DNA of 64,000 bases, from positions 186,001 to 250,000 of the forward strand of contig NW_027254447.1 in the NCBI RefSeq assembly GCF_044704955.1. The letters run 5' to 3'. The position numbers and the translations under genes are program-made. The notes under the pieces were generated by a model that was not told the DNA's origin, did no database searches, and worked only from the letters and a program-made list of their open reading frames with translations. This DNA is from Pristiophorus japonicus (taxonomy: Eukaryota). This document shows positions 1-64,000 of the stretch, piece after piece. Within the stretch, counting starts at the first letter, position 1; each line of letters opens with the position of its first letter.

Positions 1-632
1 TTTTTGTCTGCCTCCTTTTTCAAATAGGGGTGTTACATTTGCAGTTTTTCAATCTGCTGGGACCTCCCCAGAATCCAGGGAATTTTGATAAATTACAACC
101 AATGCATCCACAATCCCTGCCGCTACTTCTCTTAAGACCCACAGATGCAAGCCTTCAGGTCCAGGGAATTTATCTGCCTTTAGTCCCATTATCTTACTGA
201 TTACCACCTTCTTAGTGATTGTGATTGTGTTAAGTTCCTCCCCCCATATAGCCCCTTGACTATCTACTGTTGGAATATTGTTAGTGTCCTCTATCGTAAA
301 GACTGATAGAAAATATCTGTTCAGAGTTTCTGCCATCTCCATGTTCCCCATTACTAATTCCCCGGTCTCGTCCTCTAAGGCACCAACATTTACTTTAGCC
401 ACTCTTTTCCTTTTTATATTCCAATAGAGACTGTTTTTATAGTTTGTGCTAGTTTACTTTCATAGTCTATCTTCCCTTTCTTAATCATTTTTTTTAGTCA
501 TTCTTTGCTGACTTTTAAAAGCTTCCCAATCTTCTGTCCTCCCACTAGTTTCAGTTACTTTGTATACCCTTGTTTTTAATTGAATATCATCCTTTATTTC
601 TTTAGTTAGCCACGGATGGCTATCTTCTTTTA
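1..632 (-). mobile_element. CR1 LINE ORF2 fragment (decayed)
   Basis: ORF 49..402 has the CR1 motif GLKADKFPGPEGLH..LREVA; stops and frameshifts. Confidence 0.85.
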
Positions 633-1145
633 CACTTGCTATTGAGGGAGTGCAGCGAAGGTTCACCAGACTGATTACCGGGATGGTAGGACGAAAGACA
701 TATGACAAAAGACTGTATCGACTAGGCTTATATTCACTGGAATTTAGAAGAATGAGAGGGGATCTCATTGAAGCAAATACAATTCTGACGATTGGATAGG
801 TTAGATGCAGGAAGAATGTTCCCGATGTTGGGGAAGTCCAGAACCAGGGGTCACAGTCTTAAGGATAAGGGGTAAGCCATTTAGGACCGAGATGAGGCGA
901 AACTTCTTCACTCAGAGAGTTGTTAACCTGTGGAATTCCCGACCGCAAAGAGTTGTTGATTCCAGTTCATTGGATATGTTCAAGAGGGAGTTAGATATGG
1001 CCCTTACGGCTAAAGGGATCAAGGGGTATGGAGAGAAAGCAGGAAAGGGGTACTGAGGGAATGATCAGCCATGATCTTATTGAATGGTAGTGCAGGCTCG
1101 AAGGGCCGAATGGTCTACTCCTGCACCTATTTTCTATGTTTCTGT
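633..1145 (+). mobile_element. CR1 LINE 3' fragment with 3' UTR
   Basis: RT C-terminus (RRNFFTQRVVNLWN) followed by CR1-type tail CCTATTTTCTATGTTTCT. Confidence 0.9.
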
Positions 1146-1265
1146 GTCACTTATCAGCCCCAGCCTGAATGTTGTCCAGGTCTTGCTGTAAGCGGGCATG
1201 GACTGCTCCATTATCTGAGGAGTTGCGAATGAAACTGAATACTGTGCAGTCATCAGCGAACATCC
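1146..1265 (-). mobile_element. CR1-like LINE RT fragment (second family)
   Basis: MFADDCTVF...LQQDLDNIQ; near-identical to ~12555-12670. Confidence 0.75.
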
Positions 1266-4157
1266 CTAGTTCTGCTTTCATAGCTTTGCAGTCGCCTTTA
1301 TTTAGAATCAGGACACTGGTTTGAGATCTGACTTTCTCACTCTCCAACTGAATTTGAAATTCAACCATGTTATGTTCACTTTTTCCCAGAGGATCCTTTA
1401 CTATGAGATCATTTATTAATCTTGTCTCATTACACAATACCAGATCTAAGATAGCCTGCTCCCTGGTTGGTTCTGCAACGTACTGTTCAAGGAGACCATC
1501 CCAGATACAGGGCCCAAGTTTCCACACGATAAAAAACGGGCGCCCCTCCGAGCTGGGCGCCCGTTTTTCGCGCCTAAAACGGCGCCTAAAAAAAAAAATT
1601 GCGATTCTGGAGCGCTTTGCAGCTCCTTGTCTGTTTGGCGTGGCGCCCAGGGGGGCGGAGTCTATACTCGCGCCGATTTTGTAAGTGGGAGGGGGCGGGT
1701 ACTATTTAAATTAGTTCTTTTCCTGCCAGCAACGCTGCTCATGCGCGTTGGAGCGTTCGCGCACGCGCAGTGTGAAAAAAACATTGGCACTCGGCCATTT
1801 TTGTAGTTCTTTGTAGCTGTTTAATTTTTGAACATTTTTTTAATAAAAGCACATTGCCATCAGCACTTGCAGCCTTTTCACTGTCCCCCCCTCCCCCCCC
1901 ACTTGCGGGAAGAACGGGCGCCCCCCCCCCCCCCCCCCCGGAACAGGCGCCTCCTCCCTCCTCCCCCCCCCCCCCCCCCCCCCCCGCGGGAAGAACGGGC
2001 GCCTCCTCCTCCACCCCCCCCCGCCACGGGAAGAACGGGCGCCTCAGGCTGACTGCAGCATTCTCCAGAAGCACTTTCACATAGGTCGGAAGATGGTTTA
2101 TTTAATCTTTTCTTTGCTTATTGCTTATAAATGTTTATTCAGGTTGGATTTATTTGTAGAAGTATAAATAAGGATTTATTGTAGAATTTAATGACTTCAC
2201 TTCCTCCCCCCCCACCTCGTTCTGGACGCCTAATTTGTAACCTGCGCCTGATTTTTTTAATGTGTAGAACAGGTTTTTTCAGTTCTACAAAAATCTTCAC
2301 TTGCTCCATTCTAACTTGGTTTGGAGTACGTTTTCACTGTGGAAACTTTGAAATCAGGCGTCAGTGGCCGGACACGCCCCCTTTTGCAGAAAAAATTCTG
2401 TTCCAAAGTAGAACTGTTCTACCTGACTAGAACTGCAGAAAAAAAAATGTGGAGAATTGCGATTTCTAAGATAGTCCGTTCTCCACCAGTTGCTCCTAAA
2501 AGAAACTTGGGCCAATACTCTTATAAACTCTTCCTCAAGTCTACCTTGGCCAATTTGATTTGTCTAATCAATATGAAGCTTAAAATCGCCAGTGATTATT
2601 GCCGTACCTTTCTTACAAGCCTCCATTGTTTCTTGATTTATACTCCATCCAACAGTGTAGCTACTGTTAGGGAGCCTATAGACTACGCCCACCAGTGACT
2701 TCTTACCCTTATTATTTATTATCTATACCCAAATTGATTCTACATCTTGATCTTCTGAACCCAAATAATTTCTCACCACTGCACTGATCCCATCGTTTAT
2801 TAACAGAACTACCCCACCTTTTCCTTTCTGTCTTATCCTTCTGAATTGTTAAATACCCCTGAATATTTAGTTCCCAGCCTTGGTCACCTTGCAACCTCGT
2901 CTCTGTAATGGCTATCAGATCATACCTATTTGTATCTATTTGTGCCGTCAACTCATCTATCTTGTTACGAATGCTGCGTGCATTCAGATAAAGAACTTTT
3001 AATTTTGACTTTTTACCATTTTCCCCTGCTTTGACCCTACTTTCTGTTACACTCTTATTTTTATACATTCTGTCTTTTCCTGTCACAGTCTGATTCTCAT
3101 TTCCCACAGTGCTACCCTGCTCTATTGCCTTCTCCTTGCTCTTTGACATTTTAAATTTCCTCTCACCTGAACCCTCCCCCCCCCCCCCCCCCATCCACCG
3201 CTCCCCCCCCCCCCGACCTATTTAGTTTAAAGCCCTCTTTACAGCCCTAGTTATTCGCTTCGCCAGGACATTAGCACCAGCCTGGTTCAAGTGAAGCCCA
3301 TCCCAACGGAACAGCTCCCTCTTGCCCCGGTACTGGTGCCAGTGCCCCATGAATCGAAACTCATTTTTCCCACACCAGTCTTTGAGCCACGTGTTCATCT
3401 CTCTGATCTTATTTATCCTATGCACATTTGCACGTGGCTCAGGTAGTAATCCAGAGATTATTGCCTTCATGGTTCTGCTTTTTAATTTAGCCCCTAGCTA
3501 CTCAAATTCCCTCAGCAGAACCTCTTTCTTTGTTCTACCTATGTCATTAGTACCTACGTGGCCCACGACAACTGGATCTTCCCCCTCCCACTCCAAGTTC
3601 CTCTCCAGCCCAGAGGCGATGTCCTGAACCTTGGCACGTCGCAGGCATCACAGCCTTCGGGACTCACGCTCTCGGCTGCAGAGAACAGTATATATCTCCG
3701 AAACTATACTCTTTCCTATCACTACAACATTTCTTTTTACTCCCCCCACTTGAATGTCCTCCTGTACCACGGCGCTGTGGTCAGTTTGCTCATCCTCCCT
3801 GCAGTCCCTGCCCTCGTCCAAGCAGGGAGCACGAATCTCGTACCTGTTGGACAATTGCAAGAGCTGAAGCTCCTCCATCACGACCTCCAGGGTCCCCACA
3901 GCTGCCTCGCTCATAGTCACACCCTCCTGTCCCTAACCATGGACCAAATTTGAATTAATTAATCTAAGGGGTGTGACTGCCTCCTGGAACACAGCGTCCA
4001 GGTAACTCTCCCCCTCCCTGATGTGTCGCAGTGTCTGCAGCTCGGACTCCAGCTCATCAACGCGGAGCTGAAGTTCCTCGAGAAACCAACATTTACTGCA
4101 GATGTGGTCGCCGTGGACCTCAATGGGGTCAACCAGCTCCCACCTGCAGCAGCAGTA
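1266..4157 (-). mobile_element. Decayed CR1 LINE 5' half (ORF1 zinc-finger/esterase + ORF2 endonuclease), interrupted by a MITE-like element
   Basis: ORFs 3648..3920 and 3222..3470 (esterase, DGLH, ends RALN*); 2712..3194 (YLNARSIRNK..ITET); 1147..1527 (EPTREQAILDLVL). Confidence 0.88.
1510..2514. mobile_element. Non-autonomous DNA transposon (MITE-like)
   Basis: Terminal inverted repeats GGCCCAAGTTTC (1511-1522) / GAAACTTGGGCC (2502-2513); the CR1 sequence is contiguous across it; no transposase ORF. Confidence 0.8.
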
Positions 4158-5917
4158 ACACAGTCAGATTCGGGTGAATTTATAATGGGGAACAAAGAAA
4201 TGGCAGACCAATTGAACAAGTACTTTGGTTCTGTCTTCACAAAGGAAGACACAAATAACCTTCCGGATGTACTAGGGGTCCGAAGGTCTAGTGAGAAGGA
4301 GGAACTGAAGGATATCCTTATTAGGTGGGAAATTGTGATCGGGAAATTGATGGGATTGAAGGCCGATAAATCCCCAGGGCCTGATAGTCTGCATCCCAGA
4401 GTATTTAAGGAAGTGGCCCTAGAAATAGTGGATGCATTTGTGATCATTTTCCAGCAGTCTATCGACTCTGGATCAGTTCCTATGGATTGGAGGGTAGCTA
4501 ATGTAACACCACTTTTTAAAAAAGGAGGGAGAGAGAAAACAGGTAATTATAGACCGGTTAGCCTGACATCAGTAGTGGGGAAAATGTTGGAATCAATCAT
4601 TAAGGATGAAATAGCAGCACATTTGGAAAGCAGTGATAGGATTGGTCCAAGTCAGCATGGATTTATGAAAGGGAAATCATGTTTGACAAATCTTCTGGAA
4701 TTTTTTGAGGATGTAACTCGTAGAGTGGACAGGGGAGAACCAGTGGATGTGGTGTATTTGGACTTTCAAAAGGCTTTTGACAAGGTCCCACACAAGAGAT
4801 TGGTGTGAAAAATCAAAGCACAGGGTAATGTACTGACGTGGATAGAGAACTGGTTGGCAGACAGGAAGCAGAGAGTCGGGATTAACGGGTCCTTTTCAGA
4901 ATGGCAGGCAGTGACTAGTGGAGTGCCGCAGGGCTCAGTGCTGGGACCCCAGCTCTTTACAATATATATTAATGATTTGGATGATGGAATTGAGTGTAAT
5001 ATCTCCAAGTTTGCAGATGGCGGTGTGAGCTGTGAAGAGGATGCTAAGAGGCTGCAGGGTGATTTGGACAGGTTAGGCGAGTGGGCAAATACATGGCAGA
5101 TGCAATATAATGTGGATAAATGTGAGGTTATCCACTTTGGGGGTAAAAACACGAAGGCAGAATATTATCTGAATGGCGGAAGATTAGGAAAAGGGGAGGT
5201 GCAGCGAGACCTGGGTGTCATGATTCATCAGTCATTGAAGGTTGGCATGCAGGTACAGCAGGCGGTGAAGAAGGCAAATGGTGGCCTTCAGAGCTAGGGG
5301 ATTTGAGTATAGGAGCAGGGAAGTCTTACTGCAGTTGTACAGGTCTTTGGTGAGGCCCCACCTGGAATATTGTGTTCAGTTTTGGTCTCCTAATCTGAGG
5401 AAGGACATTCTTGCTATTGAGGGAGTGCAGCGAAGGTTCACCAGACTGATTCCTGGGATGGCAGGACTGACACATGAGGAGAGACTGGATCGACTGGGCC
5501 TGTATTCACTGGAGTTTAGAAGAATGAGAGGGGATCTCTTAGAAACATATAAAATTCTGACGGGACTGGACAGGTTAGATGCAGGAAGAATGTTCCCGAT
5601 GTTGGTGAAGTCCAGAACCAGGGGTCACAGTCTTAAGGATAAGGGGTAAGCCATTTAGGACTGAGATGAGGAGGAACTTCTTCACTCAGAGAATTGTTAA
5701 CCTATGGAATTTCTTACCGCAGAGAGTTGTTGATGTCAGTTCATTGGATATATTCAAGAGGGAGTTAGATATGGCCCTTGCATCTAAAGGGATCAAGGGG
5801 TATGGAGAGAAAGCAGGAACGGGGTACTGAAGGAATGATCAGCCATGATCTTATTGAATGGTGGTGCAGGCTCGAAGGGCCGATTGGCCTACTCCTGCAC
5901 CTATTTTCTATGTTTAT
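4158..5917 (+). mobile_element. 5'-truncated CR1 LINE (RT, disrupted)
   Basis: ORFs 4023..4808, 4854..5297 and 5278..5649 carry NYRPVSLTS, LDFQKAFDKVPH and [10 protein letters not shown]; 3' tail present. Confidence 0.93.
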
Positions 5918-7156
5918 ACATCGCTTGCCCTGACATCTCTAATGTATTGAATTAATTTTTCACATTTTGAAAGTTTAGATTTTTAATCCCAGCTCTTAAT
6001 TGAAACCAATGCCCAAGAAAAGAGAGAAACCTTGCCGGCGACGCCCACATCCCGTGAATGAATTTTTTTGAAACAGTTCTAAACTTGGCCAGGATAGAAT
6101 GTGAATGTTTGAGGAGAGGGGTCATTAGCGTTACCTAGCTACTTACAGCCTGGGCAGCTTGTAACCATAGTTCCTGAACAGAATTGTGCCATGTGTGATC
6201 TGTGTCAAATGTTAATGCTTGCGTAGCACTTACTCTGAGCTAAAGCACTGTTTGGCTCTCTTTCCCCCCCCCCCCCCCCCCCCCCCACCCTGCCAGTTGG
6301 AAGTAAGGCTTTGAATGTGCCCAATTGAGCAATGCCAGGTAAGAGATTTAAGGTTTGTCACTGTGTCGACCTAAGGGTCCTTGATGACCCAGTCAGTGCC
6401 ATACTGACATATTTGTCTTTACTATTAACCTTTGATGGAACTGGAGAGATGTCGACTGTGACTCCAACAGTTTTGGCAACAGACTGTTTAGAGGAGCCGA
6501 TCCCAAAAACTGCCCCAAAGTTAATACAGCCCCTTTGATCTGCTGGAGTATTTTCCCATGAATTGTTCTCATGTTGATTACCAAAGCAATTGGTGACATA
6601 GCCTGACAAGTCTTTGAACGGTGGGGGGGGGGGGGGCAATTTTATCCTGAGCCGCCCTACCCCCGCAGGGAACTGCCGGGATGGACGGATGGGGGGCCAG
6701 CGCTGACTTTACAGCCCGGAGTCAGTATCGGGAGTGGGGTAATACTGGCGTCTCATCCCATCCTATGGTGATTCCTGCCCGGCGAGTTTGGTAAAAGTGA
6801 TACCCCCCACTCCCGGGTCTCTGTGTGGCAGCCTCTTCAGGGGTTTTAATTTCTCCAGCCTCCCTGCGCACGGTTTCAGCGGGTCCCCCAAGAAGGGGGT
6901 CCCCCGTTACTGGCTGATGCTTGGCAGTGCTTACGGTCTTGTATGCATTGTCGCCATCGGGTTAATCAAGATCTGGTCAGTTACAAGCGATCTGTAAAGA
7001 TACAATGGGTTTTCCTGAATTTGTTAAGGCCCCTAGTTAATACGCAGTGAGGTTGTTACCATTCATCTGGACTTGGTTGGCTGTGAGGACGAGTGTACCC
7101 ACTGTAGCCGAACTCCCTCCTCCTGCTCCAGGCCAAGCAATGGAAGATACGTTCAG

Positions 7157-7267
7157 GAAAGGGGTACTGAGGGAATGATCAGCCATGATCTTATTGAATG
7201 GCGGTGCAGGCTCGAAGGGCCATATGGCCTACTCCTGCACCTATTTTCTATGTTTCTATGTTTCTAT
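7157..7267 (+). mobile_element. CR1 3' tail fragment
   Basis: Matches the 3' UTR at 1040-1145 and ends in (TTTCTATG)n. Confidence 0.85.
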
Positions 7268-7429
7268 AACACAATCACTTCCCTGCTTTCCTGTGACATC
7301 ACATTTTGAATCTTTTTACTTCTTATCCTCCCAGGTCACGTGGTGCTGTTTCGGCTGTCTGCTCGGCTGACTCACGCCCTTTGTAGGCTTGCCGCTGCTC
7401 CCGCTCTCGTGCCCTTTCCGAAGGGATGG

Positions 7430-8050
7430 GCGCAAGTAGGTTTTTCCCCTCGCGTTGCTTCTCTCACCACCTGCTGCAGGCCCAGTCTGGCAGCTATGTC
7501 CTTCAGGACTTTGCCAGATCGATTAGTAGTGGTGCTACCGAGCCAGTCTTGATGGACATTGAAGTCCCCCACACAAAGTACATTCTGTGCACCTTGCTAC
7601 TCTCAGTGCTTCTTCCAAGTGGTGTTCAACATGGAGGAGTACTGATTCATCAGCTGAAGGAGGGCGGTAGGTGGTAATCAGCAGGAGGTTTCCTTGCCCA
7701 TGCTTGTCCTGAAGCCAGGAGACTTCATGGGGTCTGGAGTCAGTGTTGAGAACTCCCAGGGCCACACCCTCCCAAATGTATACTACTGTATCGCCACCAG
7801 TGGGACAGGACATACCCAGGGATGGTGATGGAGGAGTCTGGGACATTGGCTGAAAGGTATGATTCTGTGAGTATGACTATGTCAGGCTGTTGCTTGACTA
7901 GTCTGGGCCATCTCTTCGAATTTTGGCACCAGTCCCCAGATGTTGGTGAGAAAGACTGGGCTGGGTGTGCCGTTGTCGGGTCCGTAGCCGGTGCGGAGGT
8001 CGATGCCGGGTGGTCCGTCCGGTTTTATTCTTATTATTGTTTTTCGTAGC
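7430..8050 (-). mobile_element. CR1-like LINE endonuclease fragment
   Basis: TTYRPPS and GDFNVH motifs in ORFs 7535..7846 and 7372..7572. Confidence 0.75.
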
Positions 8051-8064
8051 GGTGGATCAATTGA

Positions 8065-8430
8065 TGAATCAATATGATCTTATTGAATGGCGGAGCAGGC
8101 TCGAGGGGCCAAATGGCCTACTCCTGCTTCTAATTCTTATGTGCTTATTCCCTAGCCCAGATCCTGTCTCTATATTAAGAGCAATGGTCCCAACACTGAC
8201 CCTGGGGACACCACTGTTTCCATCCCTCCAGTCTGAAGAACATCCATTTACCACTACTCTCTGTTTTCTGCCCTTTACCCAACTTCCTCTCCACGCGGCC
8301 CCACTCCCTTTAATACTGTGAGCCTTAATTTGATCAACAAGCCTCCTGTCCGGCACCTTATCAAACACCTTTTGACAATCCATCTGCACAACATCCATTG
8401 CATTTCCTTTCTCACTGCATTGTGTTATTT
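8065..8430. mobile_element. Old CR1 fragments (3' tail on +, RT piece on -)
   Basis: MDCQKVFDKVP..GRKQRVVVNG..SGVP on the minus strand; CR1 tail at 8070-8142. Confidence 0.7.
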
Positions 8431-8559
8431 CCTGCAATAATCCCTGCTGTCTGTCCTGACTTAATCATTTCACTACAAATGTTGCAACGTTTACTTCTGT
8501 AGTTAGAATCCCCCGCGCAGGGGTAAAGTGCTCTATCAATGACACCAGGAGCCCAGACA

Positions 8560-8835
8560 CGGGACCGGGCTGTGCTCTGAGCAGGCGCAGTGCCAGTGGT
8601 GGAGGTGGTCTGAGGCGGAAGAGACATTCCGCGAGTCAGTAGGAGCTTGTGAGCTCAGCGGAGGAATTGGATCCCTGGGTGGGCTGGGCAGCTTCATAAA
8701 CACCTGCTGTAGGCCTCAGGTCCCGAATATGAGCCCGCAGGCTCCATGTTTGACCTGCGATGATAGACCCGACCGCTCGGGGTAACTAGCTGAATTCTTG
8801 GACAGGATCAGGGCGCCTGCGCGGCCATCTTGGTA
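8560..8835 (+). promoter_or_regulatory. CpG-rich promoter/5' region of the zinc-finger gene
   Basis: CpG-rich; NRF1-like GCGCCTGCGC (~8813), YY1-like GCCATCTT (~8824) and ETS-like GCGGAAG (~8615) upstream of the ZF exon. Confidence 0.5.
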
Positions 8836-9471
8836 CAGGAGCAGAGGGTGGGTGGGGTTTAGGGTTTCAGTGACCAGGAGAGAAAATAATTTCCTTGTTT
8901 CTTCTCAGTCTGCGCACTAGGGATGTAGAACTGAACCCAACCAGAGAAGAGGGAGTGAGAAAATTGCAGATGGAGGAAAGAAATGATGGAGGTGGTGCGA
9001 TGAGTTTGGATTTCAGCACAGGGTGGAGGGAGAGTGTGTGGGATGGGAATTTACAGCTTTGGGGAACAAGAGAGGAAAGAATGTTCCATAGAAACTGGGA
9101 TTGTCTGTCCTCAGTGCTGACTTTTGTAAACTCCTTTTACAGGATATTAGAAAAGGAGGATTTACAGACGGGAAACTCGAACCAATCACAGTCACTCGAT
9201 TCACCTGTATATCATCAGCCTTTGAATGTGGAAGGAGAAACGGTTGTCTGTTCTGTCTGTGAGAAAAGATATTAAACATTAGTGTGACTGGTAAAGCACC
9301 GAGACACACACACTCGAGTGAGAGTGTTCCAGTGCAGTGACTGGAAAGAGCTTTAACCAGTTACACAGCCTGAAAAAACATCGCACCATTCACAGAGGGG
9401 AGAAATATTGTGTATGTGGACGAAGTTTCAATTGATCATCCAACCTGGAGAGACACAAGGACACCCACACC

Positions 9472-10143
9472 ATGGAGAAACCATGGGAATGTGGAGACTG
9501 TGGGAAGGCATTCAATTGCCCCTCTGCGCTGGAAACTCATCGACGGCATCACAACGGAGAGAGGCCGTTCACCTGCCCAGTGTGTGGGAAGGGATTCACT
9601 CAGTCATCCAACTTGCTGGTACACAAGCGAATTCACACTGGGGAAAGGCCATTCACCTGCTCCATGCGTGAGAAGGGATCCACTCGTTCATCCGACCTCA
9701 CTGAACACCAGCGTGTTCACACTGCGGAGAGGCCGTTTACCTGCCCAGTGTGTGGGAAGGGATTCACTCGATCATTTGACCTGTTGACACACCAACACAT
9801 TCACACTGGGGAGAGGCCATTCATCTGCTCTGAATGTGGGAAGGGTTTCACTCGATCATCCCACCTGCTGACACACCAACGCATTCATACTGGGGAGAGG
9901 CCGTTCATCTGCTTTGAGTGTGGGAAGGCTTTCACTCGATCATCTTACCTGCTAGCACACCAGCGAGTTCACACTGGGGAGAGGCTATTCACCTGCTCCG
10001 AGTGTGAGAAGCATTTCACTCGATCATCCAACCTGCTGAGACACCAGCGAGTTCACACTGGGGAGAGGCCATTCACCTGCTTTGAGTGTGGGAAGGGATT
10101 CACTCAGTCATCCAACTTGCTGACACACCAGCGAGTTCACTAG
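9472..10143 (+). CDS. C2H2 (Kruppel-type) zinc-finger protein, 8 fingers (finger 3 degenerate)
   Basis: Eight 28-aa CxxC..H..H units with TGERPF-type linkers; splice acceptor TCCTTTTACAG ends at 9141; degenerate fingers in 9142-9471. Confidence 0.85.
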
Positions 10144-10264
10144 TGACTGCAGGGGTTGGACTCTGCTGTTATTGTTGCCGTTAATCACATCCAGGACTGA
10201 AACATGTTGCCGCTGGTGTAATTAATCCCTATATCTGGGCTGGAGTTTAATTTTCTGGATATCA

Positions 10265-11511
10265 TTGAATCATAGAATGGTCACAGCACAGTAGGAGGCC
10301 TTTTGGACCATCGAACCCATGCCGGCTCTCTGCAAGAGCACTTCAGCTAGTCATAAGAACATAAGAAATAGGAGCAGGAGTAGGCCACACCACCCCTCGA
10401 GTCTGCTCCACCATTCAATAAGATCATGGCTGGTCTGATCATGGACTCAGCTCCACTTCCCTGCCCACTCTCCATAACCCTTTATCGTTTAAGAAACTGT
10501 CTATTTCTGTCTTAAATTTATTCAATGTCCCAGCTTCCACATCTCTCTGAGGCAGCGAAGTCCACAGATTTACAACCCTCTGAGAGAAGAAATTTCTCCT
10601 CATCTCTGTTTTAAATGGGCGGCCTCTAGTTCTAGTCTCCCGCATCAGTGGAAACATCCTCTCTGCATCCACCTTGTCAAGCCCCCTCATATATGTTTTG
10701 ATAAGATCATGTCTCATTCTTCTGAATTCCAATGAGTAGAGACCCAACCTACTCAACCTTTCCTCATAAGTCAACCCCCTCATCTCCGGAATCAACCTAG
10801 TGAAACTTCTCTGAACTGCCACCAAAGTACCCACAGGTCCTGCTGTACTGCAGCACTTTGCAATCTTTCTCCATTTAAATAATAACTTGCTCTTTGATTT
10901 TTTTTCTACCAAAGTGCATGACCTCAGACTTTCCAACATTACACTCCATCTGCCAAATTTTTGCCCACTCACTTAGCCTGTCTATTCCTTTTGCAAATTT
11001 TTTGTGTCCTTCTCACACATTGCTTTTCCTCTCATCTTTGTATCATCAGCAAACTTGGCTACATTACACTCAGTCCCTTCTTCCAAGTCGTTAATATACA
11101 TTGTAAATAGTCCCACTCCCTGCCCTTTCCCCGTGGCCCTGCAAATGTTTTATTTCATGTACTTATCAATTCCCTTTTTGAAAGCCACGATTGAATCTGC
11201 CTCCACCACCCTTTTAGGCCGTGCATTCCAGATCCTAACCACTCGCTGCTTAAAGAAAAGTTTTTTCTCATGTCGCCTTTGGTTCTTCTGCCAATCACCT
11301 TGAATCTGTGTCCTCTGGTTCTCAACCCTTCCGCCAATGGGAATATTTTCTCTCTACTCTGTCCAGACCCCTCATGATTTTAGAGCACCTCTATCAAATC
11401 TCCTTTCAACCTTCTCTGTTCTAAGAAGAACAACCCCAGCTTCACCAGTCTATCCATGTAACTGAAGTCCCTCATCCCTGGAATCATTCTTGTAAATCTT
11501 TTCTGCACCCT
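10265..11511 (-). mobile_element. CR1 3' fragment with a nested CR1 (10353-11107)
   Basis: Two CR1 tails; the inner copy is flanked by the direct repeat TAGTC. Confidence 0.85.
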
Positions 11512-11761
11512 CTGTCAAACAACTGTCAAATAAATCAGCTTTGTTTCCTACATACAGTGAGTCGATTCCTTGATTTCTTCAAGAGGAGGCTAATTGATGT
11601 CCTGTTACCGACTGTCCCATTTTTGAGCCTTTTCACGGCTTCTGTTTTAGTGATGTTCCTTGAGGGATAAATGTTAGCCAGGACACCGGAAATCTCTCTT
11701 TTCTTCGAAATAATGTCATGGAATCTTTAACGCCGACTTGAGAGGTCAGATGGTTCTGATT

Positions 11762-13440
11762 CTTTTTTTTATTCGTTCACGGGATGTGGGCGTCGCTGGT
11801 AAGGCCAGCATTTATTGTCCATCCATAATTGCCCTTGAGAAGATGGGGGGGGGGAGCCATCTTCTTGAACTGCTGCAGTGCGTGTGGTGAAGGTACTCCC
11901 ACAGTACTGTTAGGGAGGGAGTTCCAGGATTTTGACCCAGCGATAATGAAGGAATGGCGATATGCTTTCAAATCAGGATGGTGTGTGACTTGGAAGGAAA
12001 CGTGGAAATGGTGGTGTTCCCATGCGCCTGCTGCCCTTGTCCTTCTAGTTGGTAGAGGTCGTGGGTTTGTGAGGTACTGCCGAAGAAGCCTTGGCGAGTT
12101 GATGCAGTGTATCTTGTACATGGTAAACACTGCAGCCACGGTACATCGATGATGGAGGGAGTGGATGTTTAAGGTGGTGGATGGGTGCCAATAAAGCGGG
12201 CTGCTTTGTCATGGATGGTGTCAAGCTTCTTGAGTGTTGTCGCAGTTGCATTCATCCAAGCAAGTGGAGAGTATTCCATCACACTCCTGACTTGTGCCTT
12301 GTAGATGGTGGAAAGGCTCTGGGGAGTCAGGAGGTGAGACACTCACCATAGAATACCCAGCCTCTGACTTGCTCTTGTTGCCACAGTATTTATGTGGCTG
12401 TTCCAGTTAAGTTTCTGGTCAATGGTAACCCCAAGGATGTTGATGGTAGGGGATTCGGCTATGGTAATGCCATTGAATGTTATGGGGTGGTGGTTAGACT
12501 CTTGCTTGTTGGAGGTAGTCATTGCCTGGCACTTGTGTCGTGACTGTTACTTGCCACTTATCAGCCCAAGCCTGAATGTTGTCCAGGTCTTGCTGTACGC
12601 AGGCATGGACTGCTCCATTATCTGAGGAGTTGCGAATGGAACTGAACACTGTGCAGTCATCAGCGAACATTCCCACTTCTGACCTTATAATGGAAGGAAG
12701 GTCATTGATGAAGCAACTGAAGATGGTTGGGCCGAGGACACTGCCCTGAGGAACTCCTGCAACGATGTCCTGGGGCTGTGATGATTGACCTCCAACTACC
12801 ACAACTATCTTCCTTTGTGCTAGGTATGACTCCAGCCAGCATAGAGTTTTCCCCCAGATTCCCATTGACTTCAGTTTTACTACAGCTCCTCGATGCCGCA
12901 CTCGGTCAAATGCTGCCCTGATGTCGAGGGCAGTCACTCTCACTTTGCCTCTGGAATTCAGCTCTTTTGACCATGTTTGGACCAAGGCTGTGATGAGGTC
13001 TGGAGCCGAGTAGTCCTGGCGGAACCCAAATTGGGTATCGGTGAGCAAGTTATTGGTGAGTAAGTGCCGCTTGATACCACTGTTGGTGACAACTTCCATC
13101 ACTTTGCTAATGATTGTGAATAGACTGATGGGGCGGTAATTGACCAGATTGGATTTGTCCTGCTTTTTGTGGCAGTTTTCCACATTGTCGCATCGATGCC
13201 AGTGTTGTAACTGTACTCGAACAACTTGGCTAGAGGTGCGGCTAGTTCTGGAGCACAAGTCTTCAGCACAACAGCCGGTGTATTGTTGGAACCCATAGCC
13301 TTTGCTGTATCCAATGCATTCAGCTGTTTCTTGATATCACGTGGAGTGAATCGAATTGGCTGAAGACTGGCTTCCTTAGGAGGAGGCCGATATGGATCAT
13401 CCTCTCGGCACATCTGGCTGAAGATGGTTGTAAACACCAG
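11762..13440 (-). mobile_element. CR1-like LINE (second family), 5'-truncated RT
   Basis: ORF 12494..13258 has [25 protein letters not shown] and FADD; 3' end ACATCCCGTGAACGAAT-polyA. Confidence 0.9.
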
Positions 13441-13444
13441 CCTT

Positions 13445-14580
13445 TTCTTCTCAGAAGATCAAGATGTAGAACCAGTTTGTGTCAAGATAAGAAATAATAA
13501 GGGAAAGAAATCACTGGTAGGAGTAGTCTATAGGCCCCCTAACAGTAGCTACACTGCAGGACAGCATATAAATCAACAACACATGGAGGCTTGTAAGAAA
13601 TACTGCAATAATCATGGGTGATTTTAATCTTTTTGATTGGACAAATCAAATTGGCAAAGGTAGCCTTAAGGAAGAGTTCATAGAGTGTATTCGGGATGTT
13701 CTTAGAACAATACGATGTGGAGCCAACCAGGGAGCAGACTATTTTAAATCTGGTAATGTGTAATTAATGATCTCATAGTAAAGGATCCTCTTGGGAAGAG
13801 TGATCATAACATAGTATAATTTCAAATTCAGTTTGAGGCTGAGAAACTTGGGTCTCGTACTCGTGCCCTGAACTTAAATAAAGGCAATTACAAAGGAAGG
13901 GTAAGATGGTAGATAAGCAGTGACAGACATTTAAGGAGATATTTTATAACTCTCAGCAAAGACATATTCCAGTGAGAAAGAAAGACTCTTAAGAAGAACC
14001 AGCCATGGCTAACTAAGAATTTTTTGAGGATGTAACTGGTAGAGTGGACAAGGGAGAACCAGTGGATGTGGTGTATTTGGACTTTCAAAAGGCTTTTGAC
14101 AAGGTCCCACACAAGAGATTGGTGTGCAAAATTAAAGCACATGGTATTGGGGGTAATATACTGACGTGGATAGAGAATGTTGGCAGATAGGAAGCACAGA
14201 GTCGGGATAAACGGGTCCTTTGCAGAATGGCAGTGACTAGTGGGGTGCCGCAGGGCTCAGTACTGGGACTCCAGCTATTTTCTGATGTTGGGGAAGTCCA
14301 GAACCAGGGGTCACAGTCTCAGGATAAGGGATAAGCCATTTAGGACTGAGAAGAGAACTTCTTCGCTCAGAGATTTGTGAACCTGTGGAATTCTCTACCA
14401 CAGAAAGTTGTTGAGGCCAGTTCGTTAGATGTGGCCCTTACGGCTAAAGGGATCAAGGGGTATGGAGAGAAAGCAGGAATGGGGTACTGAAGTTGCATGA
14501 TCAGACTTGATCATATTGAATGGCGGTGCAGGCTCGAAGGACCGTATGGCCTACTCCTGCACCTACTTTCTATGTTTCTG
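13445..14580 (+). mobile_element. Mosaic of internally deleted CR1 fragments
   Basis: Endonuclease (GVVYRPPN), RT and 3' tail segments. Confidence 0.82.
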
Positions 14581-15666
14581 ACCTCACTGCAGTACAGCGG
14601 CACTCAGATTTTCCACACCAGTTGTGTAGGGTAGTTTTATAGAAAGTTATCAGCATCCAGTCACAATACAAATCCGGCACTGGTTCATGAATGGGATCAC
14701 CCGATTGATACAGTCGAGATTTATAACTTCCTCTACCACAGGGCTACCTGTAAAATTCTGAATCGCTTTCTGGATTATATCCACAGGTACCTGGGCTGTA
14801 CCACAATTGTTCTCAGTCTATGAGAACCAAGTTAAGGGCCTGTTCTCGATCACCTTCAACACTGTTCTGGAGAACTCAATGCACCGAAACAAAATTACCA
14901 AATTTGAAATGTCCACTTTCACACTTCTGTCTTGGTGCCTTCAATAGATGCACTTTGTGACACTCCTCACATCCTCACTGTCAAGCTGTGTTTCCACTGT
15001 TCAATGTCCAAGAGCAGACACGGTGAGATTGGGAATCAGGAACATTTACTACTGATTTGTGAAAGAAAGCAGCAATGACTTGAAAGAGTGCGGTGATTAA
15101 CTTTCTCTGTTGCCTTACACTGTACACACACAACCCGGGATATCTCCGCTCCCTTCCCCCACTCACTCCATGTTCCCAAACTACTTCCTGCTCCACTCTG
15201 CCTCTTACAAACAGCCCCCGATACCCCGACACAAAGCCCATTTACGGACATAGTCTCAATGTGATGAGCTGCTGGAAGGAGGCTGCTGTTTGCTCTCTTA
15301 CTCGGGCCCAGGATATCTCCGCTCCCTGATGTGTTCAACGATCATCAGCCAAGCACAGAGGAAACGGCAGCCGCTGGCAGAGCTGGGGGAGGGGAGGTCG
15401 CAAGGGCCCTTCCCGTCGGGTTAAACACTGGGCGGGGAGAGGGTACCGGGAAGGAGCAGGCAAATATTTCAATGCTGGAGCGTGAAGTCTGGAGGCAGAT
15501 CTGGAAGCTCAGAGGCTGCTGTCTCTGCTCAACCTGTCACTCTGATTCTGGTTCCTCCTTGCCTCTCTCACACTCTGCCTTCCTCAACCAGGTCCGGGCT
15601 GGCTTCATAAACTCTCGCCATCCAGATGTGTTTATCATTCAATTTATGTTCCTGTGAAGAATTATG

Positions 15667-15976
15667 ATGTCTGGCCGAGGTAAAGGAGGCAAAGGACTGG
15701 GTAAAGGCGGAGTCAAACACCACCGTAAAGTGCTCAGTGATAACATTCAGGGCATCACCAAACCTGCCATCTGCCACCTGGATCGCTGTGGCGGTGTCAA
15801 GTGGATCTCGGGTCTGATCTACGAGGAGACCCACGGGGTGCTGAAGGTTTTCCTGGAGAATGTGATCAGGGATGTGGTCACCTACACTGAACACACCAAA
15901 CGCAAAATGGTCACAGCCATGGATATAGTGTACGCTCTGAAGCGGCAGGGCCGCACTCTATGGATTCGGCGGCTGA
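15667..15976 (+). pseudogene. H4: Histone H4 pseudogene
   Basis: H4 sequence with many substitutions, a 2-nt deletion near the C-terminus and no 3' stem-loop; the upstream region is homologous to the intact H4 promoter. Confidence 0.9.
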
Positions 15977-16036
15977 ACAACGTGACCCTGGGGCAGTTTG
16001 ACTATTTTTCTGATCATTTACTCACCAGATTGACAA

Positions 16037-17940
16037 TCATAGAATCATGGAAATTTACAGCACAGAAGGAGGCCATGTCCATGCCAGCCAACAGGAGGCT
16101 ATCCGACCTAATCCCACTTCCCAGCTTTAGGTCCGCAGGTTACAGCGCCTCAAGTGCACATCCAAGTACTTTTTTAAAACGTGGTGAGGGTTTCTGCCTC
16201 AGCCACCCTTTCAGGCAGTGAGCTCCAGGCCCCCAACACCGTCTGGGTGGAGAAATCGCCCCTCAAATCACCTCTAAACCTTCTACCAATTACTTTAAAT
16301 TTATGCACCTAGTTGTTGACCCCTCTGCTCGGAAATAGGCCCTTTCTATTCACTATATCTAGGCCCCTCATAATTTTATACACCTCAGTCTCCTCTGTTT
16401 CAAGGAAAACAAACCCAGCCTATCCAATCTGTCCTCATAGCTAAGATTCTCCACTCCTGGCAACATCCTCGTAAATCTCCTCTGTACCCTCTCCAGTGCA
16501 ATCACATCCTTCCTGTAATGCGGTGACCAGAACTGTGGCCTAACTAGTATTTTATACAGTTCAAGCATAATCACCCCTGCTCTTGTATTCTATGCCTCAG
16601 CTAATAAAAACAAGCATTCCGTATGCCTTCTTATCCACCTTATCTACCTGGCCTGCCAGCTTCAGGGATTTGTGGACATGCACTTGCTTTGTTCTTCTAC
16701 ACTTTTCAGTGACCTACCATTTAATGTGTATTCCCTTTCCTTGTTAGCCCTCCCCAAATGTATTACCTCACACTTCTCTGGATGGAATTCCATTTGCCAC
16801 TGTTGTGCTCAATAAGATCACCTCACATTCTTCTAAACTGCAATGAATATAGGCCTAAACTGCTCAACCTTTCTTCATAACCCCCTCATCTCACGAATCA
16901 ACCTCGTGAACCTTCTCTGAACTGCCTCCAATGCAAAGAGACCAAAACTGTATAAAGTACTCCAGGTGTGGTGTCACCAACACCCTGTACAGTTGTAGCA
17001 GGTCTTCCCTACTTTTATACTCCATCCCCCCTTGCAAAAGAGGCCAACATTCCATTTGCCTTCTTAATTACTTGCTGTACCTGCATGCTAACTTTTTGTG
17101 TTTCATGTACAAGGACCCGCAGATCCCTCTGTACTGCAGCATTTTCTAATCTTTCCCCATTTAAATAATTTGCTTTTATATTTTTCATACCAAAGTGGAT
17201 AACCTCACATTTTCCCACATTATACTCCATCTCCCAAATTTTTGCTCACTCACTTAGCTTATCCATATCCCTTTGTAGATTCTTTGCGTCTTCCTCACAA
17301 ATTGCTTTTCCACCTATCTTTGTATCATCAGCAAATTAAACTACATTACTCTTGGTCCCTTCATCCAAGTCATTAATATAGATTGTAAATAGTTGAGTTC
17401 CCAGCACTGATCCCTGTGGCACCCCACTAGTTAGTTTGCCAACCTGAAAATGACCTATTTATCCCAATTCTGTTTTCTGTTAGTTAGCCAATCCTCTATC
17501 CATGTCAATATATTACTCCCAATTCTGTGAGCTCTTATCTTGTGCAGTAACCTTTTATGTGGCACCTTATCGAATGCCTTCTAGAAATCCAAACACATGA
17601 CACCTACTGGTTCCCCTTTATCCACCCTGCTCATTACATCCTCAAAGAACACCAATAAATTTGTCAAGCATGATTTCCCTTTCATAAAACCATGCTGACT
17701 CTGCTTGACTGTACCATGATCTTCTAAATGTCCTGCTGCTACTTCATCAATAATGGACTCCAGCATTTTCCCAATGACTGATGTTAGGCTAACAGTTTCC
17801 TGCTTTCTGTCTCCCTCCTTTCTTAAATAAGGGAATTACATTTGCTGTTTTCCAATCAAAAATCCAGGATCCAGGGATTTTTGGCAGATTACAACCAATG
17901 TAGCCACCATCTCTGTAGCCACTTCTTTTAATACCAGAGA
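16037..17940 (-). mobile_element. Old CR1 fragments
   Basis: RT motifs in ORFs 16368..16574, 17015..17230 and 17581..17766; 3' tail near 16037. Confidence 0.85.
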
Positions 17941-17954
17941 GAGAAACAGTGTCT

Positions 17955-18406
17955 GACCTATCAAGAAAGACTGGATCAACTGGGCTTGTATTCACTGGAG
18001 TTCAGAAGAATGAGAGGGGACCTCATAGAAACATTTAAAATTCTGACGGGGTTAGACAGGTTAGATATAGGAAGAATGTTCCCAATGTTGGGGAAGTCCA
18101 GAACCAGGGGACACAGTCTAAGGATAAGGGGGAAGCCATTTAGGACCGAGATGAGGAGGAATTTCTTCACCCAGAGAGTGGTGAACCTGTGGAATTCTCT
18201 ACCACAGAAAGTTGTTGAGGCCAATTCGCTAAATATATTCAAAAAGGAGTTAGATGAAGTCCTTACTACTAGGGGAATCAAGGGGTATGGTGAGAAAGCA
18301 GGAATGGGGTACTGAAGTTGCATGTTCAGCCATGAACTCATTGAATGGCGGTGCAGGCTAGAAGGGCCGAATGGCCTACTCCTGCACCTATTTTCTATGT
18401 TTCTAT
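17955..18406 (+). mobile_element. CR1 3' fragment (young family)
   Basis: ORF 17986..18315 plus tail; near-identical to 60165-60614. Confidence 0.9.
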
Positions 18407-21400
18407 GTATTGCTTCCAGCTTGGTTAGCCCAATCTATATGCATATCAAAGTCACCCATAATAACTGCTGCACCTTTATTGCATGCACCCCTAATTTCCT
18501 GTTTGATGCCCTCCCCAAGGTGTGGCCTCACCAAGGCCCTGTACAACTGCAGTAAGACCTCCCTGCTCCTATACTCAAATCCTCTCGCTATGAAGGCTAA
18601 CATGCCATTTGCCTTCTTCACCGCCTGCTGTACCTGCATGCCAACTTTCAATGACTGATGCACCATGACACTCAGGTCTCGTTGCACCTCCCCTTTTCCT
18701 AATCTGTCACCATTCAAATAATATTCTGCCTTTCTGTTTTTGCCACCAAAGTGGATAACTTCACATTTATCTACATTCTACTGCATTTGCCATGCTTTTG
18801 CCCACTCACCTAACCTGTCCAAGTCACCCTGCAGCCTCTTAGCTTCCGCCTCAAAGCTCACACTGCCACCCAGCTTAGTGTCATCTGGAAACGTGGAGAT
18901 ATTACATTCAATTCCTTCGTCCAAATCATTAATGTATATTGTAAATAGCTGGGGTCCCAGCACTGAACTTTGCGGTACCCCACTTGTCACTGCCTGCCAT
19001 TCTGAAAAGGACCCGTTCATTCCTACTCTTTGCTTCCTGTCTGCAAACCAGTTCTCTATCATGTCAATATATTAGCCCCAATACAATGTGCTTTAATTTT
19101 GCACACTAATCTCTTGTATGGGACCTTGTCAAAAGCTTTTTGAAAGTCCAAATACACCATATCCACTGGTTCTCCCTTGTCCACTCTAGTTACATCCTCA
19201 AAAAATTCTAGAAGATTTGTCAAGCCTGATTTCCCTTTCATAAATCCATGCTATCTTGGACCGATCCTGTCACTGCTTTCCAAATGCGCTGCTATTACGT
19301 CTTTAATAATTGATTTCAACATTTTCCCCACTACCGATGTCAGGCTAACCGGTCTATAATTCCGTGTTTTCTCTCCCTCCTTTTTTAAAAATTGGGGTTA
19401 CATTAGCTACCCTCCAATCCATGGGAACTGATTGAGAGTCTATAAAATGTTGGAAAATGACCACCAATGCATCCACTATTTCTAGGGCCACTTCCTTCAG
19501 TACTCTGGGATGCAGATTGTCAGGCCCTGGGGATTTCTCGGCCTTCAATCCCATCAATTTCCCTAACACAATTTCCTGACTAGAAACATAGAAAATAGGT
19601 GCAGGAGCTGAATGTAATGGCTGAACATGAAACTTCAGTACCTGCCTCCTGCTTTCTCGCCATACCCCTTGATCCCTCGAGTAGTAAGGACTTCATCTAA
19701 CTCCCTTTTGAATATATTTAGTGAATTGGCCTCAACTACTTTCTGTGGTAGAGAATTCCACAGGTTCACCACTCTCTGGGTGAAGAAGTTTCTCCTCATC
19801 TCGGTCCTAAATGGCTTACCCCTTATCCTCAGACTGTGACCCCTGGTTCTGGACTTCCCCAACATTGGGAACATTCTTTCTGCTTCTAACCTGTCTAAAC
19901 CCCGTCAGAATTTTAAACATTTCTATGAGGTCCCCTCTCATTCTTCTGAACTCCAGTGAATACAAGCCCAGTTGATCCAGTCTTTCTTGATAGGTCAGTC
20001 CCACCATCCCGGGAATCAGTCTGGTGAATCTTCGCTGCACTCCCTCAATAGCAAGAATGTCCTTCCTCAAGTTAGGAGACCAAAACTGTACACAATACTC
20101 CAGGTGTGGCCTCAGCAAGGCCCTGTACAACTGTAGCAACACCTCCCTGCCTCTGTACTCAAATCCCCTCGCTATGAAGGCCAACATGCCATTTGCTTTC
20201 TTAACCGCCTGCTGTACCTGCATGCCAACCTTCAATGACTGATGTACCATGACACCCAGGTCTCGTTGCACCTTCCCTTTTCCTAATCTGTCACCATTCA
20301 GATAATAGTCTGTCTCTCTGTTTTTACCACCAAAGTGGATAACCTCACATTTATCCACATTATACTTCATCTGCCATGCATTTGCCCACTCACCTAACCT
20401 ATCCAAGTCACTCTGCAGCCTCATAGCATCCTCCTCGCAGCTCACACTGCCACCCAACTTAGTGTCATCCGCAAATTTGGAGATACTACATTTAATCCCC
20501 TCGTCTAAATCATTAATGTACAATGTAAACAGTTGGGGCCCCAGCACAGAACCTTGCGGTACCCCACTAGTCACTGCCTGCCATTCTGAAAAGTACCCAT
20601 TTACTCCTACTCTTTGCTTCCTGTCTGACAACCAGTTCTCAATCCACGTCAGCACACTACCCCCAATCCCATGTGCTTTAACTTTGCACATTAATCTCTT
20701 GTGTGGGACCTTGTCGAAAGCCTTCTGAAAGTCCAAATATACAACATCAACTGGTTCTCCTTTGTCTACTGGAAACATCCTCAAAAAATTCCAGAAGATT
20801 TGTCAAGCATGATTTCCCTTTCACAAATCCATGCTGACTTGGACCTATCATGTCACCATTTTCCAAATGCGCTGCTATGACATCCTTAATAATTGATTCC
20901 ATCATTTTACCCACTACTGAGGTCAGGCTGACCGGTCTATAATTCCCTGTTTTCTCTCTCCCTCCTTTTTTTAAAAAGTGGGGTTACATTGGCTACCCTC
21001 CACTCGATAGGAACTGATCCAGAGTCAATGGAATGTTGGAAAATGACTGTCAATGCATCCGCTATTTCCAAGGCCACCTCCTTAAGTACTCTGGGATGCA
21101 GTCCATCAGGCCCTGGGGATTTCTCGGCCTTCAATCCCATCAATTTCCCCAACACAATTTCCCGACTAATAAAGATTTCCCTCAGTTCCTCCTCCTTACT
21201 AGACCCTCTGACCCCTTTTATATCCGGAAGGTTGTTTGTGTCCTCCTTAGTGAATACCGAACCAAAGTACTTGTTCGATTGGTCTGCCATTTCTTTGTTC
21301 CCCGTTATGACTTCCCCTGATTCTGACTGCAGGGGACCTACGTTTGTCTTTACTAACCTTTTTCTCTTTACATACCTATAGAAACTTTTGCAATCCGCCT

Positions 21401-24135
21401 TAATGTTCCCTGCAAGCTTCTTCTCGTACTCCATTTTCCCTGCCCTAATCAAACCCTTTGTCCTCCTCTGCTGAGTTCTAAATTTCTCCCAGTCCCCGGG
21501 TTCGCTACTATTTCTGGCCAATTTGTATGCCACTTCCTTGGCTTTAATACTATCCCTGATTTCCCTTGATAGCCACGGTTGAGCCACCTTCCCTTTTTTT
21601 ATTTTTACGCCAGACAGGAACGTACAATTGTTGTAATTCATCCATGCGGTCTCTAAATGTCTGCCATTGCCCATCCACAGTCAACCCCTTAAGTATCATT
21701 CGCCAATCTATCCTGGTCAATTCATGCCTCATACCTTCAAAGTTACCCTTCTTTAAGTTCTGGACCATGGTCTCTGAATTAACTGTTTCATTCTCCATCC
21801 TAATGCAGAATTCCACCATATTATGGTCACTCTTCCCCCAAGGGGCCTCGCACAATGAGATTGCTAATTAATCCTCTCTCATTACACAACACCCAGTCTA
21901 AGATGGCCTCCCCCCTAGTTGGTTCCTCGACATATTGGTCTCGAAAACCATCCCTGATGCACTCCAGGAAAGCCTCCTCCACCGTATTGCTTCCAGTTTG
22001 GCTAGCCCAATCTATGTGCATATTAAAGTCACCCATTATAACTGCTACACCTTTATTGCATGCACCCCTAATTTCCTGTTTGATGCCCTCCCCAACATCA
22101 CTACTACTGTTTGGAGATCTGTACACAACTCCCACTAACGTTTTTTGCCCTTTGGTGTTCTGCAGCTCTACCCATATAGATTCCACATCATCCAAGCTAA
22201 TGTCTTTCCTAACTATTGCATTAATCTCCTCTTTAACCAGCAATGCTACCCCACCTCCTGTTCCTTTTATTCTATCCTTCCTGAATGTTGAATACCCCTG
22301 GATGTTGAGTTTCCAGCCCTGATCATCCTGGAGCCACGGCTCCGTAATCCCAATCACATCATATTTGTTAACGTCTATTTGCACAGTTAATTCATCCACC
22401 TTATTACGGATACTCCTTGCATTAAGACACAAAGCCTTCAGGCTTGTTTTTTTAACACCCTTTGTCCTTTTAGAATTTTGCTGTACAGTGGCCCTTTTTG
22501 TTCTTTGCCTTAGGCTTTTCTGCCCTCCACATTTCCTCATCTCCTTTCTGTCTTTTGCTTTTGCCTCCTTTTTGTCTCCCTGCATTGGTTCCCATCCCCC
22601 TGCCATATTAGTTTAACTCCTCCCCAACAGCACTAGCAAACACTCCCCCTAGGACATTGGTTCCGGTCCTGCCCAGGCGCAGACCGTCCGGTTTGTACTG
22701 GTCCCACCTCCCCCAGAACCGGTTCCAATGCCCCAGGAATTTGAATCCCTCCTTGCTGCACCACTGCTCAAGCCACGTATTCATCTGCGCTATCCTGCGA
22801 TTCCTACTCTGACTAGCACGTGGCACTGGTAGCAATCCCGAGATTACTACTTTTGAGGTCATACTTTTTAATTTAGCTCCTAGCTCCTTAAATTCGTTTC
22901 GTAGGACCTCATCCCTTTTTTTACCTATGTCGTTGGTACCAATGTGCACCACGACAACTGGCTGTTCTCCTTCCCATTTCAGAATGTCCTGCACCCGCTC
23001 CAAGACATCCTTGACCCTTGCACCAGGGAGGCAACATACCATCCTGGAGTCTCGGTTGCGGCCGCAGAAACGTCTATCTATTCCCCTCACCATTGAATCC
23101 CCTATCACTATCGCGCTCCCACTCTTTTTCCTGCCTTCCTGTGCAGCAGAGCCAGCCACGGTGCCATGAACTTGGCTGCTGCTGCCCTCCCCTGATGAGT
23201 CATCCCCCCCAACAGTACTCAAAGCGGTGTATCTGTTTTGCAGGGGGATGACCACAGGGGACCCCTGCACTACCTTCCTTGCACTACTCTTCCTGCTGGT
23301 CTTCCATTCCCTATCTGGCTGTGGACCCTTCTCCTGCGGTAAGACCAACTCACTACACGTGATACTCACGTCATTCTCAGCATCGTGGATGCTCCAGAGT
23401 GAATCCACCCTCAGCTCCAATTCCGCAACGCGGACCGTCAGGAGCTCGAGGCGGATACACTTCCTGCACACGTAGTCGCCAGGGACACCGGAAGTGTCCC
23501 TGAGTTCCCACATGGTACAGGATTTACTTCAGTTCCTCTTTCTTGCTAGACCCTCGGTCCCCCAGTATTTCCGAAAGGTTATTTGTGTCTTCCTCAGTGA
23601 AGACAGAACCGAAGTATTTGGTCAATTGTTCTGCCATTTCTTTGTTCCCCATTATAAATTCACCTGATTCTGACTGCAAGGGACTTACATTTGTCTTCAT
23701 TAATCTTTTTCTCTTCACATATCTATAGAAGCTTTTTCAGTCACTTTTTATGTTCCCAGCAAGCTTACTCTCATACTCTATTTTCCCCCTCCTAATTAAA
23801 CCCTTTGTCCTTCTCTGCTGAATTCTAAATTTCTCCCAGTCCTTAGGTTTGCTGCTTTTTCTGGCCAATTTATATGCCTCTTCCTTGGTTTTAAAACTAT
23901 CCCTAATTTCCCTTGTTAACCACGGTTGAGCCACCTTCCCCATTTTATATTTATGCTAGACAGGGATGTACAATTGTTGAAGGTCATCCATGCGATCTTT
24001 AAGTGTCTGCCATTGCCTATCCACCGTCAACCCTTTAAGTATCATTTGCCAGTCTATCCTAGCCAATTCACGTGTCATACCATCGAAGTTACCTTTCTTT
24101 CAGTTCAGGACCCTAGTCTCTGAGTTAACTGTGAC
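18407..24135 (-). mobile_element. CR1 LINE (host copy) split by a younger CR1
   Basis: ORF2 pieces 18516-19581 and 23520-24135 are colinear across the insertion. Confidence 0.85.
19582..23519 (-). mobile_element. Near full-length young CR1 LINE, frameshifted, lacking its 5' UTR
   Basis: ORF1 22608..23513 (SGNH esterase); ORF2 broken into 21827..22606, 21550..21855, 20937..21674 and 19816..20784; highly similar to 56630-60614. Confidence 0.95.
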
Positions 24136-24544
24136 AAGGACACTGTTTGTATCATGGTTTCCTCTCTCCAGATACTTTACTTTATTATAAACATTTCCAT
24201 TCATTACAACTTTATTTTATATTCTCTGTCTCAGTCGTCCATATCATAACTAATATTTTTCTGGTATTATTATTCACAAAGCAAAATACTTCATTGAGCC
24301 AGTATAAATCTGATATTTCCTTCATCTGGAATACAAGGAAAAGTGCAAGCAGCTCCTTCTCACAGTGAGTGCATTATCATTCACAGAGCGCAGAGACACA
24401 GAACTGGCCTCAATCCTATTATCACAGGCAGCAGAAGCTGTCACTCCAACAGTGATCCGAAGTGGCTGAGTTACATTGTGAATCTTACGGCCACTGGAGC
24501 GGTAGGATCCAATGCTGTTTCACCATTGAAACAGATCAGATTCA

Positions 24545-26104
24545 TACGAGATACTGAAATATACAGAATAAAACCCACACTTGCACACCAGAAGCTGATG
24601 GGTATAGATTAAAACCCACACTCATAGACCAGAAACTGTCAGGTACAGATTAAACCACACACTTTTTAGCAGAAACTGATGGTTACATATTAAACCCACA
24701 CTCATACCAGAAACTGACAGCTATGGGATAAAACCAACACTCCAATACCAGAAACTAACAGGTACAGATTAATCCCACATTTTTTTTTACCAGAAACTAA
24801 CAGGTACAGATTAATCCCACATTTTTTTTTTACCAGAAACTGACAGATACAGAATAAAACCCACACTCATATACAGAAATGACAGTTACAGATTAAACCC
24901 ACACTCGTATACCAGAAACTGACAGGTACAGGTTAGACCCACACTCATATACCAGAAACTGACAGGTACAGATTAAACACACACTCATTTACCAAAAACT
25001 GACAGGTACAATTTAAACACACACTCATATACCAGAAACTAACAGGTACAGATTAAACGCACACTCATATACCAGAAACTGACAGGTACAGAATATCATG
25101 CACACTCACATACAGAAACTGCCAGGTACAGATTAAACCTCACACTCATATCAGAAACTGACAGGTATCGAATAAAATACACATACATATTCCAGAAACT
25201 GACAGGTCCAAATTAAAACACACATTCACATACCAGAAACTGACAGATATAGATTAAACACACACTCACATCCCAGAGATGGGCAGGTAATAAAATACAC
25301 ACTCATATACCAGAAACTGACAGGTACAGAATAAAATACACACTCGCATACCAGAAACTGGTAGGTACAGATTAAACCCCACACTCACATACCAGAGATT
25401 GAAATGTATAGAATAAAATGCACACTCACATATCATAAACTGACAGTTACAGAAAAAAAGAACACACTCACATACCAGAGACTGACAGGTACAGAATAAA
25501 ATACTCATTAATATATCAGAAACTGACAGGTACAGAACAAACACGCACTCATATACCAGAAACTGACGGGTACAGAATAGTAACCCACACTCATATAGCA
25601 GATACTGTCAGGTACAGATTACACCCTACACTCATATACCAGAAACTGACAGGTACAGATTAAAATACCCACTCGCATATTAGAATCTGATATGTACAGA
25701 TTACACCCCACACTCACATACCAGACACTGACAAGTACAGGTTAAAACCTATACTCACACATCAGATACTGACAGGTACAGATTAAACCCACACACATAT
25801 GGCAGAAACCGACAGTTGCAGAATAGAAACCCACACTCACATACCAGAAACTGACAGTTCCAGATTAACCCCACAGTCATACATCAGAAATTGACAGGTA
25901 CAGATTAAAGACCACACTCGCATACCAGAAACTGATATGTATAGATTAAATCTCACATTCACATATCAAAAACTGACAGTTAGATATTAAACCCACATTC
26001 ATATACCAGAACCAAGAGGAACAGAATAAAATCCACACTCACAAAGCAGCTGACAGGTGCAGATTAACCCCACAGCCATACCAGAGACTAACAGGTACAG
26101 AATA
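24545..26104. repeat. Diverged minisatellite array, ~40-42 bp unit
   Basis: Tandem copies of ACCAGAAACTGACAGGTACAGATTAAACCCACACTCATAT. Confidence 0.95.
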
Positions 26105-27739
26105 TTTATTCATAGGCAGTCCCTCGGAATCGAAGAAGACTTGCTTCCACTCTAAAAATGTGTCCTTAGGTGACTGAACAATACAATACGAGAACCACAG
26201 TCCCTGTCACAGGTGGGACAGATAGTCATTGTGGGAAAGGATGGATGGAACTGGTTTGCCACATGCTCTTTCCGCTGCCTGCGCTTGATTTCTGCATGCT
26301 CTCGGCGATGAGACTCGAGGTGCTCCACTTAGGGCCGTCTTTGGCCAGGGACTCCCAGGTGTCAGTGGGGATGTTGCACTTTATCAGGGAGGCTTTGAGG
26401 GTGTCCTTGTAACGTTCCCTTTGTCCGCCTTTGGCTCGTTTGCCATGAAGACGTTCTGAGTAGAGCGCTTGCTTTGGGAATCTTGTGTCTGGCATGCGAA
26501 CAATGTGGCCTGCCCAGCGGAGCTGATAAAGTGTGGTCAGTGCTTCAATGCTGGGGATATTGGCCCAGTCAAGGACATTAACGTTGGTGAGTCTGTCCTC
26601 CCAGGGGACCTGCAGGATCTTGTGGAGACATAGTTGGTGATATTTCTCCAGCGACTTGAGGTGTCTACTGTACATGGTCCATGTCTCTGAGCCATACAGG
26701 AGGGCGGGTATTACTACAGCCCTGTAGACCATGAGCTTTGTGGCAGATTTGAGGGCCTGGTCTTTGAACACTCTTCTTCAGACAGCCAAAGGCTGCATGG
26801 GTGCACTGGAGGCGGTATTGAATCTCCTCATCAATGTCTACTCTTGTTGATATGAGGCTTCCGAGGTATGGGAAATGGTCCATGTTGTCCAGGGTCACAC
26901 CGTAGATCTTGATGACTGAGGGGCAGTGATGTGCAGTGGGGACAGGTTGGTGGAGGACCTTTTGTCTTACGGATGTTTAGTGTAAGGCCCATACTTTCGT
27001 ACTCCTCAGTGAATACGTCGACTATGTCCTGGAGTTCAGCCTCTGTATGTACGCAGCTGCAGGCGTCGTCTGCGTACTGTAGCTTGATGACAGAGGTTGG
27101 GGTGATCTTGGATTCGCATGCCAGACACAGAATTCCACAGATTCACAACCCTCTGGGAGAAGGAATTTCTTCTCCCAGAGGATTGTGAATCTGTGGAATT
27201 CTTTGCCCAAGGAAGCAGTTGAGGCTAGCTCATTGAATGTATTCAAATCACAGATAGATAGATAGATTTTTAAACAATAAGGGAATTAAGGATTACGGGA
27301 AGCGGGCAGGTCCACGGCCAGATCAGCCATGATCTTGTTGAATGGCGGAGCAGGCTCGAGGGGCTAGATGGCCGACTCCTGTTCCTAATTCTTATGTTGG
27401 ACCTGACCTGGAGTCGACGAAGGTTGAACAGGTTCCCACTGGTTCTGTAGTTTAGTTCCACTCTAGTGGTAAGCTTGTTGACTGTGAGGTGGAGCATGGC
27501 AGCGAGAAAGATTGAGAAGAGGGTTGGGGTGAAGTCCCAGCCCTGTTTGACCCCAGTTTGGACATGGGTTGGCTCTGTGATGGATCTGTTGGTAAGGATC
27601 ACGGCCTGCATCTCGCCGTGGAGCAGACAGAGGATGGTGACTAACTTTTGGGGGCATCCGAAACAAAGGAGGACGCTCCATAGACCCTCGTGGTTGATAT
27701 TGTCAAAGGCCTTTGTAAGGTCGAAGAAGGCCATGTACA
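26105..27739 (-). mobile_element. RTE/BovB-like LINE, 5'-truncated
   Basis: FDLTKAFD, GVKQG, HFPYLGS, LLYGSETW and LRWAGH motifs; 12-bp TSD AGGTACAGAATA at 26093-26104 and 27740-27751. Confidence 0.92.
27113..27396 (+). mobile_element. Short CR1 3' insertion nested in the RTE
   Basis: CR1 tail; TSD TTGGA at 27108-27112 and 27397-27401. Confidence 0.85.
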
Positions 27740-27943
27740 AGGTACAGAATAAACACCACACTCACATATTAGAGAGTGACAGGTACCGATTAAAACCCAC
27801 AATCACATAACCGAAACTGAGAGGTACAGAATAACCCCCACAATCATATACCAGTAACTGACGGGTACAGATTAAACGCCACACTCATATACCAGAGATA
27901 GATAGGTACAGAATTAAATACACACTCACATACCAGAATCTGA
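27740..27943. repeat. Continuation of the minisatellite array
   Basis: About 5 more units of the same repeat after the RTE. Confidence 0.9.
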
Positions 27944-28060
<117 letters not shown>

Positions 28061-28100
28061 AACTCCACGCTGTCCTGACAGAACAAACCCCATACACAAC

Positions 28101-28116
28101 GGCTCTTTTAAGAGCC
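28101..28116 (+). terminator. Histone 3' stem-loop (H2B pseudogene)
   Basis: GGCTCTTTTAAGAGCC-ACCCA, then purine-rich GAAAGAGCTG. Confidence 0.9.
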
Positions 28117-28990
28117 ACCCACAGCCTCTCTGAAAGAGCTGCACAAGCGCATCACCCTTTAGACTCAATTTACTGTAATTATTTCCTGAACATGTGTGTT
28201 TGAGAACCTTTGCAGTTCCAGCTGTGGATTTAGTTTTGATTTCTCATAAGCAGCTTCACTGTCCGGTTTGACGTTAGGCCGCTGTTGAATTTCCCGCCAT
28301 TCAAGCTACAAACACGGTTCCTTGTCGCTCGTTCCCATTTACAGCGCCTGTCGAGGAATTAGGAGCTTGTTTAGGGGATGAGACTCACATTTCAGTCACC
28401 TCATTCGCAAGCCCCTTTCGAGTTTATTTTTCAATTCCTGTTGCAGGTCAATCCTTGTATTAACCCGGGACTCCCCGCAGTGTAAAAACCGAGAATGGGA
28501 GTTCGTACAGAGACCAGAACGGGAGCAGTGTGAACACTCTGTCCCTCTTCCCTTTTCACAGAAGGACTTCCAGTTCTGGTCTCACTTCCCCCTGTGCGGA
28601 GGATCGATCCATGATCTGTGATTCCCAACTTTTACACAGTTTGAGCTGGAATGTGCCCCGTTACAGAGTCAGTGGGGATTGATTGCCGTCCGTTACAGAC
28701 AGATTGACAGTGAACGCGAATTTAATCCTGATTTTAACAGTCTGGAATTTGTAAGGGAAATATGGAATAAAATAAAAGGAAGTAAAACCTGTTTGTAAAC
28801 TTTTGGCTAATGGTGAATTTATTAACATAATCCGCACTTAAAAAAATTATTGGCGGTGTTTTTGAAATTAAAAATCGTTCGAGGTCTGACTGTTGACAGG
28901 AATTTCCGCCCTCGTTTCATTGGTGGTCTCAACAGACAATGGGTAAGGCGAGAGATTAACATTCAGCGGTGATTTGAGTAAAGAATCACC

Positions 28991-29212
28991 ATGACTGGAT
29001 GAGGAGGCAAAGGATTGGGTAAAGGCAAAGTCAAGCGAATCTCGGGCCTGATCTACGAGAAGACCCGCGTGATACTGAAGGTTTTCCTGGAGAATGTGAT
29101 CCGCGATGCGGTCACCTACACTGAGCACGCCAAGCGCAAGACGGTCACTGCCATGGATGTGGTCTACGCTCTGAAACAGCAGGGCCGCACTCTCGATGGG
29201 TTCGGCGGCTGA
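28991..29212 (+). pseudogene. H4: Histone H4 pseudogene (internal deletions)
   Basis: [13 protein letters not shown]...DGFGG*; N-terminal region deleted; stem-loop GGCTCTTCTCAGAGCC at 29246-29261. Confidence 0.9.
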
Positions 29213-29487
29213 ACAACGCGACCTTTCCCCCAAGCACAACACAAAGGCTCTTCTCAGAGCCACCCACCGCCTCACAGAGAGAGCAGTGACCCGGGGAACG
29301 GGGGCGAGATAGTTGATTTACATTTTGTTCTGCATAGATATGTTTTTTTGCCAAAATCGATATTGTGGTGTTAGGTGTTTTAAATCAGCATATACACGAT
29401 GGACAGGATGTCCTTTTAGTTTTCGAATCATAGACATTTACGGAGCATTCCAGATGAAGGTAATACTGAAACAACTAATGTAGTTAG

Positions 29488-30745
29488 AACATAAGAACAT
29501 AAAAACATAAGAAATAGGAGCAGGTGTAGGCCATACGGCCACTCGAATCTGCTCTGTCATTTAATACGATCATGGACTACTTCCGTGCCCCATAAACCCT
29601 TATTCACTTATCGTTTAAGAAACTGTCTGTTTCTGTCTTAAATTTATTCAATGTTCCAGCTTCCACAGCTCTCTGAGGCAGCGAATTCCACAGATTCACA
29701 ACCCTCAGAGAAGAAATTTCTCCTCATCTCAGTTTTAAATGGGCGGCCTCTTATTCTAAGATTAAGACCTCTAGTCCTAGTCTCCCCTAGCAGTGGGAAC
29801 ATCCTCTCTCGTTCACCTTGTCAAGCCCCCTCATAATCTTATATGTTTCGATAAGATCACCTCTCAATCTTCCAAGGCCCAACCTACTCAACCTTTCCCC
29901 ATAAGTCAACTCCCTCATTCCGGAATCAACCTTGTGAACCTTCTCTGAACTGCCTCCAAAGCAAGTATATCCTTTTGTAAATATGGAAACCAAAATTGCA
30001 TGCAGTATTCCAGGTGTAGCCTCACCAATACCCTGTACAACTGTAGCAAGATTTCCCTGCTTTTATACTCCATCCCATTTGCAATAAAAGCCAAGATTCC
30101 ATTGGCCTTCCTGATCACTTGCTGTACCTGCATACTGACCTTTTGTGTTTCATGCACAAGTACCCCCAGATCCCGCTGTACTGCAGCACTTTGCAATCTT
30201 TTGCCATTGAAATAATAACTTGCTCTTTGATTTTTTTCTGCCAAAGTGCATGACCTCACACTTTCCAATATTATACTCCATCTGCCAAATTCTTGCTCAC
30301 TCACTTAGCCTGTCTATGTCCTTTTGCAGAATGTTTGTGTCCTCACACATTGCTTTTCCTCCCATCTATGTATCGTCAGCAAACTTGGCTGTGTTACACT
30401 CGGTCCCTTCTTCCAAGTCGTTAATATAGATCATAAATAGATGGGGTCCCAGCACTGATCCCTGTGGCATCCCATTGGGTACTGATTGCCAACGTGAGAA
30501 TGAACCATTTAGCCCGACTCTCTGGTTTCTGTTCGTTAGCCAATCCTCTATCCATGCTAATATATTACCCCCAACCCCATGAACTTTTATCTTGTGCAGT
30601 GAGTAACCTTTTATGTGGCACCTTGAAAATGCCTTCTGGAAGTCCAAATACACTACATCTACTGCTTCCCCTTTATCCACCCTGTTCGTTACATCCTCAA
30701 AGAATTGCAGCAAATTTGTCCAACATGACTTCCCCTTCATAAATT
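29488..30745 (-). mobile_element. CR1 LINE 3' fragment
   Basis: RT ORFs 30366..30740 and 29915..30304; (ACATAAGA)n tail. Confidence 0.9.
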
Positions 30746-31139
30746 CGTGCTGTTACATCCATGTTACATCAGTGGCAGATAAGAAAGGTGTTGAATTAAA
30801 CGATGGGAGAAAGGCAGCATCAGGGCGGAAAGACAGTGAGGGCCCCTTGCCCTCAGAGAAGGACTCCCAAGTCCTGATCAGAAGTGACCTTCAGGCAATC
30901 TCGGTTACAAACCGGTCAATGTCTCGAACATATAAAAATCTAGATCGACAAACACAGCAGCGAGTTTGCTGTTCAGATATATATATAGGAAAAAATGTGA
31001 ATGAAACTTGCTCATAAGTCCGGCCGTCATTAACCATTTTTACCTGAGAGCAGAACAGAAACATAAAGAACAGAGTACAAATCGGGAGGGGATGCAATTG
31101 ATGACCTCATTTAAGAATTTGAGATTGTGGCGAGCAATA

Positions 31140-31290
31140 AATCTGATTGGATGTTTAAAGAGACCAATCAGAGAGATACAGAACAATGGAAATTGACAAC
31201 GCAGCCAATGAACCAATCATAGTCATTGCCTTCACCAATTCCTCATTAGCATAGGGCTGTGGGCGGAGTGTGGGGCTGCCTATATAATAC
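31140..31290 (+). promoter_or_regulatory. H2B promoter
   Basis: Several CCAAT boxes, octamer-like CTCATTAGCAT, GC box and TATATAA at 31281. Confidence 0.8.
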
Positions 31291-31339
31291 TAGCCTGGAG
31301 CAGAATTTGCTTCATATCTGTGCCCGACTGAACAAGACG

Positions 31340-31714
31340 ATGCCTGAGGAAAAGAAACCAGCTTCAAAAAAGGGTGCCAAGAAAGTTATCAAGAAAACAC
31401 CACCAAAGGGCGGTAAGAAGCGCCGAAAGTCGAGGAAGGAGAGTTACTCCATCTACATCTACAAAGTGATGAAGCAGGTTCACCCCGACACCGGGATCTC
31501 CTCCAAGGCCATGGGCATTATGAACTCGTTTGTGAACGATATTTTCGAGCGCATCGCGGGTGAGGCTTCCCGCCTAGCCCATTACAACAAGCGCCGCACC
31601 ATCAGCTCCCGGGAGATCCAGACCGCCGTGCGCCTGCTACTGCCCGGTGAGCTGGCCAAGCACGCCGTGTCGGAAGGGACAAAGGCGGTGACCAAATACA
31701 CCAGCTCCAAGTAA
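31340..31714 (+). CDS. H2B: Histone H2B (replication-dependent)
   Basis: Intact MPEEKK...[22 protein letters not shown]...KYTSSK. Confidence 0.97.
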
Positions 31715-31754
31715 AACTCCACGCTGTCCTGACAGAACAAACCCCAAACACAAC

Positions 31755-31770
31755 GGCTCTTTTAAGAGCC
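31755..31770 (+). terminator. Histone 3' stem-loop
   Basis: GGCTCTTTTAAGAGCC-ACCCA plus downstream element AAAAGAGCTG. Confidence 0.93.
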
Positions 31771-32674
31771 ACCCACAACATCATTAAAAGAGCTGCAAAA
31801 AATACATCTCCCTTTAGACTGAATTTACTATAATTATTTCCCGAACAACTGTGTATGAGAACCTTTACAGTTCCAGCTGTAGATTTAGTTTTGAATTCTC
31901 ATAAGCAGCTTCACTGAGGGGTTCGACCTTGGTGTCGCTGGAATTTCCTGCAGAGTCAACTACAAACACGTCCCTGGTCGCTTTCACTTTGTTCTCAGAC
32001 CCGTTCATTAACAGCGCCTGCCGACGAATTTATTTTGGGGGGCGAGGAAACTCCGATTTCAGTCACATTCTCACTCGAGCCCTTTTCACGTTTTGTTTTA
32101 TTCCATTGCGCTCAGTCTGTTTATTAACCAGAGACTCCCCGCAGTGTAACAACCCAGAATGGGAGTTCTTAGAGACTAGAACAGGGGCAGTTTGAACACT
32201 CTGTCCCTCTTTTTTCACAGAAGGACTCTCCGTTCTGGTCTCACCCCCACAGCAGCTCCTGTGAAAACAAGTTCACTTTTACAAAGCTGGAACTGGAATG
32301 TGTCCCGTTACAGAATCAGTGGGGACTGAGTCCCGCCCGTTACAGACAGTTTGAAGCTGAAGCCGAATTTAATCTTGATTGTAACAGGCTGGAATTTGCA
32401 AGGCAAACATGGAATAAGACAAAAGGAAACAAATTGTTTAGAAATATATGGCTAACGGTGCAGTTACTAACATAATCCGCAATTTTAACAATTATTGGCG
32501 GGATTTTTGAATTTTAAAAATCGTTAGATTCTGATTGTTGGGAACCAGTAATTTCCGCCCTCCTTTCTTTGGTGGACTAAACAGGCTGTGATTGGTCATC
32601 GGAAACGGCCAATGAAATCCACCACAGAGTGACCAATCACAAGTTGGCTCCCTGCATCCCTCCAGAAGGTATAA

Positions 32675-33118
<444 letters not shown>

Positions 33119-33148
33119 AGCGGATAAGATTTAATCTAATAACCCAAA

Positions 33149-33164
33149 GGCTTTTTTCAGAGCC
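33149..33164 (+). terminator. Histone 3' stem-loop (one G-U pair)
   Basis: GGCTTTTTTCAGAGCC. Confidence 0.85.
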
Positions 33165-33549
33165 ACTCACAGTATCTGAAAGGGCTGCTTACTGTATTAT
33201 TGGAGACCTTCAGTTCAGGTACCGATAAATTGGTCTGTTTCAGACCTGTATGCGGGAGTTTTCAGTTCCTGGTATCTGCATTACGGTTCTCTGCTCACCC
33301 AAACTGTTCGAGTTAGCAGCTAATAATTAAACTACAGTTGTCAGAGCCTCAAAACTTGTATAAATACTGCAACCGGTTCCTTAAATATTCTTTAGTCTAT
33401 CAATGAAAGCTGTATGAAGAGAGTCGGCTGTTATTAAAAGGGCCTAGTTTAATTATGGTCTGGTTTGAGAGTTTGAATGCTGGTTCTGTGCCCGGGAGCT
33501 CCGGCCGTTCCCGGGCTGTGTATTTCTCTTCCTTAGCCGGCCAGTTTAG

Positions 33550-33749
<200 letters not shown>

Positions 33750-33847
33750 TGATTTATATTTTGTTCTGTATAGATAGATATTTTCGCCAAGGTCTATATG
33801 TTTTAAATCAGCATATGCACGATGGATGGTATATCCTTTTAGTTTCA

Positions 33848-34166
33848 GAATTATAGACATTTATCATCGAAGCTTCCAGGACGGAAGGATGCCACTTCGG
33901 CCCATCGTGTCCGTGCCGGCCAATAAAAGGTTATCCAGCCTAATCCCACTTTCCAGCTCTAGGTCCGTAACCCTGCAGGTTATGGCACTTCAAGTGCACA
34001 TCCAAGTAGTTTTAAATGTGGTGAGGGTTTCTGCCTCGACCACCCATTCAGGCAGTGAATTCCAGATCCCCACCCTCTGCGTGAAGAAATTTCCCCTCTA
34101 AACCTTCTGCCAATTACTTTAAATTTCTGTCCCCTGTGCTAAGGGAAATAGGCCCTTTACAGCACA
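33848..34166 (-). mobile_element. Old CR1 3' tail fragment
   Basis: Similar to 16040-16345. Confidence 0.75.
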
Positions 34167-34429
34167 ACTCTTTTGGGGAAAACATCATAAATTAATCCAA
34201 GTGCCCCCAGATCTGGGGGACACTCCAAACACTTTTCTGTGCCCTTTTTTTTTTTGTTATTTTTGTGGGTTTTTTTTGGGGCAGAAAAACCATAATTTAC
34301 AAGTGTCCCCTATAAAAGGGAAGGGGGACACTAAAACCCAGCAATTAAAACAAATCAAACTTCAAAACATATAAAATCATATTAAAATTTGGTGCCGGGG
34401 GTGACAATGCACTCCAGTCCCTCCGGCAC

Positions 34430-37400
34430 CTACCTCTCGCAGAAGGCCGCGAGCGTACCGGTGGACACCGCGTGCTCCATCTCTAGGGACACCCTGGCCC
34501 GGATGTAAGCACGGAAGAAAGGCAGGCAGTCAGGCTGAACGACCCCCTCGACCGCCCGCTGCCTGGACCGGCTGATGGCACCCTTGACCGTGCCCAGGAG
34601 CAGTCCTACAAGAAGGCCTTCGGACCTACCCGCTCCCCTCTGCACAGGGTGCCCAAAGATCAGGAATGTGGGACTGAAGTGCAGCCAGAAATTGAGGAGC
34701 AGCCCCTTTAAATAATGGAACAGGGACTCTTCCAGACCGCAGAAATTGCAGGCGGCCTGGGAGCCCGTGAACCAACTTAAACATTTATTGCATGGGACTG
34801 CTCCGTGTACCACCTTCCAGGCCAAGTCCCCGATAAATAATGGGAGAACTCCCGCATAGAGTGCATTCCATCGGGGACCCCTGCCTCCTCCAGATGGCAA
34901 GATGGTACGCCATGGAGTGTCCGGATGGCAGACGAGGATGGCAAAGTTGAGAGTGTGCAGGAGCAGCCTGTACAGGAAACCCCTCCATGCAGAACTGAAA
35001 GGCACGGAGGGGATTTCCCCGAGGTGGCTCAAGTTGTGAGGCGCCGGCTCCCAAGGGAGGTTCCGCGGTTTGGCACCGATGAGGAATTCTGTCCGGACGG
35101 GGGGCAGTTCGGACGGGATCTCCTCACGTGCTTGAGCCTCCTCGACACACTTAATGGAGTCAGGGCCCAGAGCTGTTTTTAGCGACTCAATGGCATTGGC
35201 CATGCAGCGGACTTCGGCCGAATTTAGGTGCCAAGCCAGCATGTCTGGCGTCATCCAGCCTGCTCCTCCATCATTGAGCAGGTCCCTGACCCTGGTCACC
35301 TCGCCAGCCGCAGCCCTCTTGTTCGACTGCCACCTGAAACCTCGGTCGTGGAGGTACGGATTCCCGAGCAGCGGCTCCTGCAGGACAGCTGCCACTCCAG
35401 CCGGTGGAGAGCTGCGCTTGGTGGAGACTTTGTCCAGACCCTGATGAGTTCCTGGTAAAAGACAGGCAGCCCCTCGATGGTGGTCCTGATGCCCCCCAAG
35501 CTCACAAACAGGAGCTGCATGTCGTAGTTGAGGCTGTGCTGCTGGCGGAAGAAATGCGTCACCAGTGCACGCCACCTAGGAGGGGGCTCAACGTAAAGGT
35601 ATCTCTGCAGGGTCTGAAGACGGAAAGTCGCTAGCTGGGTGCTGACGCACACCAACAACTGACCGCCCTCCCTAAGCGGGAGACTCAAGACCGCCGCAGA
35701 GACCCAGTGCTTCCTGTTGTTCCAGAAGAAGTCCACCAGCTTCTTCTGTATCTTGGCGACAAACGCAGGGGGAGGGGTCAAAGTGACCAGCCGGTACCAC
35801 AGCATAGCGGCCACCAGCTGGCACTCGACCCCTGTAGGACAGCACTTCGAGCAGTCCTGTCCAGCGCCCGAGGCGAACGGCGACCTTGGCCTCCAGCTCT
35901 TGCCAGTTCGCCGGTCAGGCTTCCTCGTCAGGGCTCAGGTAGACTTCCAGATAGAGGAGATGGGTCGTGCTCCAGGCAAAAGGCCTGAGCTCCTCTGGCA
36001 GGGAGTCCACTCACCACTGACCCACCAGGAGTCCGGAACATTTCTCCCAGTTGATACTGGCGAAGGATGCGGCTGAGTAAATCTGCTGGCACTCACGCAT
36101 CCTCCGCAGGTCAGTGGGATCCTCTACCGTGAGGAGCACATCATCGGCGTAAGCTGAGAGGACGACCTCCATGCCCAGCCCTTGCAGAGCCAGTCCTGTC
36201 AACCTCGTCCGCAGGAGGCACAGGAAAGGCTCCACGCAGATGGCATATAACTGGCTGGACATGGGGCATCCCTGGCGCACCCCACTCCTAAAGCGAAGGG
36301 GCATCATCAAGGACCCATTAACCTTAATCAGACACTCCGCGGTGGCATACAAAAGTCGGATCCGGGTGACGAAATGCGTCCCGAGCCCGAAAGCGCGCAG
36401 AGTTCCAAACAGATAGTCGTGATCCACCCTGTCGAACGCCTTCTCTTGGTCGAGGGATAGGAAGGTGACCGACAGACCAGCCTCCTGGGAATGATGGATG
36501 AGGTCCCGAACCAGATGGATGTTATCGTGGATTGTCCGGCCCGGGACTGTGTAGGACTGGTCGGGGTGGATCATGTGGTCCAGCACAGTGCCAAGGCGAG
36601 CAGACATCACCCTGCCAAAGATTTTGTAGTCCGTGCTGAGGAGGGAGACTGAGCGCCAGTTCTTAAGTAGGCGGAGATCGCCCTTCTTAGGCAGCAGGAC
36701 GATGACTGCCCTGCATCTCCCCAGTTGCCAGACTTTCCCCCAGGACCCGCACGTTGTCACCCCCCAGGACGTCCCAGAACGCCCTGTGGAACTCCATGGG
36801 TCAGCCCGTCCAGCCCTGGGGCTTTTCCCCTCGATAGCCAGTGGAGGGCGCCAGGCTTAGCGGAGCTTCCAGATTTTCGGCGCCCTCCGGGCCGACCTTC
36901 GGTAGGTCCTCCCACAAAACTCTACGCACTTCCTAGCTGGACGGCTCCGGAGAGAACAGAGCCCCATAATATCCTCGGGCCCTGTTGCTGACGCCCTCCA
37001 GATCTGAGACAGAGAGCCATCATCGGCCAGCAACGTCAAGAGCTGCTTACGGACACCCTGTCTTTTTTCCAGCGAGTAGAAGAAGGGGGAGCCGCGGTCC
37101 AGATCCCGCAGGAACCGGATCCGCGACCTCACGAACGCGCCTCGGGACCTGACGAACTGCAGTCCTTCAGCGCTGCCTTCTGCGCTTCGTACACCATCCG
37201 CAGGGCCGGGTCCTCGACGACCTGACTGAGACGGGATTCCAGGTCGAGCACCTCTTTTTCTAGGCCCGCACCTTGGTCGACCCCCTCGCATACTCTTGGT
37301 AGAAGACACGGACGTGAATCTTGCCCATGTCCCACCATAACCTCAAGGAGGGGAAGTCCCCCTGCTTCCTTCTCCAGTCGGCCCAGAAATGACGGAACAA

Positions 37401-38123
37401 GTCCTGGAACCGCTCGTCCTCCAGCAGCTGGTTGTTAAAATGCCAGTACGCGGATCCCGTCCTCGCGTGGAGCGAAGCAAGCTCCGCCCACACCAGGTGG
37501 TGGTCCGAACACGGCACCGGCTGCATGGAGGCCGCCGGAACACAGGAAACGTACGCCCGAGACACGTAAAGGCAGTCGATTCTGGACCATCCTCTTCCAG
37601 GCCTCACCCAAGTAAAGGCGCTGGAGTCGGGATGGCGATTTCGCCAGACGTCCACCAAGTCGAAGGACCCGACCAGGTCCCTCAACTTCTCGATCGCCGT
37701 CATGCTCTGCGTGGCACCGGAGCGGTCCCTCACCTCGAGGGTGCAGTTGAAATCCCCTCCGAGGACAATGCAGTTGCCGACAGCGACAGAGCCAAGAAGA
37801 GCGGACACTTCATCGAAGAAGCGCGTTTGCTGCGGGCCGGGCTGAGGTGCGTACACATTCATGAGATGGAGCGGCACGTCCCCCAGGTGAACCGTGACGT
37901 GCAGCAAGCGGCAAAATGGCCACCCCACAAGAAGTGGCAGTGTGGTGACTCATGCGGACCTCTCCTTGCCATTCCAGGAGCCACGTTCGTCTCCCGGAAC
38001 GGTGTGGGTTTCTTGCAGGAAGCACACCGCGTATTTCCCCTCCCGCAGGAGTAAAAAATTGTTAAATCTACGGCGTGCCTCTCTGCCGCCGTTGATGTTG
38101 AGCCTGGCTATGGTTATCTTCAT
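34430..38123 (-). pseudogene. Tx1-like ORF2 (endonuclease + reverse transcriptase), frameshifted
   Basis: MKITIARLNING..LQETH, NVYAP, GGDFN, SDH, SLDQEKAFDRV, GVRQGCP, AYADD and CNFCG. Confidence 0.9.
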
Positions 38124-38135
38124 GACAACCTCTAC

Positions 38136-40188
38136 TTAACCTATTGTGGTGGGGGGGGAGTGGAGTCGTTTGTTGACCTCCACTCCCTCAGCAGCCCAGC
38201 GAGCAATGTTTTGAGCCGACGCAGCTCAAGGCTTTACGCCTTTGATAAGGGACCACCCGCGGCCATGGTTTTAGCGGCAGCGCAGATGGACCTGATGAGG
38301 AGCGCCGGCTCGGACCATTTTTCCAGGGCCAGATGGGCTCATTTGTGGCGAGCCTGGCTCTGGACCATAAAGTCCCGGAGTTCCTTTACAGGAATGAGGG
38401 GGGACTCAGCAGCGGGCACGAGGAGATCCACCACCTCACTGGCGATGGACTCCAGATCTTCTCCCGCACCCTCCACCGAGTCCCCATCCCCCTCCGGGAG
38501 TTCACCGCTAGCAGCCGGTCCATCGACCACCCGAGGTGCGACAAACGGCCCGGCCACTCCATCCGGCCCTGGCTCTGCCCCGATCCCGCCACCATGATCG
38601 TCGGCAGACGAGTCCCCACTGGGCTATTTTAATTGTGGTGCTGGGTCAGGAAGCAGCAGCGGAAGGGGTTCCTCCTCAGCCCCAGGCACCGGGGAACATG
38701 GAGAGACCTGGTCGAAGAACTGCTCCAGGTCCTCCAAGTACCCCACCTCCAAAGTTGGGGGCGAGGGTTGGTATTCTTCCCCATTCCCGCCGCCACCCCC
38801 CAGCCCAGTGTGTGTCGGTTCTTTAAAATTATTAAAATTTTATTTATCTGCCAGATCGAGCAGATCCCGGGAGATGTTGTATATTGGCTGAGCGGGCTCA
38901 GGTTCGGCCTTTTCAGCCCTGCCCACCTCAGTCCCTGGGATGCCCGACCCAGCGGCGACGCATTCCTCCGCCGGCCCCACGCCCCCCACAACAGGCAGAT
39001 CTTCCTCGCCATCCCCGGGAGGCAGAGGCTGGGCAGCCTCGACTGTCTGACTCTCCCCGGGGACAGATTCTCCCCCACCTACGGCGCGGTTTGGGGGTGC
39101 TGGTGGGGGACGCGGGACATGTGGCAGGCACCAACTCCTCCGTGGAGGGATATTGTTCCCCTTCCACCTCATTGGAGCGGTGCCTCCTTTTTTGTCTGGG
39201 GGAGGGGGCGCGGAGACAGGGAGACCTCAATGACTGCCGAGGCCTCCCGCTCCACTCCCCCCTTTTATTTTTCGTGCCCACGCCCAAGCCCCTCTGCGGT
39301 ATTGGTCGAGGGCTTGGGCACGGGCTCAGGGCAGGTGACAGAGGTAGGCCGGGTGCGGTGATGAGGCTGTCCGGTGCTCAGGGGACCCGCCTCGAGGTAT
39401 TTCACCTTCCTCCATGCCTTCCTTCCACCCGGACGCTCTCCCTCCTCACCGCCGGAGGCCATGAAGACAAAGGCCTCCAACGATGTCCGCGCATCCACGC
39501 GGATGCTACTAGGGGGAGGGGTGGCGATGGCGCCAGCCTTGGCTGCCTTTGGTGTTTTGGTGGCCTTGGAGGTGGGGCAGTTCTTACGAACATGCCCCAC
39601 CTCCCTACAGGCATGGCACCGCACGCCGTCCAACGTCCCCTCGTGCACCACGTTAAAGGTGCCCTCTGTCATCTCCTCCCGCGCCAGCCGGACAAAAAGC
39701 TGGCGCTGGAAGGAGAACACATGATGCAGGCTGGTCTCCCTGAGACCGAGCGGTATCGGGTTAATCCCCGACCTTACCTCCCCCAGTTGATGTAGGTGGG
39801 GGAGCAGGAGCTCAGCGGGAACAAAGGGCGGGACATTCGAAAGAATGATCCTCTGCGTGGTGGCCTCGAGAGGGTCCACCGGCTGGAATGTCTGACCCAC
39901 CGTGTGCCCCTTTTCAAGGGCCAGGGACACCACCCGCTCTGACCCCAGGAAGAACACAGCCTTCCTGGACATCTTGAAGGCCACGACAATAGCCGAGGGG
40001 CCGACTACCCCAGCCATCGCCCACACGCAGTCCTTGATGCTCATAGTGAGGTGAGTGTAGCTCTTGACCCCATGTTTTTTAGTTATTAATCTAAATGGTA
40101 GCAGTGCAGCTGGATGCGCAGTGGCTGTGGAAGCCACCTGCGCGTAAGTCTTAACTGGCCCTGCCACCGACATAGATGGGGTTGCCAT
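38136..40188 (-). pseudogene. Tx1-like ORF1 (gag-like, zinc knuckle), frameshifted
   Basis: IILSNVPPFVP and CHACREVGHVRKNC in ORF 39265..40191; 3' end approximate. Confidence 0.8.
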
Positions 40189-40989
40189 CACGGGGTCCCT
40201 TTAAGGGTTACACTCACCCCAAGGTCACAGGCCTTAATGGTCTTAATAGGCCTCGTTAAATGTGGGAGCAGAGGGAGCTCTTAATGAGGCACACCTCTCC
40301 CCTAGTTAACGATTAGGAAGGGGCCTTGCTCCCTCTGCTCATTGTCTTGATTTTTTAATTAGGAGGAAAGAGCTCTCAGGGAGAGAGGGGAGAGACAGAG
40401 AGAGTGACAGAGAGAGAGGGGGGGTGGGAAAGAGGGAAGCTGTGAGGGCAGGTCTCCCCTCACAGTGCTGGGTGGGTGTTTTGCTGGGGTGCACTCCCCA
40501 GATGGCAAAATAACAGTCTTATTAGGTGGTCTTTGGGGGGGAGGGGTTCTGCTTCGACTACCCATTCAGGCAGTGAGTTCCAGACCCCCACCCTCTGCGT
40601 GAAGAAATTTCCCCTCTAAACCTGCTAATTACTTTAAATTTATGTCCCCTGTGCTAAGGGAAATAGGACGTTTACGGCACAGAAGGTACAGCATATTCCA
40701 GTGAAGGTAACACTGAAACAACTAATATAGTTACAGCAGTGACAGATAAGAAAGATGTTGAATTAAACGGTGGGAGGAAGGCAGCATCAGGGCGGAAGGT
40801 CAGTGAGGGTCTTTTGCCCTCACAGAAGGACTCCCAAGTCCTGACCAGAAGTGACCCTCAGGCAATCTCGGATACAAACCGGTCAATGTCTGTCGAACAT
40901 GTAGATATCTCGATCGATAAAGAACAGAGTATGGCTTGGGAGGGGATGTAACTGATAAACTAATTCAAGAATTTGAGATTGTGGCGAGC

Positions 40990-41145
40990 AGTAAATCTGA
41001 TTGGTCTCTTTAAATATCCAATCAGAGAATTACAGAACAATGGAAATTGACAACGCAGCGAATGCACCAATCACAATCGTTGCCTTCACCCATCCCTCAT
41101 TAGCATAGGGCTGTGGGCGGAGTGTGGGGCTGCCTATATAATACG
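40990..41145 (+). promoter_or_regulatory. H2B promoter (second copy)
   Basis: CCAAT boxes, CTCATTAGCAT, GC box and TATATAA; paralogous to 31140-31290. Confidence 0.8.
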
Positions 41146-41193
41146 AGCTCCGAGCTAAGTTTACGTCATGTCTGGGTCGGATTGAACAAGACG

Positions 41194-41571
41194 ATGCCTG
41201 AAGAGAAGAAATCAGTTACTGCCAAGAAAGGCGCCAAGAAAGTGATCAAGAAAACGCCACCGAAGGGCGGCAAGAGGCGCAGAAAGTCGAGGAAGGAGAG
41301 TTACTCCATCTACATCTACAAAGTGATGAAGCAGGTTCATCCCGACACCGGCATCTCCTCCAAGGCTATGGGCATCATGAACTCGTTTGTGAACGATATT
41401 TTCGAGCGCATCGCGGGTGAGGCTTCCCGCCTGGCCCATTATAATAAGCGCTGCACCATCAGCTCCCGGGAAATCCAGACCGCCGTGCGCCTGCTGCTGC
41501 CCGGGGAGCTGGCTAAGCACGCCGTGTCGGAAGGGACAAAGGCGGTGACCAAGTACACCAGCTCCAAGTAA
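41194..41571 (+). CDS. H2B: Histone H2B (replication-dependent)
   Basis: Intact ORF; NKRCTISS variant. Confidence 0.97.
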
Positions 41572-41601
41572 AACGCTGACGAAACAAACCCCAAACACAA
41601 C

Positions 41602-41617
41602 GGCTCTTTTAAGAGCC
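41602..41617 (+). terminator. Histone 3' stem-loop
   Basis: GGCTCTTTTAAGAGCC-ACCCA plus GAAAGAGCTG. Confidence 0.93.
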
Positions 41618-42428
41618 ACCCACAACCTCTCTGAAAGAGCTGCACAAACGCGTCATCCTTTAATCTCAATTTACTGTAATTATTTCCTGAGCATGTGTTT
41701 TTGACAACATTTAAAGATCCAGGGTAGATTTAGATACGAATTTTCAGATAATTGGTTTTACTGTCCGGTTCAGCCTTAGCTTCGTTGATGAAGTTCCCTC
41801 CCAGTAAAATATAAACTCCCTGGTCGCCTGCCGACGAATTATGGTCTTGTTTTAGACTTTACTCACCTCATTCTCTCTCAAGCCCTTTTTCAAAAAAAAA
41901 ATCTAGTTAGTCAACCCGCTTATTACCCGGAGCCTGCGTGTGCAACAACTCAGAATGGAAGTTCTTACAGAGACCAGAACGGGGCAGTTGGAACACTCTG
42001 TCCCTCTTCTCTTTTCACAGAAGGACTTCCAGTTCTGGTCTCACTCCCGCCTGTGCGGAGGATTATCCATGATCTGTGATTCCCAAATTGTACAAAGAAT
42101 GAGCTGGAATGTGTCCCGTAACAGAATGTTTGAAAGTGAACCCTAATTTAATCCTGATTGTAACATCCTGGAATTTGGAAGGCAATATGGAATAAAATGT
42201 GTTTGGAAATCTTTGGCTAATGATGAATTTATTAACATAATCCGCATTGTAAAAATTACGGGCGGGGTTTTTGAAATTGAAGATTCGTTGGAAGTCGAAC
42301 AATAATTTTCGCCCTCTTTTCAGTGGCAGGCTAAGCAGATGGTGATTGGTCATCGGAAAAGACCAATGAAATGCACCGCAGAGCGACCAATCACAAGTTC
42401 ACTCCCTGTATCCCTCCAGAATGTATAA

Positions 42429-42866
<438 letters not shown>

Positions 42867-42896
42867 AGCGGACAAGATTTAATCTAATAACCCAAA

Positions 42897-42912
42897 GGCT
42901 CTTTTCAGAGCC
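42897..42912 (+). terminator. Histone 3' stem-loop
   Basis: GGCTCTTTTCAGAGCC. Confidence 0.9.
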
Positions 42913-43006
42913 GACCACAGTATCTGTGGAAGGGCTGCTTACTGACTTAATTGAGTCAGAGCCCTTTAATTCATGTACCGATAGATTGGCTTATTTCAGA
43001 CCTGTA

Positions 43007-43282
43007 AACATAGAAAATAGGTGCAGGAATAAGCCATTCGGCCCTTCGAGCCTGCACCACCATTCAGTAAGATCATGGCTGATCTTTCACCTCAGTACCC
43101 TTTTCCTGCTTTCTCTCCACACCCCTTGATCTCTTTAGCCATAAGGGCCACATCGAACTCCCTCTTGAATATATCTAACGAACTGGCATCAACAACTCTG
43201 CAGTAGGGAATTCCACAGGTTAACAACTCTTGAGTGAAGAAGTTTCTCCTCATCTCAGTCCCAAATGGCTTACCCCTTATCC
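43007..43282 (-). mobile_element. CR1 3' tail insertion
   Basis: Absent from the paralogous spacer at ~33250; GTA is duplicated at the ends. Confidence 0.88.
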
Positions 43283-43913
43283 GTATGGGGGAGTTTTCAG
43301 TTCCCGTTCTCTGCATTACGGTTCTCTGCTCACACATACACTCTTCCAGTTAACAGCGAATAACTGAACTACAGTTGTCACTCAACAATTGTATAAATAC
43401 CGCCACCGGTTCTTTAAATATTCTTTAGTCTGTCTATGAAAATTAGAGAGTTGGCGGTGATGAATTAATATAGTAATCAAAGAGCCTAGTTTAATTCTGG
43501 TCTGGTTTGAGATAATTTGAATGCTGCTTCTGTTCCCAGGCTGTATATTTCTCTGCTAAGCCAGCCAGTTCAGACCGCATTGCATCAGCGAGCGATGTGC
43601 ACACACAGGACCCGGATCCATTGCAGTGCTTCCCAGATCTGCCTGCCCCCATTCTCCGGCAACACCGAATGGGGAAATCTGTGCTTTGCCCCGGGGAACT
43701 TGGGGTCAGAGCGACGCAAAGCCGATGTCAGTTTCTGAAAATATTAAAGGGCTCATTAGTTATTAGTCAATAACTCCCATATGAACGGAGCTGGTATATA
43801 AATACACGATCAGTAATCAGTCCCACACCCTCTGCCCGTCCCTACAGTGGGTTAATGAACAACACGAAGCTCTGGTTACAGGAGATCGCAGCTCTTTCCT
43901 TTGCTGATTTAGT

Positions 43914-43929
43914 GGCTCTGAAAAGAGCC
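43914..43929 (-). terminator. Histone 3' stem-loop (H3)
   Basis: GGCTCTTTTCAGAGCC on the minus strand, then AGGAAAGAGCTG. Confidence 0.92.
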
Positions 43930-43974
43930 GTTGTTGCACTTGGTGCTGAAGCTTCGAGCCGAGGCAGGGGAAGT

Positions 43975-44631
<657 letters not shown>

Positions 44632-45005
44632 TTAAAGAAACTCTAATTTCCCGCCAGCAATTTAAGAATCCGCTCTTTATAACGGCGATTGTGCCCCATT
44701 ATAAGTCACCAATCCCACTCTCTGCAACATTCCGGTTTGAATTCTGTTCCATTCCCTGATCGGTCTGTACCAGGCGGGAATAAATCCCCGGTCACTGCTT
44801 CCTGTAAACACAAATTCCCGCATTGATCCCGCCAGAGTCCCGTTTAACCGAATCTCACAACATGACAGGAATTATCTGTGAGGGGAGACTGTAATGTTTG
44901 GGTAAAGGGGACGGTGTATCCCGCCCGGTGGTAATTGTGACTGTCAGCCGGAGTTTTTGATCTCTCATATTTACAATAGTTGTAAAATATTTAATAATTC
45001 CCATA

Positions 45006-45097
45006 TTCCTACAGCGACTACACTCCAAAAGTACTTCATTGGTCTTGAGACGTTCGGTGGTCGTGAAAGGCGCTATATAAATCCAAATATTTCTTTC
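45006..45097 (+). mobile_element. L2/SINE-type 3' tail fragment
   Basis: AAAGTACTTCATTGG...GTCGTGAAAGGCGCTATATAAAT..TTTCTTTC resembles L2-dependent SINE tails. Confidence 0.6.
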
Positions 45098-45184
45098 CAT
45101 GAATTAAACAGCCGAAACCATTTCCCAACCAAACTGTACGCGCTCCCATCCCCAGGTCGCTGCTCTCTCTGTGAGGCGGTGGGT

Positions 45185-45200
45185 GGCTCTTAGAAGAGCC
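45185..45200 (-). terminator. Histone 3' stem-loop (H4)
   Basis: GGCTCTTCTAAGAGCC-ACCCA on the minus strand. Confidence 0.92.
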
Positions 45201-45233
45201 TTTGTGTTGTGTTTGGGGGAAGGGTCGCGTTAT

Positions 45234-45554
<321 letters not shown>

Positions 45555-46323
45555 TCACTTAAACAGCCGCTGAATAAGACGGAGCTGCTCCCGGCTCTTT
45601 TTTTTTAGAGCCGGAGCCGATCTGACTGAGAACGCGCAGAGTGAGAGAGGCGGGAAGGGGAGGAGACAGAGTTAAGATTGACAGACAGAGCAGAGAGCAG
45701 CCTCTGATCTTCCAGCTCCGCCTCCAGCTTTCTGCAGCCGCCAATTTCAATCCGTTTTCCGACAATAGAACCGAAACACAGCGCTCCGCACAAACTCTTA
45801 CAGACTCGGAATTCATCTTCAAGGCTTCCAGGAATCAGAAGCTTTTAAATGTCCAGTTACAATTAACAATCACGAATATTCCCGCCTATATACAGCCCCT
45901 TCCCTGTCAATCTCAAACCTTGTATCATCTCCCCACACTTCCTCTCACAGACAGGTTCAGCAATTTACAAACACCTTATTCCAGCTGATTTGGAGAATGT
46001 GGTGTTTGGGGTTTGAGTTGTGAGGCGGGGTATCTCCGCCAGTATCACCGTCTCAGACTCTCCCCCTAAATCTGTGAAATAACAATGACCAGGAACTGAG
46101 ACTGGAGCCGAACACATCCCCAGTTACAGTGAGGCCCGGGCCGGACATCCCATTCTCTGTGTGTTTTATTGCAGACACTGGGGGAGGGGTGGGTGCAGCC
46201 AATGTCAGCGGGTCAAAAGGGATCCTGGCTTCATGTTCAATGACTTCTGTCTGAAATCTGAGCCCGGCCCCGGGACAGGGAGCATTTGATTCGGGGATCA
46301 ACTCTTTTCTGAGAGGCGTGGGT

Positions 46324-46339
46324 GGCTCTGAGAAGAGCC
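46324..46339 (-). terminator. Histone 3' stem-loop (H1)
   Basis: GGCTCTTCTCAGAGCC-ACCCA on the minus strand. Confidence 0.92.
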
Positions 46340-46374
46340 ATTGGGTCCAGGTGTTTACAAGTTGCACTTTTTAT

Positions 46375-47034
46375 TTACTTTTTGGATGCTGCTTTCTTGG
46401 GTTTTGCTGATTTGGCCTTGGCCCTCGCTTTTTCCACCTCTTTGGCCGCCTTCACCTTTGCGCCTGAGGCCTTCTTGGGGCCCTTGGGCTTCTGCGCCGC
46501 TGCCTTCTTCCCAGCCGCAGCTTTCGCTGTCTTTTTTACTGTTGGCGCCTTCTTGGTGCTCGTTTTCTTGGCGGGAGATTTCTTGGCTGCTGGTTTCTTG
46601 GTCAGAGATGTCTTGGCTGCTGGTTTCTTGGCTGGAGATTTCTTGACTGCTGGTTTCTTCACCTCGCTTCCCACTTTCCCCTGGTTTTCCTTCTTAGCGA
46701 CTTTGAAGGAGCCCGAGGCGCCCGTGCCCTTGGTCTGCACCAGGAAGCCATTTGTCACATTCCTCTTGATACTGAACCTGATCTGGGACCTGCGCTTCTC
46801 CACATCCACGCCTTTGGCCGCCAGAGCCTTCTTTATCGCGGCCAGAGACATCCCCTTGCGATCGCTGCCATCGGCCACAACCTTGAGGATATATTCGCCC
46901 AACGTGGGGCCGACTGGCTTGGAGCGGGGAGCCGCCGCCTTCTTCTTACTGTGAGCCTTGGTTTGAACGGCGGCGGCAGGAGGAGCCGTTTCGGCGGCAG
47001 CAGGAGCCGTTTCGGCGGCTGCAGTGTCAGTCAT
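46375..47034 (-). CDS. H1: Linker histone H1
   Basis: Globular domain RKGMSLAAIKKAL...LVQTKGTGASGSFK; K/A/P-rich tail with KSPAK motifs. Confidence 0.96.
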   Translation of the reverse strand: MTDTAAAETAPAAAETAPPAAAVQTKAHSKKKAAAPRSKPVGPTLGEYILKVVADGSDRKGMSLAAIKKALAAKGVDVEKRRSQIRFSIKRNVTNGFLVQTKGTGASGSFKVAKKENQGKVGSEVKKPAVKKSPAKKPAAKTSLTKKPAAKKSPAKKTSTKKAPTVKKTAKAAAGKKAAAQKPKGPKKASGAKVKAAKEVEKARAKAKSAKPKKAASKK

Positions 47035-47099
47035 GTCGGTGACTCTGGAAAATCTCTGACAGTCAGAGCTCGGTCAGATATGAAACAGGAGGCGGCGGC

Positions 47100-47185
47100 A
47101 CAGAGCAACTTAAAGGCAGCGAGCGGACGGGGCGGAGACATCCTGCTGTCAGCTCCCCGCCCCTCCAGCCTCTCTGTGTTTCTCT
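47100..47185 (-). promoter_or_regulatory. H1 promoter
   Basis: H1 box AAACACA (47175-47181), GC box (~47157) and TATA-like TTTAAG (~47110). Confidence 0.7.
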
Positions 47186-47967
47186 CTCCTCATTAACTGT
47201 CCGATTCCAATTCAATCCGGGCCCTCCAGATTCCCAGACTGGCCTCTTTCTGTCCCGAACACCGGGATGTTTGTTGTCGAGAAGGTTGCATCGGAATTGA
47301 AGGCAGCAATTTGGATTTAAACCGGTTTCATTGCTGCACTGATCGCGCTCTCTCACCCGATCGCGGACATTTTCTCTGTTTTTCGACTAAAATTTGAAAT
47401 CACATCAAACTTGACGTTTAATTCCCACTTTAGACCTGAGCAGGGGAGCAGGGCGATCCTGTGACAGGGAAATCTTTGAATTTTACACAAGAGGGACTCT
47501 GGAATCCGGGGATGAGACGGACACACAAACACAGTGATATTAGTCTCACCGGCCCGCCCCTTTAACACACTCTCATCACACTCTGAAAGTGAGTTGTTAG
47601 GTGACTGAACAGTCCAATACGGGAATTACAGTCTCTGTCACAGGTGGGACAGTTAGTCTTTGACGGTAAGGGAGGGTGGGACTAGTTTGCCGCACGCTCT
47701 TTCCGCTGCCTGCGCTTATTTTCTGCATGCTCTCGGCGATGAGACTCGACCGCTCAGCGCCCTCCCGGATGCACTTCCTCAACTTCGGGCGGTCTTTGGC
47801 CAGGGACTCCCAGGTGTCGGTGGGGATGTTGCACTTTATCAGAGAGGTTTTGAGGGTGTCCTTGTAACGTTTCCTCTGCCCACCTTGGGCTTGCTTGCCG
47901 TGTAGGAGTTCTGAGTAGAGCGCTTGCTTTGGGAGTCTTGTGTCAGGCATGCGAACAATGTGGCCTC

Positions 47968-48235
47968 TGTCATGTATCTCACATTACTGTATATAACTGT
48001 ATCTTACCATGCTATACATGACTGTAACTGGATATGACCTGTAACAATAAGCATACCTTACCACCAGGGGTGCACTTGCAGGAGACACTCCATACCTGTC
48101 CCACTGAGGTATATAAAGGGAGGTCTCAGGCATGTGCAGCACTGGAGAGCTGTGAATTAAAGGTGCAGGTCCTGAGTGACCTTGACTTCAGCATGCGTCT
48201 CGTGCAAGTCAGTACATTAGAGTCAGGACTTAACA
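47968..48235 (+). repeat. 5' LTR
   Basis: TGTCATGTATC...GACTTAACA, contains TATATAAA. Confidence 0.95.
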
Positions 48236-48270
48236 GTGGCGACGAGTTACGGGATCACAGAATCCACAGA

Positions 48271-51200
48271 ATGGCTACCAACAGCTCAGATGAGAAATAC
48301 AATGCTGGAGACAATTGGGATGACTTTATAGAAAGGCTCCAGCAAAGCTTTGTGACCAAAGACTGGCTGGGCGATGATAAGGCAGACAAGAGAAGAGCCC
48401 ATCTCTTGACCAGCTGTGGCTCGAAAACATATGCTTTAATGAAAAACCTGCTGGCACCCAAGAAACCAGCAAGCAAGTTGTTTGAGGAGTTGAGCACACT
48501 GGTGCGAGACCACCTGAAGCCAGCGAGCAGCCTACACATGGCCAGACACAGGTTCTACAACTACAGATGCTGTGTGGACCAAAGCATACCCGACTTGGTG
48601 GCGGAACTTCGGAGGCTGGCTAGTTCATGTGAGTTCCCTGATGAACTAAGGAGAGAAGTACTGAGAGACTTTTTTATTGAAGGAATAGGCCATGCAGGCA
48701 TATTCCGAAAGCTTATAGAGACTAAGAGCTTGACTCTAGAGGCAGCAACACTGGTCTCATAGACATTCTTGGCAGGCGAAGAAGAAACGAAGCTGATCTA
48801 TACTTCGGGTAGTACAACCAACGAGGCATCGGAACAAGGGATTCACATTGTGAAACAAACTGCTACCCCCACACACAGACAAAGGCATGAGAGCAGGCCT
48901 TCAACAGCAGACAGTGGCGCCAGAGGCCATCAAAATCAAGGGCCACTTGAACGGCCGATCACACCTCATCAACCCACAATGCAAGCAATCAACAACAGAT
49001 TGAGAGAAGCTCAAGGGAGATCAGTCAGATGCGGCTCATCCTTCGGAAACAATGGAAACGGTCTGTGTTGGAGATGTGGGGGAAGGCACTCAACCAGGGT
49101 GTGTCGATTTCAGCATGCCGTTTTCAGAAACTGCAACTACATTGGCTTGCATGTCAGAAAAACAGCAACTCAGCTGGTATGCAAATTGGAAAGGTCGAAA
49201 AGCGGACCAGAAGATGGTTGGAATAGTGCACAGGATGCCGAGGTACAGCGGGTTAACATGATCAATGTCCACTGTTCTTACACCAAGTTGCCTCCAATTA
49301 TGATGAGGGTTCTACTCAATGGGATACCCGTCAACATGGAGCTGGACACAGGGGCCAGTCAATCCCTCATGAGCGTTCAACAATTTGAACAGCTGTGGCC
49401 GCACAAAAGCAACAGACCAAAACTCACAAAGATCGACACCAAACTAAGGACCTATAGTAAAGAAATCATCCCAGTCCTTTCCAGCGCCATGCTCTCGGTC
49501 ACACACAAAGGGATGGTGAACCGACTTTCCCAGTGGATTGTCCCCGGGGATCTCCCAGCCTTGTTAGGGAGAAGCTGGCTAGCAGAACTTAATTGGAAAT
49601 GGGATGATGTTCATGCCATGTCGTCAGAGGAACGAACCTCCTGCTCAACAGTTCTAAGCCGTTTTGAACATCTCTTTCAGCAGGTGTGGGCACCTTCAAA
49701 GGGGTAAAGTTAAAATTTACATCACACAGAATGCCAGACTGGTCCATCACAAGGCTAGAACTGTACCTTATGTGATGAGGGAAAAGATTGAAAATGACCT
49801 GGACCAGCTTCTGCGGGAAGGCATAATTTCTCCCGTGGAATTCAGTGACTGGGCAAGCCCCATCATCCCCGTCATGAAGCCTGATGGATCCGTGTGAATC
49901 TGTGGGGATTACAAGTCTACCATCAACAAAGTCTCCCTACAGGACCAATACCCGCTTCCCAGAGCGGAGGACCTATTTGCCACGTTGGCTGGAGGAAAAC
50001 TTTTCTCGAAACTTGCCCTCACATCTGTGTATATGACGCAAGAACTGACCGAAGAGTCTAGGTTACTCACCACCATCAACACACATCGAGGCCTTTTTGG
50101 GTACAATCGATGCCCATTCGGCATCAGGTCGGCAGCTGCTATATTCCAGCGCAACATGGAGAGTCTGCGCAAGTCCATTCCGGGGACGGTTGTGTTTCAA
50201 GATGACATACTCATCACGGGCAGGGACACCGACTCTCATCTCCGCAATCTTGAGGAAGTACTAAGTCGATTGGATCGGCTAGGCCTAAGAGTTAAGAAAC
50301 CCAAGTGTCTGTTTCTCACATCTGAGGTTGAATTTTTGGGCAGAAGGATTGCCGCTGATGGAATCCGCCCAACCGAATCCAAAACTGAAGTGATTCACCT
50401 AGTACCCAGGCCCCGGAATATCTCACAACTGCGCGCCTTTCTGGGCTACTCAATTACTTTGGGAACTTTATGCAGAACTTGAGCACACTGCTGGAGCCTC
50501 TCCATGTGCTACTCAGAAAGGGGTGCGATTGGTTTTGGCGGGACACCCAAGAACGTGCCTTCCATAAGGCACACAACCTTCTATGTTCCAAGAGTGTTTT
50601 AGCTTTTTTTGACCCAGGTAAAAAGTTAGTCCTTACTTGTGATGCATCAGCATACGGGGTCGGGTACATTTTACAGCACGTCAATGATGCGGGTAAATTG
50701 CAGCCCGTTGCTTATGCCTCCAGGTTACTTTCGCGGGCGGAGCGCGGGTATGGTATGGTTGAGAAGGAGGTGCTCGCGTGCATGTACGGTGTCAAAAAGA
50801 TACACCAATACCTTTTCGGGGCCAAGTTTGCATTAGAAACCGACCACAAACCCTTCAAGTCCCTACTATCGGAGTGCAAGGCAATCAACGGCAATGCCTC
50901 GGTGCGCATTCAGCGGTGGGCACTCATGCTGGCAGCTTACGACTACACGATAAGGCACAGACGAGGCACAGACAACTGTGCCGACGCGCTTAGCAGGCTA
51001 CCCCTGGCAACCATAGAAGGGTCCGACGAACAGGACTGTGAGATGGTCATGGCATCAATGCCTTTGAATCCACAGGTTCGCCCATGATGGCTCGCCAAAT
51101 CAGAGCCTGGATGACCAGCGACCTCACGTTATGTCTAGTTAAAAGATGCGTTTTAATTGGTGACTGGGCAGAGGCTCGCGATGCCTGCCCTGAGGAGGTC

Positions 51201-52275
51201 AAACCCTTAGGCGCATGCATGAACTCTCAATACAGGCAGACTGCCTGATGTGGGGCAGCTGAGTAGTTATACCCTTACGAGGCAGGGAGGCATTTGTCCA
51301 GGAGCTTCATCGTGAACACCCGGGGATCGTCCTTATGAAGGCCATAGCCAGATCTCATGTCTGGTGGCCTGGCATTGATGCAGACTTGGAGCTCTGCGTC
51401 CGTTGGTGCACCATTTGTGCCCAACACAGTAATGCCCCCAAGGAGGCCCCCCTTAGCCCCTGGCCCACCAAACCATGGTCACGGGTGCATGTGGACTATG
51501 CAGGCCCATTCATGGGCAAAATGTTCCTTGTAGTCGTTGATGCATTTTCAAAATGGATCGAGTGCACCATTTTAAACTCGAGCACCAACTCCACCACTGT
51601 GGAGAGCCTTAGAACCATGTTTGCAACGCACGGCATTCCTGACATATTGGTCAGTGATAATGGTCCGCGCTTCACCAGTGCAGAATTTCACAATTTTATA
51701 GTTGACCACGGTATAAATCACGTTAAGATGGCACCTTTTAAGCCAGCCTCCAATGGCTAGGTGGAGTGTGCAGTGCAGATCATTAAACAAGGCATGCTCA
51801 GAATCCAAAGTGCCATGCTGCAGAGCCACCTGTCGTGACTGCTGCTGGCATACAGATCTCGTCCGCATTCATTGACTGGGGTTCCCCTCGTGCAACTATT
51901 GATGAAATGAACCTTAAAGACCAGGCTCTCGTTAGTCCTCCCAGACATGCATGAAATTGTTGAGGCTGAGCATCAAAAGCTAACTGAGTACCATGACCGA
52001 AATTCGGGGGGAGGTGGAATGAGATAGGGGACAAAGTGTTTGTGCTAAACTATGGCCGGGGTCCCAAATGGCTTGCAGGGACAGTAACAGACAAAGAGGG
52101 AAACAGGCTGCTGGTTATACAAATGGACAATGGCCAAACCTGCCAGAGGCATGTTGACCAAGTAACAAGTAGATTCACTGATAACACTGAAGAACCAGAG
52201 GCAGACTACAATGTGGAACTCACACCACACCTAGTGGACAGACAGGTGGAACAACCTGAGGAAAGGGCAGTCTGA
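48271..52275 (+). pseudogene. Gypsy gag-pol polyprotein, multiple stops/frameshifts
   Basis: Gag CWRCGGRH, protease LDTGAS, RT FQDD, RNase H CDAS/TDHKP, integrase VHVDYAGP/SDNG. Confidence 0.92.
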
Positions 52276-52469
52276 ACAGACAGCCCAGGCGAGATACCAG
52301 CAATCACACCGAATGAAACAGACAGCCCAGGCGAGATACCAGCAATCGCACCTAACGAACACAGGCACCAAGGCAAACAACTGAACCACAACTAAGACGC
52401 TCCATGCGAGAGTGCAGACCACCTGAGAGACTGAATCTATAAAGGCAATAAGACCTTGGGGGAGGGTGA

Positions 52470-52738
52470 TGTCATGTATCTCACATTACTGTATATAACT
52501 GTATCTTACCATGCTATACATGACTGTAACTGGATATGACCTGTAACAATAAGCATACCTTATCACTAGGGGTGCACTTGCAGGAGACACTCCATACCTG
52601 TCCCACTGAGGTATATAAAGGGAGGTCTCAGGCAAGCGCAGCACTGGAGAGCTGTGAATTAAAGGTGCAGGTTATTGAGTGACCTTGACTTCAGCATATG
52701 TCTTGTGCAAGTCAGTACATTAGAGTCAGGACTTAACA
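52470..52738 (+). repeat. 3' LTR
   Basis: Direct repeat of the 5' LTR, about 10 differences by eye. Confidence 0.95.
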
Positions 52739-54524
52739 GCCTGCCCAGCGGAGCTGGTCGAGTGTGGTCATTGCTTCGATGCTGGGGATGTTGGCCTGGT
52801 CGAGGACGCTAACACTGATGCGTCTGTCCTCCCAGGGGATTTGCAGGATCTTGTGGAGACATTGGTGGCATTTCTCCAGCGATTTCCATCAAGATCAACG
52901 GTCCGGCACTGGACAATGTGGACCACTTTCCATACCTTGGGAGCCTATTATCAGCAAGGGCAGACATTGACAACAAGATTCAACACCGCCTGCAGTGCGC
53001 CAGTGCAGCCTTCAGCCACCTGAGGGAAAGAGTGTTCAAAGATCAGGCCCTCAAATCTGCCACCAAGCTCATGGTCTACAGGACTGTAGTGATACCCGCC
53101 CTCCTGTGTGGCTCAGAGACGTGGACCATATACAGTAGACACACATTATCACTCACACAATGTTCACATCTGCACATTCACAACACAAACTGTCCCAGAT
53201 TTACAGCTCCCAGCACAGGGTTTCCTCTCCGCTCAGCTTGTGCTGCCGATTCTCGGGGTTAGTTGTAGTTTCCCAGCTCAGTAAATGTTAAACACTCTGA
53301 GGCTTGCATTCCTTACAGTGTTTGGTTCCTGCCCCTGAATCTGGGGAACACTCACCACAGAGGCTGGCTAAACTCATATCTGCTTTAAGTTGTTATAGTG
53401 TTCGCATGCAGAAATATGTTTGATTTTTCTGAAAATATATATTATGTGCTCACTGCCCCACCAGCCTCTCTTTGTCTCTCTCTCCTCCTAAACTGAGAGA
53501 CATTTAACAGTAACTGGTGCCCTATCCATCCCATCCTTATCACCCAGAGATTGCTATCTGAGAGAACGGCAAATATAGACACCCTAAATACGCGAACTGT
53601 GTCTCCATATTACGCTCAATACTTGTATCACGCATTCATGTACCGTATCAGCGAAAGATAGAGAGAGACAGGCACAGTATCAGTCTTACACTTTGTATTG
53701 GTATCCCCGTCTTACACTCAGTAACAGTGCCACACTGTCATGTATAGCACCAGGGAGAGAATAGAGACAGTATCAGGGTTGTACTTCCAATAGTGTTTCC
53801 ACATCACGCTAAATAACAATATCCCGCCTTTCCAAACAGTACAAGAGAAAGGGGGATAGCAACACAGAGAGAGATGGGGAGAGGGGGGAGTGGGGAGAGC
53901 GGGGAGTGGGGCAGAGGACTGAGTGAGAGACAGGGGAGCGCGAGGCAGGGCGGTGAGACACAGAAACATGCACAGTATCAGTTCCAGACTGACCTGTGAG
54001 GTCCGGTTTTATCCTGAAAGATCCCATTGGAGAGACAGAAGATGCAGTCCCCTCTCTCACTGATATTGTACCACAGACAGACACATTATTAATCCCACAC
54101 TGCGGGACAGTGTCAGAGAGTGAGAGAAACAAGGTCCCACATTTAACCCTCGCTCGCCTGTTGTACTCTCTGTAATCTTGCAGCTCAGGGCCGTTCGGTA
54201 TTACTCTCAGTGACCGAGTGTTTCACTCTGATTAAATTAAACTGGGACTGTTTCTGTCAGATATTAACTCCTGCACAGTCCCAGCAAACACTCCTACTCT
54301 GCCGTCCCTCCGATGTTTCTGCAGGATTGCTTTGTGAGGACGGGCTCACGAAGAGAAAAAAACCCTGCAAGGAATGATCCCAAATTGAGCATCTCAAAGG
54401 GGCAAGGCCCCCAGCTTTAAACATTCTCTGTCCTTGCCCCCCAGGCCCAGTTCCTTTGCTCAGACTCTGATAAAAGTAAATCGGGAAAAGTTCACGTTGA
54501 TTTTTAAAGGCTGAATTATTGCAG

Positions 54525-54695
54525 AGAGCTGCGCATGCGCGGTTAAGCCCCGCCCCCGTGTCGATTTCCAGTGAGCAGAAGAGCACATGCGCCCTCCCCT
54601 CCTCCAGCCCTGCCTGTGAGCGCCATTCACTCAGTGAGCGGAAGAAGATGGTTTAAACAGCCGGGAATGGAGACACCGCGGCCCCGGGGTAAGGC
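54525..54695 (+). promoter_or_regulatory. CpG-rich promoter and putative first exon of an unidentified gene
   Basis: NRF1 TGCGCATGCGC, GC box, GCGGAAG (ETS), AAGATGG and splice donor GGG/GTAAGG at ~54689. Confidence 0.5.
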
Positions 54696-56035
54696 AGCGA
54701 GCAGCAGCCTCCTTACAGCAGCACATCGCTTTGGGAGCGTGTCCGCAGATGGGCTCAGAGATCGGCACTGAGTCCGGGGGAAGTTCAAGGGGAGTCGGAG
54801 TCTGTGTGTAACAGGCGGAGTGGAGCAAGAACTGGTCTCAGTGCGTGGAGTGAATGGGGGAAGGGAGAGGCCATTCTTGGGCTGTGTGTGGACAGCGTGT
54901 GTCCCGGGTAAGGGAGACAGAATGGGAAGGATCTGCTGTTTACAGTCATTGCTGCTTTCTCCCTGTAAACCAGTAGTGAACGTTCCTGCTTTAGTTCCAG
55001 TCTCACCGTGTTTGTTGTCATTGGACAGTGAGCGGTGGAAGCAGAGCCGGACAGTGAGGATTTATACAAGGAGCATCTATTGCAGGCACCGGGTGAGAAA
55101 TGTGAAAGACACGTTTTAAACAGCGGCTCTTTGTTTCTGGTTGAACGGTTAGTGCCCTGGGAGAGGGGAGTAGCAATCTGAGCTGTGTAAAAGTCCGTGC
55201 CCCATCGGGTCGTCCCATTCCTGAAGCAGGGCAGGGGTTGGGTTGTATCTGGATGTCAGTAAATTGCTGTAAATCTGCCCAACACACTTGGTGTGCAGAA
55301 GCTGAGTACTGCAGTGGAGTCAGACACTGACATTGTTTGTATCGCTGGCTTTTCTTTGTGAATGTTCATAACGAATATTAATTGAACAATTACATTCATT
55401 ACTTTAGTATTTTCTCCTTCTCCTGTTCTTGAATGATCAGAGATACCATTTCTTCCTACAGGCAAGGAATTGAAGGTACAGGAACAAATGTGAAGTTTCT
55501 GCCACCTGAGACATAAGGAACAGTGCAACTGGCTCCTTGTACACACAGTAGGTACGGTATTACTCAGAGAGGACGAAACCAGGGAATTGGTGATGGGGTA
55601 CATGGAGATGGCAGAAACTCTGACCAAATATTTTGAATCAGTCTTTACGGGAGAGGAGACTAAAAATATCCCACCAGTGGATAGTCAAGGGGTTATGGGG
55701 GGTGGGGGCTATATCACAATCACTAATGAGGTGGTAAATGTCCTGGACCTGATGGCTTGCATCCTAGGGTCTTGAGAGAAGTAGTGGCAGGGATAGTGTA
55801 TTCATTGGTTGTAATTTACCAAAATTCCCTGGATTCTGGGGAGGTCCCAGCAGATTGGAAAACTGAAAATGTAACACCCTTTTTTGAAAAAGGAGGCAGA
55901 CAAAAAGCAGGAAACTATAGACCAGTTAGCCTAATATCTGTGGTTGGGAAAATGTTGGAGTCTATTATTAAAGCAGTACCAGGACATTTGGAAAAGCATA
56001 ATTCAGTCAGGCAGAGTCAGCATGGATTTATGAAG

Positions 56036-56428
56036 TCAGTCGAGGAGGCGGGAGCTCGGAGCAGCGTGAGTCCGGGGTCGGCGAGAGGCCTATAAAGGCC
56101 AGCGGGAGTCGGGCAGTTCGAGCAGTCAGTCGAGGAGGCGGGAGCTCGGAGCAGCACGAGTCCGGGGTCGGCGAGAGGCCTATAAAGGCCAGCGGGAGTC
56201 GGGCAGTTCGAGCAGTCAGTCGAGGAGGCGGGAGCTCGGAGCAGCGCGAGTCCGGGGTCGGCGAGAGGCCTATAAAGGCCAGCGGGAGTCGGGCAGTTCG
56301 AGCAGTCAGTCGAGGAGGCGGGAGCTCGGAGCAGCGCGAGTCCGGGGTCGGCGAGAGGCCTATAAAGGCCAGCGGGAGTCGAGGAGGCGGGAGCTCGGAG
56401 CAGCGCGAGTCCGGGGTCGGCGAGAGGC
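56036..56428 (+). repeat. 90-bp GC-rich tandem monomers in the CR1 5' UTR
   Basis: 3 full and 2 partial near-identical units; GGCCTATAAAGGCC occurs 4 times. Confidence 0.95.
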
Positions 56429-56595
56429 GTACCGGTGCAGCTACAGGGAGAAGGCAAAAAAACAAAGGTGACGTCACAGACTAGGGGGTAAGTGATTGGC
56501 TGGTGATTGGTGAGTAGTTTTTCTTTTTCTTCTTATATTGGTCAGTAACTTTTAACATTGTTATTACCAGTTTAAGTGTATCTAAGGGTTAAGAC

Positions 56596-57543
56596 ATGGC
56601 AGGAGAGCTCGGTCGGGTGTTATGCTCCTCCTGTACCATGTGGGAACTCAGGGACACTTCCGGTGTCCCTGACGACTACGTGTGCGGGAAGTGTATCCGC
56701 CTCCAGCTCCTGACGGTCCGCGTTATGGAATTGGAGCTGAGGGTGGATTTACTCTGGAGCATCCACGATGCTGAGAATGACGTGAGTATCACGTGTAGTG
56801 AGTTGGTCTTACCGCAGGGAAAGGGTCCACAGCCAGATAGGGAATGGAAGACCAGCAGGAAGAGTAGAGCAAGGAAGGTAGTGCAGGGGTCCCCTGCGGT
56901 CATCCCCCTGCAAAACAGATACACTGCTTTGGGTACTGTTGAGGGGGATGACTCATCAGGGGAGGGCAGCAGCAGCCAAGTTCATGGCACCGTGGCTGGC
57001 TCTGCTGCACAGGAGGGCAAGAAAAAGAGTGGGAGAGCGATAGTGATAGGGGATTCAATTGTGAGGGGAATAGATAGGCGTTTCTGCGGCCGCAACCGAG
57101 ACTCCAGGATGGTATGTTGCCTCCCTGGTGCAAGGGTCAAGGATGTCTCGGAGCGGGTGCAGGACATTCTGAAATGGGAGGGAGAACAGCCAGTTGTCGT
57201 GGTGCACATTGGTACCAACGACATAGGCAAAAAAAGGGATGAGGTCCTACGAAACGAATTTAAGGAGCTAGGAGCTAAATTAAAAAGTAGGACCTCAAAA
57301 GTAGTAATCTCGGGATTGCTACCAGTGCCACGTGATAGTCAGAGTAGGAATCGCAGGATAGCGCAGATGAATACGTGGCTTGAGCAGTGGTGCAGCAGGG
57401 AGGGATTCAAATTCCTGGGGCATTGGGACCGGTTCTGGGGGAGGTGGGACCAGTACAAACCGGACGGTCTGCACCTGGGCAGGACTGGAACCAATGTCCT
57501 AGGGGGAGTGTTTGCTAGTGCTGTTGGGGAGGATTTAAACTAA
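56596..57543 (+). CDS. CR1 ORF1p: zinc finger/leucine zipper + SGNH esterase
   Basis: CSSC..CGKC, heptad leucines, IGDS, GTND and DGLH. Confidence 0.93.
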   Translation: MAGELGRVLCSSCTMWELRDTSGVPDDYVCGKCIRLQLLTVRVMELELRVDLLWSIHDAENDVSITCSELVLPQGKGPQPDREWKTSRKSRARKVVQGSPAVIPLQNRYTALGTVEGDDSSGEGSSSQVHGTVAGSAAQEGKKKSGRAIVIGDSIVRGIDRRFCGRNRDSRMVCCLPGARVKDVSERVQDILKWEGEQPVVVVHIGTNDIGKKRDEVLRNEFKELGAKLKSRTSKVVISGLLPVPRDSQSRNRRIAQMNTWLEQWCSREGFKFLGHWDRFWGRWDQYKPDGLHLGRTGTNVLGGVFASAVGEDLN

Positions 57544-57620
57544 TATGGCAGGGGGATGGGAACCAATGCAGGGAGACAGAGGGAAACAAAAAGGAGCCAA
57601 AAGCAAAAGACAGAAAGGAG

Positions 57621-60527
57621 ATGAGGAAAAGTGGAGGGCAGAGAAACCCAAGGCAAAGAACAAAAAGGGCCACTGTACAGCAAAATTCTAAAAGGACAAA
57701 GGGTGTTAATAAAACAAGCCTGAATGCTTTGTGTCTTAATGCAAGGAGTATCCGCAATAAGGTGGATGAATTAATTGTGCAAATAGATGTTAACAAATAT
57801 GATGTGATTGGGATTACGGAGACGTGGCTCCAGGATGATCAGGGCTGGGAACTCAACATTCAGGGGTATTCAACATTCAGGAAGGATAGAATAAAAGGAA
57901 AAGGAGGTGGGGTAGCATTGCTGGTTAAAGAGGAGATTAATGCAATAGTTAGGAAAGACATTAGCTTGGATGATGTGGAATCTATATGGGTAGAGCTGCA
58001 GAACACCAAAGGGCAAAAAACGTTAGTAGGAGTTGTGTACAGACCTCCAAACAGTAATAGGGATGTTGGGGAGGGCATCAAACAGGAAATTAGGGGTGCA
58101 TGCAATAAAGGTGCAGCAGTTATAATGGGTGACTTTAATATGCACATAGATTGGGCTAGCCAAACTGGAAGCAATACGGTGGAGGAGGATTTCCTGGAGT
58201 GCATAAGGGATGGTTTTCTAGACCAATATGTTGAGGAACCAACTAGGGGGGAGGCCATCTTAGACTGGGTGTTGTGTAATGAGAGAGGATTAATTAGCAA
58301 TCTCATTGTGCGAGGCCCCTTGGGGAAGAGTGACCATAATATGGTGGAATTCTGCATTAGGATGGAGAATGAAACAGTAATTTCAGAGACCATGGTCCAG
58401 AACTTAAAGAAGGGTAACTTTGAAGGTATGAGGCGTGAATTGGCTAGGATAGATTGGCGAATGATACTTAGGGGGTTGACTGTGGATGGGCAATGGCAGA
58501 CATTTAGAGACCGCATGGATGAAGTACAACAATTGTACATTCCTGTCTGGCGTAAAAATAAAAAGGGGAAGGTGGCTCAACCGTGGCTATCTAGGGAAAT
58601 CAGGGATAGTATTAAAGCCAAGGAAGTGGCATACAAATTGGCCAGAAATAGCAGCGAACCTGGGGACTGGGAGAAATTTAGAACTCAGCAGAGGAGGACA
58701 AAGGGTTTGATTAGGGCAGGGAAAATGGAGTACGAGAAGAAGCTTGCAGGGAACATTAAGGCGGATTGCAAAAGTTTCTACAGGTATGTAAAGAGAAAAA
58801 GGTTGGTGAAGACAAACGTAGGTCCCCTGCAGTCAGAATCAGGGGAAGTCATAACTGGGAGCAAAGAAATGGCGGATCAATTGAACAAGTACTTTGGTTC
58901 GGTATTCACTAAGGAGGATACAAACAACCTTCCGGATATAAAAGGGGTCAGAGGGTCTAGTAAGGAAGAGGAACTGAGGGAAATCTTTATTAGTCGGGAA
59001 ATTGTGTTGGGGAAATTGATGGGATTGAAGGCCGATAAATCCCCAGGGCCTGATGGACTGCATCCTAGAGTACTTAAGGAGGTGGCCTTGGAAATAGCGG
59101 ATGCATTGACAGTCATTTTCCAACATTCCATTGACTCTGGATCAGTTCCTATGGAGTGGAGGGTAGCCAATGTAACCCCACTTTTTAAAAAAGGAGGGAG
59201 AGAGAAAACAGGGAATTATAGACCGGTCAGCCTGACCTCAGTAGTGGGTAAAATGATGGAATCAATTATTAAGGATGTCATAGCAGTGCATCTGGAAAAT
59301 GGTGACATGATAGGTCCAAGTCAGCATGGATTTGTGAAAGGGAAATCATGCTTGACAAATCTTCTGGAATTTTTTGAGGATGTTTCCAGTAAAGTGGACA
59401 AGGGAGAACCAGTTGATGTGGTATATTTGGACTTTCAGAAGGCTTTCATCAAGGTCACACACAAGAGATTAATGTGCAAAGTTAAAGCACATGGGATTGG
59501 GGGTAGTGTGCTGACGTGGATTGAGAACTGGTTGTCAGACAGGAAGCAAAGAGTAGGAGTAAACGGGTACTTTTCAGAATGGCAGGCAGTGACTAGTGGA
59601 GTGCCGCAAGGTTCTGTGCTGGGGCCCCAGCTGTTTACATTGTACATTAATGATTTAGACGAGGGGATTAAATGCAGTATCTCCAAATTTGCGGATGATA
59701 CTAAGTTGGGTGGCAGTGTGAGCTGCGAGGAGGATGCTATTAGGCTGCAGAGTGACTTGGATAGGTTAGGTGAGTGGGCAAATGCATGGCAGATGAAGTA
59801 TAATGTGGATAAATGTGAGGTTATCCACTTTGGTGGTAAAAACAGAGAGACAGACTATTATCTGAATGGTGACAGATTAGGAAAAGGGAAGGTGCAACGA
59901 GACCTGGGTGTCATGGTACATCAGTCATTGAAGGTTGGCATGCAGGTACAGCAGGCGGTTAAGAAAGCAAATGGCATGTTGGCCTTCATAGCGAGGGGAT
60001 TTGAATACAGGGGCAGGGAGGTGTTGCTACAGTTGTACAGGGCCTTGGTGAGGCCACACCTGGAGTATTGTGTACAGTTTTGGTCTCCTAACTTGAGGAA
60101 GGACATTCTTGCTATTGAGGGAGTGCAGCGAAGGTTCACCAGACTGATTCCCGGGATGGCGGGACTGACCTATCAAGAAAGATTGGATCAATTGGGATTG
60201 TATTCACTGGAGTTCAGAAGAATGAGAGGGGACCTCATAGAAACGTTTAAAATTCTGACGGGTTTAGACAGGTTAGATGCAGAAAGAATGTTCCCAATGT
60301 TGGGGAAGTCCAGAACCAGGGGTCACAGTCTGAGGATAAGGGGTAAGCCATTTAGGACCGAGATGAGGAGAAACTTCTTCACCCAGAGAGTGGTGAACCT
60401 GTGGAATTCTCTACCACAGAAAGTAGTTGAGGCCAATTCACTAAATATATTCAAAAGGGAGTTAGATGAAGTCCTTACTACTCGGGGGATCAAGGGTTAT
60501 GGCGAGAAAGCAGGAAGGGGGTACTGA
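57621..60527 (+). CDS. CR1 ORF2p: APE endonuclease + reverse transcriptase
   Basis: 968-aa open frame with NARS, ITETW, GDFN, SDH, PQGSVLGP and FADD. Confidence 0.97.
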   Translation: MRKSGGQRNPRQRTKRATVQQNSKRTKGVNKTSLNALCLNARSIRNKVDELIVQIDVNKYDVIGITETWLQDDQGWELNIQGYSTFRKDRIKGKGGGVALLVKEEINAIVRKDISLDDVESIWVELQNTKGQKTLVGVVYRPPNSNRDVGEGIKQEIRGACNKGAAVIMGDFNMHIDWASQTGSNTVEEDFLECIRDGFLDQYVEEPTRGEAILDWVLCNERGLISNLIVRGPLGKSDHNMVEFCIRMENETVISETMVQNLKKGNFEGMRRELARIDWRMILRGLTVDGQWQTFRDRMDEVQQLYIPVWRKNKKGKVAQPWLSREIRDSIKAKEVAYKLARNSSEPGDWEKFRTQQRRTKGLIRAGKMEYEKKLAGNIKADCKSFYRYVKRKRLVKTNVGPLQSESGEVITGSKEMADQLNKYFGSVFTKEDTNNLPDIKGVRGSSKEEELREIFISREIVLGKLMGLKADKSPGPDGLHPRVLKEVALEIADALTVIFQHSIDSGSVPMEWRVANVTPLFKKGGREKTGNYRPVSLTSVVGKMMESIIKDVIAVHLENGDMIGPSQHGFVKGKSCLTNLLEFFEDVSSKVDKGEPVDVVYLDFQKAFIKVTHKRLMCKVKAHGIGGSVLTWIENWLSDRKQRVGVNGYFSEWQAVTSGVPQGSVLGPQLFTLYINDLDEGIKCSISKFADDTKLGGSVSCEEDAIRLQSDLDRLGEWANAWQMKYNVDKCEVIHFGGKNRETDYYLNGDRLGKGKVQRDLGVMVHQSLKVGMQVQQAVKKANGMLAFIARGFEYRGREVLLQLYRALVRPHLEYCVQFWSPNLRKDILAIEGVQRRFTRLIPGMAGLTYQERLDQLGLYSLEFRRMRGDLIETFKILTGLDRLDAERMFPMLGKSRTRGHSLRIRGKPFRTEMRRNFFTQRVVNLWNSLPQKVVEANSLNIFKRELDEVLTTRGIKGYGEKAGRGY

Positions 60528-62169
60528 AGTTTCATGTTCAGCCATGAACTCATTGAATGGCGGTGCAGGCTAGAAGGGCTGAATGGCCTGCTCCTGCACC
60601 TATTTTCTATGTTCTATGAAGGGGAAGTCATGTTTGAAAAATTTGTTGAAGTTCTTTGAGGATGCAACGAACAGGGTGGATAAAGGGAAACCAGTGGATG
60701 TGGTGTATTTGGACTTCCAGAAGGCACTTGACAAGATGCCACATAAAAGGTTACTGCACAAGATAAAAGTTCATGGGATTGAGGGAAATATATTAGCATG
60801 GATAGAGGACTGGCTAACTAACAGAAAAGTGAGAGTCGGGGTAAGTGGTCATTCTCTGGTTGGCAACCCGTAACTAGTGGGGTGCCGCAGGGATCAGTGC
60901 TGGGACCCCAACTTTTTACAATCTATATTAACGACTTGGAAGAAGGGACTGGATGTAACATAGCCAAGTTTGATGATGATACAAAGATGGGAGGAAAAGC
61001 AATGCATGAGGAGGACATAGACAGGCTATGTGAGTGGGCAAAAATTTGGCAGATGGAGTATAATGTTGGAAAATGTGAAGTTATGCACTTTAGCAAAAAA
61101 AAATCAAACAGCAAGTTATTATTTAAATGGGGAACAATTGCAAAGTGCTGCAGTACAGCAGGATCTGGTGCATGAAACACAAGGTTAGTATGCAGGTACA
61201 GCAAGTGATCAGGAAGGCCAATGGGATCTTGGCCTTTATTGAAAAGGGGATGGAGTATAAATGCAGGGAAGTTTTGCTACAGTTATACAGGGTAGTGGTG
61301 AGGCCATACCTGGAATACTGTGTACAATTTTGGTTTCCATATCTAAGAAAGAATATACTTGCTTTGGAGGCAGTTCAGAGAAGGTTCACTAGGTTGATTC
61401 CGGAGATGAGGGCGTTGACTTATGAGGATAGTTCAGTAGGTTTGCCTCTACTCATTGGAATTTAGGTGATCTTATCAAAACATATAAGATTATGAGGGGG
61501 CAGAGAAGATGGTTCCACTGATAGGGGAGACTAGAACTAGGGGGCATAATCTTAGAATAAGGGGCCACCCATTTAAAACTGAGATGAGGAGAAATTTCTT
61601 CTCTGAGGGTTATAAATCTATGGAATTTGCTGCCTCAGAGAGCTGTGGAAGCTGGGTCATTGAATACATTTAAGACAGAGATGGACAGTTACTTAACCGA
61701 TAAGGAAATAAGGGGTTATAGGGCACGGGCAGGGAAGTGGACCTGAGTCCATGATCGGATCAGCCATGATCGTATTAAATGGTGGAGCAGGCTCGAGGGG
61801 CCGTATGGCCTACTCCTGCTCCTATTTCTTATGTTCTTAATATCAATTCCACACTCATAGACAGCAGAAGTAGTCAGTCCCGCAATGATCCAAATTTCCA
61901 GATATACATTTTCAATCTAGCCATCAAACAGAGCAGGAGAGACAGAAGTTGTTAACATTTCACCATAACTCAGTACTGTTCACAGGTAGATACATCAATC
62001 CCAGTCAAAATACACACCCATTATCAGCCTGAAAGGCACAATGTTAATCTCACAATAGTGCAGCCATAGTGACAAATTAACTATCAGAGAGAATAGACAA
62101 ATAGTATCTGAAAGGTATAGAATAAATCCACATCATAAGGTTCAGACTGAAAGATATAGAATGTATCCC

Positions 62170-63025
62170 GCAATCACTAACAGTACCAGAGACTGAGAGA
62201 TACAGAGTGAATCCCACACTCACTGTACCAGAGACTGAGAGATACAGAGTGAATCCCACACTCACTGTACCAGAGACTGATAGATACAGAGTGAATCCCA
62301 CACTCACTGTACCAGAGACTGATAGATACAGAGTGAATCCCACACTCACTGTACCAGAGACTGATAGATACAGAGTGAATCCCACACTCACTGTACCAGA
62401 GACTGATAGATACAGAGTGAATCCCACACTCACTGTACCAGAGACTGATAGATATAGAGTGAATCCCACACTCACTGTACCAGAGACTGATAGATACAGA
62501 GTGAATCCCACACTCACTGTACCAGAGACTGAGAGATACAGAGTGAATCCCACACTCACTGTACCAGAGACTGAGAGATACAGAGTGAATCCCAGACTCA
62601 CTCACTGTACCAGAGACTGAGAGATAGAGAGTGAATCCCAGACTCACTCACTGTACCAGAGACTGAGAAATACAGAATGAATCCCGCACTCACCGTACCA
62701 GAGACTGAGAGATACAGAATGAATCCCAGACTCACTCCCTGTACCAGAGAATGAGAGATACAGAATGAATTCCATACTCACTGTATCAGAGACTGAGAGC
62801 TACAGAATCAATACCACCGCCATAAACTGTACCAGAGACTGAGAGATACAGAGTGAATCCCACACTCACTCACTGTACCAGAGACTGAGAAATACAGAAT
62901 GAATCCCACACTCACTGTACCAGATACTGAGAGATACAGAGTGACTCCCACACTCACTCACCATACCAGAGACTGAGAGATACAGAATGAATCCCAGACT
63001 CTCAAACTATACCAGAAGCTGACAG
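62170..63025. repeat. Minisatellite array, 42-bp unit, homogeneous core
   Basis: (CTGTACCAGAGACTGAKAGATACAGAGTGAATCCCACACTCA)n. Confidence 0.96.
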
Positions 63026-63097
63026 ACATTGAACGAAGTCAACACTTGCATTAAGTGGCAAATACCGATTAAAGCACGATTAATCCCACACTCAACT

Positions 63098-64000
63098 ATT
63101 TTCAATCTATATTAATGACTTGGATAAAGGGACCGAGTGCAATGTAGCCAAGTTTGCTGATGATGATATAAAGATGGGTGGGAAAGCAAGTTGTGAGGAG
63201 TACACATAAAATCTGCAAAGGGATATGGACAGGCTAAGTGAGTAGGCAAAAATTTGGCAGATGGAGTATAATGTGGGAAAATGTGAGGTTATCCATTTTG
63301 GCAGAAAAAATAGAAAAGCAAATTATAATTTAAATGGAGAAAAATTGCAAAGTGCTGCAGTACAGAAAGACCTAGGGATCCTTGTGCATGAAACACAAAA
63401 ATTAGTATGCAGGTACAGCAAGTAATCAGGAAGGCAAATGGAATGTTGGCATTTATTGCAAGGGGAATATAGTATTCCCCTTGCATTAAATGTACACCAG
63501 AGAATTCCTGCTACATCTGTACAGGGTATTGGTGAGGCCACACCTGGAGTACTGTGTACAGTTTTGGTCTCCATATTGAAGCAAGGATATACTTGCAATG
63601 GAGGCAGTTCAGAGAAGGTTCACTAGGTTGATTCTGGAGCTGAGGGGGTTGACTTATGAAGATAGGTTGAGTAGGTTGGGCCTGTACTCATTGGAGTTCA
63701 GACGGATGAGAGGTGATCTTATTGAAACTTATAAGAGCTTGACAAGGTGGATGCAGTGAGGATAATTCTACTCACAATTTCAGAATAAGAGGCCACCCAT
63801 TTAAAACTGAGATAAGGAGGAATTTCTTGTCTGAGGGTTGCAAATCTGTGGAATTCTTTGCCCCAGAGAGCTGTGGAAGCTGGGTCATTGAATATATTTA
63901 AGGCGGAGATAGACAGATTTTAGAGTGATAAGGGAATAAAGGGTTATGGGGAGCTGGCAGGGAAGTGGAGCTGAGTCCATGATCAGAAAAGCCTTGATCT
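63098..64000 (+). mobile_element. CR1 3' fragment (decayed)
   Basis: INDLDKG..KFADD through the 3' UTR. Confidence 0.88.

Follow-up and report, generated by a model that had tools for sequence, protein, structure and literature searches.

The window analysed here is a stretch of 64,000 nt of Pristiophorus japonicus DNA (contig NW_027254447.1), which holds a full-length CR1 LINE, copy A, inserted in an older CR1 ORF2 fragment, as well as the ORF1/ORF2 junctions of two further copies, B and C. The relevant features are listed by coordinate and strand.

3222..3231, minus strand: junction of copy C, T_TTA_AAC followed by TAA (other family, ORF1 39% identical in amino acids)
22608..22617, minus strand: junction of copy B, G_TTA_AAC followed by TAA (same family as copy A, ORF1 93% in amino acids)
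56034..56381, plus strand: 5′ UTR tandem array of copy A (90-nt unit, 3.9 copies, 98% matches)
56036..60614, plus strand: copy A, full-length CR1 LINE
56596..57543, plus strand: ORF1 of copy A (315 aa counted from the ATG; final residues Leu-Asn, then the stop)
57516..57518, plus strand: TAG closing the –1 frame, five codons 5′ of the heptamer
57534..57540, plus strand: slippery heptamer T_TTA_AAC, in the phase X_XXY_YYZ
57540..57728, plus strand: linker rich in Lys, Arg and Gly, read in the –1 frame, from the heptamer to the first endonuclease (EN) strand
57541..57543, plus strand: ORF1 stop TAA, immediately 3′ of the heptamer
57551..57560, plus strand: GGGGG, followed by another G run of lower conservation (57558-57560), together a candidate stimulator
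57621..57623, plus strand: first in-frame ORF2 ATG, 29 codons past the heptamer, at a position not conserved in other lineages
57729..60527, plus strand: ORF2 core, APE-type endonuclease and reverse transcriptase (RT) (PF03372, PF14529, PF00078)

From its N- to its C-terminus, ORF1p comprises a Cys-rich N-terminus, a long helix, a disordered linker and an SGNH esterase domain (PF13472, E 4e-14; structure 4c1b, E 7e-45), and the domain matches of both ORFs agree with the initial annotation, which had recognized an esterase ORF1 and an EN-RT ORF2 of a CR1. The domain search of ORF1 and ORF2 returned no protease domain able to cut a fusion of the two. CR1 ends are defined by short 3′ tandem repeats. 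Copy A ends in such repeats without poly(A), a mark of CR1 taken partly from PMC8665684, and in a short target-site duplication, likely of 7 bp (56029-56035 / 60615-60621), whose boundary is ambiguous and overlaps a 3′ repeat unit. As judged from its architecture and its ORF1 homologues, copy A is an esterase-type vertebrate CR1 LINE. Downstream of the junction, copy B carries a 10-nt deletion and the G runs of copy C are expanded.

ORF1 of copy A ends GAT TTA AAC TAA, which puts T_TTA_AAC in slippery phase exactly where it had been reported. The ORF2 frame is –1 relative to ORF1; it opens at 57519, after the TAG, is free of stops to 60527, and no ATG lies between the TAG and the heptamer. The 29 codons previously counted to the ATG at 57621 were confirmed, while the description of this ATG as annotated was wrong: the site bears no annotation, and it is merely the first in-frame ATG, preceded by three out-of-frame ones (57545, 57556, 57566). 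The heptamer is by itself no rarity, with 13 matches over the two strands of the whole window; what exceeds chance, when the sequences of relatives are compared, is its fixed place, phase and codon choice.

This comparison covered 17 CR1 junctions for which DNA was available, of shark type, of bird type and, in two cases, without host assignment. They comprise those of copies A, B and C and 14 of 61 retrieved loci; among the 47 left out, the sequence ends ahead of the ORF1 end, or has no C-terminal match, in 32, and the other 15 (L023, L033, L037-L039, L041, L043, L046-L050, L053, L055, L056), with a readable end and neither heptamer nor ORF2 match, were treated as other SGNH proteins. Thirteen junctions fall exactly at the projected ORF1 end; for four (L003, L005, L025, L035) the projection was shifted by indels and the junction was set manually in its vicinity, a procedure that favours the motif. 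The penultimate Leu codon is TTA and the final Asn codon AAC in all 17; as background, TTA accounts for 10 of 132 Leu codons of these regions, and AAC for 21 of 57 Asn codons. The synonymous variation of these codons that would speak against programmed frameshifting was sought and none was found, whereas every control column (other conserved Leu, Asn, Gly, Phe, Val and Cys) varies synonymously. The chance of TTA with AAC is 0.028 per lineage and about 2e-8 over five lineages, if these are independent. The first base of the heptamer is T in 15 junctions and G in two, and a stop follows directly in 15/17. In 13/17 the –1 frame is closed one to five codons upstream of the heptamer, so an upstream AUG gives no access to Phe-Lys-Leu (F-K-L) in the –1 frame. 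In one sequencing run, possibly from the source species, the first T is exchanged for G at 3,179,636 of a depth of 4,879,952, giving an imperfect site; these variants were derived from contigs, with 40 of 399 listed, from which invariance of 57535-57543 is not derivable. In two runs of another species, depth stays high over the bin 57535-57563 and falls off in the linker after it. Conservation at the nucleotide level reaches about 24 nt beyond the stop.

The same ending can be followed at the protein level, where 86 of the 102 ORF1 proteins that reach their C-terminus end in Leu-Asn; the named matches come from rays, sharks, coelacanth, frogs, turtles, squamates, a bird and a teleost. The residue before Leu-Asn is one without a U-ending codon in only 2 of 136 cases, compared with 57 and 55 such cases at the two positions further upstream. 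The tail is readable in 99 distant homologues, and in 65 of these the last residue is Asn, against 4.3 expected: 48 end in Leu-Asn, nine in Gly-Asn (eight after Gln, one after Ser) and three in Lys-Asn. In these putative LINE ORF1s, seen as proteins, the three endings would match the peptides of U_UUA_AAC, G_GGA_AAC and A_AAA_AAC, which rank among the shiftiest sites in PMC5009743. The other 34 tails end in a different residue, and one clade of eight has no such ending. A search for longer fused proteins gave four matches; two of them, P0123 and P0041, read from the esterase into EN through F-K-L, and they were set aside as gene models of probably decayed copies.

The initial annotation had also reported a G-rich tract after the ORF1 stop, and a GGGGG is indeed present 10 nt past the heptamer, a spacing kept in 13/15 copies. 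The fold of the 80 nt downstream that had been proposed as a check gave no strong structure (–7.8 kcal/mol, z –1.4 to –1.6). Across 15 copies no conserved stem-loop or pseudoknot was found (z –2.25 to +1.77), with a program that does not model pseudoknots; the tract is purine-rich, without a helix common to the copies. The stem-loop or pseudoknot 5-9 nt downstream of a canonical signal was thus not found, and for want of downstream structure we would not file the junction as a canonical two-part –1 frameshift signal. A search of Rfam gave no match at the junction and a single chance-level match elsewhere. Four runs of three or more G within 60 nt occur in only 3/15 copies, and a quadruplex is predicted in 4/15; copy A has four G runs, with a quadruplex gain of only 0.4 kcal/mol. 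In the known G-quadruplex-stimulated –1 frameshift the quadruplex lies 6-8 nt after the slip site (PMC3919603); the CR1 spacer is 10 nt. In copies A and B, the G-run region has an 11-bp complement situated 640 nt further upstream (0/100 shuffles); a long-range helix formed with it was considered as a general stimulator and rejected, as the complement is absent from the 13 other copies.

The phase of ORF2 had been proposed as a further check, and it did not refute the proposal: among the 14 readable junctions, EN is in the –1 frame in 11 (binomial p 7e-4, kinship ignored) and off-phase in three (copy B, copy C and L035). In L006 the start of EN carries a stop, and 2/17 junctions have no stop after the heptamer; the off-frame, stop-bearing and stop-less copies are read as probably decayed. 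Linkers in the relatives measure 33, 37, 41, 48, 51, 61, 66, 88 and about 93 codons, and L002 and L025 have no Met ahead of the first EN strand. At the position of the usual ATG four copies have ATG and the other 13 GTG, TCG, TCC, TGG, AGG, GCG, GAA or GAC; by this comparison, ATG 57621 does not qualify as a conserved start. The absence of an AUG has no diagnostic value, since mammalian LINE ORF2 is thought to initiate without its own (PMC5009743).

Junction anatomy, –1 phase and codon-level conservation are direct observations, and the latter two support the gag-pol-like ORF1-ORF2 fusion that the initial annotation had envisaged; we consider it probable, from sequence comparison, that programmed –1 frameshifting operates at the CR1 junction and yields an ORF1p-ORF2p fusion. 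Most ribosomes would terminate at 57541 and release the 315-aa ORF1p, while a few would slip back by one base with the Leu and Asn tRNAs on UUA AAC, resume from the codon at 57540 and continue through the flexible basic linker, giving a minor fusion of about 1,310 aa that carries the endonuclease and reverse transcriptase. More speculatively still, slippage might be stimulated by a pause at the adjacent stop and by the G run as a protein-bound or ribosome-contacting signal, with no pseudoknot, and might serve to hold a low, fixed RT:ORF1p ratio and to tether RT to ORF1p assemblies, as in Gag-Pol. Against a fusion counts the argument that ORF1 functions require separation from ORF2 (PMC3708506).

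The main rival is that the motif is a termination-reinitiation signal, in which the G run helps ribosome retention and translation restarts at a nearby AUG or near-cognate codon, producing a separate ORF2p. The retained stops fit this reading, as does the lack of a frameshift-type structure, and in five bird-type copies (L005, L007, L008, L019, L030) an in-frame ATG overlaps the ORF1 stop or follows it by 2 nt, in L030 as TAATG, the arrangement of SART1 (PMC3708506, PMC10275272); an AUG-independent start is moreover favoured for mammalian LINE ORF2 (PMC5009743). However, such a stop-start AUG, present in 5/17 junctions, is absent from copy A, whose nearest ATGs are out of frame, and the usual ATG position is variable. 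Reinitiation also leaves unexplained why the last seven bases ahead of the stop conform to X_XXY_YYZ, why the first-base change is limited to a known tolerated site and why distant homologues alternate among three shifty heptamer peptides, and we regard it as unlikely. Less likely again, and distinctly improbable, is a non-translational cis-element, acting in the processing or packaging of the RNA or in its recognition by proteins of the element, with ORF2 starting elsewhere. The conservation past the stop and the upstream complement in copies A and B would suit it, but the motif is tied to the two reading frames as well as to the stop, 13 copies lack the complement, no joint falls at the junction among the 15 of 101 joints listed, and the shark-type TAA removes the AG required by a splice acceptor. 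That the esterase itself requires Leu-Asn, with codon choice and phase inherited by chance, is hardly credible: Leu and Asn never vary in the alignment, for which sequences were chosen among Leu-Asn enders, and the predicted last helix reaches the Leu (final block pLDDT 78), but a requirement of the protein cannot impose TTA over its five synonyms, nor the preceding base, while other conserved residues vary freely, the ending persists across tails that extend 25-39 residues beyond the catalytic His motif and many SGNH homologues end differently.

The frameshifting that we favour has parallels in several known systems. As in nidovirus ORF1a/1b, the slip would lead from the end of the upstream ORF to the frame of the polymerase, at a heptamer of the same class (coronavirus U_UUA_AAC) and with the same tolerated first-base G, G_UU(A) being named as a tolerated slip site in equine arteritis virus (PMC3542737; PMC5009743); in contrast, the nidoviral signal has a stem-loop or pseudoknot 5-9 nt downstream (PMC3542737) and belongs to a virus, whereas none is conserved in CR1, a LINE of the host genome. 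Retroviral and LTR Gag-Pol likewise has a structural or chaperone ORF in frame 0 with the enzymes in frame –1 and, as predicted here, a low-level fusion, and pol lies in the –1 frame in 28/51 animal LTR elements (PMC5009743); CR1 differs in that its ORF1p is an esterase and not Gag (PMC3905857), in having no detected protease domain and in copying through target-primed reverse transcription. Precedent within LINEs comes from the APE-type non-LTR elements TRE5-A and TRE3-A of Dictyostelium, whose ORF2 is stated in a review to need a –1 frameshift (PMC5911963); these are amoebal, with an ORF1 unrelated to that of CR1. In the nsp2 gene of PRRSV the slip site is separated from its motif by a 10-nt spacer. 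The –2/–1 frameshift there resembles the CR1 case in its short, unstructured downstream motif for which spacing matters (PMC7618843), and differs in that the motif is C-rich and bound by PCBP and a viral protein, and not G-rich as in CR1. SART1, with its UAAUG, and mammalian L1 face the same second-ORF problem of a bicistronic LINE RNA, and make a separate ORF2p; the parts of PMC3708506, PMC5009743 and PMC10275272 at hand describe no slippery heptamer there.

A search of the literature other than the original CR1 descriptions found no report of CR1 frameshifting, and translation of the second ORF of LINE RNA is an open question (PMC3708506, PMC5009743). We tentatively extend the proposal, with somewhat less than even confidence, to esterase-type CR1s of jawed vertebrates and their distant G_GGA_AAC and A_AAA_AAC relatives, which might make RT solely as a Gag-Pol-like fusion, through an undescribed stimulator composed of an adjacent stop and, at a constant distance of 10 nt, a GGGGG without structure. 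Retrotransposons of the CR1 group are the dominant ones in most vertebrate species (PMC13343379). If frameshifting is confirmed, ORF2p starts taken from the first ATG would be mis-set, RT would arrive joined to ORF1p, a 25-nt signal would set the ORF1p:RT ratio, and a structure-free stimulator would have been retained from sharks to birds.

The CR1 LINE at 56036..60614 (+), hereafter copy A, is a full-length element with a 5' tandem array, is likely flanked by a target-site duplication and is surrounded by an older CR1 fragment. Two of its features are relevant here:

56596-57543, + strand: ORF1 of copy A, 315 aa, SGNH esterase (Pfam PF13472)
56034-56381, + strand: 5' UTR array of copy A, 3.9 tandem copies of a 90-nt unit (98% identity); TATAAA lies inside the unit

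The array looks like a monomer-type internal promoter. ORF1 matches the ZfL2-1 esterase structure 4c1b (E 7e-45), and its nearest named homologues, among the best 120 of 170, are from sharks and rays. The nesting host is an older CR1 ORF2 fragment (55500-56035 and 60615-61740, +), whose reading resumes across the insertion; copy B, on the minus strand at about 23520, likewise adjoins another CR1 ORF2 piece, and CR1-like fragments make up much of the window. At 59430-59465 (+), the reverse transcriptase (RT) of copy A carries two substitutions in a motif retained by neighbouring CR1 fragments, so that the element may be inactive despite its open frames.

The initial annotation had proposed a –1 frameshift between ORF1 and ORF2, and its reading of the junction proved correct on the sequence: TAG at 57516-57518, TTTAAAC at 57534-57540, TAA at 57541-57543 and ATG at 57621. 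The ORF2 frame is indeed the –1 frame, opening at 57519 and continuing to 60527 with endonuclease (EN) and RT domains. The ATG had been called annotated; it is merely the first in-frame ATG, carries no annotation and is preceded by three out-of-frame ATGs. With 13 occurrences of the heptamer in the window, its presence alone says little, and conservation is the test. At the equivalent position, copy C (minus strand) has T_TTA_AAC followed by TAA with an ORF1 protein identity of only 39%, and copy B, 93% identical, has G_TTA_AAC followed by TAA.

We compared 17 junctions, namely the three window copies and 14 loci with a CR1 ORF1 end (from 61 fetched), spanning at least five lineages whose final 80 codons are less than about 46% identical; by best match 12 are bird-type, and L002 and L003 have no assigned host. 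The Leu and Asn codons, for which synonymous variation would have counted against the proposal, are TTA in 17/17 and AAC in 17/17, against a background of 10/132 Leu and 21/57 Asn codons in the same regions. Kinship inflates all the junction counts given here and below; among 13 conserved columns the 11 controls all vary synonymously and only the terminal Leu and Asn columns are invariant, so synonymous sites had time to change. The first base of the heptamer is T in 15 junctions and G in two, and a stop directly follows in 15/17 (TAG 10, TAA 4, TGA 1). The expected phase was found in 11 of 14 junctions, where the first EN strand lies in the –1 frame after a linker of 33 to about 93 codons; the exceptions are copy B (10-nt deletion), copy C (G-run expansion) and L035. 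At the EN start L006 carries a stop codon, and in L002 and L025 no Met precedes the first EN strand. The conservation of this junction motif is well beyond chance, and the motif is real.

The same motif can be followed in the ORF1 proteins. Among the best 120 of 170 homologues, query included, 86 of the 102 that reach the C-terminus end exactly in Leu-Asn, in hosts that include rays, sharks, coelacanth, frogs, turtles, lizards, a snake, a plover and a mormyrid fish. In both searches together, a residue without a U-ending codon precedes Leu in 2/136 Leu-Asn proteins, versus 57 and 55 at the next two positions upstream, a rarity that a requirement for T immediately ahead of TTA would predict. 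One Leu-Asn protein, P0008, shares 62% identity with the shark-type ORF1 of copy A although its record names an SGNH hydrolase of Pseudomonas aeruginosa; the record is probably contaminated. A profile search, of which the top 150 of 16,586 were considered, added 132 new proteins, distant homologues that may be LINE ORF1s and whose candidate heptamers are predicted from peptides. Asn ends 65 of 99 readable tails (4.3 expected): Leu-Asn 48, Gly-Asn 9, Lys-Asn 3 and other 5; the remaining 34 include a whole clade of 8. The preceding residue can supply the needed base in 48/48, 9/9 and 3/3 of the three named types, and Gln precedes Gly-Asn 8 times and Leu-Asn never. In a follow-up of the Gly-Asn family, 13/19 matches end in Gln-Gly-Asn and 4 others stop short of the end. 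At the protein level, these ends are the peptides predicted from U_UUA_AAC, G_GGA_AAC and A_AAA_AAC; PMC5009743 names four sites as the shiftiest, and these are three of them. Nine further distant esterase ORF1-like proteins (P0184, P0202, P0203, P0211, P0240, P0246, P0248, P0256, P0258) have x-Lys-Asn 2-12 residues before the end, an arrangement that an internal A_AAA_AAC and a short overlap could explain.

Contigs of four sequencing runs were aligned to 57100-57960, with 40 of 399 variant rows covered. In one run, possibly the source, G at 57534 accounts for about 65% of depth, which indicates a large subfamily with G_TTA_AAC; the corresponding counts in two runs from a second species are 0/45,649 and 0/2,703. 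A G is a weaker fit to the slippery-site model than T, but since equine arteritis virus tolerates G_UU(A) for slippage (PMC5009743; PMC3542737), the one common variant still fits frameshifting. In the two other-species runs depth is 188,133 and 6,881 in the bin 57535-57563, and 16,971 then 145, and 541 then 26, in the next two bins: sequence from the heptamer to the G run persists, whereas that of the linker and the ATG region does not.

The G-rich tract noticed after the stop recurs among the junctions. Of 15 readable copies, 13 have GGGGG beginning 10 nt past the heptamer, while the distance is 9 nt in L008 and 7 nt in L003; G stands at +11, +12 and +14 in 15/15 ungapped. In copy C (3175-3215, –) the post-stop G runs have grown to 12 and about 17 G, and this shifts the frame. 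Folding of the 80 nt after the stop gave no common structure across the 15 copies (z –2.25 to +1.77), and an Rfam search gave no match at the junction. A G-quadruplex placed 6-8 nt after UUUAAAC can induce about 7% shifting (PMC3919603), and one is predicted in 4/15 copies; the four-run G pattern is not general among the copies. A perfect 11-bp complement joins 56901-56911 (ORF1) to 57548-57558 (G-run region) on the + strand, 640 nt apart; 0/100 shuffles reach it, and it occurs in copies A and B and is absent from the 13 others. By analogy, further candidate stimulators may be named: a protein-bound motif, as the short unstructured CR1 motif at fixed spacing resembles the protein-bound PRRSV signal (PMC7618843), or pausing at the stop, which depends on GA-rich upstream sequence and can couple to frameshifting (PMC13341110); purine-rich bases precede the CR1 heptamer.

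Reinitiation after the ORF1 stop is the main rival source of ORF2p. An in-frame ATG lies beside the stop in 5/17 junctions, SART1 employs a UAAUG stop-start (PMC3708506; PMC10275272), and translation of mammalian LINE ORF2 is presumed to begin independently of its AUG (PMC5009743), but reinitiation would not explain why the seven bases ahead of the stop are slippery in form. Most likely, judging from the sequences, a minority of ribosomes would slip –1 on the heptamer, giving an ORF1p-ORF2p fusion of 315 + 995 = 1,310 aa, and the remaining ribosomes would release ORF1p. Frameshifting has precedent among LINEs, since according to PMC5911963 a –1 frameshift is needed by the Dictyostelium elements TRE5-A and TRE3-A. 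Among the full-text matches listed, no report of it at the CR1 junction was found, the CR1 descriptions of the 1990s to 2003, which may mention it, lying outside this scope. In the text searched, 'frameshift' is absent from PMC13343379, PMC3708506, PMC4120745 and PMC8665684, and PMC11835228 mentions frameshifting only for retroviruses; 'CR1' is absent from 300,000 characters of PMC5009743 (for general background see PMC3905857, PMC5006619). The CR1 motif is best explained as a putative non-canonical, structure-free –1 frameshift signal in the main vertebrate LINE group.
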